DNA from: a virus
Lineage: Duplodnaviria > Caudoviricetes
Strand: one strand, 5' to 3'
Length of the DNA stretch: 64,000 nt
Virus record (IMG/VR): IMGVR_UViG_3300045015_000053
The notes under the pieces: generated by a model
Told to the model about the DNA's origin: nothing
The model's database searches: none
The model's input: the letters and a program-made list of their open reading frames with translations, nothing else
Made by a program: the position numbers and the translations under genes
In this document: positions 1 through 64,000 of the stretch, one piece after another
Numbering within the stretch: the first letter of the stretch is position 1
How the letters are laid out: every line of letters begins with the position of its first letter

Positions 1-2
1 AT

Positions 3-578
3 CTCACCTTTCTCAGATGGTGGGTAATCTACATCGCCTGCATGGTCGGGCTGGCGTTCGTGTGGAAAGCTGGTTTGGTCAGCAAGATTGCACAGAAAGA
101 CGACACCTACGTTTCGTTCATCATCATGGCGGTTTTCATGGTGGTGTCCCCGCTGTGCGGTCTGAGTACGCGGGCGGTCTGTCGCGCACAGGACGGCGGC
201 AACTGGGACGAGCAGTTCAAGAAAAAGGCCGAAGGCTGGAACGAGACTGGCTGGTTCTACAGCGAGTTGTGCCTGACGCTAGGCATGCTCGGTACGGTGA
301 TCGGGTTCGTGTTGATGTTGGGCGGCTTCGAGCAGCTTGACATGAACAACGTCGCGAGCATGAACGCCTTCATCACTTCGTTCGGCCACGGCATGTCGAA
401 GGCGTTGTACGCCACTTTGGTCGGCATCGTGTGCAGCATTCTTCTGAAGCTCCAATACTTCAACCTGACCAAAGCCATCGAGAAGAAGGCGAAGACCGAA
501 GAACAGACCAGCTTCTCGTTGCGTATCTCGCCAGAGGCGATGAACAAGCTCGCCGGCAAAAAGGATGGTGCCAAGTGA
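3..578 (+). CDS. MotA/TolQ/ExbB-family proton-channel membrane protein (5' end probably outside the window)
   Basis: Frame is open back to the window edge. Several TM helices, with LGMLGTVIGF and FGHGMSKALYATLVG matching MotA/ExbB TM2/TM3 motifs. Confidence 0.8.
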   Translation, partial: LTFLRWWVIYIACMVGLAFVWKAGLVSKIAQKDDTYVSFIIMAVFMVVSPLCGLSTRAVCRAQDGGNWDEQFKKKAEGWNETGWFYSELCLTLGMLGTVIGFVLMLGGFEQLDMNNVASMNAFITSFGHGMSKALYATLVGIVCSILLKLQYFNLTKAIEKKAKTEEQTSFSLRISPEAMNKLAGKKDGAK

Positions 579-1201
579 GAAGCAAATACGCTACGCACTT
601 CGCGTGGATCGACACGCTGATGAACATCCTGCTGGCCTTCATGGGGCTGTACGCGGTTGCGTTCATCATGACGGCGGTCAACAAGAAGCAGCAAGAGATG
701 CAGGCGTCCGCGCCGATGAAGGGCGTGTTCCTGATCACCGCGACGTGGGAACCGGACCACGACGACGACGTTGACTTGTGGGTCGAAGACCCGGAAGGTC
801 ATACGGTCGGCTACAACCGCCGCGAAGACGGTCTGATGCACCTCGACCGCGACGACCTCGGTTTTAGCAGCGACACTGTTGAGACACAGTTCGGGCCGGT
901 CACCGTCAAGGACAACCGCGAACTCGTGACGATCCGTGGGATAACGCCCGGCGAGTTTACGGTCAACGTCCACATGTACCGCAAGACCGACCCCAAGCCG
1001 ACACACGTTCGTGTCACGCTCGAAAAACTCCAGCCGTACAGCATCGTCACGGCCAAAGAGGTGATCTTGACGGTCGCGGGGGACGAGGTTACTTCGTTCC
1101 GGTTCACGTTGAACTCGAAGGGTGAAGTGACCGAGATCAATCAACTGCAAAAGAAGTTCGCATCCAACGCCGCTCGCGGTCAGCCGCCGGGCCAACCTTA
1201 A
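575..1201 (+). CDS. Single-TM partner of the MotA-like protein (ExbD/MotB-like position) with a soluble DxDLWV domain
   Basis: GTG 575 overlaps the upstream TGA (GTGA). TM segment WIDTLMNILLAFMGL carries a membrane Asp, followed by DDDVDLWVEDP. Confidence 0.65.
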   Translation: MRSKYATHFAWIDTLMNILLAFMGLYAVAFIMTAVNKKQQEMQASAPMKGVFLITATWEPDHDDDVDLWVEDPEGHTVGYNRREDGLMHLDRDDLGFSSDTVETQFGPVTVKDNRELVTIRGITPGEFTVNVHMYRKTDPKPTHVRVTLEKLQPYSIVTAKEVILTVAGDEVTSFRFTLNSKGEVTEINQLQKKFASNAARGQPPGQP

Positions 1202-1212
1202 CGGAGGTCGTC

Positions 1213-1869
1213 GTGGACAACAACGCTATCGGCATCCCTCTGGCGTTTTTCGCCATGATGGTCGTGCTGTGCTGGTGGGTCGTCGCCGCCAAAGGCTATT
1301 GGCTGATGAAGGTCTTGCTGGTCGCGTCCGCGCTGCTGGTGAGTCTGCTTCTGTGGAAGTCGGTCAGCAGTTTGGGCGGATGGGCGACCAACGAGAAACT
1401 CCCTGAGAAGTTCTTGGTTCACTGGGTCGTGATCCAAGAACCAGATCCGGGCGGCAAACACCCCGGTTACATCATGATCTGGGCCACCGAGCTTTCCGAC
1501 GACACGACCGTCAAGAAAGACGAGAGCAGGTTCAAGATCACCGCCGATCACCCCGGCGAACCTCGCGTCTACAAACTGCCCTACAGCCGGCCACTACACG
1601 ACCAGATGAACAAGGTTCAGGGTCGTCTCAAACAGGGCAAGCCGGTCGTCGGGAAACGCAGAGGCGTGGAAGACGGAGAAGATGGTGACGGCGACGGGGA
1701 TGAAGATGGGGACGGTGACGGGGATGGCAAGGGCGGTAAGGGCAAGGGTAAAGGAAAAGGCAAGGGCAAGGGCGGTACTGGTTCGGGCGGCGGGTTCTCG
1801 AAGCCCACCGAGTTCATGTTCTATGATCAGCCGCCGCCGAAGATGCCTGAGAAGATTCCGGGCAAGTGA
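1213..1869 (+). CDS. Two-TM membrane protein with (DG)n/(GK)n low-complexity tail
   Basis: RBS GGAGG before GTG, two hydrophobic helices, Asp-Gly and Gly-Lys runs. Confidence 0.75.
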   Translation: MDNNAIGIPLAFFAMMVVLCWWVVAAKGYWLMKVLLVASALLVSLLLWKSVSSLGGWATNEKLPEKFLVHWVVIQEPDPGGKHPGYIMIWATELSDDTTVKKDESRFKITADHPGEPRVYKLPYSRPLHDQMNKVQGRLKQGKPVVGKRRGVEDGEDGDGDGDEDGDGDGDGKGGKGKGKGKGKGKGGTGSGGGFSKPTEFMFYDQPPPKMPEKIPGK

Positions 1870-1905
1870 AACAAAAACGCCGACCACATGGTCGGCGTTT
1901 TTGTT
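1870..1905. terminator. Intrinsic terminator (17-bp perfect inverted repeat)
   Basis: AACAAAAACGCCGACCA-CA-TGGTCGGCGTTTTTGTT directly after the stop codon. Confidence 0.8.
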
Positions 1906-1908
1906 GCC

Positions 1909-1914
1909 TATATA
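1909..1914 (+). promoter_or_regulatory. Candidate late promoter TATATA
   Basis: Lies 4 nt before ATG 1919. Similar TA(T/A/C)ATA boxes precede other M-x-F leader genes. Confidence 0.5.
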
Positions 1915-1918
1915 CGGT

Positions 1919-2644
1919 ATGAACTTTAGAGTATGGCTTGAGTCGCAATTGCCGTCGCCTTTGGACTCCTTCAGGAGCAAGGACGAGTTTATTGCGTTTT
2001 TGAAGAAGTCTTCGGCGGCGGATCGTCAGGGCATTCTGGATTGGGCCGAGAAGATCAATGCCGCCAACTACGCGAAGAAGGTGGGGACCAACAATCCCGC
2101 AGTCCTCTACCACGGCTCGCCTCAAGATAAGATCGCCAAAGACGGGTTCCAGATCACGATGGGCCAAAGAAGTTCCGGGTTCATGGGCGCGACGTACTCG
2201 GTCCAGAACCAGGGCATCTTCATGACGGACTCGAAGGAGATGGCGAACTACTTCGGGAGCAATCGGAGCGACGGCGGCAGGAACTTCCGCGTCTACACGG
2301 CCTATGCCAACCTAGATCACCTGTTTGATGTGACGCTCGGCATGCCGCTTCAGTACCGCAAACTCGGCCTCAAGCTCATCAACGACTACTACGGCAAGAA
2401 GAAGACGAAGTTGGCCGAGTCGGACATCTGGTGGTTATTGGACCGGCCGGATTTTGTGAACCTGATCAAGCAGGGCGGTTACAACGCCGTCAAGTTCAAA
2501 GAAGACTACTCGATCAGGAAACAGAGCAGCAAGGCGGCGTTCAGCTATCTTGTTTTCGACACAGCACATCTGGTGGTCAAGAGTCCCCAAAACGATTTGC
2601 TCAACAGCGTGGACTCCATTTGGGAGTACATCTCCGGTCATTAG
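1919..2644 (+). CDS. ADP-ribosyltransferase-fold protein (ART-PolyVal-like), possibly virion-packaged
   Basis: MNFRVWLE leader; motifs VLYHGS, GIFMTDS..MANYFG, GYNAV, YLVFD. Start 1919 preferred over the track start 1682. Confidence 0.6.
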   Translation: MNFRVWLESQLPSPLDSFRSKDEFIAFLKKSSAADRQGILDWAEKINAANYAKKVGTNNPAVLYHGSPQDKIAKDGFQITMGQRSSGFMGATYSVQNQGIFMTDSKEMANYFGSNRSDGGRNFRVYTAYANLDHLFDVTLGMPLQYRKLGLKLINDYYGKKKTKLAESDIWWLLDRPDFVNLIKQGGYNAVKFKEDYSIRKQSSKAAFSYLVFDTAHLVVKSPQNDLLNSVDSIWEYISGH

Positions 2645-3096
2645 TTGGGGATCTTGCTCGCGCAAACCGACTTCTCAGTAGCCTTCCCTGCGAGGTGAGG
2701 GTCAACGGCTCTGGGCTTTTTGACCAGACAGTCTTTGGTCGGCTTGCCCGGAAGTGGTGAATCTTGTGGCTTCCGTACATCGCCCGGCGGCATCTTGTAG
2801 TGCGGCATTTTTGCCGGGCTTCCTTTTGCATGAGGCACGACCCATCCGGGCATGCCGTGTCCCTTCGGCTCTTGTACGTCACCGGACAGGTGATCGATGT
2901 TGAACGGCTTGCCTTCCCAGTACGCCGAGTATCTGTCGTCAATGCTGAGGTAGTACAAGGTGTCGGCCGCTGACGGCATCAGGTAAGCGGGAGGGTAGTT
3001 GCCGATGCCGTCGTATCCGAGCGGGTACAGGCCGGTTTTGGTTCCCGCGCGGCTGTTCTCGTTAACCAAGTCCAGAAATTGGTCAAAGTTCATCAT
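2641..3096 (-). CDS. Hypothetical late protein
   Basis: MMNFDQFLDLVNE leader; TAAATA box at 3103-3108 on the minus strand. Confidence 0.7.
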   Translation of the reverse strand: MMNFDQFLDLVNENSRAGTKTGLYPLGYDGIGNYPPAYLMPSAADTLYYLSIDDRYSAYWEGKPFNIDHLSGDVQEPKGHGMPGWVVPHAKGSPAKMPHYKMPPGDVRKPQDSPLPGKPTKDCLVKKPRAVDPHLAGKATEKSVCASKIPN

Positions 3097-3179
3097 CGCT
3101 CTTATTTAGCCAGTTGACTGCGAAGAAAACGTGGATCGAAACGGGACTTCATGTTACAATAAGTCTCAAGGAGGCACCG

Positions 3180-3671
3180 ATGAAATACTACACCCCCGAA
3201 ATGGTCAACCGCTGGAACGGCGACAAGCTCGGTCTGAGACAGGCCGAGTTCGACGCCGAATGGGACAAGGCTCAGACCGAGTACGAGGAGCATTTCGCCA
3301 AGCTCAAGGATCTTCCGCTTTCCGTACAAAAACTGCACGACGGCGCGGTCCTTTATGGCGAGCGGCTGATCTCCCTTCCGAAGCCCGAAGGGTATCAACG
3401 CGGCGAAGACTTCGTGATCGTAACTGGCGACGAACGCGATGGTGTAAACCACATTTTGGTCTATACTGTCGAAAAGCCGCCGGTCGTGAGGGTTCACGAG
3501 GGGGTCGGGTTCGACCCCGCAACCACGCCCGGCGTCTGGCTTTACGACGAGTTCGGTGTCGATGCGGACGGTGCGTTCACGCACAATACGATCTTCACCA
3601 ACGGCATCGAAGTGGAAGTGACGTTCAAGTCGATGCACTGGATCGAGGCGGTCACACAGGAATCCGGGTGA
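3180..3671 (+). CDS. Hypothetical protein
   Basis: RBS AAGGAGG before ATG 3180; coupled to the next gene by TGATG. Confidence 0.7.
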   Translation: MKYYTPEMVNRWNGDKLGLRQAEFDAEWDKAQTEYEEHFAKLKDLPLSVQKLHDGAVLYGERLISLPKPEGYQRGEDFVIVTGDERDGVNHILVYTVEKPPVVRVHEGVGFDPATTPGVWLYDEFGVDADGAFTHNTIFTNGIEVEVTFKSMHWIEAVTQESG

Positions 3672-4036
3672 TGGAAACGAAACAGGTAATTCTGATTCGC
3701 CGCGACCTGAAAATGCGTCGGGGCAAAGAAATCGCGCAGGGGGGCCACGCTGCGTCGTCCTTCCTCGCCGAGATCGTCAGAACGGGCCGAGAGGTCACGC
3801 TCGCGGAACGGGCGTGGCTCGACGGGCTTTACAAGAAAGTCTGCTTGGTGGTCGAATCCGAAGCGGAACTCCGCGAACTACATGAGAAGGCACAGGCGGC
3901 GGGCCTGACCTCCCACATGATTTTGGATTCGGGTCTGACGGAGTTCGGCGGCGTGCCTACACCGACATCGTGCGCCATCGGGCCAGCCGAGGAAAGTGCG
4001 GTGAACGCGATCACCGGCCACCTGAAGCTTTACTGA
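3671..4036 (+). CDS. pth2: Peptidyl-tRNA hydrolase, Pth2 type
   Basis: KQVILIRRDLKMRRGKEIAQGGHA, KKVCLVV, DSGLTE and TSCAIGP are Pth2 family motifs. Confidence 0.92.
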   Translation: METKQVILIRRDLKMRRGKEIAQGGHAASSFLAEIVRTGREVTLAERAWLDGLYKKVCLVVESEAELRELHEKAQAAGLTSHMILDSGLTEFGGVPTPTSCAIGPAEESAVNAITGHLKLY

Positions 4037-4048
4037 CGTGGGGTGAAG

Positions 4049-4438
4049 ATGCGTTCAGACGTTTTGGCAAAAAGTTGGGCATTGACGGTGTCCAACTTGT
4101 CTGTGGCCGCAACGGTTTTGTTGAGCATGGTGTTGACGGCGTCTGCTTGGGGTCTGATCGGGTTGATCGTGATCCCCGTAAATCTGCTGGTTTGGCAGTA
4201 CACGAGACGCGGCCTCATGCTCGTCGGGTGCGAGGACCACGAGATCGAAGTGTTGTTCCAAACCATAGGAGAGGAATCAGGTGGAGACGGCCTTGATTGT
4301 GGCGACCGTCGTTCTCGCCATAGGGCTTGTGGCGGCGTTCGCCCTCCAGAGACAACAAAACAAATCGCTGACCCTGAAGTTAGCGAAAATGCAAGCCGCA
4401 TTGACGACCCAAGATACGCTAACTGCTTCAAAGCTTGA
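4049..4438 (+). CDS. Putative membrane protein (3' end uncertain, overlaps next gene)
   Basis: First ~55 aa are hydrophobic; the C-terminal part runs 158 nt into the next ORF. Confidence 0.4.
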   Translation: MRSDVLAKSWALTVSNLSVAATVLLSMVLTASAWGLIGLIVIPVNLLVWQYTRRGLMLVGCEDHEIEVLFQTIGEESGGDGLDCGDRRSRHRACGGVRPPETTKQIADPEVSENASRIDDPRYANCFKA

Positions 4439-4907
4439 CGCGATCACCGTGGAGGTCGAGGAACGGCTGATCGACCACAAGAAATACTGTGCGGGCGTTG
4501 AAGAGGCGTTGAAGTCTCTGTTGACGCAAGAAGAATCGAAATGGCGCGAACTTATCGAGCGGCTGAAGGCTCAGTTCGGTACTGCCATCGAAGAAGCCCG
4601 AAAGGAAACGGGCGAGAAACAGGCCGAAATCATGGCCGACATCCAGAAGGAACTGACGAAGCAGGTGGATAACTTCCGCAGCCTGATGAATCAGGCGTAT
4701 CTCGAACAGTACGAGAAGATGCGGCGTAATCCGCCGAGGCCGGTGAAACGGCCGCGAAGCAAAGTTGCCCCACCGGAGCGGTACAGAAGTCTTGACGACG
4801 ACTTCAACTGCATGCCGACGCCCGAACCCGAACCCGAACCCGCTGCTACTGAAGAGGCTGCCGAGCCGGTGAAGAAGAAGCGGACGACGCGGAAGAGGGC
4901 CAGATGA
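4281..4907 (+). CDS. Membrane-anchored coiled-coil protein
   Basis: RBS GGAGAGG, N-terminal TM helix, helical body, (PE)n tail. Confidence 0.75.
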   Translation: METALIVATVVLAIGLVAAFALQRQQNKSLTLKLAKMQAALTTQDTLTASKLDAITVEVEERLIDHKKYCAGVEEALKSLLTQEESKWRELIERLKAQFGTAIEEARKETGEKQAEIMADIQKELTKQVDNFRSLMNQAYLEQYEKMRRNPPRPVKRPRSKVAPPERYRSLDDDFNCMPTPEPEPEPAATEEAAEPVKKKRTTRKRAR

Positions 4908-4910
4908 GTG

Positions 4911-4943
4911 GGTTTCATGGTGTGGGGCCGTGAAACCTTTTTT
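4911..4943 (+). terminator. Intrinsic terminator
   Basis: GGTTTCATGG/CCGTGAAACC stem followed by a T tract. Confidence 0.65.
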
Positions 4944-4984
4944 GTTGAGGGAAAGGGACCAGAGCTATGCTCTAGGGGGAAATT

Positions 4985-5680
4985 ATGGGTGCTTTAGCTC
5001 AGAAGAAGGTGTTGGTACTGAACAAGCACAGCGTTGCTGTCGGCGTGGTGTCGCTGCAACGCGCCATCATCATGTTGTTCTCATTCGACCCGAAAACCCT
5101 CAAGCCGAAGGCCGAGATCATTGACGAGGGGTGCCAGCCGTGGACCTGGGAGGAGTGGGCGTTGTTGCGCCCGGAGGACAACGAGGACGCAATAAACTCC
5201 TGTCAGGGTCGGTTCAAGATTCCTGAGATCATCAAGCTGTCGAAGTACGACAAGATGCCACAGCATCAGATCCACTTCAGCCGCCGGATGATCCACAAGC
5301 GTGACGGTAGCCAGTGCATGTACTGTCGCGCCCGGCCGGGAACCGAGGAACTGACCATCGACCACATCATTCCACGCTCGAAGGGTGGCTTGACGACGTG
5401 GGAGAACTGTGTCCTCGCCTGCGTGCCGTGCAACAGCAACAAGGCCAACCGGATGCCCGACCGCACGACCGTCGTTGACCACGTCAAGGACGATCACGGC
5501 AAGCTGAAGGAAGTACACGTTCCGGCCTTCACCGTGTACTTCAACGACAAGACCCGGAAGACCATCCGGCAGCCGAAGAAGCCCAACTTCGAGGTCTTCC
5601 GTGGGGAGATCCCATACAAGTCTTGGGCGCAGTGGCTCAACGTGGCCTACTGGAACGTCGAGCTAGAAAACGACAACTAA
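4985..5680 (+). CDS. HNH endonuclease (McrA-like)
   Basis: CMYC..LTIDHIIPRSKGGLTTWENCVLACVPCNSNK. Confidence 0.9.
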   Translation: MGALAQKKVLVLNKHSVAVGVVSLQRAIIMLFSFDPKTLKPKAEIIDEGCQPWTWEEWALLRPEDNEDAINSCQGRFKIPEIIKLSKYDKMPQHQIHFSRRMIHKRDGSQCMYCRARPGTEELTIDHIIPRSKGGLTTWENCVLACVPCNSNKANRMPDRTTVVDHVKDDHGKLKEVHVPAFTVYFNDKTRKTIRQPKKPNFEVFRGEIPYKSWAQWLNVAYWNVELENDN

Positions 5681-5695
5681 GAACAAGGGGAGCAA

Positions 5696-6586
5696 TTAGT
5701 CGTGGTGCTTTTGATTGGCCGCACTCAGGTATCCGTCGTCTCTCTCGGCCCGGCTTCTGAAGCGGTGCTTGGTCAAGAACTTGCCGAACTTGGCGAGCCG
5801 TCCACGCGGGTTCGGGACGTGAGCCTGTCCGAGACTCGGCAGTAGGTGTTCGAGTTCCTTGAAGTCGTGCCATTTTTTACCGTCGAACCCGGCGATCCAA
5901 ACGCTCGTGTCATCTCGAATGACGCCCTTCGCGGCGAGCTTGGCGAGATCCTCAAACTTCACGTCCACCTTACGCCCGAATGCGTTGATGTAAGCCGCGT
6001 TTTTGCCGGCGAATTCCTCGGCACCCAAAGTCGGTGTTGTAGCCGCGACGTACTGGTGCATGTCATCTTGCACGTCTTTGTGTTTGTACGGCAGCCAATC
6101 GTCGTATCCGTACCGCTTTACCATCGTGTCGGGTTTGATCCACCTTTTGGCGACCGCGTCAGCGAACTCTTTAGACCCGACGAATTTGTAGGCGTGTCCG
6201 TCGAGGTAGGCCCACCACACCGTCTTGTCGTTCGCCACGCCCTTGCTGACCCGGCTGAAAGGGAGGTACTTCTTGGCGTCTTTGATCTGGTTCCAGTTTT
6301 GCTCACCTTGTACCCAAATCATGTCTTCGGGATGAACTTGGTTGATCCGGTACAACTGAACGATTTTGATGCCGTCCATTTGCACCGGGTTGACGCCGTC
6401 TTCTCGCGGCTTGTCGGGCCGGTACAACCAGAACATGCCGCGCTGGTCTTTTCGCTTGCCGCGTTCGCCGAGGCCACCCTTGATCGCGCCGTAAGCAGCA
6501 CCGCCCAACGCGGCGGCGGCGAGTGCCGTACCGACGATTTCGTCCAGTTGCCGCTTCTCTTTCCCCCATTTCACGAATGATTCCAT
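5696..6586 (-). CDS. Late protein with three GYF_2-like repeats
   Basis: MESFVKW leader, Ala/Gly-rich segment, repeated I.(P)D(T).VW..G...W units; TATATA at 6621-6626. Confidence 0.65.
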   Translation of the reverse strand: MESFVKWGKEKRQLDEIVGTALAAAALGGAAYGAIKGGLGERGKRKDQRGMFWLYRPDKPREDGVNPVQMDGIKIVQLYRINQVHPEDMIWVQGEQNWNQIKDAKKYLPFSRVSKGVANDKTVWWAYLDGHAYKFVGSKEFADAVAKRWIKPDTMVKRYGYDDWLPYKHKDVQDDMHQYVAATTPTLGAEEFAGKNAAYINAFGRKVDVKFEDLAKLAAKGVIRDDTSVWIAGFDGKKWHDFKELEHLLPSLGQAHVPNPRGRLAKFGKFLTKHRFRSRAERDDGYLSAANQKHHD

Positions 6587-6669
6587 TTTGCCTCTTTGCA
6601 GAACAACACAAGCTCGCTAGTATATAGTCCGAAGGGTCACATTCTGCCCTGTTTCAACCGGAGGCAATC

Positions 6670-7448
6670 ATGTCGAAGAAAAACCAATCAGCGAGGTGGC
6701 TTTGACCCTGTAAAGGGTCAGGAAACCCATTCCCAGGCTGCCTCCTGGCTTTGACCACGCCAACGAAATCATCCTCGAAGTCCTTTATGGCGAGGGTGGT
6801 ACTGACTCGAAACTCTTCGTCACCGATCTCGGCGATCTCTACGTCAAATATGCCGCCCGCAAGGGTCTGGCGTGTGAGCTTTTGACCGAAGACGACGGAC
6901 ACGTCACCTTCAAGATCAAAGGCAAGAAAGCCGCGTGGCACTTCCGTCACGAGGCAGGCAAGCACTGCGTTCAGCGGGTTCCCCCGACCGAGCGTAACGG
7001 CCGGCGTCAAACGAGCTTCGTGAACGTCGCTATCCTGCCGATCCTTCCTGAGTACACGAAAGTGACACTCAGGGACAACGACCTCGAAGAGAAGTTCCAG
7101 ACTGGGCGTCAAAAGGCCGGGGGCCAAAACGCGAACAAAGTCGCTTCCGCCGTGCGACTGAAGCACAAGCCGACCGGCCTCTGCGTGTTCATCAACGGCC
7201 GCGATCAGGGGCAGAACCGCGAGGAAGCTCGCCGCATCCTGACGGCCAAAGTGAACCAGCAGAAGATCGAGAAGGAACGCGCGGCCGAGGTCGGGATGAG
7301 GGAAGACTTCCTGAAGAATCGCGGACGCGGGGACAAGATCAGGACGTACAACTTCATCATCAACGAGGTGACGGACCACCGACTGGATCGTTCTTCCAAG
7401 AACATCAAGGCGGTGATGAAGGGCGATCTGGACGAAGTCATCGGATAA
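6670..7448 (+). CDS. prfA: Class I peptide chain release factor (RF1-like, lacks domain 1), joined by two +1 frameshifts at 6700-6706 and 6749-6755
   Basis: GGQ motif (KAGGQNANK), RF1-type VQRVPPTE loop, IRTYNF. RBS GGAGG plus ATG 6670 reaches the RF frame only via two CTT-TGA-C sites; predicted 258 aa. Confidence 0.85.
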
Positions 7449-7465
7449 TCGAGCCGAACAAGACA

Positions 7466-7503
7466 GAAGGCACGAGTTATAATGACTCGTGTCTTCTTTT
7501 TTT
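7466..7503 (+). terminator. Intrinsic terminator
   Basis: AGAAGGCACGAGTTA/TGACTCGTGTCTTCT stem followed by a T run. Confidence 0.65.
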
Positions 7504-7513
7504 TGAGGTCGAT

Positions 7514-7858
7514 ATGACTACCGAAGAACTACTTGACCAGATTTCGGCGTACCTTCTGACGGAGAACGCCGAACTTCACGAGGAGTGGTCGGAGATGAAG
7601 AACACGGGCGGGAACCCGTGCAAAGTTTGGAATCAAAAACTGGAAGCTATCGGGATCGTGGATCAGGCGTCTTACGAGTGGCACCACGGCGAGTTCGGAT
7701 TGCCGGTGCTGCACGAGATGTTCCACCGCGTGATTAACGCGAACCACCCGCCCCTCGTGGTTGTCGATTTCGATGACGGGAGCAACATGACGCAGACCTA
7801 CGTCTTCGACCGGAAGAAGGCCGAAACTACTTTACAAGGCAAGCGATTTTGCGTATAG
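7514..7858 (+). CDS. Hypothetical protein
   Basis: RBS GAGG, ATG, codon style of neighbouring genes; ends in TAG. Confidence 0.7.
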   Translation: MTTEELLDQISAYLLTENAELHEEWSEMKNTGGNPCKVWNQKLEAIGIVDQASYEWHHGEFGLPVLHEMFHRVINANHPPLVVVDFDDGSNMTQTYVFDRKKAETTLQGKRFCV

Positions 7859-7860
7859 TG
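7831..7860 (+). promoter_or_regulatory. Sigma70-type promoter
   Basis: TTTACA-17 nt-TATAGT. Confidence 0.65.
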
Positions 7861-7880
7861 GCTAAATGGGAGATTGAGTG

Positions 7881-8591
7881 ATGCCTACCAAAACCGAATA
7901 CCAGAAACGCAAACAAAACAATCTCTGTTTACGTTGTGGTAAAACGCCATTGGATTCCAAAAACGTTTGTCAAAAGTGCATAGACAAGGCGATGGCGAAG
8001 TATGCCGCAAAAAAACAAGCAAAAGTTTGTGTAAATTGTAGTCGGCCCGCTCCAAATGGAGCCAGATGTGTCGAGTGCGCAAAGGTCCACAAAAAAGTTG
8101 CAGATCGAAGACGGATTACAAAAAGAAAAACATCAATTTGTTTGATTTGCCCGACTCAAACAAATGGCTCTGCCTATTGTGATTCTTGTTTGGCGAAGAA
8201 TAGGGCCAAGTGTCGCCGGAAGCGAGAATCGGGATTGTGTCGCAATTGTTCCAAAAAGGCTATTCCGGGGAAAGCAAGATGTGAAGAATGCACGCAGACA
8301 AATCGCGAGAGCATTCTCAGACTCAGGGATAAAGTGTTCGCTGCGTATGGAGGGGCAAGATGTAATTGTTGTGGAGAAACGACAGTAGAGTTTTTGGCAT
8401 TAGATCACATAAACAACGATGGTGCCGAACACAGACGAAGTTTGCGTGAGAACAGCGTCTATCGTTGGGTTAGTAAAAACGGGTTCCCTGCCGGTTTTCA
8501 GGTACTGTGCCACAATTGCAATTGGGGCAAACATATTTGTGGTGGAGTCTGCCCACATCAGAGGAAAATTCATGTCGAACATCATCAATGA
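7881..8591 (+). mobile_element. Free-standing HNH (homing-type) endonuclease gene with tandem Zn-ribbons
   Basis: AT-rich island; repeated CxxC..C units; C-terminal CNCCGE..LALDHINNDG..VLCHNCN. Confidence 0.75.
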
Positions 8592-10683
8592 TCTGGTCCA
8601 GAAGAAACTTGCTCACCCACCTGCGTGGCTTAGTTCCAATACCCATTATCTAACGATGATGGGTTCGGTGGCCTACGGGGTGAGCAGCGACACGTCCGAC
8701 ATGGACCTGTACGGCTTTTGTCTGCCGCCGAAGGAAATCGTCTTCCCGCACTTGTCGGGGGAGATTTTCGGTTTCGGCACGCAGAAGAAGCGGTTCAACC
8801 AGTGGCAGCAGCACCACATCAAAGACCCGTGTGCGATGCAAGGGAAGGGACGGCAGTATGACCTCACGGTCTACAACGTGGTGGATTACTTCAATCTGTT
8901 GATGCAGAACAACCCCAACATGATTGACAGTATTTTCACGCCCGACAACTGCGTGTTGCACATCACGCGGATCGGCACGATGGTTCGCGAGAAGCGACGG
9001 ATGTTCCTCCACAAGAAGTGTTGGCACACCTTCAAGGGGTACGCCTACGCTCAGATGAAGAAGATCCGCAACAAGGAGCGTGAGTCTTCGTCGCGGCGCG
9101 ACCTGATCGAGAAGTACGGGTACGACTGCTATCTTGATTCCGAAACTGAATTTCTTACTGAAGCCGGCTGGAAGAAGTACGACGATGTGGAGGCCGACGA
9201 TTCTCTGGCAGTGGTAGATCCGTCAACGGGGAAGATCGGATGGGAAAATTACACCGAACGCATCGACAAGCCTTTCTCCGGTCCCATGTACGTCGTAGAA
9301 CCGGCGATGAGCAGGTGTGTGGTTACGCCCAATCACCACATGCTCGTTTCACCCGCACGTCGCTCGGAGGCGACTAACTTTTCATACCGTTATTTCGAGG
9401 ATAAAGCGGACTGGAATTTGGTTCCTTTCTCAACCCTTATGACTGGATCGAGGTCGTGGTTTCACACACGTCGCCGTGTGGAAGGCAACTGCTTCGACTA
9501 TTCCGGTGTCACCGACGAGTATTTGGTTTTGGCCGGTCTGTATATTGCCGAAGGCACCATCAACTTCAGGGATGGCAAGGTCAAGACCGCAAGACTGACC
9601 CAGACGCCGAATGGGAAGCAAGAGTTTTTCGAGATGGCTGATCGTATTGCTAGTGCCTTCGACATGAAGCGATACGACTACGACAAGGAAACAGTCTGGA
9701 CCGTTGAGCGTGCTACCGCCGAAAAACTCTATACGGATTTCGGACATGGTTCTGGTAGCAAGAGGCTCCCTCTGTGGTGTTACAAGTTGTCCGAACGACA
9801 GGCTTCCATTCTTTGGAAGAATGCCTGTCTCGGAGACGGAACTCCTACGCCAAACGGCGAAGTCTACTACACCAGTAACGCTGCACTTGCTGGCGATGTG
9901 CAGGCTATGTTAACATGCGCCGGCGTACTGTGTTCTGTACGCGGGCCTTACAGTTACGAGCGAAACGATGAATGCTTCGGTAACTGTGACATGTATCAGG
10001 TGTATCGGCCTTCGGACCAGTACGCCTACTCCTGCGTAGATTTCAAGAACAGGATTCAGAAATCCGATGATGAGGCGACTGAGGTGACGGGCGATGTTCG
10101 TGTTGATGGCCTCCGTCATTTCACAGAAGATGACGACCCCAAAACAAGCTGGCCCATCAAGGAACGTATTGTTCAAGAAGAACGCATCGTGTGTTTCCAA
10201 GTCCCATCGGGAACTTTGATCACTCGAAGTAAGGGCCGAGTCGCCCTGCATGGCAATACGAAGTTCGCATACCACCTTGTTCGTCTGATGAACGAAGTGG
10301 AACAGATCATGGTCGAACACGACCTCGATCTGATGCGGAACCGCGAACAGTTGAAGCAGATCCGCGCCGGGTGCTGGACCGAGGAGCAACTTGAGGACTA
10401 CTTCGCCAAGAAGGAAGTATCCCTCGAAGAGACGTACAACAAGAGCGATCTCCGTTGGGGACCGGACGAGCCGGCCATCAAGGAACTGCTCCTGAACGTG
10501 CTGGAAGAACACTACGGCAACCTCGACAAGTGCGTCATCCGTCAGGACGCGGTCGTGACTGCCCTCCGCAACGTGATCGGCGCGGCTGATGAAGCCCGCC
10601 GCGTACTGGAGCAGATCACATATGAAGAACCTGCTGAGGCGGGCGGCGAACAGTCTGAACAGGCTGTGGCACCGACTGAGTGA
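8572..10683 (+). CDS. Nucleotidyltransferase (pol-beta superfamily, phage type) containing an intein
   Basis: GSVAYGVSSDTSDMD and NNPNMID motifs; extein junction KYGYD/TKFAYH; RBS GAGGAA before ATG 8572. Confidence 0.85.
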   Translation: MSNIINDLVQKKLAHPPAWLSSNTHYLTMMGSVAYGVSSDTSDMDLYGFCLPPKEIVFPHLSGEIFGFGTQKKRFNQWQQHHIKDPCAMQGKGRQYDLTVYNVVDYFNLLMQNNPNMIDSIFTPDNCVLHITRIGTMVREKRRMFLHKKCWHTFKGYAYAQMKKIRNKERESSSRRDLIEKYGYDCYLDSETEFLTEAGWKKYDDVEADDSLAVVDPSTGKIGWENYTERIDKPFSGPMYVVEPAMSRCVVTPNHHMLVSPARRSEATNFSYRYFEDKADWNLVPFSTLMTGSRSWFHTRRRVEGNCFDYSGVTDEYLVLAGLYIAEGTINFRDGKVKTARLTQTPNGKQEFFEMADRIASAFDMKRYDYDKETVWTVERATAEKLYTDFGHGSGSKRLPLWCYKLSERQASILWKNACLGDGTPTPNGEVYYTSNAALAGDVQAMLTCAGVLCSVRGPYSYERNDECFGNCDMYQVYRPSDQYAYSCVDFKNRIQKSDDEATEVTGDVRVDGLRHFTEDDDPKTSWPIKERIVQEERIVCFQVPSGTLITRSKGRVALHGNTKFAYHLVRLMNEVEQIMVEHDLDLMRNREQLKQIRAGCWTEEQLEDYFAKKEVSLEETYNKSDLRWGPDEPAIKELLLNVLEEHYGNLDKCVIRQDAVVTALRNVIGAADEARRVLEQITYEEPAEAGGEQSEQAVAPTE
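9127..10257 (+). mobile_element. Intein (377 aa) with LAGLIDADG-type endonuclease
   Basis: Starts CYLDSETEFLT, block B VTPNHHM, ends ALHGN before Thr; LAGLYIAEG and CLGDG motifs; lower GC. Confidence 0.9.
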
Positions 10684-10885
10684 TCCGTTTTTGGCGGGCG
10701 AGTATTGGCTCGTTGTCGAATACTCGCCCGCCAAAGATGCCATCTACTACTACACCTACTACGACGAAGCAGAAGCCCGTGAACACGCCGTTCGTTTGGG
10801 CAAGTCAGAATACTTCTGGTACTGGTGGAGCGGGATGTACGGATGGGCTTCGCAGGGTGTTGACATTTACCCGAAACCCAGATGA
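10680..10885 (+). CDS. Hypothetical protein
   Basis: GTG overlaps the upstream TGA. Confidence 0.55.
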
Positions 10886-10894
10886 GGGGTTGCC

Positions 10895-11059
10895 GTGAAC
10901 GACAAATTCGACCCCCGAAAGTACATCGAAGAACTCGCCTATCGTCTTTGGCAAGAGGCGGGCGAGCCTCCGAACAGTGCTTTGCATTTCTGGTTGGAAG
11001 CCGAACGGCAATTCGAGCGAACGACCGGCTCCGGTCGCGGCCCGCAAGGTCGTCAATAA
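10895..11059 (+). CDS. Small DUF2934-like protein (54 aa, not in ORF track)
   Basis: IEELAYRLWQEAGEP..HFWLEAE; RBS GAGGGG before GTG. Confidence 0.7.
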   Translation: MNDKFDPRKYIEELAYRLWQEAGEPPNSALHFWLEAERQFERTTGSGRGPQGRQ

Positions 11060-11111
11060 ACGCAATTCGGATCACTATGATAGGTTTGTCGCCGCCCTTC
11101 ATAGTGAGAAC

Positions 11112-11657
11112 ATGGAAACACCAGAAACATTCGGCCCGCCTATCGTTCCGTCTTCCATAGACGAACCCGAACAACGGCCGTTGGCCGTCGCGCTCGTTTT
11201 TGACATCTCCCGTTCGGCCTACGGCAATCAGCGTGTTGTGGATCTGTTCAAGTCCGCGTTGGTGAAAAAGTTCGCCAACATGGAGTACGACAACGTTCTT
11301 TTGCTCGGCAACGAGCTACACGAAGATCCGGGTCACGCCGTCGCCGCGATCAGGGAGTACAAGAACCCCGTCCGACGTTTTAACCAAATGCTCGGCGAAG
11401 CCGTTCGGTCGCTGATGCACATCGACCGTTTTTACGTTCGCCGTCTGGTGGTCGTGACCGATCAGTTTGCACAGCCCGATTTGACGATTGTCGAGTCGGC
11501 GATCAACAAGAACCAAACGTCAATGTCCGACATTGACTTCTACTGTTTAGCCTTCGGGCCGCAGTACGAGCGTGCGGTCGCCAACTGTAGTTGGGACATT
11601 TTCCGCCACGCCGAACCACAAGACATCGAAGCCGCAGTAAACGAGGTGTGCAGTTGA
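11112..11657 (+). CDS. vWA-like protein
   Basis: VALVFDISRS (MIDAS-like DxSxS), LVVVTD, alpha/beta pattern. Confidence 0.5.
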   Translation: METPETFGPPIVPSSIDEPEQRPLAVALVFDISRSAYGNQRVVDLFKSALVKKFANMEYDNVLLLGNELHEDPGHAVAAIREYKNPVRRFNQMLGEAVRSLMHIDRFYVRRLVVVTDQFAQPDLTIVESAINKNQTSMSDIDFYCLAFGPQYERAVANCSWDIFRHAEPQDIEAAVNEVCS

Positions 11658-12472
11658 ACACAACACAAAGAGTACGAATCAAGAAAGAGAATGTTGAAGT
11701 CGATGGTTTCGTGGGGCTGGAGTCCACGATCAAGCACCCCGTTTTCGGTCGCAGTCCTGTTGACATCATCGTCCCGTTCCACGGGCAATACAAGCGACTC
11801 ATTACCTTGATCGAGAGCGTTTTGAGGGTGCGGAGCAACCCGTATTTGCTCACTCTGGTGGATGACGGTTCGCCCAATCCGGGCTTCCTCAAACAACTGG
11901 AGAAAGTCCCCCAACTCAACCGGATCAGGTTGGATGAACAAGTCGGTTTCGGCGCGGCTCTACAGGCCGGCTTTCAAGCGACCAAGCAACCGTTCGTCAT
12001 GTTCATGCACAGCGACTGCGAAGCCCTCGACCCTTCTTGGATGTTGAGCCTCGGTCAAACCCTGATCGAACTAGAAGAAAAAGGCGTCGGGATGGTTTCG
12101 GCACGCTCGGACAATCCGTTTTGTGATGACACGCGGTTTGAAGGGAAGCTGAATTCTACCTCCGAACACGTCATTCTTGAATCGGGCGAATCCATGCCGC
12201 TCTACTGCGCCATGTGCCGACGCGGACTGTTCAACAAGATCGGAGGGTTCATCAAGAGCTATCCGTTCGCAATGTACGAGGACCAAGAGTTGTCGTACCG
12301 AATGGGCGTCCACGGCGTCAAGCAGGCGATCAGCGGGACCAGTTGGATCAAACACCACGCCAATGCCACTATTAGTGAAGTTTCGCGATCTAACCCGTTG
12401 GCTCTGGGGCAGATGGAGAAGAACTACGACCGCTGTGTCGCGGACATGAAGGCTTGTTTGCCCAAAAAGTGA
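11654..12472 (+). CDS. Glycosyltransferase family 2
   Basis: VDIIVP, LVDDGS, GFGAA, MHSD and ED motifs. Confidence 0.85.
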   Translation: MNTTQRVRIKKENVEVDGFVGLESTIKHPVFGRSPVDIIVPFHGQYKRLITLIESVLRVRSNPYLLTLVDDGSPNPGFLKQLEKVPQLNRIRLDEQVGFGAALQAGFQATKQPFVMFMHSDCEALDPSWMLSLGQTLIELEEKGVGMVSARSDNPFCDDTRFEGKLNSTSEHVILESGESMPLYCAMCRRGLFNKIGGFIKSYPFAMYEDQELSYRMGVHGVKQAISGTSWIKHHANATISEVSRSNPLALGQMEKNYDRCVADMKACLPKK

Positions 12473-12524
12473 TGACGCGGGCTATATACCTGTACGAGCT
12501 AGGCCAGCTTTACAAGGAGAAACC

Positions 12525-12680
12525 ATGCGTTGCAAAAAGCCTGACGGCACTTTCACGAACGCGACTTGGTTGGTGTTTTACCCGACCTGTCCGAGAACCA
12601 ATGTCAACCACCTCTGCAACCAGCTTGCGGGTGCTTACGTTGCGGCTGTCACCGTGTGCGGTCAACGACTGTTCCGTTGA
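12525..12680 (+). CDS. Cys-rich 51-aa peptide in its own transcription unit (not in ORF track)
   Basis: TATATA 12483-12488, RBS AAGGAG, ATG 12525, terminator 12703-12730. Confidence 0.65.
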   Translation: MRCKKPDGTFTNATWLVFYPTCPRTNVNHLCNQLAGAYVAAVTVCGQRLFR

Positions 12681-12702
12681 TCTGCGATCTGGAAACAAGA
12701 AG

Positions 12703-12730
12703 ACCCCGGCTACCGGAAGCCGGGGTTTTT
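12703..12730 (+). terminator. Intrinsic terminator
   Basis: ACCCCGGCT/AGCCGGGGT followed by a T run. Confidence 0.75.
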
Positions 12731-12815
12731 CGTTTTCCGTCGTGACAAACAGCGAATTTCGGTCTAGAGTGTCCGTCGTGACTATCTCGCCGTCAAACCG
12801 CGTCCGGGGTTCGTT

Positions 12816-13043
12816 GTGCTGCCAAACAATCTGCTCGACCAAGTGAGGAAGACACTTGGCGAAAATTCCCACACCCAGAAACTAAGGATCACCGCCGACG
12901 ACGAAGACGGAGTTCTCGTGTTACGCGGATCGGTTTCTAGTTATTACCTGAAGCAGATGTCACAAGAATCAATTCGGGGTTTGCTGGACGATTATGATCC
13001 GCGCCCCGTTCTCCGCAACCTCATTGAAGTAAACGGGAATTGA
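12816..13043 (+). CDS. BON-domain-like small protein
   Basis: LVLRGSVSSYYLKQMSQE..LRNLIEV. Confidence 0.65.
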   Translation: MLPNNLLDQVRKTLGENSHTQKLRITADDEDGVLVLRGSVSSYYLKQMSQESIRGLLDDYDPRPVLRNLIEVNGN

Positions 13044-13053
13044 CATGTCAATT
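13038..13053. promoter_or_regulatory. 16-bp perfect palindrome, possible operator
   Basis: AATTGACATGTCAATT. Confidence 0.4.
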
Positions 13054-13132
13054 GACTTCGTTTATCCGCCTCGAAATTCGCCTTCCATTTCATAGATACC
13101 TTCGACAATAGGGTCTATGAAATGGAGGAAGT

Positions 13133-13579
13133 GTGTCTTACTTCAAAGAACGACGTGATCGTCTTTACAGTGCTGGTTTGTGTGTCAATTGTGGAGTTTC
13201 GCCACACACTGCCACGGCAAAGATGTGCGATGAGTGCGGGATCAAAGCAAGGGCTGCTTCCAATGCGTGGCGTGTGGCCCACCCAGATAAGTGGAAAAAG
13301 CTGAAGAACAACAACGCCAAAAAACGGCGAAACGAAACAAGGTTGGAACTGCTTAAAAAGCTCGGTGGCAAATGTGTCTGTTGTGGCGAGGAAAGAGAGC
13401 AGTTTTTGCAGATAGACCATGTCAACCGGGACGGTAGTCGGCATCGAAAGGAATGTCATAACCGTGTTGTCTTGGACTTGCTGAAGAATCCAGACAAATA
13501 CCAAACAAGGGTGTTGTGTGCAAATTGTCACTTTGCCATAACCGTATATGGAGCCTGCCCTCATGAGTCTTCTGAATGA
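13133..13579 (+). mobile_element. Second free-standing HNH-type endonuclease gene
   Basis: AT-rich; CVCCGE..LQIDHVNRDG..VLCANCH; related to 7881-8591. Confidence 0.7.
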
Positions 13580-14177
13580 GTATGTCTTCCCGCCTCGTCC
13601 GGGCGGCAGTATTACGGCCGGCGACCTGTCATATTACGAAAAGACTGGTCAGTGGCTGGTACAGCCGAAGTTCAACGACACCCGCCTGCTCACGCACATT
13701 CGGCCCGATGGAACCGTGGTTTTCTGGACCCGGCACCGCACTCGGCCCACCAAATTTGACGCCGCTGGCTTCAGCATCGAAGTCCTGAAGCACCTCAATC
13801 TCGCGCCGGGCCAGGAATACTGGCTCGACGGCGGCGTGATGAATCGCGAGAAAGACGCGGGTGGCGAATTGGTCTTTTTCGACGTTCTGTGCGTCGGGAA
13901 GTACCTGTTTCTGAAGGGCCAAGAGGACCGACTTGCTGCCCTGAGTACAATTTGTCACAACCCGGAGACGTTCAACGAACAGGGAACGGCTCTGAAGATC
14001 GGCGGGCGACTGTACATGGCCCCGATTTTCCGTAAAAACTTCTCCGAACGTCTCAAGTCGCTCTTGACAGTCAGCTACATTGAGGGCTTAATGCTCAGAA
14101 GATGTAGCTCGCAGCTTGACAACTACGGTGTCAAGCAATACGAGGCTTCTTGGATGAAGCGTTGTCGAGTGAAATAG
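13563..14177 (+). CDS. ATP-dependent ligase-like nucleotidyltransferase domain (no OB domain)
   Basis: QPKFNDTR (motif I), LDGG, FFD, EGLML, WMKR. Confidence 0.7.
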   Translation: MSLLNEYVFPPRPGGSITAGDLSYYEKTGQWLVQPKFNDTRLLTHIRPDGTVVFWTRHRTRPTKFDAAGFSIEVLKHLNLAPGQEYWLDGGVMNREKDAGGELVFFDVLCVGKYLFLKGQEDRLAALSTICHNPETFNEQGTALKIGGRLYMAPIFRKNFSERLKSLLTVSYIEGLMLRRCSSQLDNYGVKQYEASWMKRCRVK

Positions 14178-14262
14178 TCTGCAATCCATCGGCTACGGCT
14201 GATGTTCAGGCAGAAGCGTTGCCGGATCAAGTAATTCTCACCACGCTCACGAGGAACGTACC

Positions 14263-15480
14263 ATGTCCGCGAAACTGGCCGAAGGCATCAAGCACGTCTA
14301 CGGGACGCTCTACGAGATCCCCCACGACATCATCATCATCCCGAAGAAGGGTGAAGAGGGCGCGAACATCCGCTACCTCTCCGGGGACGACAACAGCCTC
14401 GGCGTGGGTTTCGAGAAGCCCGCGATGGACCGGCTCTACGAGTCGATCAAGAGCAGCGGCCTCCACAACCCGCTCATCTGTCGGTGGATCACGGAGGGCG
14501 ACGAGAAGACCGTCAAACTGGTTGACGGGGAACGTCGCTGGCGGAACGTCGAACGCCTTCTGGTTAAGGACGAGAAGGTCTACGACCCGGCCACCAAGAA
14601 GATGGTCCCGGCGAGTGAACTCTACGGCAAGTTGTTGGTCCGCGTCTACGACGCCGCCGACGACAAGGAAGCCATCCGCCTGTCCTACCAAGAGAACCAC
14701 AGCCGCGTGGCTTTCAACGACAAGGTGGACATCTCGCTGGTCAAGCAACTCCGCGACAAGGGTTTCAAGGACGAGGAGATCCTCGACATCACCGGCCAGA
14801 AGTCGGACTGGCTGCGTGACACGGACAAGCTGATCGCCGCGTTGGAACAAGACCCCGACACGCTGGACGCCCTGTCCCACGGTGTCATCCGCCGTGACGC
14901 GGCCCTGATCTTCATCGGGATCGAGGGCAAGGAAGAACGCAAGGACGCCATCAAGATCGCCACCGACTACGCCGACAAGCAGTACAAGGCGAAGATGGAG
15001 AAGCTCGACAAGTCCATCCGCCGCGCCCGGCTACAGAAGGACGAAGCGGCTACCGCCGAGGCAATCGCGGGTGCGAAGGGTGACGACACGGCCAAGAGTG
15101 CGGCGAAGGACAAGAAGGACGCGGCGGCACAGCGGATCGATGACAAGACCCGCGAGAAGACGGAAACCAAACCCGAAGTCGGTAAGCGTGGCGCGAAGAA
15201 GGCCGCGAAGAAGAAGTCCGGTGGCGCTCGGCCGAACGACGGGCCGAGGGCGATGAGCAACAAGAAGATCACGAAAGAGTTCATCGAACCCTACGACAAG
15301 CTGATCAAGGCTCGCGGCGTGCCGGAAGGCGAAACCGACATGGCGTGCCACCCAGACGTTCTCAAGGCGTTCCGCGACGTGGCGAAGGCCATCGCGACCA
15401 GCGACGAGGGTCAGGCACTGCGGGTGGCGAAGAAGTGGTACAAGCACTTCGTGCTGTACGGCTTCAAGGGCAGCAAGTAA
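14263..15480 (+). CDS. ParB/Srx-domain protein with Lys/Ala-rich C-terminus
   Basis: GLHNPLICR..LVDGERRWR..EN. Confidence 0.75.
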   Translation: MSAKLAEGIKHVYGTLYEIPHDIIIIPKKGEEGANIRYLSGDDNSLGVGFEKPAMDRLYESIKSSGLHNPLICRWITEGDEKTVKLVDGERRWRNVERLLVKDEKVYDPATKKMVPASELYGKLLVRVYDAADDKEAIRLSYQENHSRVAFNDKVDISLVKQLRDKGFKDEEILDITGQKSDWLRDTDKLIAALEQDPDTLDALSHGVIRRDAALIFIGIEGKEERKDAIKIATDYADKQYKAKMEKLDKSIRRARLQKDEAATAEAIAGAKGDDTAKSAAKDKKDAAAQRIDDKTREKTETKPEVGKRGAKKAAKKKSGGARPNDGPRAMSNKKITKEFIEPYDKLIKARGVPEGETDMACHPDVLKAFRDVAKAIATSDEGQALRVAKKWYKHFVLYGFKGSK

Positions 15481-15485
15481 ACAAA

Positions 15486-15520
15486 ACGGGAACACCCGGC
15501 AAAACGCCGGGTGTTCCCGT
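15486..15520. terminator. 15-bp inverted repeat followed by a TACATA box
   Basis: ACGGGAACACCCGGC-AAAAC-GCCGGGTGTTCCCGT. Confidence 0.6.
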
Positions 15521-15534
15521 CTACATAATGACTG

Positions 15535-15864
15535 ATGATGTACCTTTGCCCCTTCTGTGGCAACCAACTCGACCGCGAGCTTCGTGACGGCATCGCGGAC
15601 TGTTACCACTGTCATCGAGTCTTCGACTCCTGCAAGTACAACCAACTCTCTTCTGCCGCCTGGGTCTTGCAGAAAAACCCACACGTCGATCTCGACCGCT
15701 TCATCTACATGACCAAGTTGTCGCGTGAAGACGCCATCTTCGTGTACGCCTTCATGGTCGATAACTGTTACTCTCACGAAGAGTTTCAGAAGTACCTGCG
15801 GACTTTGGGACTGGCTAAAAAGATCGCTTGCGAACTTGAAGGGTCCGCGATACCATCTACTTGA
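15535..15864 (+). CDS. Zn-ribbon protein
   Basis: CPFC..CYHC. Confidence 0.7.
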   Translation: MMYLCPFCGNQLDRELRDGIADCYHCHRVFDSCKYNQLSSAAWVLQKNPHVDLDRFIYMTKLSREDAIFVYAFMVDNCYSHEEFQKYLRTLGLAKKIACELEGSAIPST

Positions 15865-15921
15865 CGACCGATGACTGGTCGATTGACTTCCACATGACGT
15901 GTACTCCTTCCGAGGGCCGTC

Positions 15922-16425
15922 ATGAAGATCCAAGTTCTGGTCGGGATGATCGCGTCCGGCAAATCGACCTACGCGAAGAATGCGGCGCGGTCGGGCCTTC
16001 TGTGCGTCAACGACGACGCCATAGTCAACATGCTGCACGGCGACGACTACTCGCTCTATAGCACCGCTCTCAAGCCACTCTACAAGACACTCGAAAACAC
16101 CGCGATCTCCACCGTACTTGCGATGGGGAAAACAGTCGTCGTTGACCGTGGGCTGAACGTGAGCTTGGAAGGGCGTCAGCGGTGGCTGGCTCTCGCCAAG
16201 AGTTTCGATGTTCCGTGCGAGGCGGTCGTCTTCGACCACGACGGCGTCACGACACACGCCGAACGTCGCGCCAAGTCCGACTCTCGCGGTCACGACATCG
16301 AATACTGGAAGCGTGTCGCTTTCATCCACAATTCCGTCTACAAAATGCCCACCGTCGAAGAGGGGTTCGATAAAATCCATCGGATCTCTTTCGATGAAAT
16401 CACAGCCGGGAAGGTAATCCAATGA
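15922..16425 (+). CDS. P-loop kinase (polynucleotide-kinase-like)
   Basis: GMIASGKST, VVVD, R..R lid. Confidence 0.75.
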   Translation: MKIQVLVGMIASGKSTYAKNAARSGLLCVNDDAIVNMLHGDDYSLYSTALKPLYKTLENTAISTVLAMGKTVVVDRGLNVSLEGRQRWLALAKSFDVPCEAVVFDHDGVTTHAERRAKSDSRGHDIEYWKRVAFIHNSVYKMPTVEEGFDKIHRISFDEITAGKVIQ

Positions 16426-17279
16426 CCGCACGCTCACTGTCGGGTCGGCCAGTCGCGGACTCCATCGAAGCAGAAATCGCCGTAGAAACGCGGCGATTTC
16501 TGCTTGAAGAGGGTCGCAAACCTTATCTCGCAGTCGTAGTCGTTGGGAACGACCCGGCCAGTCAGATCTACGTCAACAAAAAACGAGAAGCCTGCGAGCG
16601 GGTCGGCGTCCACTGTTGTATTCACCACTTGCAGACGACGGCAGACTTGATTGCCAAACTCGACAGTCTTTCGGAAAACGACGGGTGCGACGGGATCATT
16701 CTGCAACTCCCGCTGCCCGGCGGCGAAAGCCCGGCACCGTACTTCAATCACATCGTCTCTTCCAAAGACGTTGACGTTTTCTCCCCGACGAGCGTCGGCC
16801 TGTTGGACCAGGGCAGGTTCGACTGGGAGCCGTGTACCCCTTCGGCCGTGATGCGGATTCTCAAACACTACGAAATCCCTACGGCCGGCAAGGAAATGGT
16901 GATTTTGAATCGCAGTTGGGTGGTGGGTCGCCCGCTGATGGGGATGGCGGTACACAAAGGGGTGGACGCGACGGTCACGGTGTGTCATGATATGACTCCC
17001 GCCGCGAGTACGGCGCGGCACTGTCGCGAGGCCGACATCATCGTCGTGGCGGTCGGTAAACCGGGGTTTCTGACTTCTGACATGGTGCGACCGGGTCAGA
17101 CGGTGATCGATGTCGGGATCAATCGCATCGACGGCAAGGTGGTCGGAGACGCCGCCGCATCGGTGGCCGAGGTAGTTGAAAACTTGACCCCCGTTCCCGG
17201 TGGCGTCGGGCCGGTCACGGTCGCGTGTCTGATCGAGAATGTCGTTCACGCCGCTTCTATTCGTTCCAAACGTAGTTGA
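16422..17279 (+). CDS. folD: Methylenetetrahydrofolate dehydrogenase/cyclohydrolase
   Basis: VGNDPASQIYV, QLPLP, PCTP, DVGINR, TPVPGGVGP. Confidence 0.93.
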   Translation: MTARSLSGRPVADSIEAEIAVETRRFLLEEGRKPYLAVVVVGNDPASQIYVNKKREACERVGVHCCIHHLQTTADLIAKLDSLSENDGCDGIILQLPLPGGESPAPYFNHIVSSKDVDVFSPTSVGLLDQGRFDWEPCTPSAVMRILKHYEIPTAGKEMVILNRSWVVGRPLMGMAVHKGVDATVTVCHDMTPAASTARHCREADIIVVAVGKPGFLTSDMVRPGQTVIDVGINRIDGKVVGDAAASVAEVVENLTPVPGGVGPVTVACLIENVVHAASIRSKRS

Positions 17280-17282
17280 ATT

Positions 17283-17492
17283 ATGCCGGACACATTCACA
17301 GATTGCAGAACGACCGAGGGCGTGACTGTTGGTTTGGTTGACGCTTTGATTTCGATTGCAAGAGTCCTAGCAAGCAGACATTTGACTTCACCCGAAGTAA
17401 CCGAAGCTTTGTGTGATTTGGCCGACGACGAGGACGTTCAACGTTTGTTTACCAAAGCTTCTGAAGTTGCTTCTATCCGCAACCGGAGGTAA
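17283..17492 (+). CDS. Small hypothetical protein
   Basis: Fills the gap between folD and prs. Confidence 0.5.
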   Translation: MPDTFTDCRTTEGVTVGLVDALISIARVLASRHLTSPEVTEALCDLADDEDVQRLFTKASEVASIRNRR

Positions 17493-17496
17493 TGCC

Positions 17497-18495
17497 GTGG
17501 GCATCAAGATTTTCGGTCTGGACTCTTCAAGAGACTACGCGGCCAAAGTCGCCGCCGAGGTCGGAGTTCCGCTCTCGAACAAAGTCGAAGACTACTTCGA
17601 GGACGGCGAGGCGACTCTTCGCAGCGAGGTGAACGTTCGCGGTCAGGACGTTTACGTTGTCGGCTCTCTGCACACCTGCGAAAAGGAACGGGTCGCCGAC
17701 AAGATCGTGAAGATGCTGATGTTCATCGGCTCGCTGCGTGACGCATCCGCCAGACGCATCACCGCCGTCGTGCCGTACCTCGCCTACCAGCGGCAGGACC
17801 GCAAAACGGTCAGCCGTGCGCCCATCGTGACCAAGTACCTCGCGAAGTGGCTGCAATCCGTCCAGCTTGACCGGCTGCTGACGATTGACACCCACAGCCT
17901 TCAAGCCCTTCAGAACTCTTTCGACAAGACGATCACCGACCACCTCGAAGCCAAACGGCTTCTGGCGACATACGTTGCCGAAAACATCACCAACCCTGAC
18001 CGCATCTCGGTGATGTCGGCCGACATCTCGGCGATGAATCGCGCCAGACTGTTCCGCAACGTGTTGGCGTCCATCTTCGTGGCACGCCGTGTGCTTCCGC
18101 CGGACTTCGAGATCCCGCTGTGCGTGATGGACAAGACGCACGTCGGCCGGGTGATCGAGGGACACATGATCGTGGGCGACGTGAAAAACCGAGACGTGAT
18201 CATCGTGGACGACATGATCGCCAGTGCCAAAACGATGGCCGAAGCTCGAAAAGGCGTACTGGACAATCAGGGTCGCGTCTGGGGTGCGTGTGCCACCCAC
18301 GGCCTTTTCGTGGGCAAGGCGAACGAAAATCTGGCCGGGTTCGACCGGATCATCGTCAGCGATTCGGTGCGAGCCGGCTACCGGCTCAACCCGCAAAACG
18401 CCCAAAAACTCGTCACGATTTCAACGGCCAAACTGTTCGCGGACGCCATCAAACGCATTAACGAGGAAGGTTCGATCAGTGACTTGCTGTCCTGA
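17497..18495 (+). CDS. prs: Ribose-phosphate pyrophosphokinase homolog with atypical motifs
   Basis: FEDGE, YLAYQRQDR, GDVKNRDVIIVDDMI, ATHG; RBS GGAGG before GTG 17497. Confidence 0.85.
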   Translation: MGIKIFGLDSSRDYAAKVAAEVGVPLSNKVEDYFEDGEATLRSEVNVRGQDVYVVGSLHTCEKERVADKIVKMLMFIGSLRDASARRITAVVPYLAYQRQDRKTVSRAPIVTKYLAKWLQSVQLDRLLTIDTHSLQALQNSFDKTITDHLEAKRLLATYVAENITNPDRISVMSADISAMNRARLFRNVLASIFVARRVLPPDFEIPLCVMDKTHVGRVIEGHMIVGDVKNRDVIIVDDMIASAKTMAEARKGVLDNQGRVWGACATHGLFVGKANENLAGFDRIIVSDSVRAGYRLNPQNAQKLVTISTAKLFADAIKRINEEGSISDLLS

Positions 18496-18520
18496 CGGGC
18501 CGAATAACTGGCAGATTGCC

Positions 18521-18552
18521 TTCACAAATCCGCCGGTTTTGTCTATACTGAC
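18521..18552 (+). promoter_or_regulatory. Conserved phage promoter
   Basis: TTCACA-17 nt (ending GTC)-TATACT-GAC. Confidence 0.7.
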
Positions 18553-18588
18553 CGCACCTGATTTGGAGCGCATCGCCTGGAGAAAGAC

Positions 18589-19122
18589 ATGAACATGACA
18601 GCCGACGTTAGCGTCCAAAGGGCGCGACTGGCAGAACTCAAGATACAAGAAGCCGAGCTTCTGATGGAGGCTGCCAACATCGAACGCGATCTCGCCGCAA
18701 AAGAGGGCGAGATCCTCAAACTGCGTGGTCAGATCGAACAACTGACACGCGGCCTATCCCACCTCGCATACGGCCCTGTGACGCCCCGCGTGGGGAGTGA
18801 GGTGATCGTCAAGGCCGAAGTGACCGGCAACGCGCCGGCGACAAAGACCAAGAAGCACGGGCGTCCGCGACTCTCCGACATCGAGAACGCCGGTGGTTCT
18901 TCATCCCAACCGTCGCTCGGTGCGGTGATCGAAAAGATCGTCAACGAGTCCAACGGTGTGTCGAAGCCCGAACTCGCGACCAAGATCCTCGCGAGCGGCT
19001 ACGTCAGCCTGTCCGACGACTTCGAGACGATGATCGATCAGGCGATCTACCGTCTGAAAAAGAAGGACAAGATCTACCGCCACCCGGACAGCCTCTTGTT
19101 CTTCAAGAAGGAAGCTGCGTAA
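18589..19122 (+). CDS. Coiled-coil plus probable winged-helix protein
   Basis: N-terminal heptads and a C-terminal helical domain. Confidence 0.6.
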   Translation: MNMTADVSVQRARLAELKIQEAELLMEAANIERDLAAKEGEILKLRGQIEQLTRGLSHLAYGPVTPRVGSEVIVKAEVTGNAPATKTKKHGRPRLSDIENAGGSSSQPSLGAVIEKIVNESNGVSKPELATKILASGYVSLSDDFETMIDQAIYRLKKKDKIYRHPDSLLFFKKEAA

Positions 19123-19128
19123 CCGTTC

Positions 19129-19737
19129 TTATTTCGCAGCCGCGTCGATCTCCACGCTCGAACGCATTAGGTTCGCCACGTTCTCTTTGCAGAACCCGAA
19201 CCCGGTGCGTTCGATGAACTCGTAGATGACCCCGGTGAGTGCGTGCGGGGTCGAGAACACCTGCGTTAGACCTTCGCAGTGAAACGGCTTTTCGCTGCTG
19301 AAGGTTCCCCACCCTTTTTCTGCCCATTCTTTCATTTTCCCTTCAACACTCGGCACCTGATACGCCAAGTGGTGTATCCCGCCGATCCCACCGCGAGCCG
19401 CTACCCATTGTCCAACAATGCTGTTCGGCGTCCCGTCAGACACGAAGATTTCCGGTGCCATGTGATAGTCGATGTTCACGGTCGGCAATGCCAGATATGC
19501 GTCTATGCTGATGCCGAGGTCGTCTCTGATGCAGTCGGGGTGTGTCGCGAGGGATTGATGGACCCACGGAGCGTCGGCGACTTTTTCCGGCGGTTCTAGC
19601 GCGATACAGAGGCACTGGTCGCCGCCGCCGAAGTCAATTGTGAACTCTTGTTGGAGCTTGTACCCGAATGCGTCCATGAAGAACTGGGCGGTCTTTTTGC
19701 GGTCTGCGGTTCGGTAAGCAATATGATCCAGTCTCAT
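19129..19737 (-). CDS. VOC/glyoxalase superfamily protein
   Basis: LDHIAY, GIHHLAYQV, YEFIER metal-binding pattern. Confidence 0.8.
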   Translation of the reverse strand: MRLDHIAYRTADRKKTAQFFMDAFGYKLQQEFTIDFGGGDQCLCIALEPPEKVADAPWVHQSLATHPDCIRDDLGISIDAYLALPTVNIDYHMAPEIFVSDGTPNSIVGQWVAARGGIGGIHHLAYQVPSVEGKMKEWAEKGWGTFSSEKPFHCEGLTQVFSTPHALTGVIYEFIERTGFGFCKENVANLMRSSVEIDAAAK

Positions 19738-19792
19738 CTTTCCTCCTGTTGGGGTTTGACTCTATTATGAAGAGAGAAACACCGGAGGAAAA

Positions 19793-20566
19793 ATGTCACA
19801 AGCTCGGATCGAAGCGGAACTCGCGATTGCCTCGGCATGTCAAAAACCTGCCGAGATCGACGTAATCATGGTGGTACACAACCAGCCCGAACTCACCCAG
19901 AACGCGATTTCTTCACTGTCGCAAACGACGCCCAATTACCATCTGTACGTCTACGACAACGGGTCTGACCAAGAGACGGTTGACGTTCTGAAGAAGGCCG
20001 ATTTACGCGGCGGCAGAATAGTGAGGGGCGAAAGAAACATTGGCTTCCTTTTGCCCAATAACTTGCTTGCGAAGGAGGGGAAAAGCCCCTATATTGTCCT
20101 TCTCAATAACGACGTGTACTGCTTGCAGGGTTGGTGGGAACCGCTGATCGGTTGTCTCCAAAACTACCCCGAAGTCGGCGCGACGGGCTACCTCGGAGGG
20201 TATCTGAACACTCAAGGAGTGGGAACCTCGCCGGCATGGGGGTACGATGTGGACTACATCTCCGGTTGGTGTCTGGCCTTGCGCCGCAAGGACTACGAGA
20301 AATTCGGGTTGTTCGATGCGGAACACCTCGAATTTGCCTACTGTGAAGATGCCGATTTCTGCTTCCGATTGAGAGAAGCAGGACTCACCACATACGCCTT
20401 TGGCCTCGATCTTGTCTGGCACAAAGGCCACGCAACATCAGGAAACATCGATCCGCAACTACTCGGAGGTCCGTTCGCGCGTAACCACGCTTACATAAGA
20501 AACCGCTGGCAAAAGTATCTTGGCCGAAGTACGAGTGGGCTATACAACCCCCTCGCTAATTGTTAA
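19793..20566 (+). CDS. Glycosyltransferase family 2
   Basis: VYDNGS, NIGF, LLNND, EDAD motifs. Confidence 0.85.
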   Translation: MSQARIEAELAIASACQKPAEIDVIMVVHNQPELTQNAISSLSQTTPNYHLYVYDNGSDQETVDVLKKADLRGGRIVRGERNIGFLLPNNLLAKEGKSPYIVLLNNDVYCLQGWWEPLIGCLQNYPEVGATGYLGGYLNTQGVGTSPAWGYDVDYISGWCLALRRKDYEKFGLFDAEHLEFAYCEDADFCFRLREAGLTTYAFGLDLVWHKGHATSGNIDPQLLGGPFARNHAYIRNRWQKYLGRSTSGLYNPLANC

Positions 20567-20593
20567 ACTCTGTCATCCAATGGAGATGGACCA

Positions 20594-21871
20594 ATGGCAA
20601 AAAACCGCAAGAACAAAGTCGCAGAACCGCACTGCGACTTCTGCAAGCAACCCAAGTCCGAATGCGGGGGCCACCTGATCGAAGGGCCGGGTTCTCTAGG
20701 CAACGGGCGCAACAGCGGGGAGGACACCGTCTGGATCTGCCCCACCTGCATCGGCACCTGCGCTGCGATGCTCAACAAGGCCGGGATTGAGTTCGCGGCC
20801 AAAGAGGAAGAGAACGCTCCGCTGCCGGCTCTCAACGTCCCCGACCCGCGTGAGATCAAGAAACATCTCGACAAGTTCGTCATCGGTCAGGACCATGCCA
20901 AGCGGATCATGGCGGTGGCCGTAGCGAACCACTACAAGCGGCTCGTTTCGACACCCGGCGACTACCTGAAGGATGTCGAGATCGAAAAGAGCAACATCCT
21001 GATGGCCGGGCCGACCGGCAGCGGCAAGACCCTGCTCGCCCGCACCCTCGCGAAGACGCTCAACGTGCCGTTCGCCATCGGTGACGCCACCGCGATCACT
21101 GAAGCCGGCTACGTCGGTGAAGACGTGGAGAACCTGTTGTTGCGACTCATCCGCGCGGCAGACGGCAATCTGGTGGCGGCACAACGCGGCATCCTCTACA
21201 TCGATGAGATCGACAAGATCGGCCGCACCAACCAGAACATGAGTTTGACCCGCGACGTGTCGGGCGAAGGTGTTCAGCAGAGCCTCCTGAAGATGATCGA
21301 GGGGACTATTTCCAACGTCCCTCCGCAGGGCGGGCGGAAGAACCCCGAAAGCAACTACATTCAGTTCGACACCAGCAACGTGCTGTTCATCTGCGGCGGC
21401 ACGTTCTGCGGCCTGAGCGACATCGTGAAACGCCGCGTCGGACGCGGGTCGATGGGGTTCCTCGCGCAGTCGAAGTCGGGTGAACTGACTGACGATGAAC
21501 TGCTGCGTCAAGTCACCACCGAAGATCTCGTTGAGTTCGGGATGATCCCCGAATTCATCGGCCGGCTGCCCGTCCGCACCTCGCTCGACAAGATCACCGA
21601 AGACGGGCTGATCAAGGTTCTGACCGAGCCGAACAACGCGATCATCAAGCAGTACCAGAAGATCTGCCACATGGACAGCGTTTCGCTCAAGTTCGATGAC
21701 GACGCCGTCCGCGAGATCGCCAAACAAGCCCTCGAACGCGACACCGGGGCGCGTGCCTTGCGGGGCGTCGTGGAAGAAGTCATGCTGGACCTGATGTTCG
21801 ACATCGCCGACCACAAGGGTAGCGAGATCGTCATCACCGGCGAACGGGTTCGTCAAAAGAAGGCGGCGTGA
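20594..21871 (+). CDS. clpX: ClpX AAA+ unfoldase
   Basis: Zn finger CDFC..CPTC, GPTGSGKT, AGYVGED, YIDEID, TRDVSGEGVQQ, TGARALR. Confidence 0.95.
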   Translation: MAKNRKNKVAEPHCDFCKQPKSECGGHLIEGPGSLGNGRNSGEDTVWICPTCIGTCAAMLNKAGIEFAAKEEENAPLPALNVPDPREIKKHLDKFVIGQDHAKRIMAVAVANHYKRLVSTPGDYLKDVEIEKSNILMAGPTGSGKTLLARTLAKTLNVPFAIGDATAITEAGYVGEDVENLLLRLIRAADGNLVAAQRGILYIDEIDKIGRTNQNMSLTRDVSGEGVQQSLLKMIEGTISNVPPQGGRKNPESNYIQFDTSNVLFICGGTFCGLSDIVKRRVGRGSMGFLAQSKSGELTDDELLRQVTTEDLVEFGMIPEFIGRLPVRTSLDKITEDGLIKVLTEPNNAIIKQYQKICHMDSVSLKFDDDAVREIAKQALERDTGARALRGVVEEVMLDLMFDIADHKGSEIVITGERVRQKKAA

Positions 21872-21872
21872 C

Positions 21873-22292
21873 ATGTCGGACGTGATCGCGACGTTCAAGA
21901 AAACTGCGGATGGCCTTATCGACCACGATGGGGTCTATCCCAACTTCGTCGTTTACGAGGCTGAGAACGGCTCTGCGAACGTCGAGTTCGTGGAGCGTTG
22001 CGAGCCGATCATGGTGATGTGCCGCGCCTTCGACAAGATCCACAACCTCAAGTCGAAGAAAGTCGTTTTTTGCATCGACCGCTACACCGATCCCGAATTC
22101 GGGATCGACACAAAAGATTTCCTCGCCGTGTACTACTGGGACGAGTCCGCTTGGAAGTTCGGCGTCCTCGAATACGACGACGGCAAGACCCGTGAGATTC
22201 GGTGGGACCACGCCGCGTGGGGCAAGTGGCACAAGCGTTTTGGCGACGAGATCAAACAGGCTATGATGCAGTTTCTGAAGGTGCGGTCATGA
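21873..22292 (+). CDS. Hypothetical protein
   Basis: Tightly coupled ORF. Confidence 0.65.
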   Translation: MSDVIATFKKTADGLIDHDGVYPNFVVYEAENGSANVEFVERCEPIMVMCRAFDKIHNLKSKKVVFCIDRYTDPEFGIDTKDFLAVYYWDESAWKFGVLEYDDGKTREIRWDHAAWGKWHKRFGDEIKQAMMQFLKVRS

Positions 22293-23260
22293 AGTTCCAC
22301 ACGCCACGCAAGAGGGTTACTGAGCGGGTGCCGTGCGCCGAGTGCGGCACCAAGCCGTTCACCCCGTACATGATCCAAGACGACCTTTGGAAGAAGGTCG
22401 CCGGTAACACGAGCCTGCTTTGTCTTTCTTGTTTCACCAAGAAGCTAGGCAGAAAATTGAAGTTGGATGACTTCAAACCGTGCCAACTGACTAATTTGAT
22501 CATGTTGGGGAATTCGATTGGCACCGGAGAAGAAATCGACATGACCGAAGGCTACAAAGACGAGCCGGCGAAGGTTCACTTTCGGATGATCGGGGACGTT
22601 CACGGCGAACTCTTGGAATACATCAAGCTCGCGAAGGGGGCCGAATACTCGCTGCAAGTCGGCGACCTCGGCTTCGACTGCATGGGGCTGGAACAGTACC
22701 TGTCTCCGCAGCACCACTTCGTCGTGGGCGGCAACCACGACAACTACAACACGCTCAACGACGGCGAGACGTTCTACGATCAGCCGCCGCACTACCTCAA
22801 GGACTTCGGAAGTCTGGAACTGCCCGGCGTCCCGAAACTGTTCTACGTTCGCGGCGCACGCAGCGTTGACAAGGACCGCCGCACGGCCGGTCACGACTGG
22901 TGGCCTCACGAGGAACTGAACTACCGCCGGATGACCGACGCCATCACCGCCTACAACGAGGCCAAGCCCGATTTTGTGGTGAGCCACGAGTGTCCGGCGT
23001 TTCTGGTCAACGAGGTGACGCGGTGGAAAGTGCCGCTGCGTCCGAGCAGTACGGCCTTTGCACTGGAGTCGATGTTCGAGAACCACCAGCCGAAGGTGTG
23101 GATTTTCGGACACTTCCACAACGACTGGTCGATGGAGTTCAAGGGAACCTATTTCCGCTGTCTCGACATCCGCACCACTTACGACCTGACCTTCCCATTT
23201 GGGATCGATGAGTTCGTCTCTGGTGGCAAGATCACGAGTTTGAACATCGGGGGCAAATGA
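22289..23260 (+). CDS. Metallophosphoesterase with N-terminal Zn finger
   Basis: GDVHG, GD, GNHD, SH, GHFH. ATGA coupling at 22289; an internal start at MTEGY is possible. Confidence 0.85.
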   Translation: MKFHTPRKRVTERVPCAECGTKPFTPYMIQDDLWKKVAGNTSLLCLSCFTKKLGRKLKLDDFKPCQLTNLIMLGNSIGTGEEIDMTEGYKDEPAKVHFRMIGDVHGELLEYIKLAKGAEYSLQVGDLGFDCMGLEQYLSPQHHFVVGGNHDNYNTLNDGETFYDQPPHYLKDFGSLELPGVPKLFYVRGARSVDKDRRTAGHDWWPHEELNYRRMTDAITAYNEAKPDFVVSHECPAFLVNEVTRWKVPLRPSSTAFALESMFENHQPKVWIFGHFHNDWSMEFKGTYFRCLDIRTTYDLTFPFGIDEFVSGGKITSLNIGGK

Positions 23261-23841
23261 AGCGATTCTGGGCCGCACCGCTGAACAAGGCGGCATTCTC
23301 GGCGGGGGTAAATTGGGTGTCGCACGTTAAGCGACACAAGCTATTGCCACTCGTTGTCGATCTGGGCATGGACGACGATCAGGTGAAAGAACTCGTTGCC
23401 GAGAAGGTGACGGTGCTGTCGGTCGGTCCCAAGTCGCACTTCGATGTTTGGGGCGAGCTTTTGAATCTTGATTTCGGCGTACTTTTGTACTCTTCGCCGG
23501 GAGATTTGTTCGACCCCACAAAGGCGATGCTGAACGGCGAGGACCACATGGTTTTTGCCAAGTGGCCGGCGGATAGCGAATACTACAATCTCTGTGGAGC
23601 GATTGTTTCGGTGCTGGCTCGCGCAAAGACCGCGATCCACATTGAGAAGAAAGTGGCAGAGACGCAGGGCGGGATCGCCTGCCCGGTACGGGTTTGTGGG
23701 CCTGCCTATTTGTGGCGGGCGATGGTCGGGATGACGCGGTTCGTCCGCGCCGGCCAGCCGCACCCGTCGAACCAGTGGGAGCCGTTGGCCGTCAATCTGT
23801 TTGCGGCCGAGTATCCCGAATACACACTGCTCGAAAGTTAA
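23257..23841 (+). CDS. Hypothetical protein
   Basis: ATGA coupled. Confidence 0.65.
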   Translation: MKRFWAAPLNKAAFSAGVNWVSHVKRHKLLPLVVDLGMDDDQVKELVAEKVTVLSVGPKSHFDVWGELLNLDFGVLLYSSPGDLFDPTKAMLNGEDHMVFAKWPADSEYYNLCGAIVSVLARAKTAIHIEKKVAETQGGIACPVRVCGPAYLWRAMVGMTRFVRAGQPHPSNQWEPLAVNLFAAEYPEYTLLES

Positions 23842-23849
23842 GAGGAAAG

Positions 23850-24257
23850 ATGGCGAAGCACTTACTGTTCGTGTACGGCACTTTGAAAAAGGGTCACACC
23901 CGCCACAAGGTCATCGGCGACCAACGGTACTTGGGGACAGCCGTCCTCAAGCCCAATCACAAGATGATCTACCTCGGCGGTTTCCCCGCACTCGTTCCGG
24001 CTCTTACCGGCGAGGGCAGCAAGGTTCGTGGCGAACTTTACGAAGTTGACGACAACTGTTTGGTGGAAGCTGACAAGGTCGAGGGCGTCGATCACGGTCT
24101 GTTCAAACGCGACCCGTTGGAAATCGAATCCCACGTTCCGATGATGCTCCCCACCCAACAGACCACGTTCAACAAGCTTGAGAAAGGCGAGGTCCAGGGT
24201 TACGTCTACGCTCGCGAGTATGGCAATGCTCGTGACTGTGGTGTTTTTTGGTTTTGA
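23850..24257 (+). CDS. Gamma-glutamylcyclotransferase family protein
   Basis: LFVYGTLKKG, GFPAL, GELY, DKVEG. Confidence 0.85.
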   Translation: MAKHLLFVYGTLKKGHTRHKVIGDQRYLGTAVLKPNHKMIYLGGFPALVPALTGEGSKVRGELYEVDDNCLVEADKVEGVDHGLFKRDPLEIESHVPMMLPTQQTTFNKLEKGEVQGYVYAREYGNARDCGVFWF

Positions 24258-24281
24258 CTGAGAAAACACCCCCTTCATCTC

Positions 24282-24311
24282 TTGCGTCAGTTCCCTTCAA
24301 GTGGTTATAAT
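24282..24311 (+). promoter_or_regulatory. Sigma70-type promoter of the sigma gene
   Basis: TTGCGT-18 nt-TATAAT. Confidence 0.55.
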
Positions 24312-24335
24312 GCCGCTATCGAGGAGGGAACGTAC

Positions 24336-25283
24336 ATGGTCGCAACACTGCCTGTTACCGATGCTCGCAAGCGTGCTGACGCCCTTCGGGGGGTTCTGGA
24401 CTCCCGTTGGAAGGTGTTCTCTCACCCGGACTTCGACCGGCCGAAGATGGAGCGGAAGATCGTGGCCGACATGCCCGATCTCGCCTCCTACGAGGCGAAA
24501 CGGGGTGAAGTCAAGAAACTCCGTCTCGCCAACACCGACAGCGAGATCCTGCCGTTCTACCAAGAGCCGTTGCTCTCGAAGGCTCAGGAACAGCACCTGT
24601 TCCGTAAGATGAACTTCTTCAAGTACAAACTGGAGAAGACGGTGCGGTCGCTCCACCCGTCGCACCCCAGTCTGGTGAAGCTCGGATTCGCCGAGTACCT
24701 GAACGTCAAACGGAACGCCGTGAAGCAGCACATAGTTTGCTGCAACACGCGGCTGGCCTCTCAGGTGCTGCGGCGGTACGGCGATTACTGCCGTCAACGC
24801 GGTCTGGCGACCGACATGTTGAGCGAGGCGTACCTCAACATCGTCCGCGCCGTGGACTGTTTTGACTGGACGAGGGGCTTCAAATTCAGTACCTATGCTA
24901 CATGGGTTCTGATCAACAACTTCAGCCGCGACCTGAGCGGCGAACGTAAGTTCACCGAGAACTTCGTCACGGGTTTTGACGAATCCATCTACGACGACAA
25001 AGAAGACAATCGCGATGAGGTGGATCGGGTCTATACTGAGAAGCACGAGGACAACAAGGTCCGGGCCGAAAAACTGATCGGCCTGCTCGACAAGCCGGAA
25101 GACGAGCGAAAACGTTCCGTCATCGAACGTTTCTTCGGTATCGGCGGTGAGAAAAAGACCTTGCTCCAGATCAGCGAAGAGATGGGGCTGACGAAGGAGC
25201 GGGTCCGTCAACTTCGCGAACGCGGTCTAGAAGAGATCCGCGAGCGGATGGCGGAAATGGGATGGACGGACGAACTCAACTGA
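24336..25283 (+). CDS. RNA polymerase sigma-70 family factor
   Basis: Region 2 RAVDCFDWTRGFKFSTYATW; region 4 TLLQISEEMGLTKERVRQL. Confidence 0.9.
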   Translation: MVATLPVTDARKRADALRGVLDSRWKVFSHPDFDRPKMERKIVADMPDLASYEAKRGEVKKLRLANTDSEILPFYQEPLLSKAQEQHLFRKMNFFKYKLEKTVRSLHPSHPSLVKLGFAEYLNVKRNAVKQHIVCCNTRLASQVLRRYGDYCRQRGLATDMLSEAYLNIVRAVDCFDWTRGFKFSTYATWVLINNFSRDLSGERKFTENFVTGFDESIYDDKEDNRDEVDRVYTEKHEDNKVRAEKLIGLLDKPEDERKRSVIERFFGIGGEKKTLLQISEEMGLTKERVRQLRERGLEEIRERMAEMGWTDELN

Positions 25284-25290
25284 GGTCAAG

Positions 25291-26229
25291 ATGAACACGC
25301 AGCTAACCGACAAGGAATTCTTAGCTCTCGCCCGGTCATTCGACGCCGGGCCAGAGCCGATGATCAACGGCTACCTCTGGACCGAAATGGGCCAGTTCGC
25401 GGACGGCGACCACCACAACATGATGGTGGAGTATCGTGGCAACGGCAAGTGGGCCATCAAGGTCGGCGGTTGCACTCTCGACATCCACGGGGAGCGACAG
25501 TACGAAGGCATGAGCAGCAGTCGCACCGACGAGTACCTTGCCGAAAACAGGTACGTTTCGGCCCGCGAAGCTCTGGAGATCGCCGGTCACTATCGCGACC
25601 GTGTGACTTGGGCGATCCTCGAAGCCCGGAAGACCGACCCGAAATCGACGCATTGGGGCGACTCTGACGACCACGTCATCTTCCGCGCCACCGCACTGGC
25701 CTACGTCGCACACCGTGGACAGGTCCGCAAGTACAGTGAACCCGGACAAGAACCGTCCCCGTACATCAACCACCCGGCGGCGATTGCTTCGGTGACCGAA
25801 AGCTGGACTATCGCCAAGAAGAAGTCGGAACAGCGGCGGCTGATGGTTTCGGCGGCGTGGTTGCACGACGTGATCGAGGACTGCCCGGCCGAGTTCGCGG
25901 GCCGCATCAAAGAACTCGGTCAGGACATCTACACGCTGGTCAAGGAACTGACCAATCCGAGTAAGGGGTCGAAGCTCAACCGCGCCGCCCGCAAGAAGAT
26001 GGACCGCGACCACCTGAAACACGTTTCGTGGCAGGCTAAGGTCATCAAGTTGATCGACCGTCGATCCAATTTGATGGAGATCCACGGGCAACCGGCCGAA
26101 CCGGACTTCAAGCGGCTCTACGCCCGCGAAAGTCTGGAACTGCTGGAAGCTCTCCGCAGCCCCGACACCGCCGATCTCGAAGAGGAATTGGAGGTCTGGG
26201 CGCGGGCGTTGCTAGAAACGAAGGGCTGA
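25291..26229 (+). CDS. HD-domain phosphohydrolase (RelA/SpoT-HD-like) with unknown N-terminal domain
   Basis: AH.GQ.RK, PYINHP, AAWLHDVIED, KLIDR.SN. Confidence 0.8.
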   Translation: MNTQLTDKEFLALARSFDAGPEPMINGYLWTEMGQFADGDHHNMMVEYRGNGKWAIKVGGCTLDIHGERQYEGMSSSRTDEYLAENRYVSAREALEIAGHYRDRVTWAILEARKTDPKSTHWGDSDDHVIFRATALAYVAHRGQVRKYSEPGQEPSPYINHPAAIASVTESWTIAKKKSEQRRLMVSAAWLHDVIEDCPAEFAGRIKELGQDIYTLVKELTNPSKGSKLNRAARKKMDRDHLKHVSWQAKVIKLIDRRSNLMEIHGQPAEPDFKRLYARESLELLEALRSPDTADLEEELEVWARALLETKG

Positions 26230-26230
26230 G

Positions 26231-26575
26231 ATGAACGTCTGGTTCCTCCCTTGTAACGAGACGCCCTTCCTCAACCGCGATCACCCGGTCTTCCTGGCAA
26301 TCAGGGACCGGGTGCTTGGCTGTGACGACTACCGCATCCTGCTCGAACACTTCGGTTGGGTGACTTACCACTCGTGCTTCAAGACGAAGGAAGAAGCACA
26401 GGAAGAACTGTTCCACAAGTACGAGGTTTACTGGCTCGATCAGGGGTTGCCCCTGGTCGCAAAACGGAGTACCCTGTTTGGGTATTTCAAACATCTGGGC
26501 AAGCCAGAGGTCATGTTGCCCTGGTTCGATTTGGACAGCGTTCTGCGAGATCCCTATGCCGAAACCACAGATTGA
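26231..26575 (+). CDS. Hypothetical protein
   Basis: Coupled ORF. Confidence 0.6.
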   Translation: MNVWFLPCNETPFLNRDHPVFLAIRDRVLGCDDYRILLEHFGWVTYHSCFKTKEEAQEELFHKYEVYWLDQGLPLVAKRSTLFGYFKHLGKPEVMLPWFDLDSVLRDPYAETTD

Positions 26576-26933
26576 TCCCGAACTTCTCGCGGGCTGGAAC
26601 CAAGAACTCAGTGCCGCCGAGGTACAACTCGAACATCTGGTCGTCAATCCGGTGCTTCACGCCAAGCTGCACGAGATCGGGTTGGCCGGCAAATGGCTCA
26701 AGCACGTTCTTGTTTCCGACAACACGCCACCAGACAAGGTGACACAGTTTTTTGCACTGTTCTGCCAGAAGGCGTTCGGCGTACAAGACGTGTGGGAACT
26801 CGCGGTCAAAACCTTCGACGCCCACCACAAGTTCCAAGAGTTCAAAAAGAATCCACCCTACACAACAGTCGAAGTCCCCCTCGCCGAACGGGACGAACTG
26901 CTCGAACGACTGACCCGCGTTCATTCCGAATAA
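26556..26933 (+). CDS. Hypothetical protein
   Basis: ATG 26556, overlapping the upstream gene. Confidence 0.6.
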   Translation: MPKPQIDPELLAGWNQELSAAEVQLEHLVVNPVLHAKLHEIGLAGKWLKHVLVSDNTPPDKVTQFFALFCQKAFGVQDVWELAVKTFDAHHKFQEFKKNPPYTTVEVPLAERDELLERLTRVHSE

Positions 26934-26948
26934 AAAGCGCTGAAGACC

Positions 26949-26980
26949 TTTACAAACTGCTCCGAAGTGTCGATATTGAC
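26949..26980 (+). promoter_or_regulatory. Conserved phage promoter embedded in an RBS-sequestering hairpin
   Basis: TTTACA-17 nt (ending GTC)-GATATT-GAC. Confidence 0.6.
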
Positions 26981-27012
26981 TCCATAATCGACACACGCAC
27001 TCGGAGCAGATC

Positions 27013-28593
27013 ATGGGCCTCAAACTCGACAAGAACGAATTCCCTGCCAATCACGTCGCCGAAGACTTCCAGTGCTTCGGCCCGCCCGCTCTGAAGGACG
27101 GCGAGTTCGACACCGTGAAGATCGCCGACCTCGGCTGTTTCACCCAAGACGGCAAGGACAGCAACAAGTATTACCACTGCGCTGTAGTCAAGTCTCGCAA
27201 GACCGGCGAGTGGGGCGTCTACAAAGAGTGGGCGCGTACCGGCTCCAAGAATCCGAACTTTCAGTTCGTGATGTGTTCGAGCGAAGCCGAAGCCCAACGC
27301 GAATTTGCCTCCCAACTTCACGAGAAAAACGACCGTCGCGGCGAGTGGACCGTCGTCGGCGGCATCCGCGTCCTCCGCGCCAAAGCGGGCAAGGATTGCT
27401 ACCTCGTTCGCGCACAAGCGACCCGTTCAACCGGACTGCCCGACGCCAAGTGCATCAAGGCCAACGACGGCGCACCCAAGCCCGTGGCGGAAGCCAAAAA
27501 GACGGACGCTGCCCCGACAACTGCCAAGCGGCGTTCGGACACTCATACCCTTTCGTTGCTCCGCGATTTGGGGCAGGCGACGGTGAGCTACACCCGTGGC
27601 AGCATGGCCGACAGCAGCCTGCCGACCCAGACCGCCATTGACGAGGCGCGGAGCTTCCTCGGCGAAGCCAAGAAGCGGCTGAAGGTAGTCGGTCCCAACG
27701 AAGATGATCAGGTGAAGGACAAGGCTCTCGTTGACTTGACGAGTCTCATGTACGGTCGCATCCCGAAAAAGAAGGCTCTGCACTGCCCGCCGAAGGACTG
27801 GATTCTCAGTGCCGGCAACATCGGCGCGTGGGAACTCGACCTCGATGCCTTCGAGTCGGCTCTCCACACCGAGCAACAGACGGAACAACAGGTTTCCGAC
27901 CCGCTCGACGGCCAACCGTTCTTCCTCGAATGGATGGACCCGAAGTCGAAGGAAGGGGACTGGCTGTACAAGTGGTGGCCGAACGCCACCCGCAACCGCC
28001 ACGGTCACGTCGGCTCGATGAAGATCAAAAACCTCTGGCGGGTCGAACGTTTCGGCGACCGCGACCTGATCGAGAAGTCGCAGACCGCGATCCTCAAGAG
28101 TAAGTTCTCGATCACCGAGAGGGCTTTGCACCAGCCGAAAGAACGCGCGGACCTCGCCGAGAAGGACTTCCAGCGGTATCGGGACACGAACACCGCGATG
28201 TTGTTCCACGGCACGCGGCGGGTGAACGTGACGGGCATCCTCCGCGAGATGCTGCGGTTGCCGAAGCATCTGGTGGGCGTCGTGATCACCGGGGCCATGT
28301 TCGGCGGCGGCTGTTACTGGGCCGACGACTGGAAGAAGTCTGCCGGCTACACGGACGGCGGCTACTACGACCGGGGCGGCAGCGGCGGCAATCGCGGGTG
28401 CTTCATGTTCGTCGGGGACGTAGTTCTCGGCAACCCGTGGGTCGCGCCGTCGAGCGGCGGCTACACCGGCCCGCCGAAGGGCCACCACTGCATCTTCGGC
28501 AAGGCCGGACACAGCGGCGTCCAGAACAACGAGTGGATCACCTTCGAGCGGAACCACATGGAACTCCGCTACCTCGCCGAGTTCACCAGTTGA
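27013..28593 (+). CDS. PARP-like ADP-ribosyltransferase with WGR-like N-terminal domain
   Basis: EWAR.G; catalytic H-Y-E pattern MLFHGT, GCYWAD..KSAGY, NNEW. Confidence 0.85.
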   Translation: MGLKLDKNEFPANHVAEDFQCFGPPALKDGEFDTVKIADLGCFTQDGKDSNKYYHCAVVKSRKTGEWGVYKEWARTGSKNPNFQFVMCSSEAEAQREFASQLHEKNDRRGEWTVVGGIRVLRAKAGKDCYLVRAQATRSTGLPDAKCIKANDGAPKPVAEAKKTDAAPTTAKRRSDTHTLSLLRDLGQATVSYTRGSMADSSLPTQTAIDEARSFLGEAKKRLKVVGPNEDDQVKDKALVDLTSLMYGRIPKKKALHCPPKDWILSAGNIGAWELDLDAFESALHTEQQTEQQVSDPLDGQPFFLEWMDPKSKEGDWLYKWWPNATRNRHGHVGSMKIKNLWRVERFGDRDLIEKSQTAILKSKFSITERALHQPKERADLAEKDFQRYRDTNTAMLFHGTRRVNVTGILREMLRLPKHLVGVVITGAMFGGGCYWADDWKKSAGYTDGGYYDRGGSGGNRGCFMFVGDVVLGNPWVAPSSGGYTGPPKGHHCIFGKAGHSGVQNNEWITFERNHMELRYLAEFTS

Positions 28594-28652
28594 AGTTAAC
28601 TTTCATCGAGAATATCCCTAAAAACGGGATATTCTCGATGAAAGTTAACTTC
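28592..28652. repeat. 27-bp perfect inverted repeat with 7-nt loop
   Basis: GAAGTTAACTTTCATCGAGAATATCCC-TAAAAAC-reverse complement. Confidence 0.9.
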
Positions 28653-28663
28653 GGAGACATCAC

Positions 28664-28912
28664 ATGGATTTCCCAGAAGACGAGATGGATTTTCAACGAG
28701 CTTGGTCGTTGGTCGCCGGTGAACTTTACGGCGTCAAGCAGTGCATTGTTGAAACCGAAAAGCGTGCGTGTGTGGCGTTCGCGCGGCGTCAAGACGCGGT
28801 CGCAAATGCTCTGCGTGATTTGACCGACGAACTCGCCCGCAAACGTGACAGTCTTTCCGAACAGGTTCAGGGGTACATCAACGAAAACCGGCGGCGGAAA
28901 GCTCTCGTTTAG
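28664..28912 (+). CDS. Hypothetical protein flanked by direct repeats
   Basis: RBS GGAG; AA(C/T)TTCGGAGACATC on both sides. Confidence 0.65.
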   Translation: MDFPEDEMDFQRAWSLVAGELYGVKQCIVETEKRACVAFARRQDAVANALRDLTDELARKRDSLSEQVQGYINENRRRKALV

Positions 28913-28927
28913 CGCAATTTCGGAGAC
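28912..28927 (+). repeat. Intergenic motif GCGCA(A/G)T(T/C)TCGGAGAC, copy 1 (others at 30156, 32059, 39191; partial at 28647)
   Basis: Direct sequence comparison. Confidence 0.85.
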
Positions 28928-28973
28928 ATCGGTTTTGCTCGCTTTTTGGGTATGAACCTCTTTGGAGAAGGCC

Positions 28974-29198
28974 ATGCCAATCGAACAGATCGAAACCGAA
29001 ATCACCGTGGGCGACATCCTCGACCGCATCGCGCAGGGTCGCCTGAGCCGCGACACGAAGGTCAAACTCGTGATGAACCACGTTCACGAGGAGCCGCCGC
29101 TGGACTTCAAACTGTTCAACGTGGCTTCGGTCACTTCGGACGGTGACGAACACGGACTCTACGTTGTGGTCGAAAGCCGCCGCCAACCAGTGGAGTGA
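28974..29198 (+). CDS. Hypothetical protein
   Basis: RBS GGAG, ATG 28974. Confidence 0.65.
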   Translation: MPIEQIETEITVGDILDRIAQGRLSRDTKVKLVMNHVHEEPPLDFKLFNVASVTSDGDEHGLYVVVESRRQPVE

Positions 29199-29201
29199 GC
29201 C

Positions 29202-29555
29202 ATGACACGCGACATGAAGGCCACGATGCCTTACATCCACTACTCCAACCCGATCTGGGACAAACCTCGGACGATCTGGGGCGCGGCCGAAGAAGGGCTT
29301 CAGTACGAGTACAGCGACCGGCTTTGGCAGTGGGACCGGGCGAAGGCAGAAGACGCGAGCAAGAAGGCGGCGAAGAAGGCGGGCAAGGCGTTTACGCCCA
29401 AGTACATTCAGGAGTTCTTGAAGGTGCTGTTGGGCGAGCCGGTGGAACTGCTGCACATCAAGGGCGGCGTCAACACCAACGGCTACACCTATTACATCTA
29501 CGGGTTCCGGGTCAAGGAAAAGGCCGTCAAGAAGAAGAAGGTGTCAAGTGAATGA
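29202..29555 (+). CDS. Hypothetical protein
   Basis: Coupled ORF with phage codon style. Confidence 0.65.
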   Translation: MTRDMKATMPYIHYSNPIWDKPRTIWGAAEEGLQYEYSDRLWQWDRAKAEDASKKAAKKAGKAFTPKYIQEFLKVLLGEPVELLHIKGGVNTNGYTYYIYGFRVKEKAVKKKKVSSE

Positions 29556-30156
29556 CATCCCGCTCGCCAAGCCGAAACTCTTCGAGTTCACGAAGGTTCC
29601 GGCCGTCATTCTCGCGGCCAAGACGCCCGTCACCGAGGCGTTGTTCGTCAAGATCGTCGGGAAGGCGAACGTCGAACACTTGCAATGGGTGATCGGGAAC
29701 TACTGGGAACAGAAGATTTCCCGGCTCGACACCGACGCTCTCTACGAGGAACTTCGCATCCTGTTCCACAGTAAACGCCGTGCGAAGCGGACGATGAACG
29801 AGACGCGGGACGAGATCGCCTCCCGCGTGATCGAGTGCGACTGGGGCCGCATTTGGAAGACCTTCAAGCAGAAGGTCGAACGGTGCTTGTGGAAACACCC
29901 GAAGACGAAAGGACTCGTGGCACAGACGATCCAGCTACACGGCGCGGACCTTGTCATCGAAGAAAACAGCACTTGCGAGGTGCATTTCGAGGGCAAGGGT
30001 TACACGGTGGACATCGAGGGCCGACGCAGCATCGTGGGCAACTTGACTTCCGTCAACCGTGACAAGACCCGCGTGATGAACGTCAAAAACAGGTTCGTGG
30101 GCAGGACGTTTTGGCAGTGTCAGGGACGCAGCCACGTCGTCTACCAAGAAAAGTAG
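29548..30156 (+). CDS. Hypothetical protein
   Basis: Coupled ORF ending TAG at the repeat motif. Confidence 0.7.
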   Translation: MNDIPLAKPKLFEFTKVPAVILAAKTPVTEALFVKIVGKANVEHLQWVIGNYWEQKISRLDTDALYEELRILFHSKRRAKRTMNETRDEIASRVIECDWGRIWKTFKQKVERCLWKHPKTKGLVAQTIQLHGADLVIEENSTCEVHFEGKGYTVDIEGRRSIVGNLTSVNRDKTRVMNVKNRFVGRTFWQCQGRSHVVYQEK

Positions 30157-30234
30157 CGCAATCTCGGAGACACAATCTCCGAGAGCTTGTTGGTGGTGGG
30201 TACGAATCCAAAACCTTGCAAAACTGGTGCTGAC

Positions 30235-30921
30235 ATGGGCGTCGATGCGAAGATCTATCTGCCGGGCAACGTGCGTCTGAGTACGGTCGTGGAAGTGGTC
30301 GCACGGTTGCTGGACGCGCCGGCGGTCTACAAGAAGCTCGAACCGGAGAAGCCCAAATCAACTTCGTGGCATGCCTCGATTCCCGAAGGCGTGGTAGAGT
30401 ACCGCAACACCGTGCAGGGTCTGGTGGGCGTCACCATCGGCCAGATCAACCCCGCCCTTCGCGGCAGCGAACACTTCCCGTTCAGCTACCACTATGAGTT
30501 CGGCGGCTATAAGGGCATGGGCGCGTGTCGGGGCATGATCCTTCGTTCGTGGGACTGCAACATTGCGATCCTGCGTGGCCTCGCCGACTTCTTCGGCGGC
30601 ATCGTGGACCATCAAGACTGCGACGACGAGGAGCGTGACTACGTCGTCGCGGACAAGCCCGACAACATGAACTGCCCGGAAGATGGTCGCGCGTGGCAGT
30701 TCCTGCAAGAACGTATCATGGCCGTCGAACCGCTCACACAGGAGCAGATCGACGCTTGCGACCAGTACGCCGCTTACCACGAGAACGTCGGCGAACGCAC
30801 CAAGCGGCTCGCAATGAAGAAGAAGACTTCTGCGTCCATCGCCGTCGAAACACTGGCGAAGGAGTTGGGCAAGTCGGTCGATTTCGTTACAGCCCTTCTT
30901 AGGAACGGGGGTGCGATGTGA
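30235..30921 (+). CDS. Hypothetical protein
   Basis: ATG 30235; in frame with the upstream TAG. Confidence 0.7.
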   Translation: MGVDAKIYLPGNVRLSTVVEVVARLLDAPAVYKKLEPEKPKSTSWHASIPEGVVEYRNTVQGLVGVTIGQINPALRGSEHFPFSYHYEFGGYKGMGACRGMILRSWDCNIAILRGLADFFGGIVDHQDCDDEERDYVVADKPDNMNCPEDGRAWQFLQERIMAVEPLTQEQIDACDQYAAYHENVGERTKRLAMKKKTSASIAVETLAKELGKSVDFVTALLRNGGAM

Positions 30922-31382
30922 GCGACTACGACCGCCTCGCCGAGTTGTTCCGAGACGAGTTCTACACCCACCCACAAGGCGGTGGGGCGGCTCTGAAGGC
31001 CCGCATCGATTCGGGCGAGGTGAAGTTCAAGTTCGCGCCGAAGAACTGGCGTGAGGACTGGTACTCGGACCCCTACTTCAAGGTGTCGGTCCCGGTCGCG
31101 TTGAGCATCGCTTCTGCCCTCGCCGGGCCGTTGAACTTCGAGATCTACTACACACCGGACTTCGACTTCCATCACGTCCGGTTCGAGTACGACGGCGACA
31201 CTTACGCCGTCCAGTGGTACAAGGTGTTCGTCCTCTACCGCAAGAGCGACGGCAAGCAGTGTTCGTTCGCCTACGACCGTTACAGCATCGCCCCATTCTT
31301 CCGCCGGGGCGATCACAAGAACGATAAGTTCTGGTTCGACGGCGGAAGGTTTGCCACCCCGTTTAAGGAACAAGAATCATGA
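30918..31382 (+). CDS. Hypothetical protein
   Basis: GTGA coupled. Confidence 0.65.
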   Translation: MSDYDRLAELFRDEFYTHPQGGGAALKARIDSGEVKFKFAPKNWREDWYSDPYFKVSVPVALSIASALAGPLNFEIYYTPDFDFHHVRFEYDGDTYAVQWYKVFVLYRKSDGKQCSFAYDRYSIAPFFRRGDHKNDKFWFDGGRFATPFKEQES

Positions 31383-32056
31383 GTAAGACACTTGACACCC
31401 TGCTCGTCGCGGGGATTCAGAACGCCATCGACGCCAAAGTCGGGGCGTGCGACATGTTCACCGCGTTCGGCGTTTCGAGAGCCGTTCAGCAGACCGGCGT
31501 CAAAGAGCGTCACAACAACATGAAGCACGTCGTCCACGAATACTTCGAGAGCGGCGCGATGCCGGGCTACGACCGCACCCTCGTTCGCGTGGACCCGTCC
31601 AAGCCGGAAGCGTGGGTGTACCACCCGACAGGCACCGACGCCACAACGTACCGGCCGAGCTACCAGCCGCTGCCCTCGCCCGGAACGACACCGCAATCGT
31701 TCTACGCGGCGAACCAGCCGACCTCGGCCCCCGCGCCGACGCCGAACCCGTCGATCAGTTCGGTGTCGTTCCAGCCGCCGGCCGCGAAGCACAAGCCCGA
31801 CCAACGGGGGGCCGTGACCGTGCCTGCGAAGGTAATCGTGGGCATCGGCGCGAAGGCGGGTGACGTTCTGGACGTGGTGGTTGACGGGGACAAGATCGTC
31901 GTCTCCAAAGACGGCACGACCGGCCGGAAGTACGTCGTCAACACCTCGAACAATATCCGCATCAAGCGTCGGACGTGGTCGCAGATCGTCAAGACGACCA
32001 CCGGCGACTTCGACTTCGCCGAGAGCAACGGGCAGATCGTCGTCACCCACAAATGA
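31379..32056 (+). CDS. Protein with C-terminal AbrB/MazE-like beta units
   Basis: DQRGAVTVP..GDVLDVVVDGDKIVV. Confidence 0.55.
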   Translation: MSKTLDTLLVAGIQNAIDAKVGACDMFTAFGVSRAVQQTGVKERHNNMKHVVHEYFESGAMPGYDRTLVRVDPSKPEAWVYHPTGTDATTYRPSYQPLPSPGTTPQSFYAANQPTSAPAPTPNPSISSVSFQPPAAKHKPDQRGAVTVPAKVIVGIGAKAGDVLDVVVDGDKIVVSKDGTTGRKYVVNTSNNIRIKRRTWSQIVKTTTGDFDFAESNGQIVVTHK

Positions 32057-32132
32057 CGGCGCAATTTCGGAGACTCGTCAACTAGAGGCGTGTGCCTGAT
32101 GGACACGCCTCTAATCTTTTGGAGTTCCTGCC

Positions 32133-32372
32133 ATGATGTTCGACGGACAACGATGGGTGATCAGTCACAAGGTCGTTCCTCTTCCACACGACATGTGGCA
32201 GGGCGACTCGAAGAACTACGTCACCTTCGGGCGAATTGTCGCTCGGAACACCCCCGGCGCGATCAAGACGACCCGCGTTTACCGACACTCGTACCCCCGA
32301 AACCTCTGGGGTGCGGATACTCAACCGGAGCCGGACGGGTACGAGGAGAAGACCGGCGTACTGGAGATCTGA
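32133..32372 (+). CDS. Small hypothetical protein
   Basis: RBS GGAG before ATG. Confidence 0.55.
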   Translation: MMFDGQRWVISHKVVPLPHDMWQGDSKNYVTFGRIVARNTPGAIKTTRVYRHSYPRNLWGADTQPEPDGYEEKTGVLEI

Positions 32373-32442
32373 CCTATATTGAAAGCTGTCTACTGAAGGC
32401 TCGCACTCGCGAGCCGGGTCAACCCCTGATCTTGGAGAAGCG

Positions 32443-32712
32443 ATGAACGGTCTGCCCCAACAAGCCGAAGCCGTGATCGGCCAGATTACCGACGAGAACG
32501 CCAAGAAGTCGGAGCCGATTATTCTGTCTTGGAAGGGAACCAAGACGCCGCGAGGACTGTCCATCAACGGTGTCCAGATTGCGTGGGCGAAAAACGGCAT
32601 CGTCACCGGCGTGAACGGTGAGATGCTCGGCACCTACGCCCGCACCAAAGAGTTTGCCGGTCCAAACAGGGATGAACACGCGATGATCGTCATCCCCCGT
32701 CCAGCAAAATAG
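32443..32712 (+). CDS. Small hypothetical protein
   Basis: RBS GGAG before ATG; ends TAG. Confidence 0.6.
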   Translation: MNGLPQQAEAVIGQITDENAKKSEPIILSWKGTKTPRGLSINGVQIAWAKNGIVTGVNGEMLGTYARTKEFAGPNRDEHAMIVIPRPAK

Positions 32713-32721
32713 GAGAAGTCC

Positions 32722-33811
32722 ATGTTCACTCTCGCCGAAGCGATGAAGGCTCTGGAAGGACGTGAGGAGTTCGCCGTCAAGAAGAAGGACGGTCTGACCG
32801 TGATCAACTATCTGATCACGCTGCCCGATTCGTTCGTTGGCATCCGCGAGAACTTCCGTGGCGTCGTGTTCGATGACGCGACCGGCGAGATCGTCTCTTT
32901 GCCGCTCCATAAGTTCTACAACGTAAACCAAAAGGAACACACCCAGATCGGGCTGATCGGGGAACAAGAATGTCGCGTCCTCGAAAAGTTCGACGGAACG
33001 ATGTGCCACGCGCTGAAGGTCGGCGACCAAATCGTTCTGGCAAGTCGCATGGGGTGGGATAGCTCCCAAGCAATTGCGGCGACAAAGCTGATGTCGCGGC
33101 TGCCACGCCTGTCCGCAGGTGTTGCACGCGAAGTCAACGAGGGTCGAACGCCGATCTTCGAGTACGTCGGGCCTAACAACCCGGTGGTGCTACACTACAA
33201 GACCGAGGATCTCGTTTACCTGTGGTCACGCGACCGTAAGACCGGGGAGTACACGCGCAACGAAGAGATCATGAAGACGCAATCGTCCCCCACAGAACGC
33301 CGCATGCTCATCAAGGACGTGATGGCCGAAGTCGCGGTGCTGAAGGACAAGGAAGGGTTCGTGTGCGTTCTGCCGGGGATGTGGGTGAAGGCGAAGTGTC
33401 CGTGGTACTTGGACCGTCATCAGGCGTTCGACATGCTGATGACGGTCCAAGTACCGGCTCTACGAGGTCGGGTTGCAAGGGAAGCTGGACGACCTGATCG
33501 CGCAGTGTGCGGACCTGTACAAGCCGAAGTTGGAGAAGATTTTGGTTGAAGTCGGTCGCGACCAAATTCGTCTTCACCGCGAGCTTCGCAGCGAGTATGA
33601 TGCGTTGGTCGAGCAAGTTCCTCCGGTCGAAACGGAACACGAGCGTCGTAAGACGTTTGTGTTTCTGGCGAAGCCCAGTCCGAATTTCGGCGGGCTTATG
33701 ACGCTGTACAGCGGCCGGGAGATCGACGGGTGGGTGAACGCCCGCTTGTTCGACCAATACAAGGCGACTTATACGGGTCGCCTGTTCGCCGATCTCTCTG
33801 ACGATTCGTGA
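32722..33811 (+). CDS. T4 Rnl1-like RNA ligase with an apparent +1 frame break near 33442
   Basis: RG, KFYN, EKFDGT, FEYVGPNN, EGFV, VKAK. The C-terminal domain (..LQGKLDDL..) continues in the +1 frame. Confidence 0.8.
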
Positions 33812-33818
33812 GGCTCGC

Positions 33819-34640
33819 ATGAAATCCAAATTCTCTGTCGAAAGCGGTGAGCTTTCGATAACCGTAGAGGATGTCGGCCACGAAGAGGCCGCGAAGCAAG
33901 CCCTGAAAATCTGGCAAGCCGCCGAGGAACGCCTTTGTCTCGGCGGCTTGCTCACCGTTAAGGGCAAACCCAAGAAACTCGGAGAACGTATCTTCTCGAC
34001 AGCCACCGTTTTGGCCGAACTGGGCATCAACTTTTTCAAGAACGCCGAAGACCTGATGACCATGCCCCCGGCCAAGCCCAAGATCACGAAGACCGAAGAC
34101 ATCGCCACCGAGAAGTGGCTCGCCCTCAAGCGGCTGCACTACAAGTGGCCCGGCGGCAAGAACATGGTCTGGGACTTCGTCACGCGGCCCACCCGCAAGG
34201 GCAAGCACGATGCCGTGGTCGTCGTCCCGTTTCTCAAGAACCCGAACCGGCTGGTAGTCACCCGCGAGTTCAGGCTGCCGATCAACGACTTCGAGATCGG
34301 CTTCTGCGCGGGCCTGATCGACGGGACTGAAACACCGGAGCAGGCCGCGCGACGGGAACTGAAAGAAGAAACCGGACTCGAACTGAAGAAGGTGTTGTCC
34401 GTCAGCCCGCCACTGTTCAGTTCGCCCGGCATGACGAACGAGAACGTGGTGATGGTCTTCTGCGAGGCGGAAGGCCAGTTAGTCGGCGTAGACTCGGACG
34501 AAGAACACATCGAGGCTTTTGTCCTCGATCTCAAGGGCGTAGAAGAAGTTCTCAGGAAACCACCATGCTCCATGAGCCAGAAGCTCTGGCCCGTGCTGTG
34601 CATGATGAAACAACAAGGATTCATCGGATGGAAAGCTTGA
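33819..34640 (+). CDS. NUDIX hydrolase (ADP-ribose pyrophosphatase-like) with N-terminal extension
   Basis: REFR.P, AGLIDGTETPEQAARRELKEETG Nudix box, SPGMTNE. Confidence 0.88.
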   Translation: MKSKFSVESGELSITVEDVGHEEAAKQALKIWQAAEERLCLGGLLTVKGKPKKLGERIFSTATVLAELGINFFKNAEDLMTMPPAKPKITKTEDIATEKWLALKRLHYKWPGGKNMVWDFVTRPTRKGKHDAVVVVPFLKNPNRLVVTREFRLPINDFEIGFCAGLIDGTETPEQAARRELKEETGLELKKVLSVSPPLFSSPGMTNENVVMVFCEAEGQLVGVDSDEEHIEAFVLDLKGVEEVLRKPPCSMSQKLWPVLCMMKQQGFIGWKA

Positions 34641-35614
34641 AATCAAAGGTCAAGGGGATGCTGTACGGGGTAGCTGTGGGTGACGCCCTCGGTCAGCCCC
34701 ACGAAATGAAGCCGCCCCTCGGTCATCCCGTCACGGATTACCCGGACACGGGAGGTCGCACGACCGACGACTGGCAGTTGACGCGGGCGATGGCTCGCGG
34801 TCTGATCGTCGGTCGCGGGTTCGACATGCCGACCTTGATCAAAGAACACGTCGCGGCCTACAAGACGACGACACGCGGGTGGGGCGGCGCACACCGGAAC
34901 GCCTGCGAAGGTCTGAGTAAGGGTGTGTCGCCGAAGGAAACCGGCAAACTCGCGCTCGATCCGGCGAAGCCGTATCGCGGACGCGGCAACGGTATGTGCA
35001 TGAAGATCTCCCCGCTCGCGGCCTACCACTTCGTCAAGAAGCAGAGCCTCGAACAACGAATGCCGACAGTGGCCGAACTCACCATGATGACCCACGCCAC
35101 CGGCATGGGCTTGGCGAGCGCAGCCGCGATGGAGGCCGCACTGTTCTACTGTCTCGGCGTGTCACCGCAGGACTTCGACCGGAACGACTTCCTCGCTATG
35201 GCTTCGGCAAGTGCGGGGTACGCCGAGTCGTGGGTGGTCAACGAGGAGAACCCGCCCGCAGAGAAGTTGTCCGAACGCCTTAGTCAGTTGGCGAAGATCG
35301 ACTGGAACAATTTCGGGCCGGAAGAAATCATCGCCGAGTACAAGGGCGGCGGGTACGTCTACGAGAGCCTGCCGTTCTCGCTGGCCTTCTTCTGTTTGGG
35401 GAAGCAAGACCTGAACTGCGTTTACGACTGCGTCGGCAGCGGCGGCGACACCGACACCAACGGCTCGATGGTGGCGGCTCTGGTCGGCGCACTTCAAGGC
35501 GAAGGAATTTTTCCCGAAAAGCTGCTTTACAAACTCAACGACTTTGTCGATATTGACCAAGTCACTGAGGCGTTCGCCGACTGGTGCAAGATCCAGACGC
35601 CTCCAGTCAACTGA
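34628..35614 (+). CDS. ADP-ribosylglycohydrolase (DraG/ARH family)
   Basis: GDALG, TTDD, GNG, TH, GGDTDT. Confidence 0.92.
   Translation: MESLKSKVKGMLYGVAVGDALGQPHEMKPPLGHPVTDYPDTGGRTTDDWQLTRAMARGLIVGRGFDMPTLIKEHVAAYKTTTRGWGGAHRNACEGLSKGVSPKETGKLALDPAKPYRGRGNGMCMKISPLAAYHFVKKQSLEQRMPTVAELTMMTHATGMGLASAAAMEAALFYCLGVSPQDFDRNDFLAMASASAGYAESWVVNEENPPAEKLSERLSQLAKIDWNNFGPEEIIAEYKGGGYVYESLPFSLAFFCLGKQDLNCVYDCVGSGGDTDTNGSMVAALVGALQGEGIFPEKLLYKLNDFVDIDQVTEAFADWCKIQTPPVN
35526..35557 (+). promoter_or_regulatory. Conserved phage promoter inside the 3' end of the ARH gene
   Basis: TTTACA-17 nt (ending GTC)-GATATT-GAC, same layout as 26949. Confidence 0.55.
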
Positions 35615-35665
35615 CTGTTCGGTAATGAAATGCGGTTCAATCCGGCTCCACTACAAGGGAAAGTC

Positions 35666-36283
35666 ATGAACGAGAACATCCGCCCCACCCAGAACGAGAT
35701 CGACACCGTCGTCGCGGGCATCGCGTACAACCAGATGGGCTACAACAGCCAACTGGCCGACGCGCGACTGGTCGATCTGGCCCTCGCCAAGCCCACCGCT
35801 GAAACCGCCCTCGCCACCGAGACGAACGGCGCGGACGGCGACGAGTACGACCCGGCGACCGCCGCGAAGAAGGCCGCGATCAACGCGGCAGACGCGGCGG
35901 CGGTCAAGCTGCACGCGGCAGCGGCCGAGACGATCAAGAAGCACCCGGAGCGGACGCTGCTCGCGAGCCGCCTCAACGTCAAGTTGCTCACCGGGAAGCC
36001 GGGCAACTTCTCCTTCACGAAGGAAGAAACGGACTTCATCGTCACCGGGCTTCGCGGCGTCGAACACTTCGACATCGAAGGCTCCCGCTACACCGAAGTG
36101 GTCATGAACGCGGTGGTCGGCACCCCCACCCACCTCGGTTCGGCCTACTCGCAACGTCAGTCGCAGGCCGAACGCGCCCGGCTCCAGACCGTCCGCGACG
36201 ACTTCCTCGCCCTGTTCTCGAAGTTCATCCAGTACCAGCGGGCCTTCGCCGCGACCCCGGAAACCAACAACAACGACCAGTGA
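35666..36283 (+). CDS. Ala-rich hypothetical protein
   Basis: Strong phage codon bias. Confidence 0.7.
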   Translation: MNENIRPTQNEIDTVVAGIAYNQMGYNSQLADARLVDLALAKPTAETALATETNGADGDEYDPATAAKKAAINAADAAAVKLHAAAAETIKKHPERTLLASRLNVKLLTGKPGNFSFTKEETDFIVTGLRGVEHFDIEGSRYTEVVMNAVVGTPTHLGSAYSQRQSQAERARLQTVRDDFLALFSKFIQYQRAFAATPETNNNDQ

Positions 36284-36293
36284 GTTCCGCCGA

Positions 36294-36318
36294 GGGGCGA
36301 CGGACAGTCCGTCGCCCC
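36294..36318. repeat. GC-rich 12-bp inverted repeat
   Basis: GGGGCGACGGAC-A-GTCCGTCGCCCC. Confidence 0.7.
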
Positions 36319-36352
36319 CTCATCCCCCAACCCCTTGAACATTGAGACTGCC

Positions 36353-36628
36353 ATGAACGAGACGATCTACCTGAACGCGACTGGTGCGCAGAAACTGTTC
36401 GGCCACACCAACGTGATCGGCCTCCCCTGCCGCGTCACCAACCCCGGCGACGGCAACGTGTACCACGAGGTCGTGGAAGCCTCGACCGGCGCGAAGATCG
36501 GCGGCTTCATCAGCGCGGACGACTTCTCGAAACAAGACCCCGGCGAAGGCGTGCGTAACTACGCCGTCTCGGAGTACCACGCTCACACCAAGTGGCTGAA
36601 CGAAAAGTACGGCCGGACGACCTACTGA
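36353..36628 (+). CDS. Hypothetical protein
   Basis: ATG 36353, phage codon bias. Confidence 0.65.
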   Translation: MNETIYLNATGAQKLFGHTNVIGLPCRVTNPGDGNVYHEVVEASTGAKIGGFISADDFSKQDPGEGVRNYAVSEYHAHTKWLNEKYGRTTY

Positions 36629-36658
36629 TCACACACCATCGCCCATTCGGAGAACAAG

Positions 36659-36934
36659 ATGTCTTTCTCGCTCACATGGGTAGAAGGGGTGGGGCTGGTA
36701 GTCCTCTTCCTCTTCGCCGTCCTGATGATCTGGAAACTCGGCTACCGCATCTGCATGCGGCACTACCTCGGCCTGTCGCTCGCCCTCGCCGGACTGGTGA
36801 TCGTCCTCACGAAGCAGAAACTGCTCGGACTCAACGTCGAGGGCGAGGAACGCGAATCGGTCGGCTTCATGGTGTCACTGGCCGGGGTGCTGTTGCTCTC
36901 GGCCTACAAGAAAGAACCGCCCGCAAAGACCTGA
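36659..36934 (+). CDS. Three-TM membrane protein
   Basis: Hydrophobic helices, RBS GGAG. Confidence 0.7.
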   Translation: MSFSLTWVEGVGLVVLFLFAVLMIWKLGYRICMRHYLGLSLALAGLVIVLTKQKLLGLNVEGEERESVGFMVSLAGVLLLSAYKKEPPAKT

Positions 36935-36958
36935 ACACGAGGGAACCCTGCCAACCTA

Positions 36959-36990
36959 AAGCCGTCCGAGGATTTGGGCGGCTTGTTTTT
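36959..36990 (+). terminator. Intrinsic terminator
   Basis: AAGCCGTCCGA/TTGGGCGGCTT followed by a T run. Confidence 0.6.
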
Positions 36991-37003
36991 TTGGAGATCG
37001 CCA

Positions 37004-37486
37004 ATGTCCTACAAGTTGCTCATCACGGTTCACGCCCGCCAGCGGTGGGTGGAACGCATCCTCTGTCCCGACCGCTACGTCCATTTGCGAACTTGCAAAC
37101 GTCCCAAGCAGTGCGTCACCTGCATCGCGCAAATGGCCGAGATCAACGCCATGATTGATCGCTCCTGCCGCGAGATCGACCGGAACATCATTCGGCGTTA
37201 CTTCGCTGCTAAGGAAGCGGAGAGCTACGTTCTTGATCCCAATTTCCACGCTGCCATTCGTCAACGCTTCGGCGACGAAGAGTTCACGTTCTTGAAGGAT
37301 CACAGCGCGGTCTTCGCGATCTCGCACCCGCCGAACGAGCCGATCCCGGTGCTGAAGACGGTCATGAGCCTCGACATGATCGAAGGCATGGTGTTCCAAG
37401 TCTTCGGCAACGACCGGGAGGCGATCCAGACCGTCTTCGAGCGGTGGCGGCACGAGCGGCGTCAAGGGATTATCAGCAAGGTCTAA
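37004..37486 (+). CDS. Hypothetical protein with CxxxxxCxxC
   Basis: RBS GGAG, ATG 37004. Confidence 0.65.
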   Translation: MSYKLLITVHARQRWVERILCPDRYVHLRTCKRPKQCVTCIAQMAEINAMIDRSCREIDRNIIRRYFAAKEAESYVLDPNFHAAIRQRFGDEEFTFLKDHSAVFAISHPPNEPIPVLKTVMSLDMIEGMVFQVFGNDREAIQTVFERWRHERRQGIISKV

Positions 37487-37518
37487 TTTACAAACTTGAT
37501 CTTGCCGTCTATAGTGAC
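37487..37518 (+). promoter_or_regulatory. Conserved phage promoter
   Basis: TTTACA-17 nt (ending GTC)-TATAGT-GAC. Confidence 0.75.
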
Positions 37519-37550
37519 ATCGTGTTCAACTAGCCCTCTGGAGTTCGGTC

Positions 37551-37889
37551 ATGGCACGCAACGACGATGATTCACCGGGTGCGATTGGTGTGGGATGTGT
37601 CGCGATCATCCTGTTGATCCCGGTCGGCATCCTGATGACGGGGTTCGTCATCTCGCGACTGTGGGAGTGGTTCATGGTGCCGCTCGGAGTGTCCGCGATC
37701 ACCCTGCCGCACGCCTACGGTCTGACGATTCTGGTCGGTCTGCTGAGTATGCGGGGCATGTCGTCCGACATGAAATCACAAGAAGACACCAGCATGGCGA
37801 AGTCGGTCTTCCTGATGGTTTGGATGGCCGTGATCATGCCGCTACTCGCGTGGTTCGGCGGCTGGCTGTGCCACCTCTGGATGACGTGA
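37551..37889 (+). CDS. Membrane protein
   Basis: Three hydrophobic helices. Confidence 0.7.
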   Translation: MARNDDDSPGAIGVGCVAIILLIPVGILMTGFVISRLWEWFMVPLGVSAITLPHAYGLTILVGLLSMRGMSSDMKSQEDTSMAKSVFLMVWMAVIMPLLAWFGGWLCHLWMT

Positions 37890-37906
37890 TCCGAGGCGAA
37901 GTGAAA

Positions 37907-37952
37907 GACGAAAACACCCGGTTTACAACCGGGTGTTTTCGTCTATAGTGAC
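37907..37952 (+). promoter_or_regulatory. 17-bp inverted repeat fused to a promoter
   Basis: GACGAAAACACCCGGTT-TAC-AACCGGGTGTTTTCGTC then TATAGTGAC; TTTACA spans the loop. Confidence 0.65.
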
Positions 37953-38026
37953 TTTGGCCCCTACGACCGGACGACGCGATCCCCGCGTCGGGTCGAACAG
38001 TGCCTAACCAAGAAGGAATGGCTCCC

Positions 38027-38971
38027 ATGTCCACGACCACCGACCCCAAGACCCAAGTTCAGACTACGGCCGACGCGATCCCGGCCATCAGCATCCCCGG
38101 CGCAGTCCTGCCCGGCACCACCCCGCCGGCCGCGAAGCCGAACCTCAAGGATCGGATGAAGGGTCTGAAGTCCGCGCCGAAGACGGACAAGCCCGCCGCC
38201 TCGAAGCGGCCGGAATACGACGCCCCGAAGGAAGCGGTCGAAGCCATCCGCCGGTTCATCCCGGCCGACACCATCCGTAAGATCGCCGAGAAGCGGGCCG
38301 AGAACGCCAACGCCGAGGCCAGCGAGATCCTGTTCAAAGCGTTCTGTGCCGCGCTGTGGAAGAACAAGGCGGTGCCGGCCAACCCGAAGGTCGTAGTCCG
38401 CGACGGGAACGACCAGCCGGAAATGTCGGCCATCTTCCAAGTCCAAGACCGTTTCAGCCCCAACGCGATGAAGCTGCCGGAAATCAAGCCGGAAATGGAA
38501 GAGGAAGACGCGGTCGCGGTCATCATCGCCACGCTGGTCGAAGCAGGACTGGAGAAGGCCGACGCCGAGAAGTTCGTCGCCGCTGAAGTGGAAACCACCA
38601 AGAAGCGGAACATCCGCTCGCTCAATGAACTCGCCCTCGGCCACTACGGGGCCGACAAGCAGTGGGTGGAGGCGTCCCCGGAGGAACAGTCCGTCGCCGC
38701 CAAGCTCATGGACTTCCTCGATACCCTGACGGACGCCGAGCAAGCCCTCATCCGGCGCGACGAGATGCGGATCTCCGTCAAAAAGGACACACTCGCTCGC
38801 GTCTGCCAGTACGCCCACTGCGCACCGCAGGTGGAAGCGATCCTGAAGGTGTTCCAGCCGGTGAACTTCATCAGCCACAGCGTCCTCGGCATCGCGGAAG
38901 ACGAGGCGACCAAGATCAAGAAACTCCAAGACGCGGCCAACGAGATGATCGGGAGCGTCGAGGTCAAGTAG
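38027..38971 (+). CDS. Hypothetical protein, probably highly expressed
   Basis: Strong codon bias; follows a promoter. Confidence 0.75.
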   Translation: MSTTTDPKTQVQTTADAIPAISIPGAVLPGTTPPAAKPNLKDRMKGLKSAPKTDKPAASKRPEYDAPKEAVEAIRRFIPADTIRKIAEKRAENANAEASEILFKAFCAALWKNKAVPANPKVVVRDGNDQPEMSAIFQVQDRFSPNAMKLPEIKPEMEEEDAVAVIIATLVEAGLEKADAEKFVAAEVETTKKRNIRSLNELALGHYGADKQWVEASPEEQSVAAKLMDFLDTLTDAEQALIRRDEMRISVKKDTLARVCQYAHCAPQVEAILKVFQPVNFISHSVLGIAEDEATKIKKLQDAANEMIGSVEVK

Positions 38972-38981
38972 GAGTCCGACG

Positions 38982-39191
38982 ATGGGCATGAGCGAAGACG
39001 ACTACCTCTACGAGCGATTGGAGAGGGAGTGGGAGCAATCGGGGCGACCATGCCCCGATTGCTCCACGCAAATGGTTGACGACCACGAAGAGAACAACAA
39101 GCTCACGCGACCGATCCCCGGAAACATCTACGGCACACGCGAACCCGTGTGCCGCCACTACAAATGCCCCAAGTGCGGGCGGAAAAAGTAG
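38982..39191 (+). CDS. Small Zn-ribbon protein
   Basis: CPDC..CRHYKCPKC. Confidence 0.6.
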   Translation: MGMSEDDYLYERLEREWEQSGRPCPDCSTQMVDDHEENNKLTRPIPGNIYGTREPVCRHYKCPKCGRKK

Positions 39192-39230
39192 CGCAGTTTC
39201 GGAGACAGTGGCACCTGCCGCTTTTACAAG

Positions 39231-39515
39231 TTGAAGTCCCAACCAACAGGTGCCGCCGTGGTCAACGACAACCTCAAGTTCTTCGTCAACACCGACAACA
39301 AAGCCAGTTTCCAGATCTGTCTGAGCGACGTTAACCGGCCGCGATCCAAGCCGGGCAAGGCGGTCGTTCTGGTGCGGTGTGATCGCCTTGACACTGAGGA
39401 TAACGAACGCGGCCTCAAGTTGGCGCAGAAGATTGTCGATAATCTCAACACCTTGACTCAGGACGAGATCAAGGCTCTGGTGGCGGATGAGTCGATTCCG
39501 CCGCTTTTTAGTTGA
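39231..39515 (+). CDS. Hypothetical protein (start uncertain)
   Basis: No clear RBS; in frame with upstream TAG 39189. Confidence 0.55.
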   Translation: MKSQPTGAAVVNDNLKFFVNTDNKASFQICLSDVNRPRSKPGKAVVLVRCDRLDTEDNERGLKLAQKIVDNLNTLTQDEIKALVADESIPPLFS

Positions 39516-39541
39516 ACCTTTAGCCCACGGAAGGGTCTAAA

Positions 39542-39682
39542 ATGAAGAAGTTGATTCTTTTCGCGATGGCCGTGCTATTCCTCTGTTCGGGTTGTACGGT
39601 CATGAACCAAGAGATCCACACGTCGTTCTCCGTCAACGTGAGTGAACCGTGTGGACACCGGCACCATCGGGGTCACAGGTGA
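39542..39682 (+). CDS. 46-aa lipoprotein (not in ORF track)
   Basis: MKK + hydrophobic core + LCSG-C lipobox. Confidence 0.6.
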   Translation: MKKLILFAMAVLFLCSGCTVMNQEIHTSFSVNVSEPCGHRHHRGHR

Positions 39683-39921
39683 AAGTCTGGCAAGCCGCAA
39701 TTGCAGTCCTTCGCGAAACGAACAACCCTGCGGTAATGTTCGGCGACGAGGGACTGTGTCACCTGATCGCCGCGAAGCTCGGCTGGAAGCACGAAGCGTG
39801 GAAGACGAGCGAGCGGGTACTGGCGGCACTGGCGCGGACTCCGGGTGAACTGGTCAAGAAGAAAACAAGAACCGGCGGCGGAAGATTGGTTAACATCTTC
39901 CGACTGCCAGAGGACGTGTGA
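39649..39921 (+). CDS. Hypothetical protein
   Basis: ORF coupled to the next by TGATG. Confidence 0.55.
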   Translation: MWTPAPSGSQVKVWQAAIAVLRETNNPAVMFGDEGLCHLIAAKLGWKHEAWKTSERVLAALARTPGELVKKKTRTGGGRLVNIFRLPEDV

Positions 39922-40049
39922 TGACACTCTTTGCTGAACAAGTATCCGGCCTCCAACTGTTTTTGGCGGTCGTTGTGGGTTCCTTCTGTGTCATGGGATT
40001 TTCCGCCCTGATCTTGGGGCTGGCGAAATGGATTCAAGGTAAGTCATGA
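39921..40049 (+). CDS. 42-aa single-TM protein (not in ORF track)
   Basis: Coupled on both sides (TGATG, ATGA). Confidence 0.6.
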   Translation: MTLFAEQVSGLQLFLAVVVGSFCVMGFSALILGLAKWIQGKS

Positions 40050-40768
40050 AAGAATATCCAAGCATCCTCGGTGTAAACGCACATGGTTGCCCCGGATTGG
40101 GACAATCTGCAATCGCTTTCAAGAAATATGACGGTTCCAACCTCCGCTTCGAGTGGAACCCGAAGAAGGGTTGGCACTTGTTTGGCACTCGGCGTCGTCT
40201 CTTCGACAAGGCCGACCCAGAGTACGGCGCGGCCATCGACATCTTCCTGAACAAGTACGGCAGCGGTCTTGAAGCCGTCATCAAGAAGGACAAGCACCTG
40301 CGGCAAGCCCGCGAGATCATCGTCTACGGCGAGTTCTTCGGGCCGTGGAGCTTCGCCGGGCAGCACGATCCGCAACACCCCGCCATGCACCCGAAGTGGA
40401 CGGCCGGGGACCACCTTCCTTACAACGGCGGGCCAAACGAACCGCTGGACGTAGTCATCTTCGATGTCAACGTCCACAAGAAGGGGCTGATGTCCCCGCG
40501 AGAATTCGTCAACACGTTCGGCCATCTGCCTATCGCCGAGATCGTGTATCAGGGGAACATGAATCAATCCTTCATCAAGGACGTGAGGGAAGGGACACGC
40601 ACCTGTCTCGGATGGGACATGAACATCCCGATCTTCGAGGGCGTGGTTTGCAAGGGGCTGACCGGGAAAGCGCCGCATGGGATTTGGATGGCGAAAATCA
40701 AAACCAACCATTACCTTTCCGAACTCAAGCGGCGGTTCGAGAAGGATTGGGAACAGTTCGGGGAGTGA
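40046..40768 (+). CDS. RNA/DNA ligase-type nucleotidyltransferase (Rnl2-like)
   Basis: KKYDGSN, YGEFFG, IFDV, FEGVV, MAKIK. Confidence 0.75.
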   Translation: MKEYPSILGVNAHGCPGLGQSAIAFKKYDGSNLRFEWNPKKGWHLFGTRRRLFDKADPEYGAAIDIFLNKYGSGLEAVIKKDKHLRQAREIIVYGEFFGPWSFAGQHDPQHPAMHPKWTAGDHLPYNGGPNEPLDVVIFDVNVHKKGLMSPREFVNTFGHLPIAEIVYQGNMNQSFIKDVREGTRTCLGWDMNIPIFEGVVCKGLTGKAPHGIWMAKIKTNHYLSELKRRFEKDWEQFGE

Positions 40769-40770
40769 CC

Positions 40771-41265
40771 GTGGAACACATCAACGTGGTACTCGACGGC
40801 GACCAGAAGGCGGCTCTCGTCGCCAAGTACGCGGTGGAACTCGGTGTCGTCTTCATGTTCTCGAAGAACGGAGGGATGCCGCAGTTCCAATTGCTCAAGT
40901 CGGATTACCCGCAGTTCCAGAAAGCTCTGAACCGCGCCGAGCGTGAACTGCACCCGACCCCGTGCCGCTTCAAGAAGGGGGACAAGGTCGTCGTTCGTGG
41001 GTTCGACATGGCTCTCGTATTCGACCACTACTCCGCAGACGGCAAGTTGGCGAGGGTCTTCATCGAGGGCGAAAGTTGGGACACGAAACACTCGATCCTG
41101 TTCGCGCGGCCGTTGGTTCTGGCTCCCAACGACACGCAAACGATGAATGAAGAAGGGTGGGTTCCCGATTTGACGGCCTACCAACCACTCACCGAAGAGT
41201 TCAAGAAAGCGGCCGACATCGAGGCGAACACGCCGATCACTGCCGGCCGTGAATTGATTGGCTGA
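40771..41265 (+). CDS. Hypothetical protein
   Basis: RBS GGGGAG before GTG 40771. Confidence 0.65.
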   Translation: MEHINVVLDGDQKAALVAKYAVELGVVFMFSKNGGMPQFQLLKSDYPQFQKALNRAERELHPTPCRFKKGDKVVVRGFDMALVFDHYSADGKLARVFIEGESWDTKHSILFARPLVLAPNDTQTMNEEGWVPDLTAYQPLTEEFKKAADIEANTPITAGRELIG

Positions 41266-41297
41266 ATTCGGACGGGAACCACAAAGGTGCGTTAGTC

Positions 41298-41567
41298 ATG
41301 ATGGACGGTCCTCGCTATGTCGTCGGCCTTCGCGATCCGAAACAGAGCAATCTGTACAAGGACATGATCGAGGGCGAGAAAGAGGGCGAGGCCAAGCAAC
41401 AGGCCGAGGAACTGGCGGCGAAGGAAGGCCGCGCCACGATAGTCTGGGATCGCAAGAACCACGAAGTGATTCACAGGGTCGCGGGCAAGGACGATCCTGT
41501 TGAGAAACAAGAAACCAAGCCCGAACCGAAAAAACGGGGAAGGCGTAAACAAGAGGACGCTTCCTGA
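41298..41567 (+). CDS. Hypothetical protein
   Basis: Phage codon style. Confidence 0.6.
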   Translation: MMDGPRYVVGLRDPKQSNLYKDMIEGEKEGEAKQQAEELAAKEGRATIVWDRKNHEVIHRVAGKDDPVEKQETKPEPKKRGRRKQEDAS

Positions 41568-41582
41568 CCCTATAATACCTTG

Positions 41583-41915
41583 CCTCTGAAACTTATGAGG
41601 AACATTCGGGAGCCGAAGGAGAGACAGTTGCTGGTGACCGGACTGATCCGAGGGTAGATTTCCCCGGATCGGGTTGAAGGGCATATGGGTCTGGTGTGGA
41701 TGGGCTGTTCCCCTACCGGCGGCTTGCCGCCAACGCACATGACCCAGAGCAGCAGCGCTACCCCGTCCAAGAGTCCCAGATGTTTTGGGTTGAGGACGCG
41801 CCAACTTACCATGTTGTAAGTAGCGTTGTGGCTACCGCTAACGTGGCGGTAGGATCGAACCAACCCTTGCCGAATGGGGGTCAACACCAGCAGGAAACTG
41901 CTGGTGTTTCCTTTT
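41583..41915 (+). ncRNA. Candidate structured non-coding RNA of unassigned family
   Basis: TATAAT at 41571-41576, nested helices, terminator at 41883-41916. Confidence 0.55.
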
Positions 41916-41916
41916 T
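41883..41916 (+). terminator. Intrinsic terminator
   Basis: AACACCAGCAG-GAAA-CTGCTGGTGTT then TCCTTTTT. Confidence 0.75.
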
Positions 41917-41950
41917 GGTCTATACTGACCCCAACACACAGGAGAACAAG

Positions 41951-42541
41951 ATGCTTTCTTTACAAATGGCCGGTTACGGGATGGGGATGGTCGGGGTCGC
42001 GAATAACGCGAACCTCAACGCATTGTCCTACGGGATCAGCCAGTTGATCAGTTGGGGTTTGGGCTGTGGCGCACACCGTCTGACCTTCAAGGCCGACAAG
42101 AACCGCGTCGGGATTTCGGTCTTCATGGACCCCGAAGTCGAGCCGCAGGTGATTTCGGCGGCAGGGTGCTGCACGATGCAGGGCTTGCACGAGATGGGGC
42201 TGCTGCCGCAAGACATCCCCCAGTTTGAGCGGATGAACATGGACGGCGCGACCAACACGGCGAAGGACGGGCAGTCGCGGTTCTCGTTCAAACAGGGCGA
42301 GGGAATCCTGATCCAGAACTACAACGTGAGGCCAGAACTCTCGCTCGCGACGTGGGCGTTCGCCCACGCCGACCACATCACCGGCTTCATCTGGCGGGGT
42401 GCGAGGGAAATCAAGGTCTTTCACAGCATGAAGCTGACTCAGATCTACATGAGTCCGGCGATTGCCGATGACGTGGCGAAGACCGCGATGGCGGGCGAGC
42501 AGAACTATCCGCAGGACACGCTGATCTCCAGCATCAAGTGA
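41951..42541 (+). CDS. Hypothetical protein
   Basis: GTCTATACTGAC promoter at 41918, RBS AGGAG, ATG 41951. Confidence 0.75.
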   Translation: MLSLQMAGYGMGMVGVANNANLNALSYGISQLISWGLGCGAHRLTFKADKNRVGISVFMDPEVEPQVISAAGCCTMQGLHEMGLLPQDIPQFERMNMDGATNTAKDGQSRFSFKQGEGILIQNYNVRPELSLATWAFAHADHITGFIWRGAREIKVFHSMKLTQIYMSPAIADDVAKTAMAGEQNYPQDTLISSIK

Positions 42542-42555
42542 AACGAATTCCTATA

Positions 42556-42598
42556 ACGCAGAAAGCCGCGAGTTTTTTCGCGGCTTTCTGCGTTTTTT
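42556..42598 (+). terminator. Intrinsic terminator
   Basis: 16-bp stem ACGCAGAAAGCCGCGA/TCGCGGCTTTCTGCGT followed by a T run. Confidence 0.8.
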
Positions 42599-42729
42599 GT
42601 GTCCTGAAAATCTGCCGATTGGTGTCTTCTTTTTGTCATAAATCCGGGGACTGTGTGCGTTCTCAATGTGCGAGTCGAAAAACTCGCCGCCGGGAGCGTA
42701 GTCCTTCTGAAGACCCCAAGAGGTGACCC

Positions 42730-43140
42730 ATGCGTAAGAAACTGACCAAGACGACGACCGAGGCAATCGGCTATCTGACGCAGCAGGACGCACTGGATAA
42801 GTGCTACACGCAGGAGAACAACGCCTTCTTCGACGGGCGTTACGGTCGGCCGGACGATCTCCGCAAGGTGCGGTGCGTGATCAACAACATGAAACCCGGC
42901 ACCGAGATCCGCGCCCTCATCTACAAGTACAACTACCACGGGACGGTTTTGGGGTTCCGCTACACGCCCCGACGCGGCTGGACGATGGGGATGCTGCTCA
43001 AGAGTGGCAGCGTCAAGGACGTGAGCATCGACCCCCGCGACTGGTTCGACGGGGAGAAGACGGTCTTCGTTTACTGCGGGAAGACCGTCTACGCGATCTA
43101 CAGACACGGCTACCGACTCGCACTCGAACCCGTCGCTTAA
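42730..43140 (+). CDS. Hypothetical protein
   Basis: RBS GAGG. Confidence 0.7.
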   Translation: MRKKLTKTTTEAIGYLTQQDALDKCYTQENNAFFDGRYGRPDDLRKVRCVINNMKPGTEIRALIYKYNYHGTVLGFRYTPRRGWTMGMLLKSGSVKDVSIDPRDWFDGEKTVFVYCGKTVYAIYRHGYRLALEPVA

Positions 43141-45503
43141 TCGCAACACAGATCCAAGATGTCGCTCAGATACGGGTTGGTTGATTCTGCGGCGACCACA
43201 CGACGTTTCTTCTTCTTAGGCACCACCGCTCCGACTGGCTTCGTCGCCGGCCCGGACCCCGCACCGCCACCGATTGCGGCAGCGTACTCGTCGTCAAACG
43301 CCTTCCGTCTCGGACCAATGTGTTGGTCCAGGGCGGAAGGGGCAGTAGTCATCGGCAGCGGAATGCGGCCGGACAGTTGGTCGTTCGGCGCACGCCCCTT
43401 GTCAGTCGCCAAGTAGTGGGGCGAACGGTCGTCCCGCTTGAACGGCGTAAGCCCGTCAAAATCTTCATCTTGGTACTTCTTGGCGACGGCGGCGTGGTAG
43501 GCGTCCTTGTCGGCGTCTTCCCACTTGATCGCCCGACGTTTTTCGGTCGGCTTGACACCTTTCATCAGTTCTTCGCGGGTGATGCCGGCACGCTCTGCGT
43601 CACGGATCTCACGGTTAATACGATTGGACAGGTCGCGTCTCGCTTGCGCTTGGAACACACTTCGGGTGAGTTCCATTGGAGACAGACCGTCCGGGTTTTC
43701 GTCACTCTTGGAATCCGGCGTTTGCGCGAGGTCATATATTGCGTTCGACCGACGCCGTTGAGCGTTCGGGCCGAAGTAGTTCACAATCCCCTGTTCGATC
43801 CTATCGGCACGAGCCAGTAGTTCTTCTTTCTCCTCGCCCGTTGCTGTAGCCGCTTTAGCACGCAGTTCAGCCACCAGTTTGGTGTCTTTTGCCTGACGAG
43901 CCGCAACGGTCTTCAAACGCTGTGGGTGGGCTTTAGATGCCGCGATGACCCATCCCTTGTTCTCCTCTTCGTATCGCAGGTGCGGGTCGTCGGGCTGGAC
44001 GACGAACACTTGCTTGCCCTGTCCGTTCGATTGAACGTACTTGGCGTCACCCTTTGCGGCCAGACCGATGATCACGCCGGTCTTGTTCTTGCCCTTTTGC
44101 ATGTCGTCAATGAACCGCAAGTCGTGAATGTCGCCGCTCACGATGCGGTAAAGCTTGCCGTTCTCACCACGCCACACCTTCGGCAGCTTGTACGGGCCGT
44201 TTTCGGCTCCGCTATTCGGATCAACGGCGTACTCTTTTCCCTTTGGGTCTTCTTTGAACTCAGGGGCGACGTACTCGGTGTTGCTTTTCCTGGCCCGCGT
44301 TTGGGCGCGAGCTTCCATAGCCCTCTTCGCTTTGGCGGGGTCGTAGTTCTTCTCCGCGAACGCGAACACCATAGCGACGTTGCCGCCGTTGTCCAGCAGT
44401 TCTTCCATCTGGTGCAGGTTGGTCTTCTCGGAATAAGAAAACGTGAGGTGGTAGTTCGCCGGCCACTTGCCGCCGCCCGACTTCATGGCCTCGGCGTGCT
44501 TCATGGCGCGGCCGATGACCTTCGTGTAGTCGTAGAACTGCACCTCTGGGAAGTGACAGAAGATCGACTTCTTCTCGTTGGGGTCGGGCGGGCAGTTCAT
44601 TGCACGAGCTTTCGGGCTGCGTTCCACAGCCCCCTCGTACCCCGGCAGTTCTTTGCCTTTGGTCTTCGGGTTCTTGCGTTGGTAGGTGAACCAGTATTTT
44701 TCGGTTTCCCACGGAATGTCGGACGTGCCGTTCAGTCTGAGGCCGAAGTTGAAGCCCTGACTGTGCGATTCCGCTGCGGCGTGTTCGACTTCTTGGGCGA
44801 GCCTCGTGAGGGCCGCGTTCTTGTTATAGGCGAACATGAACGTGCGCCGCATACGACCGGACGTTTTGACGCCCATGAAGCCGGGGTTGCCGGCCACGTC
44901 GAGACAGGACGCTGCACATTCTGGGGTGTGAGCGGAGCAGGTGTTGCACCCTGAGAAGCCGGCCGGCAACAAGTGCATGACGGCGTTCTTCATCGGCCGC
45001 ATCATGCCGTGGTGCGGGTTTGCGACGGCGTGCGGGTATCCCTTTTCGGTCTTCGGGTTGTTGTCGCCGGGGGAAACCAGAGACAAGCCGGCGTGCGGAT
45101 TCTTCAGACGCCGCTTTTTATCCCTACGCGGGCGGAACATGTCTTTGATGTCGTCTTGGTGCTGGTCCCACTGTTGACGGGTGAAATTGACTAGCTTGTT
45201 TTTCTCGTCATCCTTCTTGGTTTTTGACGTGCCGACATCAACATCGGCGTCCACCGAGTCGTCATCTTCGTCGTCCTCGACTTCGACCGGCTCCTCTCGC
45301 TTCGCTTTCTTCCTCTTCGATTCGACAACGAGGTTGCCGGCCATACTTGCAAATTCTGGCAGGTTTTCCATAACGTCATCATAGTCGGTGGAAATGCCGA
45401 GTTGCTCGTTGAACGAGAGGTGATAGGCCCACTCCTCGTCGGTCAAACGAAGATCATCGGCCCAGTCTGTTTCGCGGAAGAAGTCTCTGAAGTTCATTTT
45501 CAT
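43137..45503 (-). CDS. GP88-family (radical-SAM-like) protein with long extensions
   Basis: HLLPA..SG.N.C..HT.EC...C, RLNGTSDI.WE, QFYDYTK, NYHLTFS, GD.HDLRF; MNFRDFFRE leader; TATATA at 45533-45538. Confidence 0.75.
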   Translation of the reverse strand: MKMNFRDFFRETDWADDLRLTDEEWAYHLSFNEQLGISTDYDDVMENLPEFASMAGNLVVESKRKKAKREEPVEVEDDEDDDSVDADVDVGTSKTKKDDEKNKLVNFTRQQWDQHQDDIKDMFRPRRDKKRRLKNPHAGLSLVSPGDNNPKTEKGYPHAVANPHHGMMRPMKNAVMHLLPAGFSGCNTCSAHTPECAASCLDVAGNPGFMGVKTSGRMRRTFMFAYNKNAALTRLAQEVEHAAAESHSQGFNFGLRLNGTSDIPWETEKYWFTYQRKNPKTKGKELPGYEGAVERSPKARAMNCPPDPNEKKSIFCHFPEVQFYDYTKVIGRAMKHAEAMKSGGGKWPANYHLTFSYSEKTNLHQMEELLDNGGNVAMVFAFAEKNYDPAKAKRAMEARAQTRARKSNTEYVAPEFKEDPKGKEYAVDPNSGAENGPYKLPKVWRGENGKLYRIVSGDIHDLRFIDDMQKGKNKTGVIIGLAAKGDAKYVQSNGQGKQVFVVQPDDPHLRYEEENKGWVIAASKAHPQRLKTVAARQAKDTKLVAELRAKAATATGEEKEELLARADRIEQGIVNYFGPNAQRRRSNAIYDLAQTPDSKSDENPDGLSPMELTRSVFQAQARRDLSNRINREIRDAERAGITREELMKGVKPTEKRRAIKWEDADKDAYHAAVAKKYQDEDFDGLTPFKRDDRSPHYLATDKGRAPNDQLSGRIPLPMTTAPSALDQHIGPRRKAFDDEYAAAIGGGAGSGPATKPVGAVVPKKKKRRVVAAESTNPYLSDILDLCCD

Positions 45504-45600
45504 CTATCTGGCTCCTCGGTTGTCTTTTCGGGTATATAGCCATAAGAATTCCTCTTCTGATTTGCCGTTTTTGGTTTATCGTGAAAGTGGAGGAGTTGCG

Positions 45601-46236
45601 ATGCAGCAGTATTACACTTTCGACAAGTGCCGACTGATCAACGGGCAGCACCGTTCTCTTGACGCGCAAGTCAACATCGAAATCGACATCCAGAACAGCG
45701 ACCCTTACGGCCCACCGCCGCCGAAGGGCTACTATAATCCCTACGGCTTCGCGTGCAGGGGGGAACTCTCCGTAGAGTGGGCTTCTGACGGGCCGTCTCA
45801 CCTCAAGAAGATGTTGGAAGTCGAGCTTGTTCTCCGAGAGGAAGACCTTTCCACCAAGCTCAAAGTCGTTCTAATGGAATTCATCGGTTCCGACGTGGTG
45901 TTGCCCGGTGCCAGACCGGGGCAGCCCGCTCGGATCAAGCGGCACATGTGGTCCTTCATCTGCATCCAGCGTCCGATCAGCGACGGTCTGCAACTGTTCC
46001 CAGAGGCTTTGAAGAGAACCGTGATGAAAGTGTTCTTGTTTACCGGCTTCCTCGGCGTCTGGAACAACACCAAGACATCGGCGGTGATCGTAGCTTCGGG
46101 CAAGGCCGAAGCAATCGCGCAGATGAAAGAGGAATTGAAACAAAGAGGTCTTGCCGACTTGGAAGAGAGCGATTACTCTTTGGTTGAGATCGATCCAACT
46201 CGTCCCTGCCGCGTGATGGTCGCGGACGGGGACTAA
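45601..46236 (+). CDS. Hypothetical protein (possibly two fused ORFs)
   Basis: RBS GGAGGAG before ATG 45601; internal MKVFLF segment. Confidence 0.55.
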   Translation: MQQYYTFDKCRLINGQHRSLDAQVNIEIDIQNSDPYGPPPPKGYYNPYGFACRGELSVEWASDGPSHLKKMLEVELVLREEDLSTKLKVVLMEFIGSDVVLPGARPGQPARIKRHMWSFICIQRPISDGLQLFPEALKRTVMKVFLFTGFLGVWNNTKTSAVIVASGKAEAIAQMKEELKQRGLADLEESDYSLVEIDPTRPCRVMVADGD

Positions 46237-46257
46237 TTTCACACAAGGAACACGGTC

Positions 46258-48261
46258 ATGGGAAACAAACTCACGGTTTACTCGAACGGCATCACCCACG
46301 TCCAGAAGGTCGTCGCCCTCGACGGCAGGACCACGGTTTCGATCCCCGTGCGGAAGAAGTACGTCGCCGACGTACTCGCTACCGTGGCGGTGTTCGGCAA
46401 GGTCAAGCTCGTGGAGCCGCCGTCCTACACCAACGACGCCTCGAAGAACGCGCTGACGCTCGATCCGAGCAACGTCCACTTCGCGCTCGTCACCAAGCTC
46501 TCCGGTGCGGCCGTCAAGATCAACCAATCGGGGGTCAACTACGAGGGCCGGCTGCTCGGCGCACACTCCGAAGAAGTCGCCTCCGCGAACGGCACGACCA
46601 GCGTCAAGTACCACGTCCAGATCATCGACAAGAGCGGGGTCGTCCGTCAGTTCGCTCAGGGAACTTACGCGACCCTCGAATTCACCGAGCCGGAAGTCCA
46701 GCGGCTGATCGACACCGCGATCTCCAAGAACTTCGAGAGCGTTCGGCCCGACTCCGTACTCGTCAAGCTGGTCCTCGAACCGACCGAAGGCAAGACCGGC
46801 GAGGCCAGAGTGGAGTACGCGACCCCGACCGCCGCGTGGCAGTCGATCTACCAACTGCGGTTGGGTAAGTCGGCCACACTGGAATACAACGCCAAGATCG
46901 ACAACCCGACCGACGAGGACTGGCTCAACTCGAAGGTGAGCGTCGTGGTCGGCGAGCCGATCACGCTGGAAACCACCCTCGGTGAAGTGCGGACGCCGAG
47001 CCGGTCGAAGGTCGATCTCGTCGCGAGCAAGGCGGTGGGTCCGATCCGCGATCAGAGTGCTGTGTCCCGGTCGATGACGAAGGGTGGCGGGCAGATGTAC
47101 GCCCTCTCCGCGATGCGGGGCGCACCGGAATCCATCGGTGCGGCACTGGGCGACTACGAAGTCGATGCGTGCTATGCCGAGAACAGTTTCGGCGGGGCGG
47201 CACAGGTGGCCGGCGCGACGGCCGAAGAGGTGGGGGACTTCGCCATCTTCACCTCGACCGACGAGATCGACGTGAAGGGCGGGTCGAGTGGCGTGGTGCG
47301 GCTGTTCAACGAGACGGTGGACGCAGAAGAGGTTCTGTTCTTCGACAAGAAGCAGGACGCCAACCGCGCCTACCGTGGCGTCCGGTTCAAGAACACCACC
47401 CCGAACTCGCTCGGTCAGGGCATCTGCACCGTGTACCTCGGCAACACCTTCGCGGGGCAGTCCGAGTTCAAGGCGTGCAAACCGGGCCAGAAGAAGACCA
47501 TCGTGTTCGCCCGCGAGAACGGCGTGAACGCCCACTCGACATCCGACAGCAAGAACAGTCGGATCGCGGTCGGCGTGGCGTCCGGCAAGCTGTGGGTGCG
47601 TTCGCGGTCCACGGTGGAGACGACGTATAAGTTCAACAACCTGTACAAAGACACCGCGTTCGAGGTCGAAGTCGATCACGAGTACAGCCTCGGCGAACAG
47701 GTCGATCTGGCGGTCACCAACGGCGTGAAACTCGAAAAGACCAAGACGGGCGTCAAACTGACGGCCAAGATGCCCGCGAACAGTGAAACGTCCTTCACGC
47801 TGACGGAAACGAAGGTCGTTCCGCAGGAGTGGAACGTCGTGGGGGCGAACGGTCTGGACTCGGTCCTCCGCATCTTCGGCGACGACAAGAAGCTGATCGC
47901 GAAGCTCGAAGCGTCGGCGTCGTACCAGAAGGTTCGCAAGCTGGCCGACGAACTGGACGCGATCAAGGTCGAAATCGGTGACATCAACGCCAAAGTCACC
48001 GAGTTCAACCAAGAGGCGGCTTCGCTCAAGGAAGAACAGAAGCGGCTCCTGTCGCTGGTGCAGGTGGGCAGCGCGGCCTCGCAACTCAGCAAGTGGCAGG
48101 GTGAACTGGACAAGACCGAAGACCGGATCAAGGAAATCGACAAGACTCTCGTCCCGAACACCAAGAAGGACGTGAAGGCCAAAGAGAAGGACGCTCGCGC
48201 GAAGGAAAAGGAAATCGAGGCCGCGATGAAGGAGTTCGTGTTCGAGTCCGAAGGCGTCTGA
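46258..48261 (+). CDS. DUF4139-like beta-rich protein with C-terminal coiled coil
   Basis: W.S.YQL, IDN.T.EDW..SKVSVV.G.P, VGDF. Confidence 0.6.
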   Translation: MGNKLTVYSNGITHVQKVVALDGRTTVSIPVRKKYVADVLATVAVFGKVKLVEPPSYTNDASKNALTLDPSNVHFALVTKLSGAAVKINQSGVNYEGRLLGAHSEEVASANGTTSVKYHVQIIDKSGVVRQFAQGTYATLEFTEPEVQRLIDTAISKNFESVRPDSVLVKLVLEPTEGKTGEARVEYATPTAAWQSIYQLRLGKSATLEYNAKIDNPTDEDWLNSKVSVVVGEPITLETTLGEVRTPSRSKVDLVASKAVGPIRDQSAVSRSMTKGGGQMYALSAMRGAPESIGAALGDYEVDACYAENSFGGAAQVAGATAEEVGDFAIFTSTDEIDVKGGSSGVVRLFNETVDAEEVLFFDKKQDANRAYRGVRFKNTTPNSLGQGICTVYLGNTFAGQSEFKACKPGQKKTIVFARENGVNAHSTSDSKNSRIAVGVASGKLWVRSRSTVETTYKFNNLYKDTAFEVEVDHEYSLGEQVDLAVTNGVKLEKTKTGVKLTAKMPANSETSFTLTETKVVPQEWNVVGANGLDSVLRIFGDDKKLIAKLEASASYQKVRKLADELDAIKVEIGDINAKVTEFNQEAASLKEEQKRLLSLVQVGSAASQLSKWQGELDKTEDRIKEIDKTLVPNTKKDVKAKEKDARAKEKEIEAAMKEFVFESEGV

Positions 48262-48267
48262 TTCTCG

Positions 48268-48313
48268 CAAAAACGGGACGCGGACCTAACCGCGTCCCGT
48301 TTTTGTTTATAGT
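48268..48313 (+). terminator. Terminator hairpin followed by a TATAGT box
   Basis: 16-bp stem 48268-48283/48290-48305. Confidence 0.7.
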
Positions 48314-48336
48314 GTCCTTTCAACGACGAGGGTGTC

Positions 48337-49029
48337 ATGGTGGAAATCACACAAGGCAAGCTGATTTCGTTCGAGATGACGCCCACAAACAAGGGCGTCG
48401 GCCGCGTCTGCGGCATCGCATACGTCGGGCAAGTCATGAACTCCGAAGACGTGGTGATGGCGTTTGGCGCTCACAGGGGCAAGAAACTGTCCCAAGTGCC
48501 GCACGACTACCTGAAGTGGATGGAAAAGGCCATTCAGGACAAACCCGAACTCATTGCGCACGTCAAAGCGGTTCTCGCCGCCAACAAACCCGTTCAAACG
48601 GTCGATCCGAACGATGTCGCCAAAGTGAAAGCGGAACTGGATCGTGAGAAGAGGAAGCCACGCCCACGGTTCACCTTAACGTCGAAGAACATCGACGCGG
48701 TACTGTCGTTGGGCGAAGCCCTCCCGCCAGAGGTTTACATCAACGCTCCATCCAAGACCGAGATGGAAGCGATCCTGATGAAGTGCGAAGAGTACACGGG
48801 CTGCATGGTCAAAACCCGTTGGGCGGCGCAAGGCCGGGTACTGCTTCCAGAGGCGACACACTCTTACGTTTTCAACTGGCTAAAAAGCGATCATCAAGGA
48901 AGGCCGATCCCCGTTTACGTCTACAACATGGACCAGACCATCTTCGACGCGGACGAAGAGGAGCGGTTGAAATGCTTGGACGCTTTGAACGCCCTCGCCA
49001 GAGGGTCAACCACTACTGAGGAAGAGTGA
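48337..49029 (+). CDS. Hypothetical protein with a DUF3820-like motif
   Basis: FGAHRGKKLSQVPHDYLKW. Confidence 0.6.
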   Translation: MVEITQGKLISFEMTPTNKGVGRVCGIAYVGQVMNSEDVVMAFGAHRGKKLSQVPHDYLKWMEKAIQDKPELIAHVKAVLAANKPVQTVDPNDVAKVKAELDREKRKPRPRFTLTSKNIDAVLSLGEALPPEVYINAPSKTEMEAILMKCEEYTGCMVKTRWAAQGRVLLPEATHSYVFNWLKSDHQGRPIPVYVYNMDQTIFDADEEERLKCLDALNALARGSTTTEEE

Positions 49030-49175
49030 TGCAGAACTTCATTCTGGGACTGGCCGTTGGAGCTTTTTTGACATCGATCCTGTTCGCGCTTCTCAATCGC
49101 TCGTCCAGAGCGGAGAAGAAAGAAGATCCCGCCGACTGGTGGAAGAACGGCGGCGAACCGCCGAACCCGTTTTGA
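49029..49175 (+). CDS. 48-aa single-TM protein (not in ORF track)
   Basis: TGATG coupling; ends at the terminator. Confidence 0.65.
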   Translation: MQNFILGLAVGAFLTSILFALLNRSSRAEKKEDPADWWKNGGEPPNPF

Positions 49176-49206
49176 AAAAAGCCCCGGTTCGACACCGGGG
49201 CTTTTT
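49176..49206. terminator. Bidirectional terminator between convergent genes
   Basis: AAAAAGCCCCGGT-TCGAC-ACCGGGGCTTTTT. Confidence 0.85.
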
Positions 49207-49517
49207 CACGCGACCGCTGTTATTAGCGACACGATGATGGAAACTATCTGAAGGATCTGCGGGAGGTTCTTCTGAAGCCAGTCGAAGAATCCGCCTTTGG
49301 ATGGTGGCGGCGGTTCGGCCCCAACCTCCATTGCGGCGAGCGCCACGGTCTTGTTGTCGAGGTCGTCAACCGCGTCGGCCGCTTGTTTGCGGCTGAAGCC
49401 GTGCTGACGCCGCAAACGGGCTTCCACGCGGTTGCGGATGACGTGTTGGAAAAGCGGGTGGTTCGAGTAGGCGTCCAGCGGGCTGGCGGCGACTTGAACA
49501 ATTTCGGTGTCTGACAT
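49206..49517 (-). CDS. Late protein with hydrophobic C-terminus
   Basis: TAAATA at 49549-49554 (minus), RBS AAGG. Confidence 0.7.
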   Translation of the reverse strand: MSDTEIVQVAASPLDAYSNHPLFQHVIRNRVEARLRRQHGFSRKQAADAVDDLDNKTVALAAMEVGAEPPPPSKGGFFDWLQKNLPQILQIVSIIVSLITAVA

Positions 49518-49554
49518 AATGCCTTTCGATTGGAGTTATGGGACACCGTATTTA

Positions 49555-50124
49555 TTACTCTCGGAAGTAAATTGCCATCCCCTCGCCGTGTCCTTCGAGC
49601 TTGCGGGCGTACCACCCCGGCAAGTTACACGTCCGGTCGAACGACCAGCCTGGGCCGTGATCGAGACTCGTTTCCGCCACGTCGTGAACCAAAATGTACC
49701 CGTGTTTCGACAGACGCAACATGGCCTGTGTCATGTCCAAGTGCGACGGTAGATCCCCGTGGTCGCCATCGACGTAGATCAGGTCGAACACGTCGTCTTT
49801 GCTCAACGATTTCCAGAAGTCCCAACTCGATGATTCGACAAACCTGAACGGGCAGTCCAAATCTTTGAGTCCTTTGGGCCGATCTTTCAGCTTGATGTCA
49901 ACGCCCGTGTAGTCGCCGAACACGTCGTGGCAGTACAGTAGCACGTCGGCCGAATCGACCCCGATTTCCAGTACGCGGGGCTTCTCGAACATCTCGGCTA
50001 CCGCCCGAATGCAGTGGCGGCGGTCCCAGAATTCGAGACGCGATTGCGGCCAGTTCAATTCGGGTTTCTTGTTCCAAAATTTGGCTCGGTCCATTTTGTC
50101 TTTCTCAAGCCATTTGCTTGGCAT
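49555..50124 (-). CDS. Class I SAM-dependent methyltransferase (Methyltransf_24-like)
   Basis: VLEIGV, FDLIYVDGDH, ILVHD. Confidence 0.85.
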   Translation of the reverse strand: MPSKWLEKDKMDRAKFWNKKPELNWPQSRLEFWDRRHCIRAVAEMFEKPRVLEIGVDSADVLLYCHDVFGDYTGVDIKLKDRPKGLKDLDCPFRFVESSSWDFWKSLSKDDVFDLIYVDGDHGDLPSHLDMTQAMLRLSKHGYILVHDVAETSLDHGPGWSFDRTCNLPGWYARKLEGHGEGMAIYFRE

Positions 50125-51051
50125 TAGTGTTCTTGTTCTGGACGACGTTATCTATGTTGTCTTTCAGATGGAGGAGGAATTCTTTCTGCTTGCCGTTTTT
50201 GATCGCCAAGTTCAAAGAAGCAAGAAGCTCCAGGGCGTCTTTGCTGTATTGTTCTTTGTTTTTCATCGCGTGTTTCAAGACTTCGCCCAGATTGTCTTCG
50301 GTAGCCAACTCCCCGGTCAGCCTCGCGTAGTCCCTCTTCAAAGCGGCCAGACGGACACCGATCTCTTCAAAATCGAAATAATAGTTCTCCGTATCCGAAG
50401 CCTTCTTCCCTCCGAGGACGCCGCCGGCCGCGAAGCTCATCATCCTGTCCTGGGTGGAGTGTGACAGTTCGTGAGCCAGAGTGTGGATTTTGCTAACGTC
50501 GGACACAACGCAGTATTTCTGCGATTTGCCGTTTACTGTCACAACGCCACAGAATCCGTTGACCTGTTTCTTCCCCGCGTTAGAGTTCCATCCGGCCTTT
50601 TGGAAAATTCGTTGGGATCAATTCCGACAACAACTGGCACCGGCTTGTCCAGTAGTTTCGCGTCCATCGCCGTCCCGTCGAGCCGAAAGGTTTGTTTGGA
50701 CGCGCGGTCTACCGAAGCCTTGTATAGCTTGTCGTTACCATAAAGGGGTTGGATTATTTGTGATGGGGTAATCATCTTGATGTTGTTTCTGCCGATGTTG
50801 ACATGCGGGTACTCTTTCTTCAAAGCGACAAGTATGTAATCGACTTCTTGCTCCCCGCTTTTCACCATTTGTTGTTTCGGTTCGGCAGATTGTTGTGCTT
50901 GAGGTGCGTGAGGTGACAGAGACATACCCAAACCCGTCGCTCCCAGTGTCGCAAGTCTGGCAGCGTTTTTGAAAAAACCCTCTTCAAGCGTGAAGTACTC
51001 TAAAGTAATTTCCGCGTTGACGAATTTGCTGAACTCTTTGGCACCTATCAC
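50105..51051 (-). CDS. HExxH metallopeptidase-like protein split by a 1-nt frame break near 50604-50607
   Basis: Two track ORFs join into GIDPNEFFQKAGW..TLAHELSH if one base is added; AT-rich. Confidence 0.55.
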
Positions 51052-54000
51052 TCTTCTCCTCCCGGCGGTCGATACCCAGGCTGGCCCTTCAGCTTCACGA
51101 TGTGCAGTTGGTCCATAGCCCGCGTGTAGGCGACGTAGCGTGCGTTCTCCTCTTGGAGTTTGTCGGCTTCCTTCGTGGCTCGCGGGTGCGGGAACTGGTC
51201 GTCACGCAGAATGTAGACGCGAGAGAACTCCAAGCCCTTCGACTTGTGAGCCGTCGTCAACACCACCGGGTGTTCCTTCTTCACCTTCTCGTTGAATGCT
51301 CTCAGGTCGGCCTCGTTGTCCTGAACGTCGAAACCGCCCAGGCGAGCCTTGAGCCACTTCTTGAAGTCTTTGACGGTCGGCATCGGTTTGGCCGCGACCG
51401 CCCGCATCATCGCGTCGTGCGCCCGGTCGTCCATCTCCTCCACGTCACGCGACATCCCGGTGAACGCCGCCAGTGCGGAGTAAAGAGCTTCCGAGGTGGC
51501 GTTCATTTCCTGTAGGTACGCCTTCTTGGAGTTCATCGAACTGAACCGCTCGTTTTCTTTCTTCTGGTACTCTTCGAGCTTCACGCCGAGGTTCGGCCGA
51601 CCGCCCGCTCGCGGGTGCGGGATCGCCGGGGAATCGTCCCTCATCTTGGCCCCCTTCAAGACCTTGCCGATGTGACGCATCAATTCGTTTGACACGTCGC
51701 GACCCACGATGATGAACGGCACGCCGTCGCCCAACATCTTCAACGCGGCCTGAACCAGCGGTTCGTTGGTACGGGCGATGAACGCCGTTTCCGGCATTTT
51801 CGGCCCGCCCTTTTTCGAGTCCTCGTGTTCCTTCTTGAGCGTGGTGAAGACCTCGCCATATTCCTTGTCTTGGTTTGTGACTTCGCCACCACCGCCGTTC
51901 GGGTACTTGCTCTCACTGTGTTTGAGGCCGGTAACGTGGCCCATGTTGTTGACGTGGTCGAGAATGCCCTTCCGCGAGCGGTAGTTCGTCGTCAGCGTGT
52001 GTTCCGTGTCCTTGTCGCCCGAAAGCTCTTTCAGGGTCCGGCCGAGGCTGTGGAAGGCGTCACCGTCAGCGCCACGGAAGCGGTAAATGGCTTGGTTCGG
52101 GTCGCCTACCGCCACGATCTTCGCGCCGGCACCGTGCAACTTCTCCAGCATCAGCTTTTGGCACGGGTTGAAGTCCTGCACCTCGTCGGCGAGGACCACG
52201 TCGTAGTGCGGCCAGTGCATGTCGTGGGCGTTGATCGCGGCGAACCAGATGTCGTCCGAGAAGTCGCGCATGCTGCCCAGGTCGTATTCCATGCCCTTGA
52301 AACTGAGGGTCTGCGTCGTTCCCTTCGGCAGACTAGCCTTCAGCAGCCACTCGGCTGCCTCAGCGATCTCGTCCTTAAAGTTCTTGCCCATGAAGTCGAA
52401 GCCGTAGACCTTCTTCAGAGCGGCCAGAACTTCCGTGACCATGCTGCTCGAACGGTACTTCCTGATGCGTTCTTTGATTTCGGCCAGCCCGGTATCGAGG
52501 TCGTAACCCTTGAACAGCTTTTCGAGTTCGGCCTTGACGTGGTTGCCGTCTTTTCGCGGATCGACGCCGTAAGCTTTCGCCAAGTCAGCGACCTTCTGCG
52601 AGACTTCCTTGAACATATAGCGGATGGAGTGTGCGCAGCTTTTCGCGGCCGTCGTTGAGTATTCCCCAATCGGCATCTTCTCGATGATGGCGTCGGCGGT
52701 CGCGTCTTCAACGATGCCTAGTTTCTTCAGCACCTCGTTGAACTGCGATCCGTCCACGATTTCGCCCATTTTGCTTCGCGGCATCGGCGACTTTTCTTCC
52801 TCGTCCTCGTCTTCCGAAGCCTTGTTCCGCTTCTTGTTGAGTACCTCGATCATCCGCTCGGTCTGGTCGATCCGGCTGACATTCTCGTTCGACTTCAGCA
52901 AGTTGCCGAGGAAGCCGTTCGTGGTGCGAACGTCAACCCAGGAGGTTGGGAACTTCTCTTGAGCCTCGACCTTGTTCTTGGTGTTGAACACCAGATACAG
53001 CCAGCGTTCGCCCGGCTTGCCGTATTTCCACGCCAAGTGCTTCAACATCGTCGTGTTGTGTGTTACGACGCAGTTTTCTGTGACGTACAAGTTGTCTTTC
53101 GCGTCAACCGCAATGCATTGACACGGTTTTTTGCCAATCGAAGTGATTGACTTGATGACCCTAGACGGCTGATACTTTGTTTTGGGAGTGTACTTCTCCT
53201 GTTTCCTTTTCAAAGAAAAGGGATTGCCAGAGATTTTGATGTACACTCGGTAGCAAGGCTTGCCTGATTTTTTGACCCCTTTGTATGTGTAACTCGTTTT
53301 CTTGTGGGTGATTTTCCCGGTTCCGCCCAGTGACTCAACGAGGAATTTAATGTCTTTGGCAAGACGATACGAAGCGGTAGGGTAGAAAATCGTGTGGGTT
53401 CCGACTTCTCCATCTGTGTCGAGAAGTCCGCTCAACACTTTCGCTCTTGTCTCAACTGTATTGAATTTGTAAATGTCTGGAACAAATTTATTGTCGGACC
53501 CCATTCTCCACAAGCCTAGTTTTTTGATCTCTGCCACAATTTCGTTCTTCCGGCCTTTGATGCCGCTTGAAATACGATAATCGCAGCCATATCCTGTCGG
53601 CCGGCTTTTCAAAGCAGGAGGCAGTAACCGATCAACGCTTTCGACTATTTCTTTGTCTTCCGATGAGTAGGACACGCAGCCGGTTCTGAAACTCCCGTCA
53701 CCCAGAAGCACGCCCATTAAATACGGATCAATGATTGTCAGTTGCGAAGCAAACTCGACGTTTTCGACCATTGGAACATAGTGTTTTGGTTGTTTTCTGT
53801 AGAGCAAATCGCCAGCAATTTCTTTGGTAGTTAGGACTTTGCCATAAGAGAAAAGAGGTATTCCCTTTTGTTGACAGTAGACTCTTTCTCGTTTGCATTC
53901 TGTCAGCCAAAGGTGATCTTCAGAGCATTCCACAATGGACCCGTCCATAAATCCGACTTCGACCACTTCTTGCATCCCTTGAGGGAAGACTCCAATAACT

Positions 54001-55019
54001 TTGTGTGGTTTGCCGTCACGTCCAATGACCAGATTATTGACTTTAATGTCGCCCATCCTGATCCAGCCTTTTGGGGTCAAGATTTTGGAATCAAGTGGTT
54101 GAGCTTTGCCCGACCCGGCCAGAGCGTTGATCATCATGTGATCCTGGCTCTTGCTGGACATCATCTGCTCGAACCGCGCGTCGATCCGTCGCTGTTCGTC
54201 CGACAATTTCTCGTGTTCGAGGACGTGCTTTTTCTTGTCCGCGTCGTTCGGCTTGCCCTTCGACAACTTGCCCTCGACCAAATCGTGCAACTCGGCCAGA
54301 CTCGGCGCGGAGTAGATGCTCTTGCCGTCATCCTGTTTGACCGACTGCACCACGTTCGGGAGGTCGGACTTGGTAGTCGCGGCCATACGCTGGCCGCCGA
54401 ACGTCCAGATCTCCCAAGCGCCGTTCTCGGCCTCGACAACGCCCACGTCTTCGTCGGCCTTGATCGTTTCGATGTCCTGCTTGGTTTTGGCGTAGATCCA
54501 CTTCTGGCCCTTAGCAGGTGCGGCCGATGGCTTTGCTTGAGTTTGAGCTTGTTGTGGTTGTTGCGGCTGTGTGGCTCTGTGGGTGGCGGCGACTTGTCGG
54601 AGAGCTTCGATGGAGTCGGCCATTACCGGGGTGTTCCCGTCGCGGACGGACTTGACGTAGTTCGCCAGTTCTTTTTCAGACACGAAGGCGCGGGCGTTCG
54701 TGTCGAGGTGGACGACTTCCCACGTCCCTTCACGGGGTTTTGAAACGCCCACGTCATCGCCGGCCTTCAATTGACCGACCGGCTTGATGATTCGACTGTA
54801 GATCCAGCGACCCGTGGGCTGTTTGTTGGTTTCCAAGAGGCACCTTGAGAGGATTTCGTCCTGAATTTCCAGATAAAATGCGTCACCCAGGTCGCTGCGG
54901 TGGTAGTTTTCAGCGATCCATTTTAGGTCGGAAACTGACGTTTCGCTGCCGAAATAGAAGTTCTTGTAGAACCGCGAGCGGCATTCTGAAACGAGCCAGT
55001 TTTTGAAGTCGAGTTTCAT
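51048..55019 (-). CDS. UvrD/Rep superfamily 1 helicase with intein and N-terminal extension
   Basis: ALAGSGK/TT, LVFN, DEVQD, VGDPNQAIYRFRGA, NYRS, ARTN, TAHKSKGLEF, YVAYTRA. Confidence 0.9.
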   Translation of the reverse strand: MKLDFKNWLVSECRSRFYKNFYFGSETSVSDLKWIAENYHRSDLGDAFYLEIQDEILSRCLLETNKQPTGRWIYSRIIKPVGQLKAGDDVGVSKPREGTWEVVHLDTNARAFVSEKELANYVKSVRDGNTPVMADSIEALRQVAATHRATQPQQPQQAQTQAKPSAAPAKGQKWIYAKTKQDIETIKADEDVGVVEAENGAWEIWTFGGQRMAATTKSDLPNVVQSVKQDDGKSIYSAPSLAELHDLVEGKLSKGKPNDADKKKHVLEHEKLSDEQRRIDARFEQMMSSKSQDHMMINALAGSGKAQPLDSKILTPKGWIRMGDIKVNNLVIGRDGKPHKVIGVFPQGMQEVVEVGFMDGSIVECSEDHLWLTECKRERVYCQQKGIPLFSYGKVLTTKEIAGDLLYRKQPKHYVPMVENVEFASQLTIIDPYLMGVLLGDGSFRTGCVSYSSEDKEIVESVDRLLPPALKSRPTGYGCDYRISSGIKGRKNEIVAEIKKLGLWRMGSDNKFVPDIYKFNTVETRAKVLSGLLDTDGEVGTHTIFYPTASYRLAKDIKFLVESLGGTGKITHKKTSYTYKGVKKSGKPCYRVYIKISGNPFSLKRKQEKYTPKTKYQPSRVIKSITSIGKKPCQCIAVDAKDNLYVTENCVVTHNTTMLKHLAWKYGKPGERWLYLVFNTKNKVEAQEKFPTSWVDVRTTNGFLGNLLKSNENVSRIDQTERMIEVLNKKRNKASEDEDEEEKSPMPRSKMGEIVDGSQFNEVLKKLGIVEDATADAIIEKMPIGEYSTTAAKSCAHSIRYMFKEVSQKVADLAKAYGVDPRKDGNHVKAELEKLFKGYDLDTGLAEIKERIRKYRSSSMVTEVLAALKKVYGFDFMGKNFKDEIAEAAEWLLKASLPKGTTQTLSFKGMEYDLGSMRDFSDDIWFAAINAHDMHWPHYDVVLADEVQDFNPCQKLMLEKLHGAGAKIVAVGDPNQAIYRFRGADGDAFHSLGRTLKELSGDKDTEHTLTTNYRSRKGILDHVNNMGHVTGLKHSESKYPNGGGGEVTNQDKEYGEVFTTLKKEHEDSKKGGPKMPETAFIARTNEPLVQAALKMLGDGVPFIIVGRDVSNELMRHIGKVLKGAKMRDDSPAIPHPRAGGRPNLGVKLEEYQKKENERFSSMNSKKAYLQEMNATSEALYSALAAFTGMSRDVEEMDDRAHDAMMRAVAAKPMPTVKDFKKWLKARLGGFDVQDNEADLRAFNEKVKKEHPVVLTTAHKSKGLEFSRVYILRDDQFPHPRATKEADKLQEENARYVAYTRAMDQLHIVKLKGQPGYRPPGGEE
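53055..54104 (-). mobile_element. Intein (350 aa, Ala1 start) in Walker A, with LAGLIDADG endonuclease
   Basis: GK|AQPLDSKILT..CSEDHLW..GVLLGDG..SGLLDTDG..VTHN|TT; AT-rich. Confidence 0.92.
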
Positions 55020-55150
55020 GTTGTCCTTGTTCTGCTTTCCCATCACGGTTATGTAGTTACGCGGAACCGAACTCAAACTGGCAGTTTTTCGATCTCGGCA
55101 TTGTCACAATCGAGCGTTTCGGTTACGCTTTCTCGAAACGGAGGTTTACG

Positions 55151-55682
55151 ATGTGGCCCGAAGACATGGTGGTCGATTCCCCCGACTACATCCCCCTTCA
55201 GCCGAACATCGAGCCGAGGGAAATCGTCCGTAAAGTTTACAATTCCTACTACTTCGCACGCGATTGCGAAATGACGGACAGGTGTTACCGGATCGGCGTC
55301 CGCATTCGCGGGGCCGACAACGTTTCCTACGTCACCCGCAAGGAGTTCCAGAAGCACTCCATCGACCCGGTCGGCTATCTGGCCGGCAAAACCAAATTGG
55401 TTGACGTGGGCGTTTCCGACCACACGAAGACCATCATCTTCTTCTTCGTGGGACGAGCTTCATGCCGCGACACTCACGAGGGAGCAAATCTTCTACGTCG
55501 CGTGCTGTTTGTCGGGCGGCGAGAAGGGAACGTATATCCCAGAGTGGCAGTTGCGACTCTGGGAGATCAAGACACTGGTTCTCTGCGGCGTCAAATACGA
55601 GTTCGCCATCTACGAGCGCCCGCCGCTCAACTGGTGGCAGTTTCCAGACATCATGATGTACCTGAAGAGGGTCGAGCCGTGA
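55151..55682 (+). CDS. Hypothetical protein with a 1-nt frame break near 55450-55452
   Basis: Promoter TTGTCA-17-TACGCT at 55101-55129, RBS GGAGG. The protein reads on in the +1 frame to a TGA coupled with the next GTG. Confidence 0.5.
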
Positions 55683-56031
55683 ACTACCTGATCGAACACA
55701 AAGAACTGGCGATCTGCTCGCTGATCGTCGGGCTGTTCCTGCCGATGGTCGTGCGAAAGATCTACTCGACGTTCTGCTGGTGCGGGGAGAAGGCCGTCGC
55801 GTTCTTCGACAACCCCTACGGCACTGGCATACTGACTGCGATTCTGGTGGCGGGCCAGTTTTTCTGGCTCCAGCAGTGGATTTTCGCCTATAACGAGGTT
55901 ACACAACACGACCGTACAACAGGTTCGTATACACGCCGATCACGGTGGCGATTCCGATGTTCTTCGCGAACATCGCGTTCATCATCATGGCGGCACTTCG
56001 GACGGTCGGCGCAATCGACGCGAGAAAGTGA
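55679..56031 (+). CDS. Membrane protein with a 1-nt frame break near 55897
   Basis: The shifted frame gives a third TM helix and a TGATG overlap with the next gene. Confidence 0.5.
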
Positions 56032-56381
56032 TGAAAGTCATCGACCGCTACGAAGATGACATGAAGCTCGGCGAGCCTGTTCGCAGCAAGCTCGCCGAGG
56101 CTTATCGCATTTTGAATGACACCAAGACCCGGCTCCGCGAACACGCCGCCGCCAACAGGGTTGACATTTCTTTCTACATGCGGGCGTTGAACACCGCCTT
56201 CCAAATCACTCGTTCCGCCATTGTCGCGGGACGCGATAGGGATCGGATGAATCTCCTTTTCAGCTTGTACAAGGCCGAAATGATGTTGAAGTTTCGGTCG
56301 TCGCCGCGACTCGAAAAGCTGCTCAAGTGTGAAGAACTCGCCAAACAAATCGCCGTCGAACTTTTCGGGGGACTTCTGTGA
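56031..56381 (+). CDS. Hypothetical helical protein
   Basis: Coupled ORF. Confidence 0.65.
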   Translation: MKVIDRYEDDMKLGEPVRSKLAEAYRILNDTKTRLREHAAANRVDISFYMRALNTAFQITRSAIVAGRDRDRMNLLFSLYKAEMMLKFRSSPRLEKLLKCEELAKQIAVELFGGLL

Positions 56382-57106
56382 TCATCGCCACTAACATGAG
56401 CAAGAAAAACCCGATCCACGACGTGATCGCTTACTCGCCCGTCGAACGACAGGTCTACGACCTTTTCAGGCCGAAAGCCAAAGTCGGCTACCGGATCGAA
56501 GATTTCTTAGTTCTTGAAATCAACGGAGTCAGTTGCGGCGTCGAAAGCAGTTACAAGAACGCAAAGTTGTCTGTGATCCGTGGTTACGACCCCGACGAGC
56601 CAAACTTCCACGGCCAGTACCCCTCGGCCATCCTGCCTTACAACAAGGACGTGTCGAAAGACGTGACGAAGTTCATCGCCGCCCTGTCGAAGATCAACGA
56701 CCTTCACGCCCGCGCCAAAGCCCTCGTGAGGAAATTGCCCGCGTCCGATAAGGTCGAAGACTTCTTGAAACAAAAACTTGCCGGGGACGGCCTCACCGTT
56801 CGTTACTGGCACGCGATTGGTGAAATCAGCGGGTTGGAACTTATGTTCCACGTCATGCCCGAAGGTCAAGCTCCTGCTCAGGGCGTGATGCTATGTTTTG
56901 AACACAACACGCACAAGATCAATCCGTTCTGGAACGGTTTCACCAAGCGTCGTTCCAAGCATTACGGGCCGGTCGATACCGTCGATCTGGCGGCGGGGCC
57001 GTGTGGCACGGGCGTTGACGCCATGAAACGCCACGTTCGGGTAATTGAAAACCTCAACAAGCGGATCGCCGCGTTCGAGATCGGGCGGTCAGGTCAACGT
57101 GGTTGA
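56378..57106 (+). CDS. Hypothetical protein
   Basis: GTGA coupled. Confidence 0.65.
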   Translation: MIIATNMSKKNPIHDVIAYSPVERQVYDLFRPKAKVGYRIEDFLVLEINGVSCGVESSYKNAKLSVIRGYDPDEPNFHGQYPSAILPYNKDVSKDVTKFIAALSKINDLHARAKALVRKLPASDKVEDFLKQKLAGDGLTVRYWHAIGEISGLELMFHVMPEGQAPAQGVMLCFEHNTHKINPFWNGFTKRRSKHYGPVDTVDLAAGPCGTGVDAMKRHVRVIENLNKRIAAFEIGRSGQRG

Positions 57107-57668
57107 CGCTACCCCGGAAGAAGAAGTCGCCTACTTAAAGGAACGTGGCATGTTGAACGTCGAGATCAAAGCACGCTGTGCGAAGGAACTTCACGCCGAG
57201 TTCGAGAAGACAGTTCTGGGACGCGGCGGCGAATTCCACGGCTGCGACCACCAGATCGACACCTACTTCAACGTTCCGATGGGCCGGCTGAAGCTGCGAG
57301 AGGGGAACATCGAGAACTTCCTCGTGCAGTATAGCCGCCCCGACCAAGCCGGGCCAAAGATCAGCCAGTTCCGGTTGGTGAAGAACCCAAAGGACTCTGG
57401 GCTGAAAGAGGCTCTGACGGCTGCTCTCGGTGTGCTGGCGGTCGTGGATAAGTGGCGTGACATCTACTGGATCGGCAACGTCAAGATCCACTTCGATTCG
57501 GTGGATAGCCTCGGCACGTTTGTCGAGATCGAGGCTCAGGACAAAGACGGTACAATGACAGTGGATCGGCTCCGCGAACAGACCGATGAACTGATCGCTG
57601 CTTTCGGGATCAAGCCGGAAGACCTGATCTCCGAGAGCTACAGCGACATGATCCTGAAAGGCGTGTAA
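57099..57668 (+). CDS. CYTH-domain protein (class IV adenylate cyclase-like)
   Basis: NVEIKAR, QIDTYF, RLKLRE, K.RDIY, FVEIE. Confidence 0.9.
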   Translation: MVDATPEEEVAYLKERGMLNVEIKARCAKELHAEFEKTVLGRGGEFHGCDHQIDTYFNVPMGRLKLREGNIENFLVQYSRPDQAGPKISQFRLVKNPKDSGLKEALTAALGVLAVVDKWRDIYWIGNVKIHFDSVDSLGTFVEIEAQDKDGTMTVDRLREQTDELIAAFGIKPEDLISESYSDMILKGV

Positions 57669-57729
57669 GAAAAAGACATCAGAATTTCTTAGCTCGGTGT
57701 GGTGAAATGAACTGCGTGAAGGTGGTACT

Positions 57730-57930
57730 ATGACTCTGAAGCAACTGCGGGCGCGTATTGCGGCCAAGAAAGCCGCCAAAGAGCCGCATAATCTCGCCGG
57801 CATCCGTAACGGCGGCGAGTTGTACATCAACGACCAGACGGGTAAAACCGTCTTCGGGCCGATGCACATGGAACGCGACTTCGCGAAAAAGTTCTGCGAA
57901 GAACTGGGGATTCCTTTTACCGAGGACTGA
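57730..57930 (+). CDS. Small hypothetical protein
   Basis: RBS AAGG. Confidence 0.6.
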   Translation: MTLKQLRARIAAKKAAKEPHNLAGIRNGGELYINDQTGKTVFGPMHMERDFAKKFCEELGIPFTED

Positions 57931-57931
57931 G

Positions 57932-58186
57932 ATGAAGGTCTGGTTTACTAAAGAGGCCAACTCGGACAATCTGCACGAGGGCTTCTTGATCAGTGACGGC
58001 CCTCGGCGTTTGCGAGTCATCGCGATGGGCAGCGTCAATGACAGCATTGTCGTTCTCGATCCGCAAATCGAGTTCTTCAGCAGCATGATGGTGATCAAGG
58101 GGTTCGAGGAGGCGGGCGCACTCCTGAACGACAAGGACGTGTTCCATTTGGTCAGCGTCATGGCTTTGTACGAAAACCCCAAATAG
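57932..58186 (+). CDS. Small hypothetical protein
   Basis: RBS GAGG; ends TAG. Confidence 0.6.
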   Translation: MKVWFTKEANSDNLHEGFLISDGPRRLRVIAMGSVNDSIVVLDPQIEFFSSMMVIKGFEEAGALLNDKDVFHLVSVMALYENPK

Positions 58187-58193
58187 GTGCAAA

Positions 58194-58385
58194 ATGGACG
58201 AACTCATCAAGGCGGCAGACATCGTTACCACCGTTCTCTGGAACGAGATGGAGCGAAACGAACTGTCGCCTGACAAGCCCACGCTGGAACGGGTCAATCG
58301 AATCGGACCAAACACGACCGAAATCGAGATCCGGTTCCCCGGCCGCAAGTTCAAGAAGTTCGTGCTGACTATTGACCCGCAATAG
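58194..58385 (+). CDS. Small hypothetical protein
   Basis: Ends TAG 7 nt before the tRNA. Confidence 0.6.
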   Translation: MDELIKAADIVTTVLWNEMERNELSPDKPTLERVNRIGPNTTEIEIRFPGRKFKKFVLTIDPQ

Positions 58386-58392
58386 CCAACCC

Positions 58393-58463
58393 CCACCTTT
58401 GGGCCAGTGGCTGGCCAGCGATCTCTAAAATCGCGCACATCGGTTCGATTCCGATAAGGTGGG
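58393..58463 (+). tRNA. tRNA with CUA anticodon (amber suppressor type), CCA not encoded
   Basis: Acceptor CCACCTT/AAGGTGG, U8, D stem GGCC/GGCC with GG, anticodon stem GCGAT/ATCGC, loop CT-CTA-AA, T arm ATCGG-TTCGATT-CCGAT. Confidence 0.9.
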
Positions 58464-58501
58464 CTGAATCTAAAACAAAATTTGCATTGGTCAGAACGAC
58501 A

Positions 58502-58529
58502 ATCGGTTCGATCCCCACAAGGTGGGCTG
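58502..58529 (+). repeat. Degenerate duplicate of the tRNA 3' end
   Basis: 25/28 identical to 58439-58466. Confidence 0.8.
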
Positions 58530-58542
58530 GAGGAAAACAAAA

Positions 58543-59100
58543 ATGAACGCTAATGATCTCGTCAACGTATTGTCCGGCACGACCACTCGCAGGGGCTTCC
58601 TCGCCGAGACAATGGGTGTTGTGACCGCTCCGTTCTTCGCCACTGACAACCTGCTGGCGGATGTCCCTCTCGTTCAGGAACACATCGTCGCCCGCGCCGA
58701 CCGCCCGAACGGGAACAAACGGATCTACCCGCTCTCCGTGCTGCAAAGAGTTGTCGCAGATTCGGCCGACGCGGTCGCGCACAGACAGATGATCGGTCAG
58801 TTGGGGATGCCCGCCGACAGCATCATCCACTTCAGTCAGGCGAGCCACATTGTTAGGTCGCTCAAACTGAGTGACTTCGGCCCGCAGATCGGGTGGCAGT
58901 TGATCGCCGAAATCGAACTGCTCGCCACCCCCTGCGGCGTCATCCTGAAGAAGCTGTTGGCATCGCCCGGACAGGTGGCGTTCAGGACGGCCGGGGTGGG
59001 CCACGGCAAGATCAACGATGACGGCATTCTGGTGATTGACGATTCTTACAAGCTGGTCGGCGTTCACGCTGTTCCGGCAAAAGACGCCGTGTGGATTTGA
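58543..59100 (+). CDS. T4 gp21-like prohead protease homolog with a twin-arginine-like N-terminus
   Basis: NGNKRIYP..VL, GQLG.P, ASH, ATPCG.ILK, GVG; N-terminal TRRGFL. Confidence 0.65.
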   Translation: MNANDLVNVLSGTTTRRGFLAETMGVVTAPFFATDNLLADVPLVQEHIVARADRPNGNKRIYPLSVLQRVVADSADAVAHRQMIGQLGMPADSIIHFSQASHIVRSLKLSDFGPQIGWQLIAEIELLATPCGVILKKLLASPGQVAFRTAGVGHGKINDDGILVIDDSYKLVGVHAVPAKDAVWI

Positions 59101-59101
59101 C

Positions 59102-59308
59102 ATGAAAGACAAGCCCCTGCCGCCGCTCAAACTGGTTGACGCCTCGCTTGACAAGCAGAACGCGGCGGCACTATACTTCACGCTCGTTTTCGAGGACGCG
59201 GCCGGTCGCAAGTGGACGACTTGGGGCGGCAAGTTCTTCGATGATCTCAAACCCGTGGGTGAACCGTGCCAGCAGACAGAATGTCCCGCAAATACGCCGA
59301 AGGCGTAG
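59102..59308 (+). CDS. Small hypothetical protein
   Basis: ATG 59102. Confidence 0.55.
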   Translation: MKDKPLPPLKLVDASLDKQNAAALYFTLVFEDAAGRKWTTWGGKFFDDLKPVGEPCQQTECPANTPKA

Positions 59309-59466
59309 TGAAAACCCTCGGCGAGTGCGTCGAGAAGATCGACGCCGTGATCGAACACGAACTGGCGCACAACAACTTCGAGGCGGTCGCCACGATGAAG
59401 GAGATGCGCGGCCGGTGGGAAACAAAAATCGAAGAAGCCGAAAAACGCCTGAAGGAAGACGACTAA
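59281..59466 (+). CDS. Small helical protein
   Basis: ATG 59281. Confidence 0.6.
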   Translation: MSRKYAEGVVKTLGECVEKIDAVIEHELAHNNFEAVATMKEMRGRWETKIEEAEKRLKEDD

Positions 59467-59469
59467 ACG

Positions 59470-59479
59470 GTCTATACTG
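59470..59479 (+). promoter_or_regulatory. GTCTATACTG promoter box
   Basis: Same 10-mer as at 18541 and 41918. Confidence 0.55.
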
Positions 59480-59542
59480 GCAAGGCGAAAGGGGGCAAGT
59501 CGCCCCCTCAAACGAAACGAAAACCCTGACCGAGTTGCGACA

Positions 59543-59893
59543 ATGTCCACCAACGATCTGGATCGCCTGAACAACACCGCGCCGCACATGCACGGCAAGA
59601 AGCTCGCCGACGTGAACCTCGAACAACTCTGCACCGCCATCGAAGTGTGGAACTACACGAACGCCGGCAAGAAGTCCAACGGCACGCAGACCTTCGACAT
59701 GCGGGACATCATCGAGGGTGCCGCCCTGTTCGCCTCGCCCGATACGCCGTGGGTGGTGATCGAGAGCGGCCCGCTCACCGGCCACCGCTACTGCAAGACG
59801 CAGCACGGGCTGGTCCTGCAAGCCCCCAAGCCCTCGAACGAGATGAGCCTGCTGGCCGAGGCGACCGCGCGGACCCTCGGCGTCAAGGTCTAA
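59543..59893 (+). CDS. Hypothetical protein
   Basis: Strong phage codon bias. Confidence 0.7.
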   Translation: MSTNDLDRLNNTAPHMHGKKLADVNLEQLCTAIEVWNYTNAGKKSNGTQTFDMRDIIEGAALFASPDTPWVVIESGPLTGHRYCKTQHGLVLQAPKPSNEMSLLAEATARTLGVKV

Positions 59894-59906
59894 ACCGGAG
59901 TGAGCA

Positions 59907-60179
59907 ATGGCGACGTTACGGGAACTACGGACGAACGCGGGCCTCAGCCAGTTCCGATTGGCCGAACTAGCTGGTGTTCCGTTCCGCGAAGCGAGCCGAC
60001 TGGAACACGGTCGGCCCGTCCCGCCCGAAACGAAGGCCAAACTGCTCGCCTACTTCGGCGTGACCGAGTTCGATGATCCTCCGATGGACGCGCCGGCCGA
60101 CAACCCGGCGCGTCCATTCCCAGACGATGATGACGACCTCTACCGTTGTCAGTGGCCTTTACCCATTCCGAGGCTGTAA
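59907..60179 (+). CDS. XRE-family helix-turn-helix protein
   Basis: LRELRTNAGLSQFRLAELAGV. Confidence 0.75.
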   Translation: MATLRELRTNAGLSQFRLAELAGVPFREASRLEHGRPVPPETKAKLLAYFGVTEFDDPPMDAPADNPARPFPDDDDDLYRCQWPLPIPRL

Positions 60180-60181
60180 AC

Positions 60182-60382
60182 ATGATCGGTGCTTTCATCG
60201 GGTTCGTCATCAGTTTGCCGTTCGTGATCGCGGTCGATAGCGTCAGCAACTGGTGGATGCTGTGGGCCGCTCTGATCGGCTTCTTCTTTGAACTCGTCGT
60301 CCGGCTCGGCGGCGGGGAAGGATTCGGTGACGCCCTCTTACACTTCGGAGCATGGTCATGGGTCGCAAGCGAGACAACGTGA
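60182..60382 (+). CDS. Small membrane protein
   Basis: Two hydrophobic helices. Confidence 0.55.
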   Translation: MIGAFIGFVISLPFVIAVDSVSNWWMLWAALIGFFFELVVRLGGGEGFGDALLHFGAWSWVASETT

Positions 60383-60702
60383 AAGCTCTCGAAAAGTTCA
60401 GCACCGCCGAACTCGAAGGGGAGATCGTCAGACGCAAACAGGGCAGCAGCGAGTGGGGCTATGTCGTCATGACCAATGACGAGGACTATGACGACAAGCG
60501 CCCACGATTCGGCATCGTTAACGTCAAATACTGGCAGAAAAACGAGGGACTCGAAGATCGCTGCCTCGGCCACGACGTTCGTCTCCCTCGCGGGTTTCAC
60601 GAGTCGCAAGAGTCCCAGTATACATACAGCGGCACTCTGAAGGACGGGAAGACGGCACTTGATAGTGCCGGTTTCAAGTACCTCGGCGAGTGTGACGATT
60701 AA
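60352..60702 (+). CDS. Hypothetical protein
   Basis: RBS GGAG. Confidence 0.65.
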   Translation: MVMGRKRDNVKALEKFSTAELEGEIVRRKQGSSEWGYVVMTNDEDYDDKRPRFGIVNVKYWQKNEGLEDRCLGHDVRLPRGFHESQESQYTYSGTLKDGKTALDSAGFKYLGECDD

Positions 60703-60711
60703 GGTGCAATC

Positions 60712-60918
60712 ATGGCAGAAGAACGGAACAAGAAGTGTCCGGCGTGCGGTGGGACGGGAGAACTCGCCACCTCTCACCGCTTTACCTGCTACGAGTGTAA
60801 CGGCCACGGCAAAGTCACCGACTCCGAACACGCGAGGATCGCCAAGAGCGAGGCCGAAATCGGCCGTGCCTTTGACGCCAGACTGACCGCGAGTGAATAC
60901 CGACAGATGGGTGGATGA
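60712..60918 (+). CDS. DnaJ-type Zn-finger small protein
   Basis: CPACGGTG..CYECNGHG. Confidence 0.7.
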   Translation: MAEERNKKCPACGGTGELATSHRFTCYECNGHGKVTDSEHARIAKSEAEIGRAFDARLTASEYRQMGG

Positions 60919-61337
60919 TGTTCGCGGTTCTTGTTTCTGACGGCACGCTGGAAAACAAGTGGGGACTGGACATGTTCGCCGTACTCTGTTCGGACGGTGC
61001 CATAACCGTCGAAGACGTGACCGGAGCCTGCCGCCGCGAGCAGTGGGTTCCTTTGGCAGTCACCCGGCCGCGAGGTCAGCCCGAAGCCAACCCCACCCTT
61101 CTGCTGTTCGACAACGAGCGAACCGCGCGGAAGTTCGCGATGAAGAACTTCCCGAAGGACTGGCTCGTCTCGGTCGTACAACTCGCCGACGCCGACCACG
61201 AGTGGGTGAAAAACAGGGGCTGGCTGACGGAGAAAATCGACTATCCACGCACCATGAACTCACACCCGGACTACGAATTGACATACGCCGTCCTCGAATT
61301 TAGGAACGTCCCCGATGTCGGCATCATCCGAATGTGA
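60915..61337 (+). CDS. Hypothetical protein
   Basis: Coupled ORF. Confidence 0.65.
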   Translation: MMFAVLVSDGTLENKWGLDMFAVLCSDGAITVEDVTGACRREQWVPLAVTRPRGQPEANPTLLLFDNERTARKFAMKNFPKDWLVSVVQLADADHEWVKNRGWLTEKIDYPRTMNSHPDYELTYAVLEFRNVPDVGIIRM

Positions 61338-62286
61338 CAACGATCTCGATGCCAAAAGCCGAGTGGCCAGAGAGGTTTTCGACCAACTGCCTCTCCGCAA
61401 GAAGGTCGAGTTTGTCCTGCTTTACGGGGAGTGGCAGTACCGCCCCGCAGAGTCAATCGCGGCCGAACTCGGCGTCACGGTGAAAGAGGTCCAGTGGATT
61501 CTGGGCGAGTTGGTGTTCGACGGTATTGCAGTGCTTCACTCTCACAGCGATTCATACAGACACGTTGAGAGGACGAACGTGGAAATGAGCCGCGAAGAGA
61601 AGTCGCTCAAAGAAGCGATGTTGTGGGAGAAAGCTCGGCCAATCGATCCGAACACATTCCTGCCGATAGACGATCTTGCTTCGGGCGAATCCGTACTCGA
61701 TACGGATCAAGATGAGATGTGTGAAACCGCAAACGCTGGATTCTCTATGTCAGCGAATCCACGACCGCAAAGACAAAAACATCGCCGACACATGAGGGAC
61801 TTGGTCATGTTGACTGGATACCTGCCGGAAAACCTGATCGTCAAGGCGATCACGGACGCCATGATGCACGCCCGCGAGGTGTCCGAGCGGGAACACATCA
61901 AGGCCGACCGCATCGAGCGTGTCAACCAGTTCATCGTCAGCCTGCGCCGTCAACTCGGCTACATGGACGACAAGTACCGTACCGAACGTGAGTACCTGTC
62001 CGCGAAGCTCACGAACAAGGAAGTCTGGTACGACATTGGCGTGTTGAACCCGGAACGCATCTGGGGCATCCACGACATGCCGTACACCACCGTTCAGCGG
62101 TGGGTTCTCCAAGCTCAAGCCGGAATTTCTGTCACCGGCAACCTTCAGCAAGCCATTGATGGTAGCCTGATGAACCTGAAGGGTACGATCTTGGTGGCGC
62201 AGGGTTGCAACCTTGTCACCGACCAACTCAACAAGGACGCGGACAAGGTGGTTTCTGAAATGGCGGCAATCGCCGCCAATCTCTAA
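61315..62286 (+). CDS. Hypothetical protein (HTH-like N-terminus; internal start at MSREEK possible)
   Basis: SIAAELGVTVKEVQWIL. Confidence 0.55.
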   Translation: MSASSECDNDLDAKSRVAREVFDQLPLRKKVEFVLLYGEWQYRPAESIAAELGVTVKEVQWILGELVFDGIAVLHSHSDSYRHVERTNVEMSREEKSLKEAMLWEKARPIDPNTFLPIDDLASGESVLDTDQDEMCETANAGFSMSANPRPQRQKHRRHMRDLVMLTGYLPENLIVKAITDAMMHAREVSEREHIKADRIERVNQFIVSLRRQLGYMDDKYRTEREYLSAKLTNKEVWYDIGVLNPERIWGIHDMPYTTVQRWVLQAQAGISVTGNLQQAIDGSLMNLKGTILVAQGCNLVTDQLNKDADKVVSEMAAIAANL

Positions 62287-62300
62287 GAGGACCGAACGTC

Positions 62301-63035
62301 ATGGGCAACGATCCGCAGACACAACAGCCGACCAACTTCGACCGCTTCTTCGCCGTTCTCGGATTCGATCCGGGGAAGGAAACGGGTCCGAAGGAAGAGG
62401 TCAAGGGACTCGGTCTGTTCGCCGAGGCGATGCGTGAAGTCGTCAAGGAACGCACCGAGGCCAACAAGGTCAAGGCGGTCGCCGCGATCCGTCAGGTGAT
62501 CGACCTGAAGACCAAGTGGGACGACGAGGAACGCAAGTTCCTCGTGAGCAAGAACAAGTTCTTCAACGACTTTGGCAAGGTCGTCGCGAAGATCGAAGCC
62601 ATGTCCCGTGGTGAAAGCCTCACCAGCATCGAAGCGTCCGAAGCCCGCGAGAAGGAAGGCGTCGAGAACGTCGTGCCACAAACGGCCGGCGCGGAGTTCG
62701 ACCGCCTGTTCAAGACGCTCGGTTTCGATCCGAGCCGCGAGGTCGGGCCGAAGGAAGAGGTCAGTGGTTCCGGCCTGTTCGCCGAGGCGATGAAGGAAGT
62801 CGTCAAGGAGCGGACGGAGGCGAACAAGGTCAAGGCCGTGGCGGTCATCCGTCAGGTGATCGACCTGAAAGCCAAGTGGGACGAAGAGGAACGCAAGTTC
62901 AACTCCGCGAAGAAGAAGTTCTTCAAGGAGTTCGACAAGGCGCTCAAGCGGATCGAGGGGATGGCTCGCGGGGAGAACCTCGCGAGCGTCGAAGCGAAAG
63001 AGAAGGAAGAAGAAGGCGGCAAGAAGGACGAGTAA
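62301..63035 (+). CDS. Protein made of two tandem ~120-aa repeats
   Basis: FDR..LGFDP..GPKEEV..GLFAEAM.EVVKERTEANKVKAV occurs twice; DNA period 360 nt. Confidence 0.8.
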   Translation: MGNDPQTQQPTNFDRFFAVLGFDPGKETGPKEEVKGLGLFAEAMREVVKERTEANKVKAVAAIRQVIDLKTKWDDEERKFLVSKNKFFNDFGKVVAKIEAMSRGESLTSIEASEAREKEGVENVVPQTAGAEFDRLFKTLGFDPSREVGPKEEVSGSGLFAEAMKEVVKERTEANKVKAVAVIRQVIDLKAKWDEEERKFNSAKKKFFKEFDKALKRIEGMARGENLASVEAKEKEEEGGKKDE

Positions 63036-63983
63036 TCAGTCCGAATCGGCGATCACGACCCACGCATTGTGGGTCGTGTCCCATTTCGGCAGTTCGGCGA
63101 TGCCACTCTGTTCGTAGCCGAAGCTGATCTTGAAGTCGTCCCCGTACCGGCCTTTGGTCTTGGTGTTAACCTTGCCCATGAGCCGGACATTTCTTTTCAT
63201 GTACTCCGAATACCCGTAGTTGCTTATGCCATTGTAAAAATCATCGATGTAGTCAGGTACGTCGAGTTCGATCACGCCCTGGCTCCAGCCGTGGTATTGC
63301 ACCATCGCTCTGTCGCCGTCCCGCATCAGTTTCGGCCATTTTACATCGGCCATAAACCGTTTCACGAATTGCGGTTTGGTCATCTTTGTTTCGTCGGCCA
63401 GATCTTCGTGTACTTCCGGTGGTTGGAACTCGGCCATCGCCTCTGCCACTTCGGGTTCGCGTAGGAAGTCGATCTTCTGGGCCTTCTCGCCACGCAGTTT
63501 GTTGATGGCGTCTTTCATCTCGTCAACTTTGCCGCCCATCCTCTGAACCCACTCCTTGATCACCTCGGCCATAACCGCCGCGAAGATCTTGTCGGCGATG
63601 TTGTCGTAGCCGTTCGCGAGGCCGGCGACGAACCGCTTGGTCCCTTCCGCCCAAGCCGCACTGCCCACGTCGTCAAAGAGTTCTCCGTCAACCTCGAAGA
63701 CGGCGTCAATGATCGCTTCCGTCGTCTCGTCGTCCAGTTCTTCTTTTTCTTTGAGGTGCTTCCGCAGTTCTTCCATGTGCTTGTTGACTTCGAGGACGTA
63801 AGCCGCTGTTTTACCGGCACGCCACACCTTCGACCCACCCGACACAGCCCCGGATACGATCTTCCAGATACTTGTTGCCGCGCCTACAACGTTGCCCGTC
63901 GCCGCACTAGCCGCCAACCCGGTGACGCCTTTGGCGAGGCTCCAGGCGTCACCTGCGGCACCGGCCACGTCTTTGTTCCTCAT
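63036..63983 (-). CDS. Hypothetical protein, probably 5'-truncated by the window edge
   Basis: Ala/Gly-rich N-terminal helix; long ORF. Confidence 0.65.
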   Translation of the reverse strand: MRNKDVAGAAGDAWSLAKGVTGLAASAATGNVVGAATSIWKIVSGAVSGGSKVWRAGKTAAYVLEVNKHMEELRKHLKEKEELDDETTEAIIDAVFEVDGELFDDVGSAAWAEGTKRFVAGLANGYDNIADKIFAAVMAEVIKEWVQRMGGKVDEMKDAINKLRGEKAQKIDFLREPEVAEAMAEFQPPEVHEDLADETKMTKPQFVKRFMADVKWPKLMRDGDRAMVQYHGWSQGVIELDVPDYIDDFYNGISNYGYSEYMKRNVRLMGKVNTKTKGRYGDDFKISFGYEQSGIAELPKWDTTHNAWVVIADSD

Positions 63984-64000
63984 CGCGTGTGCGGTCGCCA

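Follow-up and report, generated by a model that had tools for sequence, protein, structure and literature searches.

The closest described system is bacterial prfB, in which the signal SD-N3-CUU-UGA-C directs a +1 shift into the release factor frame, and in E. coli the prfB leader is about 25 codons long. Several +1 shifts within a gene are found at AAA-stop in Euplotes, genome-wide, the organism being a eukaryote whose code is reassigned. RECODE lists CUU-stop +1 cases for prfB only (PMC10885494), and a 2025 survey finds neither TAG as a gate in prfB nor any programmed shift in prfA (PMC12421855). Phages are also known to encode RF1 and RF2, and these genes have been listed with frameshifting unmentioned (PMC7162821; bioRxiv 10.1101/2021.08.26.457843). 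Our literature search yielded no report of tandem frameshifting in release factors encoded by phages; the doubled gate reported here is not described in the literature searched, where such shifts are tied to bacterial prfB alone.

The gene lies in a window of 64,000 nucleotides (the whole stretch of DNA analysed; IMG/VR record IMGVR_UViG_3300045015_000053) that is found in lake-water metagenomes and looks like part of a huge phage genome. The features of the release factor (RF) locus are as follows.

6660 to 6664, plus strand: Shine-Dalgarno (SD) sequence GGAGG, 5 nt ahead of the leader ATG at 6670.
6670 to 6705, plus strand: leader ORF0 of 11 codons, MSKKNQSARWL and then TGA.
6694 to 6706, plus strand: shift site 1, an SD-like GAGG, a 3-nt spacer TGG, and CTT TGA C.
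6703 to 6720, plus strand: hairpin TGACCCT-GTAA-AGGGTCA, beginning at the site 1 TGA, with arms at 6703-6709 and 6714-6720.
6704 to 6754, plus strand: middle segment ORF1 of 16 codons in the +1 frame, DPVKGQETHSQAASWL and then TGA.
6729 to 6731, plus strand: ATT in the RF frame, a rival non-canonical start with AGGA 5 nt upstream.
6742 to 6755, plus strand: shift site 2, CCTCC, a 3-nt spacer TGG, and CTT TGA C.
6753 to 7448, plus strand: RF body ORF2 in the second +1 frame, 231 aa, RF1-like domains 2-4.
6981 to 6989, plus strand: decoding tripeptide PPT, within VQRVPPTERNGRRQTSF (residues 77-79).
7119 to 7127, plus strand: catalytic GGQ (residues 123-125).
7465 to 7504, plus strand: strong intrinsic terminator 3' of the RF gene, a 15-pair stem followed by T7.

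Site 1 has the context GCG AGG TGG CTT TGA C (6691-6706), with CTT at 6700-6702 and TGA at 6703-6705, and the SD-like element that the initial annotation had read there is confirmed, at the prfB spacing. Site 2 (TGG CTT TGA C, 6746-6755; CTT 6749-6751, TGA 6752-6754) is identical to the corresponding 10-mer of site 1 but is without an SD-like element, the CCTCC being anti-SD sequence. The stop codon is followed by C at both sites (6706 and 6755), which is a weak termination context. The RF frame is open from GAC 6753 to TAA 7446-7448, and the predicted full product is of 258 aa (11+16+231). Upstream, this frame is shut by TAA 6711-6713 and open from 6714, and it contains no ATG, GTG or TTG before TTG 6882, well inside domain 2, which agrees with the earlier statement that no other start is obvious. 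The GGAGG, ATG 6670, both junctions, the RF frame, TAA 6711 and the stop at 7448 had likewise been named in the initial annotation, and all were recovered at the same positions. The heptamer CTTTGAC is not enriched by count across the whole window (8 found, 11.4 expected), and its signal lies in frame, position and conservation; the chance of a CTT-stop in the required frame within 30 codons is about 0.02, and it is seen in 66 of 71 homologous loci.

From this arrangement we consider it probable, at roughly 80%, that the factor would be made via two successive prfB-type +1 slips at CUU-UGA-C. Ribosomes would initiate at ATG 6670 behind the strong SD and after 11 codons would have CUU in the P site and UGA-C in the A site, where most would terminate. 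A fraction would re-pair the Leu-tRNA from CUU to UUU (+1), aided by the SD-like GAGG three bases upstream, and would decode 16 further codons to reach the second CUU-UGA-C, where a second +1 slip would give entry to the factor frame and the predicted 258-aa product. Each slip would compete with UGA termination, so that output would be the product of two slip probabilities, rising when UGA termination is slow. Because site 2 has CCTCC in place of an SD, the slip rate there may be low by E. coli rules. The sequence layout, its conservation, the coding signal of each frame and the identity of the protein are observed; that ribosomes actually slip, which factor is sensed, and that two gates have adaptive value are matters that we infer.

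Other routes into the RF frame were considered and rejected. The TTG inside CTTTGAC is not in the RF frame and is ruled out as a restart codon, and transcriptional slippage is ruled out by reasoning, the T run being only 3 bases. There is no Rfam family match anywhere in the window, and no sigma-70 consensus promoter is seen upstream of the RF gene. We note CTAGTATATAG at 6617-6627, about 45 nt upstream of the leader ATG and kept in the related loci L002 and L053, which may be the -10 region of a promoter for the RF gene; it occurs once in the window, which rules it out as a repeated promoter motif.

The RF body corresponds to the C-terminal half of Pfam PCRF plus the RF-1 domain (84 and 75 bits), and its NCBIfam scores are 205 bits for RF1, 160 for RF2, 45 for PrfH and 26 for ArfB. 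The RF1 scores are below the curated cut-offs (205.5 versus 400 bits for NF001859; 193.7 versus 423 for TIGR00019). Compared with RF2, the protein has PPT in place of SPF and 160 bits against a cut-off of 370; compared with PrfH, it has 45.1 bits against a cut-off of 166.65, and 44 bits with PrfH in the PDB. The RF1 model match begins at position 103 of 347, so domain 1 is absent, and alignments to solved RF1 structures begin at residue 86-110. Among sequence matches these structures rank first (T. maritima E = 5e-43, with the alignment beginning at residue 86), with RF2 lower, and an AlphaFold (AF2) model of the RF body (pLDDT 85) superposes on ribosome-bound RF1 in Foldseek with TM 0.78-0.81. 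The PPT is of the PxT form and aligns with PVT in VQRVPVTESGGRIHTST of T. maritima RF1, the decoding loop Q-R-V-P-P-T-E is retained, and in alignment A1 G123 and G124 are invariant and Q125 nearly so; the alignment to RF1 structures has D for the alpha5-tip E and Q for the H of GRIHTS. Because the Pfam, NCBIfam, PDB and fold searches agree, the predicted product is an RF1-like factor of domains 2-4 only, and not an RF1 equivalog; Pfam, NCBIfam, PDB and Foldseek thus bear out the earlier assignment to an RF1-type factor without domain 1. The alpha5-tip GGT had been put forward as an RF2-like mark, but the tip varies within the family and so is not diagnostic.

The frame breaks are not sequencing error. 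The stretch is present in several lake-water metagenome runs, none of them an RNA run, and contigs from runs other than the likely source have no indels at the sites.

X7: spans sites 1 and 2.
X8: spans site 1.
X9 (2019): spans sites 1 and 2 and has one substitution, at 6774.

Error is excluded because independent runs reproduce both sites and four diverged relatives keep the layout, and the doubt raised at the outset, that the sites might read CTTGAC with no extra T, is answered by independent contigs that carry both sites with no indel. A related proposal, that the gene is a decaying pseudogene or that its frame breaks are assembly errors, draws on the behavior of gene callers, which shorten the window gene to 188 aa with a TTG 6882 start and begin the closest homologues at an internal Met or at weak TTG codons. 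We regard it as extremely unlikely, given that independent runs have the same bases, that interruptions occur in dozens of diverged genomes and are always CTT-stop in the right frame, and that the RF body itself is unbroken, its catalytic and decoding residues being invariant and its fold confident. Since callers truncate such genes, phage release factors are under-called and mis-sized.

Four close relatives of the window gene have the same organization, and a fifth differs.

L002: 91% identity, two-site layout as in the window.
L063: 85% identity, two-site layout as in the window.
L051: 82% identity, two-site layout as in the window.
L053: 73% identity, on a 586-kb contig, two-site layout as in the window.
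L056: 72% identity, one uninterrupted 27-codon leader (= 11+16) and a single site.

The common layout is GGAGG-N5-ATG (the GGAGG and its 5-nt spacing are the same in L002, L051 and L053), MSK(K/H)N..ARWL, GAGG TGG CTT TGA C, a 16-codon middle segment, (C/T)TCC TGG CTT TGA C, and the RF body. Conserved paired CTT-TGA-C sites, which the initial annotation had proposed seeking in homologous phage genes, are found in L002, L051, L053 and L063, and a two-site layout recurs in many distant relatives. All five two-site members of the clade have 48 nt between the landing codon and the second CTT. Changes in the leaders of the relatives include synonymous ones (TCG/TCC, AAG/AAA, AAC/AAT), and 16 of 28 substitutions in the middle segment fall on third positions of the +1 frame; with leader and middle pooled the count is 23 of 41 (binomial p=0.002). 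Upstream of site 2 the translations of the RF frame, compared by eye, differ radically (RVRKPI, RGPTPM, TGPTPI). Gene order is also shared, with an HNH gene, an opposite-strand GYF_2-like gene and then the RF gene; in the window the first two occupy 4985-6586 (HNH endonuclease on the plus strand, the 296-aa GYF_2-like gene on the minus strand), and they are syntenic in L051, L053, L054 and L056.

These comparisons bear on an alternative in which the factor is made mainly by initiation in the RF frame at ATT 6729, with the leader and middle segment as upstream regulatory ORFs outside the protein. Bacteria do, if rarely, start at AUU (infC). The RF frame is free of stops here from 6714 onward, and the codon at this position is ATT in the window, L051 and L053 and ATG in L002, while L063 has an RF-frame ATG two codons beyond it; L002 and L063 thus each have an RF-frame ATG upstream of site 2. 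The ATT, however, is an automatic consequence of the middle frame, where the conserved His codon CAT is followed by T, and the relatives have no consistent SD ahead of this position. The RF-frame reading here is the variable one, whereas the middle frame has third-position bias, and ATT initiation leaves unexplained both the CTT-stop in the exact frame in 66 of 71 loci and the lack of any RF-frame start at most loci. We consider it highly unlikely as the main route, and recovery of MSKKNQSARWLDPVK.. at the N-terminus of the factor would contradict it. With its AGGA 5 nt upstream, ATT 6729 could nonetheless give some shift-independent product alongside the two successive slips that we favor.

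The hairpin at site 1 has a dG of -11.6 kcal/mol (z = -5.1) and holds the RF-frame stop TAA 6711-6713 in its loop. It is stable in 5 of 5 clade members (dG -9 to -12, z -2.3 to -5.5), with compensatory variants GACCCC/GGGGTC in L002, GACTCT/AGAGTC in L053 and GACCCG/CGGGTC in L063, and the 3' hairpin noted earlier at this site is therefore both present and maintained through compensatory changes. A ribosome with CUU in the P site must already have melted it. For site 2, a CCAGG/CCTGG hairpin containing CCTCC had been suggested. The elements themselves are present (CCAGG 6733-6737, CCTGG 6744-6748, CCTCC 6742-6746), as is TGACCCT/AGGGTCA, but the site 2 hairpin is not supported: it would be melted in a ribosome with CUU in the P site, and it is absent from L056. 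No stable stimulatory structure is seen 3' of site 2, with z about 0 in 4 of 5 clade members. In minimum free energy folds of the window, L051 and L053, GCUGCCUC before site 2 pairs with GAGGUGGC of site 1; in L002 the CCUCC region pairs with the leader ribosome binding site instead. A G-to-A change in L053 betters the site 1-site 2 pairing, which is a lead.

The protein database contains a large family of 210-290-aa RF1-like proteins, many of them on 200-670 kb contigs. We traced 71 distinct loci in IMG/VR, JGI metagenomes, MAG contigs, Logan/ENA assemblies and the 595-kb phage record LR756511.1, and these have the following organizations.

About 39 loci: a leader of ~18-27 codons with SD+ATG, then one CTT-stop +1 shift.
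About 27 loci: two shifts (counting L087 and L088, whose first site is GTT-TAG).
1 locus (L011): an in-frame TGA-C in place of the shift site.
4 loci (L075, L077, L080, L109): a plain SD+ATG start.

The initial annotation knew of no described double-site RF gene; the two sites of the window gene stand, and the architecture is not unique, being found at about 27 of the 71 loci. Interruption of the homologues holds for the 66 with a CTT-stop and not for L075, L077, L080 and L109, which are uninterrupted. Full-length phage RF1 and RF2 genes (L023-L049) have ordinary starts and no such site. Across the family the gate stops are TGA (46), TAG (34) and TAA (7), with C after the stop at 63 of 89 sites and TGT or TGG as the codon ahead of CTT at 53 of 89. 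Against a background of 11%, an SD-like element at the prfB spacing lies ahead of all 25 first sites in two-site genes, 15 of their 25 second sites and 16 of the 39 single ones. Distant two-site genes mix their stops, with TAA then TAG in L007 and TAA then TGA in LR756511.1. No link is seen across the family between decoding motif and gate stop codon, and genes with the PPT motif use all three (TGA 30, TAG 13, TAA 3).

Several individual loci are of interest in their own right. L009 and L010 encode near-identical RF proteins behind a TAA and a TAG gate, respectively, which shows rapid turnover of the gate stop codon. At L011:1460-1510 the RF frame runs from a GTG-started leader through an in-frame TGA-C (AGT TGA CTG), and this gate appears to be one of stop-codon readthrough and not frameshifting. 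L087:620-700 and L088:620-700 have GGGGG TTG GTT TAG C as the first gate, with GTT as the shift codon; in the related L082 and L090 that position reads CTT TAA C. L001:2921-2997, on the contig of L007, carries three CTT-stop heptamers within 75 nt, one per frame (CTT TAA T, CTT TGA G and CTT TAG C), the middle one ending a short ORF begun at an ATG that overlaps the first stop (TAATG).

In the tree a single clade (100/100 support) unites the short factors and excludes the full-length ones of phages, and one-site and two-site genes are interleaved within it, with at least 10-11 switches forced by well-supported branches; in the window's own clade L003, L004 and L056 have one site. The two window sites are 49 nt apart (3x16+1, or 3n+1), their flanks are alike at 17 of 28 bases (a hand count that includes the identical 10-mer), and L092 carries an evident duplicate, with KNRGCL|S twice. 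Tandem duplication of a cassette of 49 nt (3n+1) is the most likely origin of the two gates, and the duplicated cassettes of the initial annotation are plausible given this period and the L092 duplicate. When a tandemly duplicated 3n+1 segment contains a functional +1 site, the reading frame as a whole is unchanged, and we infer that second gates have been gained and lost through such duplications. Given how often one-site and two-site forms have switched, the second gate may be close to neutral.

The same observations invite the reading that both slips are needed and that the second gate has no regulatory purpose, being a tolerated by-product of the cassette duplication. This concerns purpose only and can be compatible with the two-slip explanation. 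The 49-nt spacing, the similar flanks, L092, the interleaving of forms and the one-site members of the window's clade, among which L056 has a single leader of the same total length, are all in keeping with it. Set against these are the full SD-like element at prfB spacing retained at 25 of 25 first sites, the persistence of the two-site form with exact spacing over 73-91% protein identity, and the covarying hairpin at site 1; the first-site SD, the exact spacing and the hairpin suggest upkeep by selection, and on balance we think a purposeless second gate somewhat unlikely.

What the two slips would respond to is a further question. The PPT motif predicts reading of UAA and UAG, in which case UGA gates would answer to host RF2 without prfB-style self-feedback. 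The occurrence of all three gate stops with one motif argues against a design tied to one factor, and the RF2-specific sensor with a squared response that was originally proposed is unproven, with the interchangeable use of TGA, TAG and TAA by the family gates and the missing SD at site 2 against it. TGA also ends 46 of the 77 coding-looking ORFs of the window, so that most of the phage's genes would fall outside the reach of a factor of purely RF1 type. A scenario that would join these observations, and which we consider improbable, is that the short factors decode all three stops and their gates act as self-feedback, with 3n+1 duplications tuning gate number and an mRNA duplex replacing SD:anti-SD pairing at site 2, where CCUCC would pair with the upstream GAGG or GGAGG at the same 3-nt spacing. 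The swapping of TGA, TAG and TAA gates with no change of decoding motif is compatible with this, as are key decoding residues that differ from those of both RF1 and RF2.

The window uses the standard code, and its 77 coding-looking ORFs end in TGA (46), TAA (23) and TAG (8). Stop-codon recoding is ruled out, no long gene needing TAG or TGA as sense, and the in-frame extensions past TAG stops are without coding signal. We note an ARAGORN tRNA at 58393-58464 (plus strand) with the amber-reading anticodon CUA and, by eye, normal acceptor, anticodon and T arms; the Rfam tRNA model does not report it at gathering score, and there is no TAG recoding in the window. At 29548-30921 (plus strand) an ORF ending at TAG 30154-30156 is followed by a same-frame coding-looking ORF to 30921. 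This is either a pair of neighboring genes or a single gene with TAG read through, and the merged ORF (29548-30918) has no Pfam match. Genes of the window include those for HNH, RlaP, a UvrD helicase with a LAGLIDADG insert, GP88, FolD, PRPP synthetase and a ClpX-like ATPase, among others. The RlaP-family nucleotidyltransferase (8419-10683, plus strand; 754 aa) matches the Pfam model only at residues 72-221 and may carry a large insertion, possibly an intein. RlaP is also downstream of the RF gene in L051, and no functional conclusion as to an RNA-repair context is drawn from this neighbor, the others being ordinary huge-phage auxiliary genes. The 1342-aa UvrD-type helicase (51051-55076, minus strand) has a LAGLIDADG endonuclease domain at residues 543-599, and the insert is probably an intein. 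An ORF at 1682-2641 (plus strand) matches ART-PolyVal (ADP-ribosyltransferase of polyvalent phage proteins) weakly, at 30.2 bits versus a cut-off of 31.2.

If the favored reading of two successive slips is correct, the prfB-type device would be widened to a separate, phage-borne RF1-like family that uses all three stops and is often doubled. The gene exists with one gate, with two, with an in-frame stop and with none, a natural series that could be used to ask how phages monitor or exploit host termination capacity, and the gates are candidate compact, stop-codon-specific sensing parts that are open to characterization.

Set beside the known systems, the locus shares with bacterial prfB a P-site CUU, an in-frame stop followed by C, an SD-like element 3 nt upstream (at site 1), a release factor in the +1 frame, and a short leader, here of 27 codons in total. 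It differs in having an RF1-like product, two sites in series, CCTCC for the SD at site 2, a place in a phage genome, and a phage family that is also gated by TAG and TAA. RF1 (prfA) provides the best sequence and fold match, with the GGQ, the Q-R-V-P-x-T-E loop and domains 2-4 in common, but the window protein is without domain 1, has PPT for PAT or PVT, and scores 205 bits against the 400-bit equivalog cut-off. PrfH and ArfB are likewise shortened class-I RF scaffolds with GGQ, to which its matches are weak, and unlike them it retains the stop-codon decoding loop. The RF1 and RF2 of huge or recoded phages are also phage-encoded termination factors on very large genomes; these are full length and have ordinary starts, whereas the window gene has neither property and the window shows no stop-codon recoding. 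Euplotes resembles it in having more than one +1 slip at stop codons within one gene, and differs in that here the slips would occur in a 5'-terminal cassette that is assisted by an SD and dedicated to one gene family of bacterial type.

Follow-up and report, generated by a model that had tools for sequence, protein, structure and literature searches.

The window (the whole 64,000-nt stretch of phage DNA that was analysed) contains an interval (41571–41916) that is flanked by an 89-aa gene and a 196-aa gene, is itself free of genes, and has a -10-like box at one end and an intrinsic terminator of conserved structure at the other (Table 1). A preliminary description had proposed that this interval encodes a highly structured candidate noncoding RNA (ncRNA) of about 300 nt. 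For this RNA, we infer the start site, the ends, and the expression itself from the sequence. The window also contains a gene for an Rnl2-type RNA ligase and an amber tRNA, which is the only tRNA that ARAGORN finds in the window. The 89-aa protein upstream of the RNA has a basic tail (KKRGRRK) and belongs to a family that counts 66 representatives at E ≤ 0.001, and its matches include repeated stretches within proteins of >1000 aa. The GP88-family protein anchors a syntenic block and carries an invariant four-cysteine cluster (C186, C189, C196, and C200). The window holds no paralog of the RNA and no similar stretch elsewhere.

Table 1. Positions of the RNA elements and of neighbouring genes in the window.
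Feature	Position	Strand	Description
Rnl2-type RNA ligase gene	40046–40768		
89-aa gene	41298–41567	+	Upstream flank of the RNA
-10-like box TATAAT	41571–41576	+	Follows the 89-aa gene's stop codon directly; putative RNA promoter
5' leader hairpin CCUC...GAGG	41583–41600	+	Clade-specific; outside the conserved core
P1, 5' strand, CAUUCGG	41603–41609	+	Pairs with 41870–41876; closes the whole fold
Joiner GAAGGAGAGACA	41615–41626	+	Single-stranded, purine-rich, conserved; holds the consensus Shine-Dalgarno word; leads into Pb
Pb, 5' strand, GUUGCUG	41627–41633	+	Closes domain 1 with 41750–41756
Variable arm Pc/Pd	41634–41685	+	Hairpin 41643–41672, loop UAGAUUU
Pe, Pf, Pg, Ph	41686–41746	+	Pe 41686–91/41741–46; Pf 41694–98/41734–38; Pg 41702–13; Ph 41718–31
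Pb, 3' strand, CAGCAGC	41750–41756	+	Covariation
Domain 2	41757–41832	+	Pi 41757–61/41828–32; Pj 41764–68/41794–98; Pk 41775–89; Pl 41799–41825 (loop CAUGUU)
Pm hairpin UACCGC-UAACGUG-GCGGUA	41833–41851	+	Double changes in 3 of 6 pairs
Joiner GGAUCGAAC	41852–41860	+	Single-stranded, conserved; leads back to P1
P1, 3' strand, CCGAAUG	41870–41876	+	Followed by GGGGUC
Intrinsic terminator	41883–41916	+	11-bp stem, GAAA loop, U-rich tail (terminator scan)
196-aa gene ("family A")	41951–42541	+	RBS AGGAGA; TATACT box 41921–26
GP88-family gene	43137–45503	-	PF17338; 788 aa
Amber tRNA	58393		

The collection of homologs, which the preliminary description had suggested as a check, yielded four further distinct full copies of the RNA, in the loci L001, L029, L010 (identical to L011), and L009. 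Together with the copy in the window, five distinct full copies were thus available, plus a copy in L012 that is truncated at the contig end. The L001 copy was reached via the 196-aa protein (70% protein identity), and nhmmer with the window copy as the only query matched it with an E-value of 9e-71. The L029 copy was reached via a profile of the 196-aa family (nhmmer, 2e-48). Relatives of the GP88 protein at 55–59% identity led to L009, L010/L011, and L012, and the L010 copy was matched by nhmmer at 2e-22. The more distant L009 copy matches the shared pattern and scored 73.7 bits with the covariance model R1, with L009 itself being among the five training sequences of this model. The P0089 contigs have gene-free gaps of ~390 nt at the corresponding place. 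Copies came from the samples SRR26912484, SRR35367210, SRR23617261, ERZ27240680, ERZ794914, SRR22198310, SRR22198311, SRR23617167, GCA_040384205.1, and JGI 3300045421 and 3300078752.

At every locus, the RNA heads the same block of genes, which comprises the 196-aa gene, (the 136-aa gene,) the GP88 gene, a 211-aa gene, and a 667-aa gene. The upstream neighbours of the RNA (89, 106, and 151 aa) are not related to each other across the loci. More distant GP88 loci (L013–L017 and L028) have neither the block nor the RNA, and the loci with relatives of the 89-aa protein (L004–L008) do not have the RNA. One of these, the unrelated phage contig L004, has a 1.1-kb gene-free stretch (1322–2464) that has no similarity to the RNA of the window and may hold other RNAs. 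L029 corresponds to contig JAWVGZ010000010.1 (586,525 bp) of the NCBI assembly GCA_040384205.1, with both the block and the RNA present. Two readings fit this contig: a phage genome of very large size, or a phage that was integrated into a bacterial genome or sorted into the same bin. In L010, aminoacyl-tRNA synthetase genes flank the RNA block (454–1638 and 10937–13594): a class I IleRS-like gene (885 aa) is located one gene upstream of the RNA, and the other gene encodes a 394-aa class II synthetase (tRNA-synt_2b plus HGTP_anticodon).

Searches beyond these loci returned no further copies. Using blastn at a distant setting, the window and L029 copies had no match in 50,697 phage records. Exact and degenerate patterns retrieved no true copy from IMG/VR, as the seven matches were coding sequence of unrelated phages. 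IMG/VR searches via the neighbouring proteins led only to L028, which has a GP88 relative with 48% identity; neither this locus nor its 189-kb record contains a copy. In a metagenome contig collection, neither the pattern nor the family A protein gave a match, and the pattern-fitting JGI contig L003 was not returned either. Six pattern matches in a genome contig collection had no extended similarity to the RNA, and the two that were inspected were coding sequence. The covariance model R1, which covers domain 2 plus Pm, found no new member in 13 sources. Contigs from four DNA runs contributed short, near-identical pieces only. Their sole variant, G41755T, was found at a depth of 2.2 in one lake metagenome contig (run X8), where it would change a U·G pair of Pb to U·U; at such a low depth, it may be an error.

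The interval overlaps open reading frames of 44 aa (+) and 105 aa (-), and its Shine-Dalgarno word is followed by a UUG codon at 41628. An alternative reading is that the interval is a small protein-coding stretch, or else a non-functional spacer. Between the window and L001, substitutions in the RNA were distributed over the three codon positions as 20/11/11, and the indels were 2, 1, 2, and 2 nt long, which breaks the frame. The five flanking genes showed an excess of third-position substitutions (~1:1:4, e.g., 22/20/89). Protein-level conservation of the overlapping frame, which the preliminary description had named as evidence against an RNA, was thus not seen: the third codon position showed no bias, and the indels were 1 or 2 nt long. 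The UUG codon is UCG in L001 and L010, with its pairing partner changing along, and no conserved start codon or ORF was found 3' of the Shine-Dalgarno joiner in the five copies. A small ORF after the Shine-Dalgarno word was dropped for this lack of a conserved start codon. The minus-strand ORF had no match in Pfam or PHROG. Identity to L001 was 86% in the RNA core, 70–85% in the five neighbouring genes, and 62% in the spacer after the terminator, and the difference between the RNA and this true spacer argues against a spacer function for the interval. A coding stretch or a spacer is therefore hardly credible.

The plus strand of the interval folds with an energy of -139.3 kcal/mol, compared to -120.9 ± 5.5 kcal/mol for dinucleotide shuffles (z -3.3). 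The corresponding z-scores were -4.3 for L010 and -7.5 for L009. The opposite strand of the window copy also folds strongly (z -4.4). We assign the RNA to the plus strand because G-U pairs are numerous, the terminator has a U-tract, and the -10 box is present on this strand.

The five sequences were read by hand, and each helix was verified by a script. The resulting structure model of the window RNA has 80 base pairs. All five sequences allow complementary pairing in thirteen helices; the only mismatches are one A·A in P1 of L001 and one U·U in Pj of L029. The architecture is closed: P1 joins the ends around a four-way junction with domain 1, domain 2, and the hairpin Pm. Domain 1 consists of Pb, the variable arm, and a three-way junction formed by Pe/Pf, Pg, and Ph. 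Domain 2 consists of Pi, Pj/Pk, and Pl. Pb abuts Pi, and Pi abuts Pm.

The length of P1 differs between the copies. It is 7 bp in the window, 10 bp in L029 (GCUUGAAAGG/CCUUUCAAGC), 8 bp in L009 (CAAGUGUG/CACACUUG), 6 bp with one A·A in L001, and only 4 bp in L010. When the duplex was compared with shuffled sequences, p was 0.24 for the window, 0.04 for L029, 0.0065 for L009, 0.21 for L001, and 0.16 for L010. P1 has moderate support and is the least secure helix; taken singly, it does no better than chance in the window, L001, and L010. The sequence GGGUC is found 3' of P1 in the window, L001, L010, and L012. All cells of Pb were paired (100%), with four sequence versions and double-sided changes in three of its seven pairs. 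The Pd stem covaries from GAUCCG/CGGAUC in the window to ACUUGG/CCAAGU in L029 with the loop retained, and a single short hairpin replaces the whole Pc/Pd arm in L010 and L009. A conserved internal loop of 2x2 nt (UG/AU) connects Pe to Pf, and this stack closes the three-way junction with Pg and Ph. Five different complementary versions were found for Pe as well as for Pf, and GGTCTGG and ACATGAYC are invariant in the Pe–Ph region. The Ph loop is CUUG in the window and UGAAAG in L001, a change that is typical of the behaviour of RNA hairpin loops, and the Ph of L029, L010, and L009 is larger. Pl also occurs in five versions (ACUUAC/GUAAGU, AUUUAC/GUAAAU, UCCCAC/GUGGGA, CCCUAC/GUAGGG, and CAGUUCG/CGAAUUG). 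L009 is the exception in domain 2, with rebuilt Pj/Pk. The stem of Pm is CAACCGG/CCGGUUG in L029 and CUGUCGG/CCGGCAG in L009.

Covariation was quantified by pair counts on MAFFT alignments of the five sequences, which all belong to one clade; the shuffle controls ignore this relatedness. In domain 2 plus Pm, 87% of the cells were paired, and 11 pairs were changed on both sides, compared to 4.6 ± 1.4 in shuffled alignments (reached in 0 of 500). With the partner strand slid, pairing fell to 38–58%. In Pb, Pd, and Pe, 98% of the cells were paired (28–56% with the partner strand slid), and 9 pairs were double-changed, compared to 3.5 ± 1.4 after shuffling (0 of 500). RNAalifold found 13 compensated pairs in the closest pair of sequences, the window and L001. 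Selection has thus preserved the pairings of the helices while their letters diverged. The preliminary description had named a lack of covariation as evidence against the RNA; the double changes instead exceed those of all 500 shuffles.

The preliminary description had listed nine helices, and all of its complementary segments are present where it had placed them. Seven of the nine were confirmed on the five homologous sequences. CATTCGG/CCGAATG (P1), GATCCG/CGGATC (Pd), TGGGTC/GACCCA (Pe), ACTTAC/GTAAGT (Pl), and CTACCGC/GCGGTAG (Pm) show compensatory changes; the GGCGG hairpin (Ph) was also confirmed, as was GTCC/GGAC enclosing CCCA/TGGG (Pj and Pk), which varies little. The other two found no support. 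GGGTTG/CAACCC crosses Pb, has a G·A mismatch in L001, and is missing from L029, L010, and L009. AGCGCTA/TAGCGTT is displaced by the covarying Pb, Pi, and base of Pl: the relatives support Pb, Pi (GCUAC/GUGGC), and the pairing CGC/GCG at 41799–801/41823–25. Pb, Pf, Pg, and Pi had been overlooked and are now added. The proposal of a highly structured ncRNA of about 300 nt is thus borne out by the fold energy, the terminator, the four further distinct copies, and the compensatory changes.

The preliminary description had also assigned the RNA its own -10 box and a strong terminator. Both the TATAAT hexamer and the terminator are present, and the terminator scan reported an 11-bp hairpin at 41883–41908 followed by a T run. 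A scan for a full sigma-70 promoter (-35 plus -10) at the RNA gave no match, as TATAAT has no -35 partner. The second part of the same proposal, that the next gene has its own promoter and RBS, agrees with the TATACT box and the AGGAGA sequence ahead of the 196-aa gene.

Because the promoter consists of a -10 hexamer only, transcription of the upstream operon possibly yields the RNA as its 3' end. In that case, the RNA would be a structured 3' UTR with no promoter of its own, and it would protect the upstream transcript from 3' exonucleases or give rise to a 3'-UTR-derived RNA by processing. The upstream gene and the RNA are not separated by a terminator, and in all loci the RNA element with its terminator closes the respective upstream operon. 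However, the upstream genes are unrelated between the loci, yet the RNA is conserved, and its 80 conserved base pairs and invariant joiners far exceed the needs of a stabiliser. Moreover, each of the five copies has a -10-like hexamer in this position (TACAAT in L001 and L010, TATTAT in L029, and TGGTAAAAT in L009). We consider a 3' UTR very unlikely.

The position of the RNA, always upstream of the same block and in the same orientation, with its terminator ~35–70 nt ahead of the next start codon and with an upstream neighbour that is not conserved, would also fit a cis-acting 5' leader. Such a leader would bind a ligand, a protein, or the polymerase and so control read-through of the terminator into the downstream block (B, A, and the 136-aa gene), either like a riboswitch or as a processive antitermination RNA of the HK022 put type. 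Like the leaders that govern terminators (riboswitches, T-box, and HK022 put), the RNA lies between a promoter-like box and a terminator, upstream of a conserved block. Unlike these, it has no conserved antiterminator and is far larger than put. The antiterminator candidate UGCUGGUG (41629–36), which could form 8 bp with the 5' half of the terminator (41886–93), is lost in L001 and L029. The terminator stem is wholly rewritten yet paired in L001 (four double changes), and it is likewise rewritten with the pairing retained in L029, L010, and L009. In L029 and L010, one or two extra hairpins part the core from the terminator. At the other end, the 5' leader hairpin is missing in L010, and L009 has another hairpin in its place. 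The pairings that were dropped include an antiterminator pairing with Pb and one between AAGGAGA and the U-rich 3' tail, the latter because L029 has lost it. Further -10-like boxes (TATACT, TATATT, and TGCTAAAT) are located 3' of the terminator, ahead of the next gene. The Rfam models of riboswitches, T-boxes, and leaders did not match the stretch at E ≤ 10. Although it is the strongest alternative, a cis-acting leader is therefore unlikely. A separate gene is favoured because the terminator is kept though rewritten, the extra hairpins are present, -10-like boxes occur on both sides, and no antiterminator is conserved.

Strong divergence could also conceal that the RNA belongs to a known class (RNase P RNA, tmRNA, group I introns, SRP RNA, ROOL, GOLLD, or raiA, for instance). 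The Infernal search against Rfam that the preliminary description had suggested matched no family. With cmscan and Rfam 15 (4227 families), the whole window gave no hit at the gathering score, and only chance-level rows appeared for the stretch at E ≤ 10. The copies of L001, L009, and L010 matched no family at E ≤ 5. ARAGORN reported neither a tRNA nor a tmRNA at the RNA, so the earlier observation that tmRNA ends are missing was borne out by ARAGORN and Rfam alike. The same is true for the missing group I core: no group I or group II intron model of Rfam matched, and the flanks are separate complete genes, of which the upstream one varies between the loci. GAGGAACAUUCGGG resembles CR-I of RNase P, as the preliminary description had noted.

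RNase P RNA (RF00010 and RF00011) resembles the RNA of the window in its length (~300–400 nt), its multiple junctions, its terminal closing helix, and a GAGGAA...GG sequence near the 5' end. The window RNA differs in having no conserved CR-I word, no CR-V, and no P4 pseudoknot, and it is not a member of this class. The doubt that the preliminary description had expressed about RNase P was justified, as the GAGGAAC...GGG motif reads GAGGUACACACGCA in L001 and has no counterpart in L010, where the RNA begins further downstream. RNase P RNA was rejected, since this word is the least conserved part of the RNA, has no CR-V partner, and is accompanied by no model match. With no Rfam model matching any of the four copies scanned, even at E 5–10, a divergent known class is highly improbable.

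Long phage- or prophage-borne RNAs with intricate folds that were recognised by covariation, i.e., ROOL (RF03087), GOLLD, OLE, and raiA, are comparable to the RNA of the window. The latter differs in that it matches no Rfam model and is so far confined to one phage clade. Orphan RNAs of the ROOL type are some 600–800 nt long, compared to ~330 nt for the RNA of the window. ROOL, GOLLD, and OLE assemble into homo-oligomers that consist of RNA only (PMC12286853). YrlA-type Y RNA and tmRNA differ from the window RNA, which has no tRNA-like ends and matches neither a YrlA nor a tmRNA model. Full-text searches of the literature found no description of the RNA. The preliminary reading as an unassigned multi-junction RNA is therefore supported, given that no Rfam family matched and that the structure is kept by compensatory changes in the four further distinct copies. 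The RNA represents a previously uncatalogued ncRNA family, the carriers of which are so far only a single clade of huge, uncultured freshwater phages. Its newness consists in the absence of a matching catalogued family and does not extend to a demonstrated new mechanism.

The family A gene lies beside every copy of the RNA or one gene away. In L010 and L009, an extra gene of 255–258 aa is located between them, and in L012 a 195-aa gene with no detected similarity. Family A comprises 12 cluster representatives in 5.8 billion proteins, and its loci are the window, L001, L009, L010, L012, L018, and L029. Its invariant motifs are GCGxHR, DGQxR, GFxWRG, and KLTQ. No match to family A was found in Pfam or PHROG. 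The AF2 model of the protein (pLDDT 74.5) has two beta-beta-alpha-beta-beta halves and gave no convincing fold match (best Foldseek E 0.03; best VIA Z 6.1, with a de novo design). The Atlas model was poor.

Only two unpaired segments of the RNA are strongly conserved, and both are joiners of the central junction. In the first, GAGACAG followed by GTYGYYGG occurs in all five copies. The second, GGAUCGAAC, is identical in the window, L001, L029, and L010, and reads GGAUUGAAU in L009. By its letters, GGAUCGAAC is the exact complement of the common tRNA T-loop word GUUCGAUC. The 3' strand of Pm together with this joiner is similar to the helix 45 base of 16S rRNA and the GGAUC after it. The corresponding segment reads GCGGUAG-GAUCGAAC in the window (41846–41860) and CCGGUUG-GAUCGAAC in L029 (~5815–5835). 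The 10-mer match of Pm/joiner to 16S rRNA is about what is expected by chance and is only a lead. Two tRNA-related candidates were dropped: a tRNA-like reading of P1 and Pm, with 18 nt between them, and a T-arm on the minus strand, the stem of which is unpaired.

Taken together, positions 41583–41916 (+) probably constitute a stand-alone gene for a structured ncRNA of ~330 nt that acts in trans. The folded RNA would most likely be the RNA part of a ribonucleoprotein, or a docking RNA. The two nearly invariant joiners, AAGGAGAGACA with its perfect Shine-Dalgarno word and GGAUCGAAC, would serve as contact surfaces. The likeliest target may be the translation apparatus (the 30S subunit or tRNA); this is a guess from two short words, with a modest chance of being right. 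It is quite unlikely that the RNA is specifically a component of a translation take-over that docks on the host 30S subunit via the Shine-Dalgarno joiner and/or on tRNA via GGAUCGAAC, or that it is a self-assembling RNA-only particle in the manner of ROOL and GOLLD.

Bacteria and phages have few long RNAs whose folds are both intricate and conserved, and those with a known role are mostly ribozymes, riboswitches, or cores of ribonucleoproteins. The RNA described here adds one from huge phages that is concrete enough to be tested, as its secondary structure is defined and two contact sites are candidates. If docking on the 30S subunit or tRNA were true, it could redirect or sequester the translation machinery.

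What the first reader, a model, noticed from the sequence alone, without database searches (positions are those of the whole stretch)
58393..58463. Amber-reading tRNA(CUA) in a genome that still stops at TAG
Seen: a fully paired 71-nt cloverleaf with anticodon CTA (58425-58427), C1-G72, G73 and no encoded CCA. No conserved gene here needs TAG as sense, and 11 called genes end in TAG. Known: CUA tRNAs occur in TAG-recoded phages, usually with RF2 rather than RF1. Inference: conditional amber suppression opposed by the phage's own RF1-like factor, which is itself gated by UGA sensing. Together they could form a stop-codon switch during infection. The charged amino acid cannot be assigned from sequence alone.
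Basis: partly seen in the sequence, partly recalled or inferred. Interest (0 to 1): 0.8.

Follow-up and report, generated by a model that had tools for sequence, protein, structure and literature searches.

The report
Phage amber tRNA with stop-gated partner gene
This is a real amber-suppressor tRNA of a huge lake-water phage that otherwise stops at TAG, and it belongs to a two-part module seen in many jumbo phages: a suppressor tRNA plus a peptidyl-tRNA-hydrolase-like gene that opens with an in-frame stop codon matching that tRNA.

Summary
Positions 58393-58463 hold a canonical cloverleaf tRNA with anticodon CUA (ARAGORN; Rfam 53.9 bits). Independent lake metagenomes carry the identical sequence. 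In 149.5 kb of this phage, TAG ends 23 of 234 genes, and reading TAG as sense adds no coding density, so the code is standard.

A conserved gene does need TAG read through. It lies 5.6 kb past the window end, has a Pth2 (peptidyl-tRNA hydrolase) fold, and begins ATG, nine codons, TAG, then Val. Four lineages keep this layout, with synonymous changes on both sides of the TAG.

The same family is TAG-gated (ATG, 1-10 codons, TAG) in eight genomes that also carry a tRNA(CUA). These include the cultured phages CBB, BF, RsoM2USA and ME3. One contig has a TGA-gated copy 13 nt after a tRNA(UCA).

My best reading is that the tRNA's dedicated target is this gene, whose output reports the balance between suppressor and RF1. 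The phage's RF1-like gene is real, but CBB-like, Ralstonia and Xanthomonas phages did not appear among its hits. The inserted amino acid is unresolved.

Earlier notes of this scan on this same genome (not on other DNA) had flagged the Pth2 TAG. I tested and extended that lead.

The parts
58393..58463 (+). tRNA with anticodon CUA (amber suppressor). Canonical class I cloverleaf, C1-G72, G73, anticodon loop CUCUAAA, no encoded CCA.
   Evidence: ARAGORN; Rfam 53.9 bits; fold; identical in other runs; homologues with compensatory changes.
58425..58427 (+). Anticodon CTA.
58490..58526 (+). Remnant copy of the tRNA's 3' half (T arm, 3' acceptor strand, CTG, AAAACAAAA). It has no 5' half and its T stem is broken. 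It ends at the ribosome-binding site of gene 58543-59100.
   Evidence: Read from the sequence. ARAGORN and Rfam call nothing there.
58194..58385 (+). Small upstream gene (63 aa) ending in TAG 7 nt before the tRNA. The tRNA is probably co-transcribed with the flanking + strand genes.
   Evidence: Gene call. No promoter-like site directly upstream.
6671..7448 (+). RF1-like release factor gene lacking domain 1. It is read through two +1 frameshift sites, CTT TGA C at about 6700-6706 and 6749-6755.
   Evidence: Same layout in LR756511 with CTT TAA C then CTT TGA C.
3671..4036 (+). Second, canonical Pth2 gene (PF01981) with an ordinary start. It shows that the gated copy is a separate paralogue.
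   Evidence: Precomputed Pfam hit on L041 13097-13462; 19% identity to the gated copy.
63036..64000 (.). Window edge. The partner gene lies beyond it, at extended window coordinates 69646-70026 (L032 17346-17726, + strand), with its in-frame TAG at 69676-69678 (L032 17376-17378).

Best explanation
Positions 58393-58463 encode a functional amber-suppressor tRNA of a huge lake-water phage that otherwise uses the standard code. It is one half of a conserved two-gene module. The other half is a Pth2-fold (peptidyl-tRNA-hydrolase-like) gene 11.2 kb downstream on the same strand. [quoted passage not shown] Inferred mechanism: ribosomes start at the leader ATG and meet UAG at codon 11. RF1 (host or phage) terminates there, or the phage tRNA(CUA) decodes it and the full hydrolase is made. 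Hydrolase output would then track the ratio of suppressor activity to RF1 activity. The enzyme probably clears peptidyl-tRNA, either generally or on the suppressor itself, giving feed-forward housekeeping or negative feedback on readthrough. Shown: the tRNA, the standard code, the conserved in-frame stop, the match between stop type and anticodon, and the Pth2 fold. Inferred: that the tRNA is charged, which amino acid it carries (Gln, Lys and Trp are the candidates), that it reads this UAG, and what the hydrolase acts on.
For: The tRNA is real and under selection. It is confirmed. A 74%-identical homologue in another tRNA array (L053) keeps CUA through compensatory changes in the acceptor, anticodon and T stems. 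Across 11 phage suppressor tRNAs, 18 of 21 pairs show compensatory changes. Nine CUA tRNAs share the loop CUCUAAA. The code is standard: 234 genes in 149.5 kb have stops TGA 149, TAA 62 and TAG 23, and coding density is 0.8031 under code 11 against 0.8036 with TAG as sense, with a lower total score. The partner gene reads MKTQITAEHL-TAG-VSEENTPYCYLFLREDL. Three further lineages read MQTQLTANHL-TAG-V (L073), MQAELTAQHL-TAG-V (L074) and MNAQLTAEHL-TAG-V (L076). Synonymous differences occur on both sides of the TAG, and the Val codon is GTT, GTA, GTG or GTT, so it is kept as Val and not as a start codon. No ATG, GTG or TTG lies between the TAG and the codon for L24. The AlphaFold model (pLDDT 83.8) puts strand beta1 at residues 19-25, so a start at L24 would delete it. 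The top 15 fold matches, apart from 2gax at rank 13, are solved Pth2-family structures (probability 1.00, TM 0.6-0.7). Genomes with both a TAG-gated copy and a tRNA(CUA): this phage; JAWVGZ010000010.1; LR756511, MTH-TAG; LR756501, MS-TAG; Pectobacterium phage CBB, MAQ-TAG; Serratia phage BF, MTH-TAG; Ralstonia phage RsoM2USA, ML-TAG; and Acinetobacter phage ME3, MT-TAG, which has only about four tRNAs and keeps the CUA one about 0.4 kb upstream. In IMGVR_UViG_3300020202_000066 the gene reads MVFT-TGA and starts 13 nt after a tRNA(UCA). RaK2 has an ungated copy with its own ATG, and the pattern search found no CUA tRNA there. In the roughly 20 kb that could be compared with relatives, this was the only in-frame TAG conserved on a coding frame.
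Against: There is no expression, charging or proteomic data, and no RNA run holds this phage. In this phage the leader ATG has no clear Shine-Dalgarno sequence, although L074, LR756511, LR756501 and BF have one. In the TGA/UCA contig a GTG inside beta1 could serve as an alternative start. XacN1 has two CUA tRNAs per terminal repeat, but there the Pth2-like domain is fused to an N-terminal domain with no stop, so the tRNA must have other or additional roles in that phage. The Pfam PTH2 score of this copy is below the cut-off (20.3 against 23). A suppressor active enough to read this gene would also extend the 23 TAG-ended phage genes. I saw no backup-stop enrichment after TAG (median extension 28 codons against 24-24.5 for TGA and TAA). 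LR756500 has an MK-TAG leader, but the pattern search found no CUA tRNA there.
Confidence: 0.65

Rival explanations
1. Stop-codon switch with the phage RF1-like factor. The tRNA(CUA) and the frameshift-gated, domain-1-less RF1 act as opposing arms that set UAG termination during infection. The Pth2-like gene would be only one read-out.
For: This phage and LR756511 both carry the tRNA(CUA) and the RF1-like gene with two tandem +1 sites. The RF is RF1-type, with Q, PxT-like PPT, T and GGQ all present. This idea is compatible with the best explanation.
Against: The RF tblastn hit list contains no Pectobacterium, Serratia, Ralstonia or Xanthomonas phage, yet those carry the tRNA/Pth2-like pair, so the RF is not an obligatory partner. 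The frameshift sites are UGA (RF2-read) here and UAA plus UGA in LR756511, so they do not sense UAG.
Confidence: 0.15
2. General-purpose suppressor with no dedicated target. It would perturb host termination, buffer nonsense mutations, or be an early step towards TAG recoding in the sense of Borges et al. The TAG in the Pth2-like gene would be incidental.
For: Suppressor tRNAs are reported in standard-code relatives of recoded phages (bioRxiv 10.1101/2021.08.26.457843) and in XacN1, where the authors could not identify target genes (PMC5852040). XacN1's Pth2-like copy is ungated.
Against: TAG is not depleted here (10% of stops) or in LR756511 (20-24%), unlike the proposed pre-recoding state. 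The stop type in the leader follows the anticodon (TAG with CUA eight times, TGA with UCA once). The pair is adjacent in two genomes. ME3 keeps this tRNA among only about four tRNAs.
Confidence: 0.1
3. Leader mini-ORF with re-initiation. The 2-10 codon leader is a true upstream ORF that ends at the stop. The hydrolase is translated by re-initiation or from a non-canonical start just after it, without any suppressor.
For: Very short ORFs directly before a main ORF can couple translation. In L074 the codon after TAG is GTG, and in the UCA contig a GTG lies in beta1. Two-codon minigenes such as the lambda bar minigenes are linked to Pth biology (from my own knowledge).
Against: The codon after the stop is GTT, GTA, GTT, ATT or AAT in most lineages, which are not start codons. 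This model does not explain why the stop is TAG in eight genomes with tRNA(CUA) and TGA in the one with tRNA(UCA).
Confidence: 0.07
4. Partial code 15. Late, structural or lysis genes elsewhere in this genome of more than 290 kb use TAG as sense, and the tRNA serves them.
For: Only about 150 kb could be read, and no clear structural module was seen.
Against: There is no density gain under TAG=sense in any of the 149.5 kb, nor in 117 kb of LR756511. TAG stops occur in seven of the eight 20-kb bins; the last bin has none.
Confidence: 0.03

Closest known systems
CUA and UCA suppressor tRNAs of cultured standard-code jumbo phages (Xanthomonas phage XacN1, PMC5852040; Agrobacterium phage Atu_ph07, PMC6102473)
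   Same: A canonical suppressor tRNA in a large phage that still uses that stop codon to end genes. XacN1's tRNAs share the loop CUCUAAA.
   Different: [quoted passage not shown] Here a conserved stop-gated target gene is identified. In XacN1 itself the homologous domain is fused to another domain and ungated. Atu_ph07 was not tested.
Suppressor tRNAs of TAG-recoded (code 15) phages such as crAss-like and Lak phages (Borges et al., bioRxiv 10.1101/2021.08.26.457843)
   Same: A phage-encoded tRNA(CUA) read against host RF1, with the idea that decoding of a stop gates expression of particular genes.
   Different: Here the genome is not recoded and TAG is not depleted. At least one gene is gated rather than many late genes. 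The accompanying release factor is RF1-like, whereas Lak and Agate TAG-recoded phages carry RF2.
prfB (RF2) autoregulatory +1 frameshift
   Same: A stop codon placed early in an ORF acts as a sensor of termination capacity and so sets the output of a translation-factor gene. The phage's own RF gene uses CTT TGA C sites.
   Different: In the Pth2-like gene the event is in-frame readthrough by a dedicated tRNA, not a frameshift. The product is a hydrolase, not the factor that reads the stop.
Archaeal and eukaryotic peptidyl-tRNA hydrolase Pth2 (PF01981; structures 1xty, 3erj, 1q7s)
   Same: Same fold. The motifs VQxxHA and EPD...TA(L)xTxP are conserved across the family alignment.
   Different: 12-22% identity to solved members. 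The Pfam score is under the cut-off for this copy. It is a separate paralogue from the phage's canonical Pth2 at 3671-4036. Its substrate is unknown.
Programmed stop-codon readthrough (Q-beta A1 protein at UGA; MuLV gag-pol at UAG). This comparison is from my own knowledge.
   Same: One conserved in-frame stop must be decoded to make the full product.
   Different: Those systems rely on host near-cognate tRNAs and extend a C-terminus. Here the virus brings a cognate suppressor, and the stop sits at codons 3-11, so nothing functional is made without readthrough.

Membership tests
tRNA (Rfam RF00005) | Cloverleaf with a 7-bp acceptor, 4-bp D stem, 5-bp anticodon stem and 5-bp T stem; U8, A14, G18-G19, U33 and a GTTCRA T loop; score above the gathering threshold. 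| tested here: met
   53.9 bits against a threshold of 29; ARAGORN; minimum-free-energy cloverleaf.
Amber suppressor tRNA | Anticodon CUA at positions 34-36 of a 7-nt loop. | tested here: met
   Loop CUCUAAA at 58423-58429, unchanged in other samples.
Amber suppressor tRNA | At least one gene in the same genome needs UAG decoded. | tested here: met
   The Pth2-like gene has a conserved in-frame TAG at codon 11 and a stop that matches the anticodon across genomes. This is comparative evidence only.
Amber suppressor tRNA | The tRNA is expressed, CCA-tailed, aminoacylated, and inserts an amino acid at UAG. | not testable with these tools
   No RNA runs hold this phage.
tRNA-Pyl (ARAGORN's label) | Short D loop, one base between the acceptor and D stems, 6-bp anticodon stem, 3-nt variable loop (features recalled from my own knowledge). 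| tested here: not met
   This tRNA has two connector bases (U8 G9), a 7-nt D loop, a 5-bp anticodon stem and a 4-nt variable loop. ARAGORN assigns the label from the anticodon alone. pylS and pylBCD were not searched for.
tRNA-Gln-derived suppressor (supE-like) | Paralogy to the phage's or host's tRNA-Gln; a weak 1-72 pair (U1-A72). | tested here: not met
   At most 62% identity to any of 48 other tRNAs of this phage, including four Gln. It has C1-G72 instead of U1-A72. Being charged with Gln is not excluded.
TAG-recoded (code 15) phage | Higher coding density and less gene fragmentation when TAG is read as sense; TAG rare as a terminator. | tested here: not met
   Density 0.8031 against 0.8036, with a lower score; TAG ends 23 of 234 genes.
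Pth2 (PF01981), for the partner gene | Pth2 alpha/beta fold. | tested here: met
   The top fold matches are almost all Pth2-family structures, probability 1.00, TM 0.6-0.7. Model pLDDT 83.8.
Pth2 (PF01981), for the partner gene | Pfam score above the gathering cut-off. | tested here: inconclusive
   20.3 bits against a cut-off of 23 for this copy. Homologues P0006, P0007, P0008 and P0012 carry precomputed PF01981 hits.
Class I release factor RF1 (context gene 6671-7448) | Four domains including N-terminal domain 1; PxT and GGQ motifs; equivalog score. | tested here: not met
   It matches prfA positions 104-335 only, with 205 bits against a cut-off of 400. Domain 1 is absent. PPT and GGQ are present. 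It is RF1-like, not a full RF1.

The most novel reading that the evidence does not exclude
The suppressor tRNA and the stop-gated Pth2-like hydrolase form a self-regulating circuit carried by many jumbo and huge phages. Readthrough of the leader stop measures suppressor activity against host RF activity. The hydrolase made in response acts on the suppressor's own aminoacyl- or peptidyl-tRNA, or on the drop-off products of readthrough. The phage would thereby hold stop-codon readthrough in the infected cell at a set level. This would be a portable, autoregulated device for altering the genetic code.
Probability: 0.25. Interest if true: 0.9.

Novelty: new variant of a known kind. Interest (0 to 1): 0.8.

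Why it matters
Suppressor tRNAs in standard-code jumbo phages have been reported without any known target (XacN1, Atu_ph07). This analysis gives them a concrete, conserved target. It is a peptidyl-tRNA-hydrolase-like gene whose first few codons include a stop matched to the phage's suppressor anticodon.

The idea is directly testable in cultured phages (CBB, BF, RsoM2USA, ME3). It also explains why this gene is truncated or missing in their annotations. It points to a way of sensing or tuning termination that differs from whole-genome recoding.

If the hydrolase acts on the suppressor, this would be a natural, self-limiting stop-codon suppression system. That would interest work on genetic-code expansion. 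The four searches of the paper library that I ran turned up no description of this pairing, but they were limited.

Tried and rejected
1. Identity by paralogy. The tRNA is at most 62% identical to any of 48 other tRNAs of this phage and to 61 tRNAs of LR756511, so no parent isotype can be named.

2. Identity from the acceptor end. Homologous CUA tRNAs carry C1-G72 or G1-C72, and G73 or A73, so there is no common acceptor identity. RsoM2USA shares C1-G72 and G73 with the window tRNA.

3. D-arm searches. The exact D arm recurs in a tRNA(UCA) in IMG/VR and in a tRNA-Pro(UGG) on a 691-kb scaffold. I considered a Trp or Pro origin, but the evidence is too thin.

4. Readthrough fusions at TAG-ended genes. 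Three of 11 are in frame with the next gene (30156, 32712, 39191), which is what chance gives. Pfam found no domain spanning the junctions.

5. Backup stops after TAG. They are not enriched.

6. Near-identical DNA in phage databases. Megablast found none, and only T-arm matches appeared for the tRNA.

7. Related loci via the 667-aa protein in viral contigs. None were found.

8. Whole-genome access. No genome is held for this window, and the Logan, JGI and NCBI contigs cannot be searched as records.

9. RNA evidence. No RNA run holds this phage.

10. A second TGA/UCA example. None turned up in the phage collection with the UCA contig's protein as query.

11. Other explanations considered and dropped. 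An att-site explanation for the 3'-half remnant was dropped because the two copies lie too close together.
Full report
**1. The observation**

ARAGORN finds exactly one tRNA in the 64-kb window, at 58393-58464 on the + strand, with anticodon cta. A focused Rfam scan scores it 53.9 bits against the tRNA model, E=4e-11, where the gathering score is 29. The whole-window gathering scan had missed it, which is a filter artefact.

The minimum-free-energy fold is the cloverleaf at -29.7 kcal/mol, and none of 200 shuffles folds as well. Read from the sequence, the parts are:
- acceptor CCACCTT/AAGGTGG (C1-G72), then U8 G9;
- D arm GGCC-AGTGGCT-GGCC;
- anticodon arm GCGAT-CTCTAAA-ATCGC;
- a 4-nt variable loop and T arm ATCGG-TTCGATT-CCGAT;
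- G73, followed by CTG, so CCA is not encoded.

ARAGORN's label 'Pyl' comes from the anticodon alone. The structure has none of the tRNA-Pyl peculiarities. Contigs from three further lake-water runs cover the gene without a single difference, so the anticodon is not an assembly error.

**2. What the genome is, and which code it uses**

The window is 57% G+C and densely coded on the + strand. It encodes ParB-like, ClpX-like, PARP/WGR and RlaP proteins, a UvrD-type helicase with LAGLIDADG matches, an RF-like protein and others.

It has no near-identical relative in the phage collection. It occurs on contigs of up to 0.2-1 Mb from lake-water metagenomes.

By walking along a 182.5-kb contig and a 169-kb contig I read 149.5 kb in all, from window coordinate -76455 to +73035. 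This stretch holds 49 distinct tRNAs, EF-Tu, Ro60, SmpB and more. It is a huge phage of the kind described from metagenomes.

A self-trained codon model genes, with stops TGA 149, TAA 62 and TAG 23, and TAG stops occur in seven of the eight 20-kb bins. Treating TAG as sense changes coding density from 0.8031 to 0.8036 and lowers the total score. Treating TGA as sense wrecks the gene calling.

In the window, 11 of 90 genes end in TAG. The in-frame extensions after TAG are no shorter or longer than after TGA or TAA. Three of the 11 are in frame with the next gene, which is the chance expectation, and no Pfam domain spans those junctions.

**3. Is the tRNA a working gene?**

A pattern search that fixed only the D arm, the loop letters CT...AA and the T loop found a homologue in the tRNA array of another phage (L053 and L054). 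It is 74% identical and keeps CUA and the loop CUCUAAA.

It differs by paired changes in the acceptor stem (1-72 and 4-69), the anticodon stem (28-42, 29-41, 30-40) and the T stem (49-65, 50-64). More CUA tRNAs turned up in relatives and in cultured jumbo phages.

In an alignment of 11 phage suppressor tRNAs, 18 of 21 base pairs show compensatory changes. Nine CUA tRNAs share the loop CUCUAAA. This is the signature of selection on a functioning tRNA that keeps a stop-reading anticodon, not of a decayed copy.

**4. Which amino acid?**

This is unresolved. The tRNA is at most 62% identical to any other tRNA of its own phage. The class I shape excludes bacterial Leu, Ser and Tyr.

Sense anticodons one change away from CUA that fit the shape are Gln, Glu, Lys and Trp. 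G73 and the loop (CUCCAAA in this phage's Trp tRNAs) fit Trp. From my own knowledge of E. coli identity rules, U35 with G73 attracts GlnRS and U35 with A73 attracts LysRS.

Homologues vary at 1-72 and at 73: G73 in this phage, LR756511, RsoM2USA and XacN1b; A73 in L053, L073, CBB and XacN1a. There is therefore no shared acceptor identity. My rough odds are Gln 35%, Lys 20%, Trp 20%, other 25%.

**5. The partner gene**

Earlier notes of this scan (e1-5377876, e1-5377889) had flagged a Pth2-like gene just past the window end with an in-frame TAG. I tested this lead.

The gene lies at L032 17346-17726, which is extended window coordinates 69646-70026. It reads ATG AAG ACT CAG ATC ACT GCC GAA CAC CTG TAG GTT TCT ..., that is MKTQITAEHL-TAG-VSEENTPYCYLFLREDLP.... 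No ATG, GTG or TTG lies between the TAG and the TTG that encodes L24.

An AlphaFold model built on 14 sequences (pLDDT 83.8) places strand beta1 at residues 19-25, so a start at L24 would delete it. The top 15 structural matches, apart from 2gax at rank 13, are Pth2-family structures, with probability 1.00 and TM 0.6-0.7. The Pfam PTH2 match of this copy is just under the cut-off. The phage also has a canonical Pth2 at 3671-4036.

Three diverged relatives, at 71-77% protein identity, have the same layout:
- MQTQLTANHL-TAG-VATDTPSYCYLFM (586-kb contig JAWVGZ010000010.1);
- MQAELTAQHL-TAG-VSEDRTPYCYLFV, with a GGAGG Shine-Dalgarno sequence;
- MNAQLTAEHL-TAG-VSPDQTPYCYLFM.

Synonymous differences occur on both sides of the TAG (CTG/CTC, ACT/ACC, GCC/GCT, CTC/CTT, TTC/TTT). 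The codon after TAG is GTT, GTA, GTG or GTT, so it is conserved as valine and not as a start codon. Both flanks are therefore translated in one frame, and the TAG itself never varies.

Gene callers truncated these proteins to 'MRDDLS...'. The 586-kb contig also has a tRNA(CUA) 9 kb upstream of the gene, mirroring the 11.2 kb in this phage. A systematic comparison of every TAG-containing frame with the relatives found no other conserved in-frame TAG on a coding frame.

**6. The pattern generalises, and the stop follows the anticodon**

Genomes with a TAG-gated copy and a tRNA(CUA):

| Genome | Leader | tRNA(CUA) position |
|---|---|---|
| This phage | MKTQITAEHL-TAG | 11.2 kb upstream |
| JAWVGZ010000010.1 | MQTQLTANHL-TAG | 9 kb upstream |
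| LR756511 (595 kb, 41% identical) | MTH-TAG-VETPYLYCFVRKDL, after AAGGAG | 8 kb upstream, same strand |
| LR756501 (735 kb) | MS-TAG, plus a second internal TAG | two copies, 2.3 kb away |
| Pectobacterium phage CBB | MAQ-TAG | 3.7 kb downstream |
| Serratia phage BF | MTH-TAG | 3.4 kb downstream |
| Ralstonia phage RsoM2USA | ML-TAG | present; C1-G72 and G73 as in the window |
| Acinetobacter phage ME3 | MT-TAG | about 0.4 kb upstream; one of only about four tRNAs |

In these cultured phages the deposited annotation either truncates the gene or has none.

The most telling case is contig IMGVR_UViG_3300020202_000066. It has a tRNA with anticodon UCA and the same D arm as the window tRNA. Thirteen bases after that tRNA comes AGGAGG-N6-ATG GTC TTC ACG TGA ATC ..., that is MVFT-TGA-ISDPAYVYVLVRSDL. 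There the gating stop is TGA, not TAG. That stretch otherwise uses TGA as its commonest stop.

Two kinds of copy are ungated. RaK2 has its own ATG, and the pattern search found no CUA tRNA there. XacN1, Xoo-sp13 and RAS14 have the domain fused to an N-terminal domain without any stop, although XacN1 does carry CUA tRNAs. LR756500 has an MK-TAG leader, but my pattern search found no CUA tRNA.

**7. How it most likely works**

Shown:
- a selected suppressor tRNA;
- a standard-code genome;
- a Pth2-fold gene whose only usable start lies before a strictly conserved in-frame stop;
- a match between stop type and anticodon across nine genomes;
- adjacency of the two genes in two of them.

Inferred: ribosomes that start at the leader ATG reach the stop within 2-11 codons. 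A release factor ends translation there, or the phage suppressor decodes the stop and the hydrolase is made. Hydrolase output would then report the balance of suppressor to release factor.

A Pth2-type enzyme cleaves the ester bond of peptidyl-tRNA. It could clear drop-off and rescue products that readthrough creates, which would be feed-forward housekeeping. Alternatively it could act on the suppressor's own acylated form, which would be negative feedback.

The two- to four-codon leaders resemble the minigenes that provoke peptidyl-tRNA drop-off (from my own knowledge of the lambda bar minigenes). This resemblance may be part of the logic, but it is speculation.

**8. The release factor**

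The RF-like gene at 6671-7448 is RF1-type (prfA 205 bits against prfB 160). Its best solved match is T. maritima RF1, with VQRVPPTE aligned to VQRVPVTE, and GGQ is present. It lacks domain 1.

Its reading frame needs two +1 shifts at CTT TGA C. LR756511 has the same layout, with CTT TAA C and then CTT TGA C.

However, a tblastn of the RF listed no Pectobacterium, Serratia, Ralstonia or Xanthomonas phages, and those carry the tRNA/Pth2-like pair. The RF is therefore not a required part of the module.

**9. Comparison with what is known**

Suppressor tRNAs are well known in TAG- or TGA-recoded phages, usually with RF2 in TAG-recoded ones, and are occasionally noted in standard-code relatives.

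[quoted passage not shown] Atu_ph07 has a UCA suppressor and two Pth genes, with no link drawn between them.

My searches of the paper library found no description of a stop-gated Pth2-like gene paired with a suppressor tRNA. These searches were limited. I rate the tRNA itself as a new member of a known kind, and the module as a new variant: a cognate, virus-encoded suppressor with a dedicated, conserved, stop-gated target in an unrecoded genome.

**10. Limits**

Everything about function is comparative. No RNA or protein data exist for this phage. Only about half of the genome could be read, so partial recoding elsewhere is not fully excluded. The TGA/UCA case is a single contig, and it has a possible internal GTG start. 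The amino acid is unknown. The leader of this phage lacks a clear Shine-Dalgarno sequence.

Noticed in passing
window 6671-7448: The RF1-like gene lacks domain 1 and is read through two tandem prfB-type +1 sites (CTT TGA C twice). LR756511 has the same layout, but its first site is CTT TAA C. This fits an RF that senses both its own (UAA) and RF2's (UGA) activity.
   Followed up: partly
window 58490-58526: A remnant copy of the tRNA's 3' half and its trailing CTG...AAAACAAAA lies directly before the ribosome-binding site of gene 58543-59100. It looks like a decayed tandem duplicate.
   Followed up: partly
window 28912, 30156, 39191 and 32059: The motif CGCA(A/G)T(T/C)TCGGAGAC directly follows three of the eleven TAG stops and one TGACGG. 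Two of these TAGs are in frame with the next gene. It could be a promoter or regulatory site, or a context for readthrough or termination.
   Followed up: partly
window 4967-4975 (before HNH gene 4985-5680) and extended coordinate about -28113: Two more leaders of the form SD-ATG-CTN-TAG ('ML-TAG') lie in frame with a downstream ORF. This is the same leader as in RsoM2USA's Pth2-like gene. They may be further amber-gated genes, or chance.
   Followed up: partly
L116 (LR756501 687883-688743) and L117 (LR756500 111235-112107): LR756501's Pth2-like gene has a second in-frame TAG inside the domain. In LR756500 the next gene downstream also begins MK-TAG-I. Gating may extend to other genes in those phages.
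   Followed up: no
L088 1469-1544 and 1552-1627 (XacN1): XacN1's two tandem CUA tRNAs share an identical body but have different acceptor stems and discriminators (A73 against G73). This hints that they insert two different amino acids.
   Followed up: no
window 51048-55043 (-) and 8572-10683 (+): The UvrD-type helicase and the RlaP-like protein both carry LAGLIDADG matches in mid-protein. They are probably inteins.
   Followed up: no
window 27013-28593: A 526-aa protein with WGR and PARP catalytic domains in a phage.
   Followed up: no
L064 (JACPUT010000006.1, 691-kb scaffold of an 'Acidobacteria' MAG): The scaffold carries an array of 15 or more tRNAs within 2.2 kb, including a tRNA-Pro(UGG) with exactly the window tRNA's D arm. 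It may be a huge phage binned as a bacterium.
   Followed up: no
window, whole: The default Rfam gathering scan of the whole window returned no hit, although the tRNA scores 53.9 bits when a 300-nt stretch is scanned. An empty whole-window Rfam scan does not rule out a tRNA here.
   Followed up: yes
window between 11200 and 52300: The window differs by a 1-nt indel from the 182.5-kb Logan contig that otherwise matches it exactly. The position was not located.
   Followed up: no
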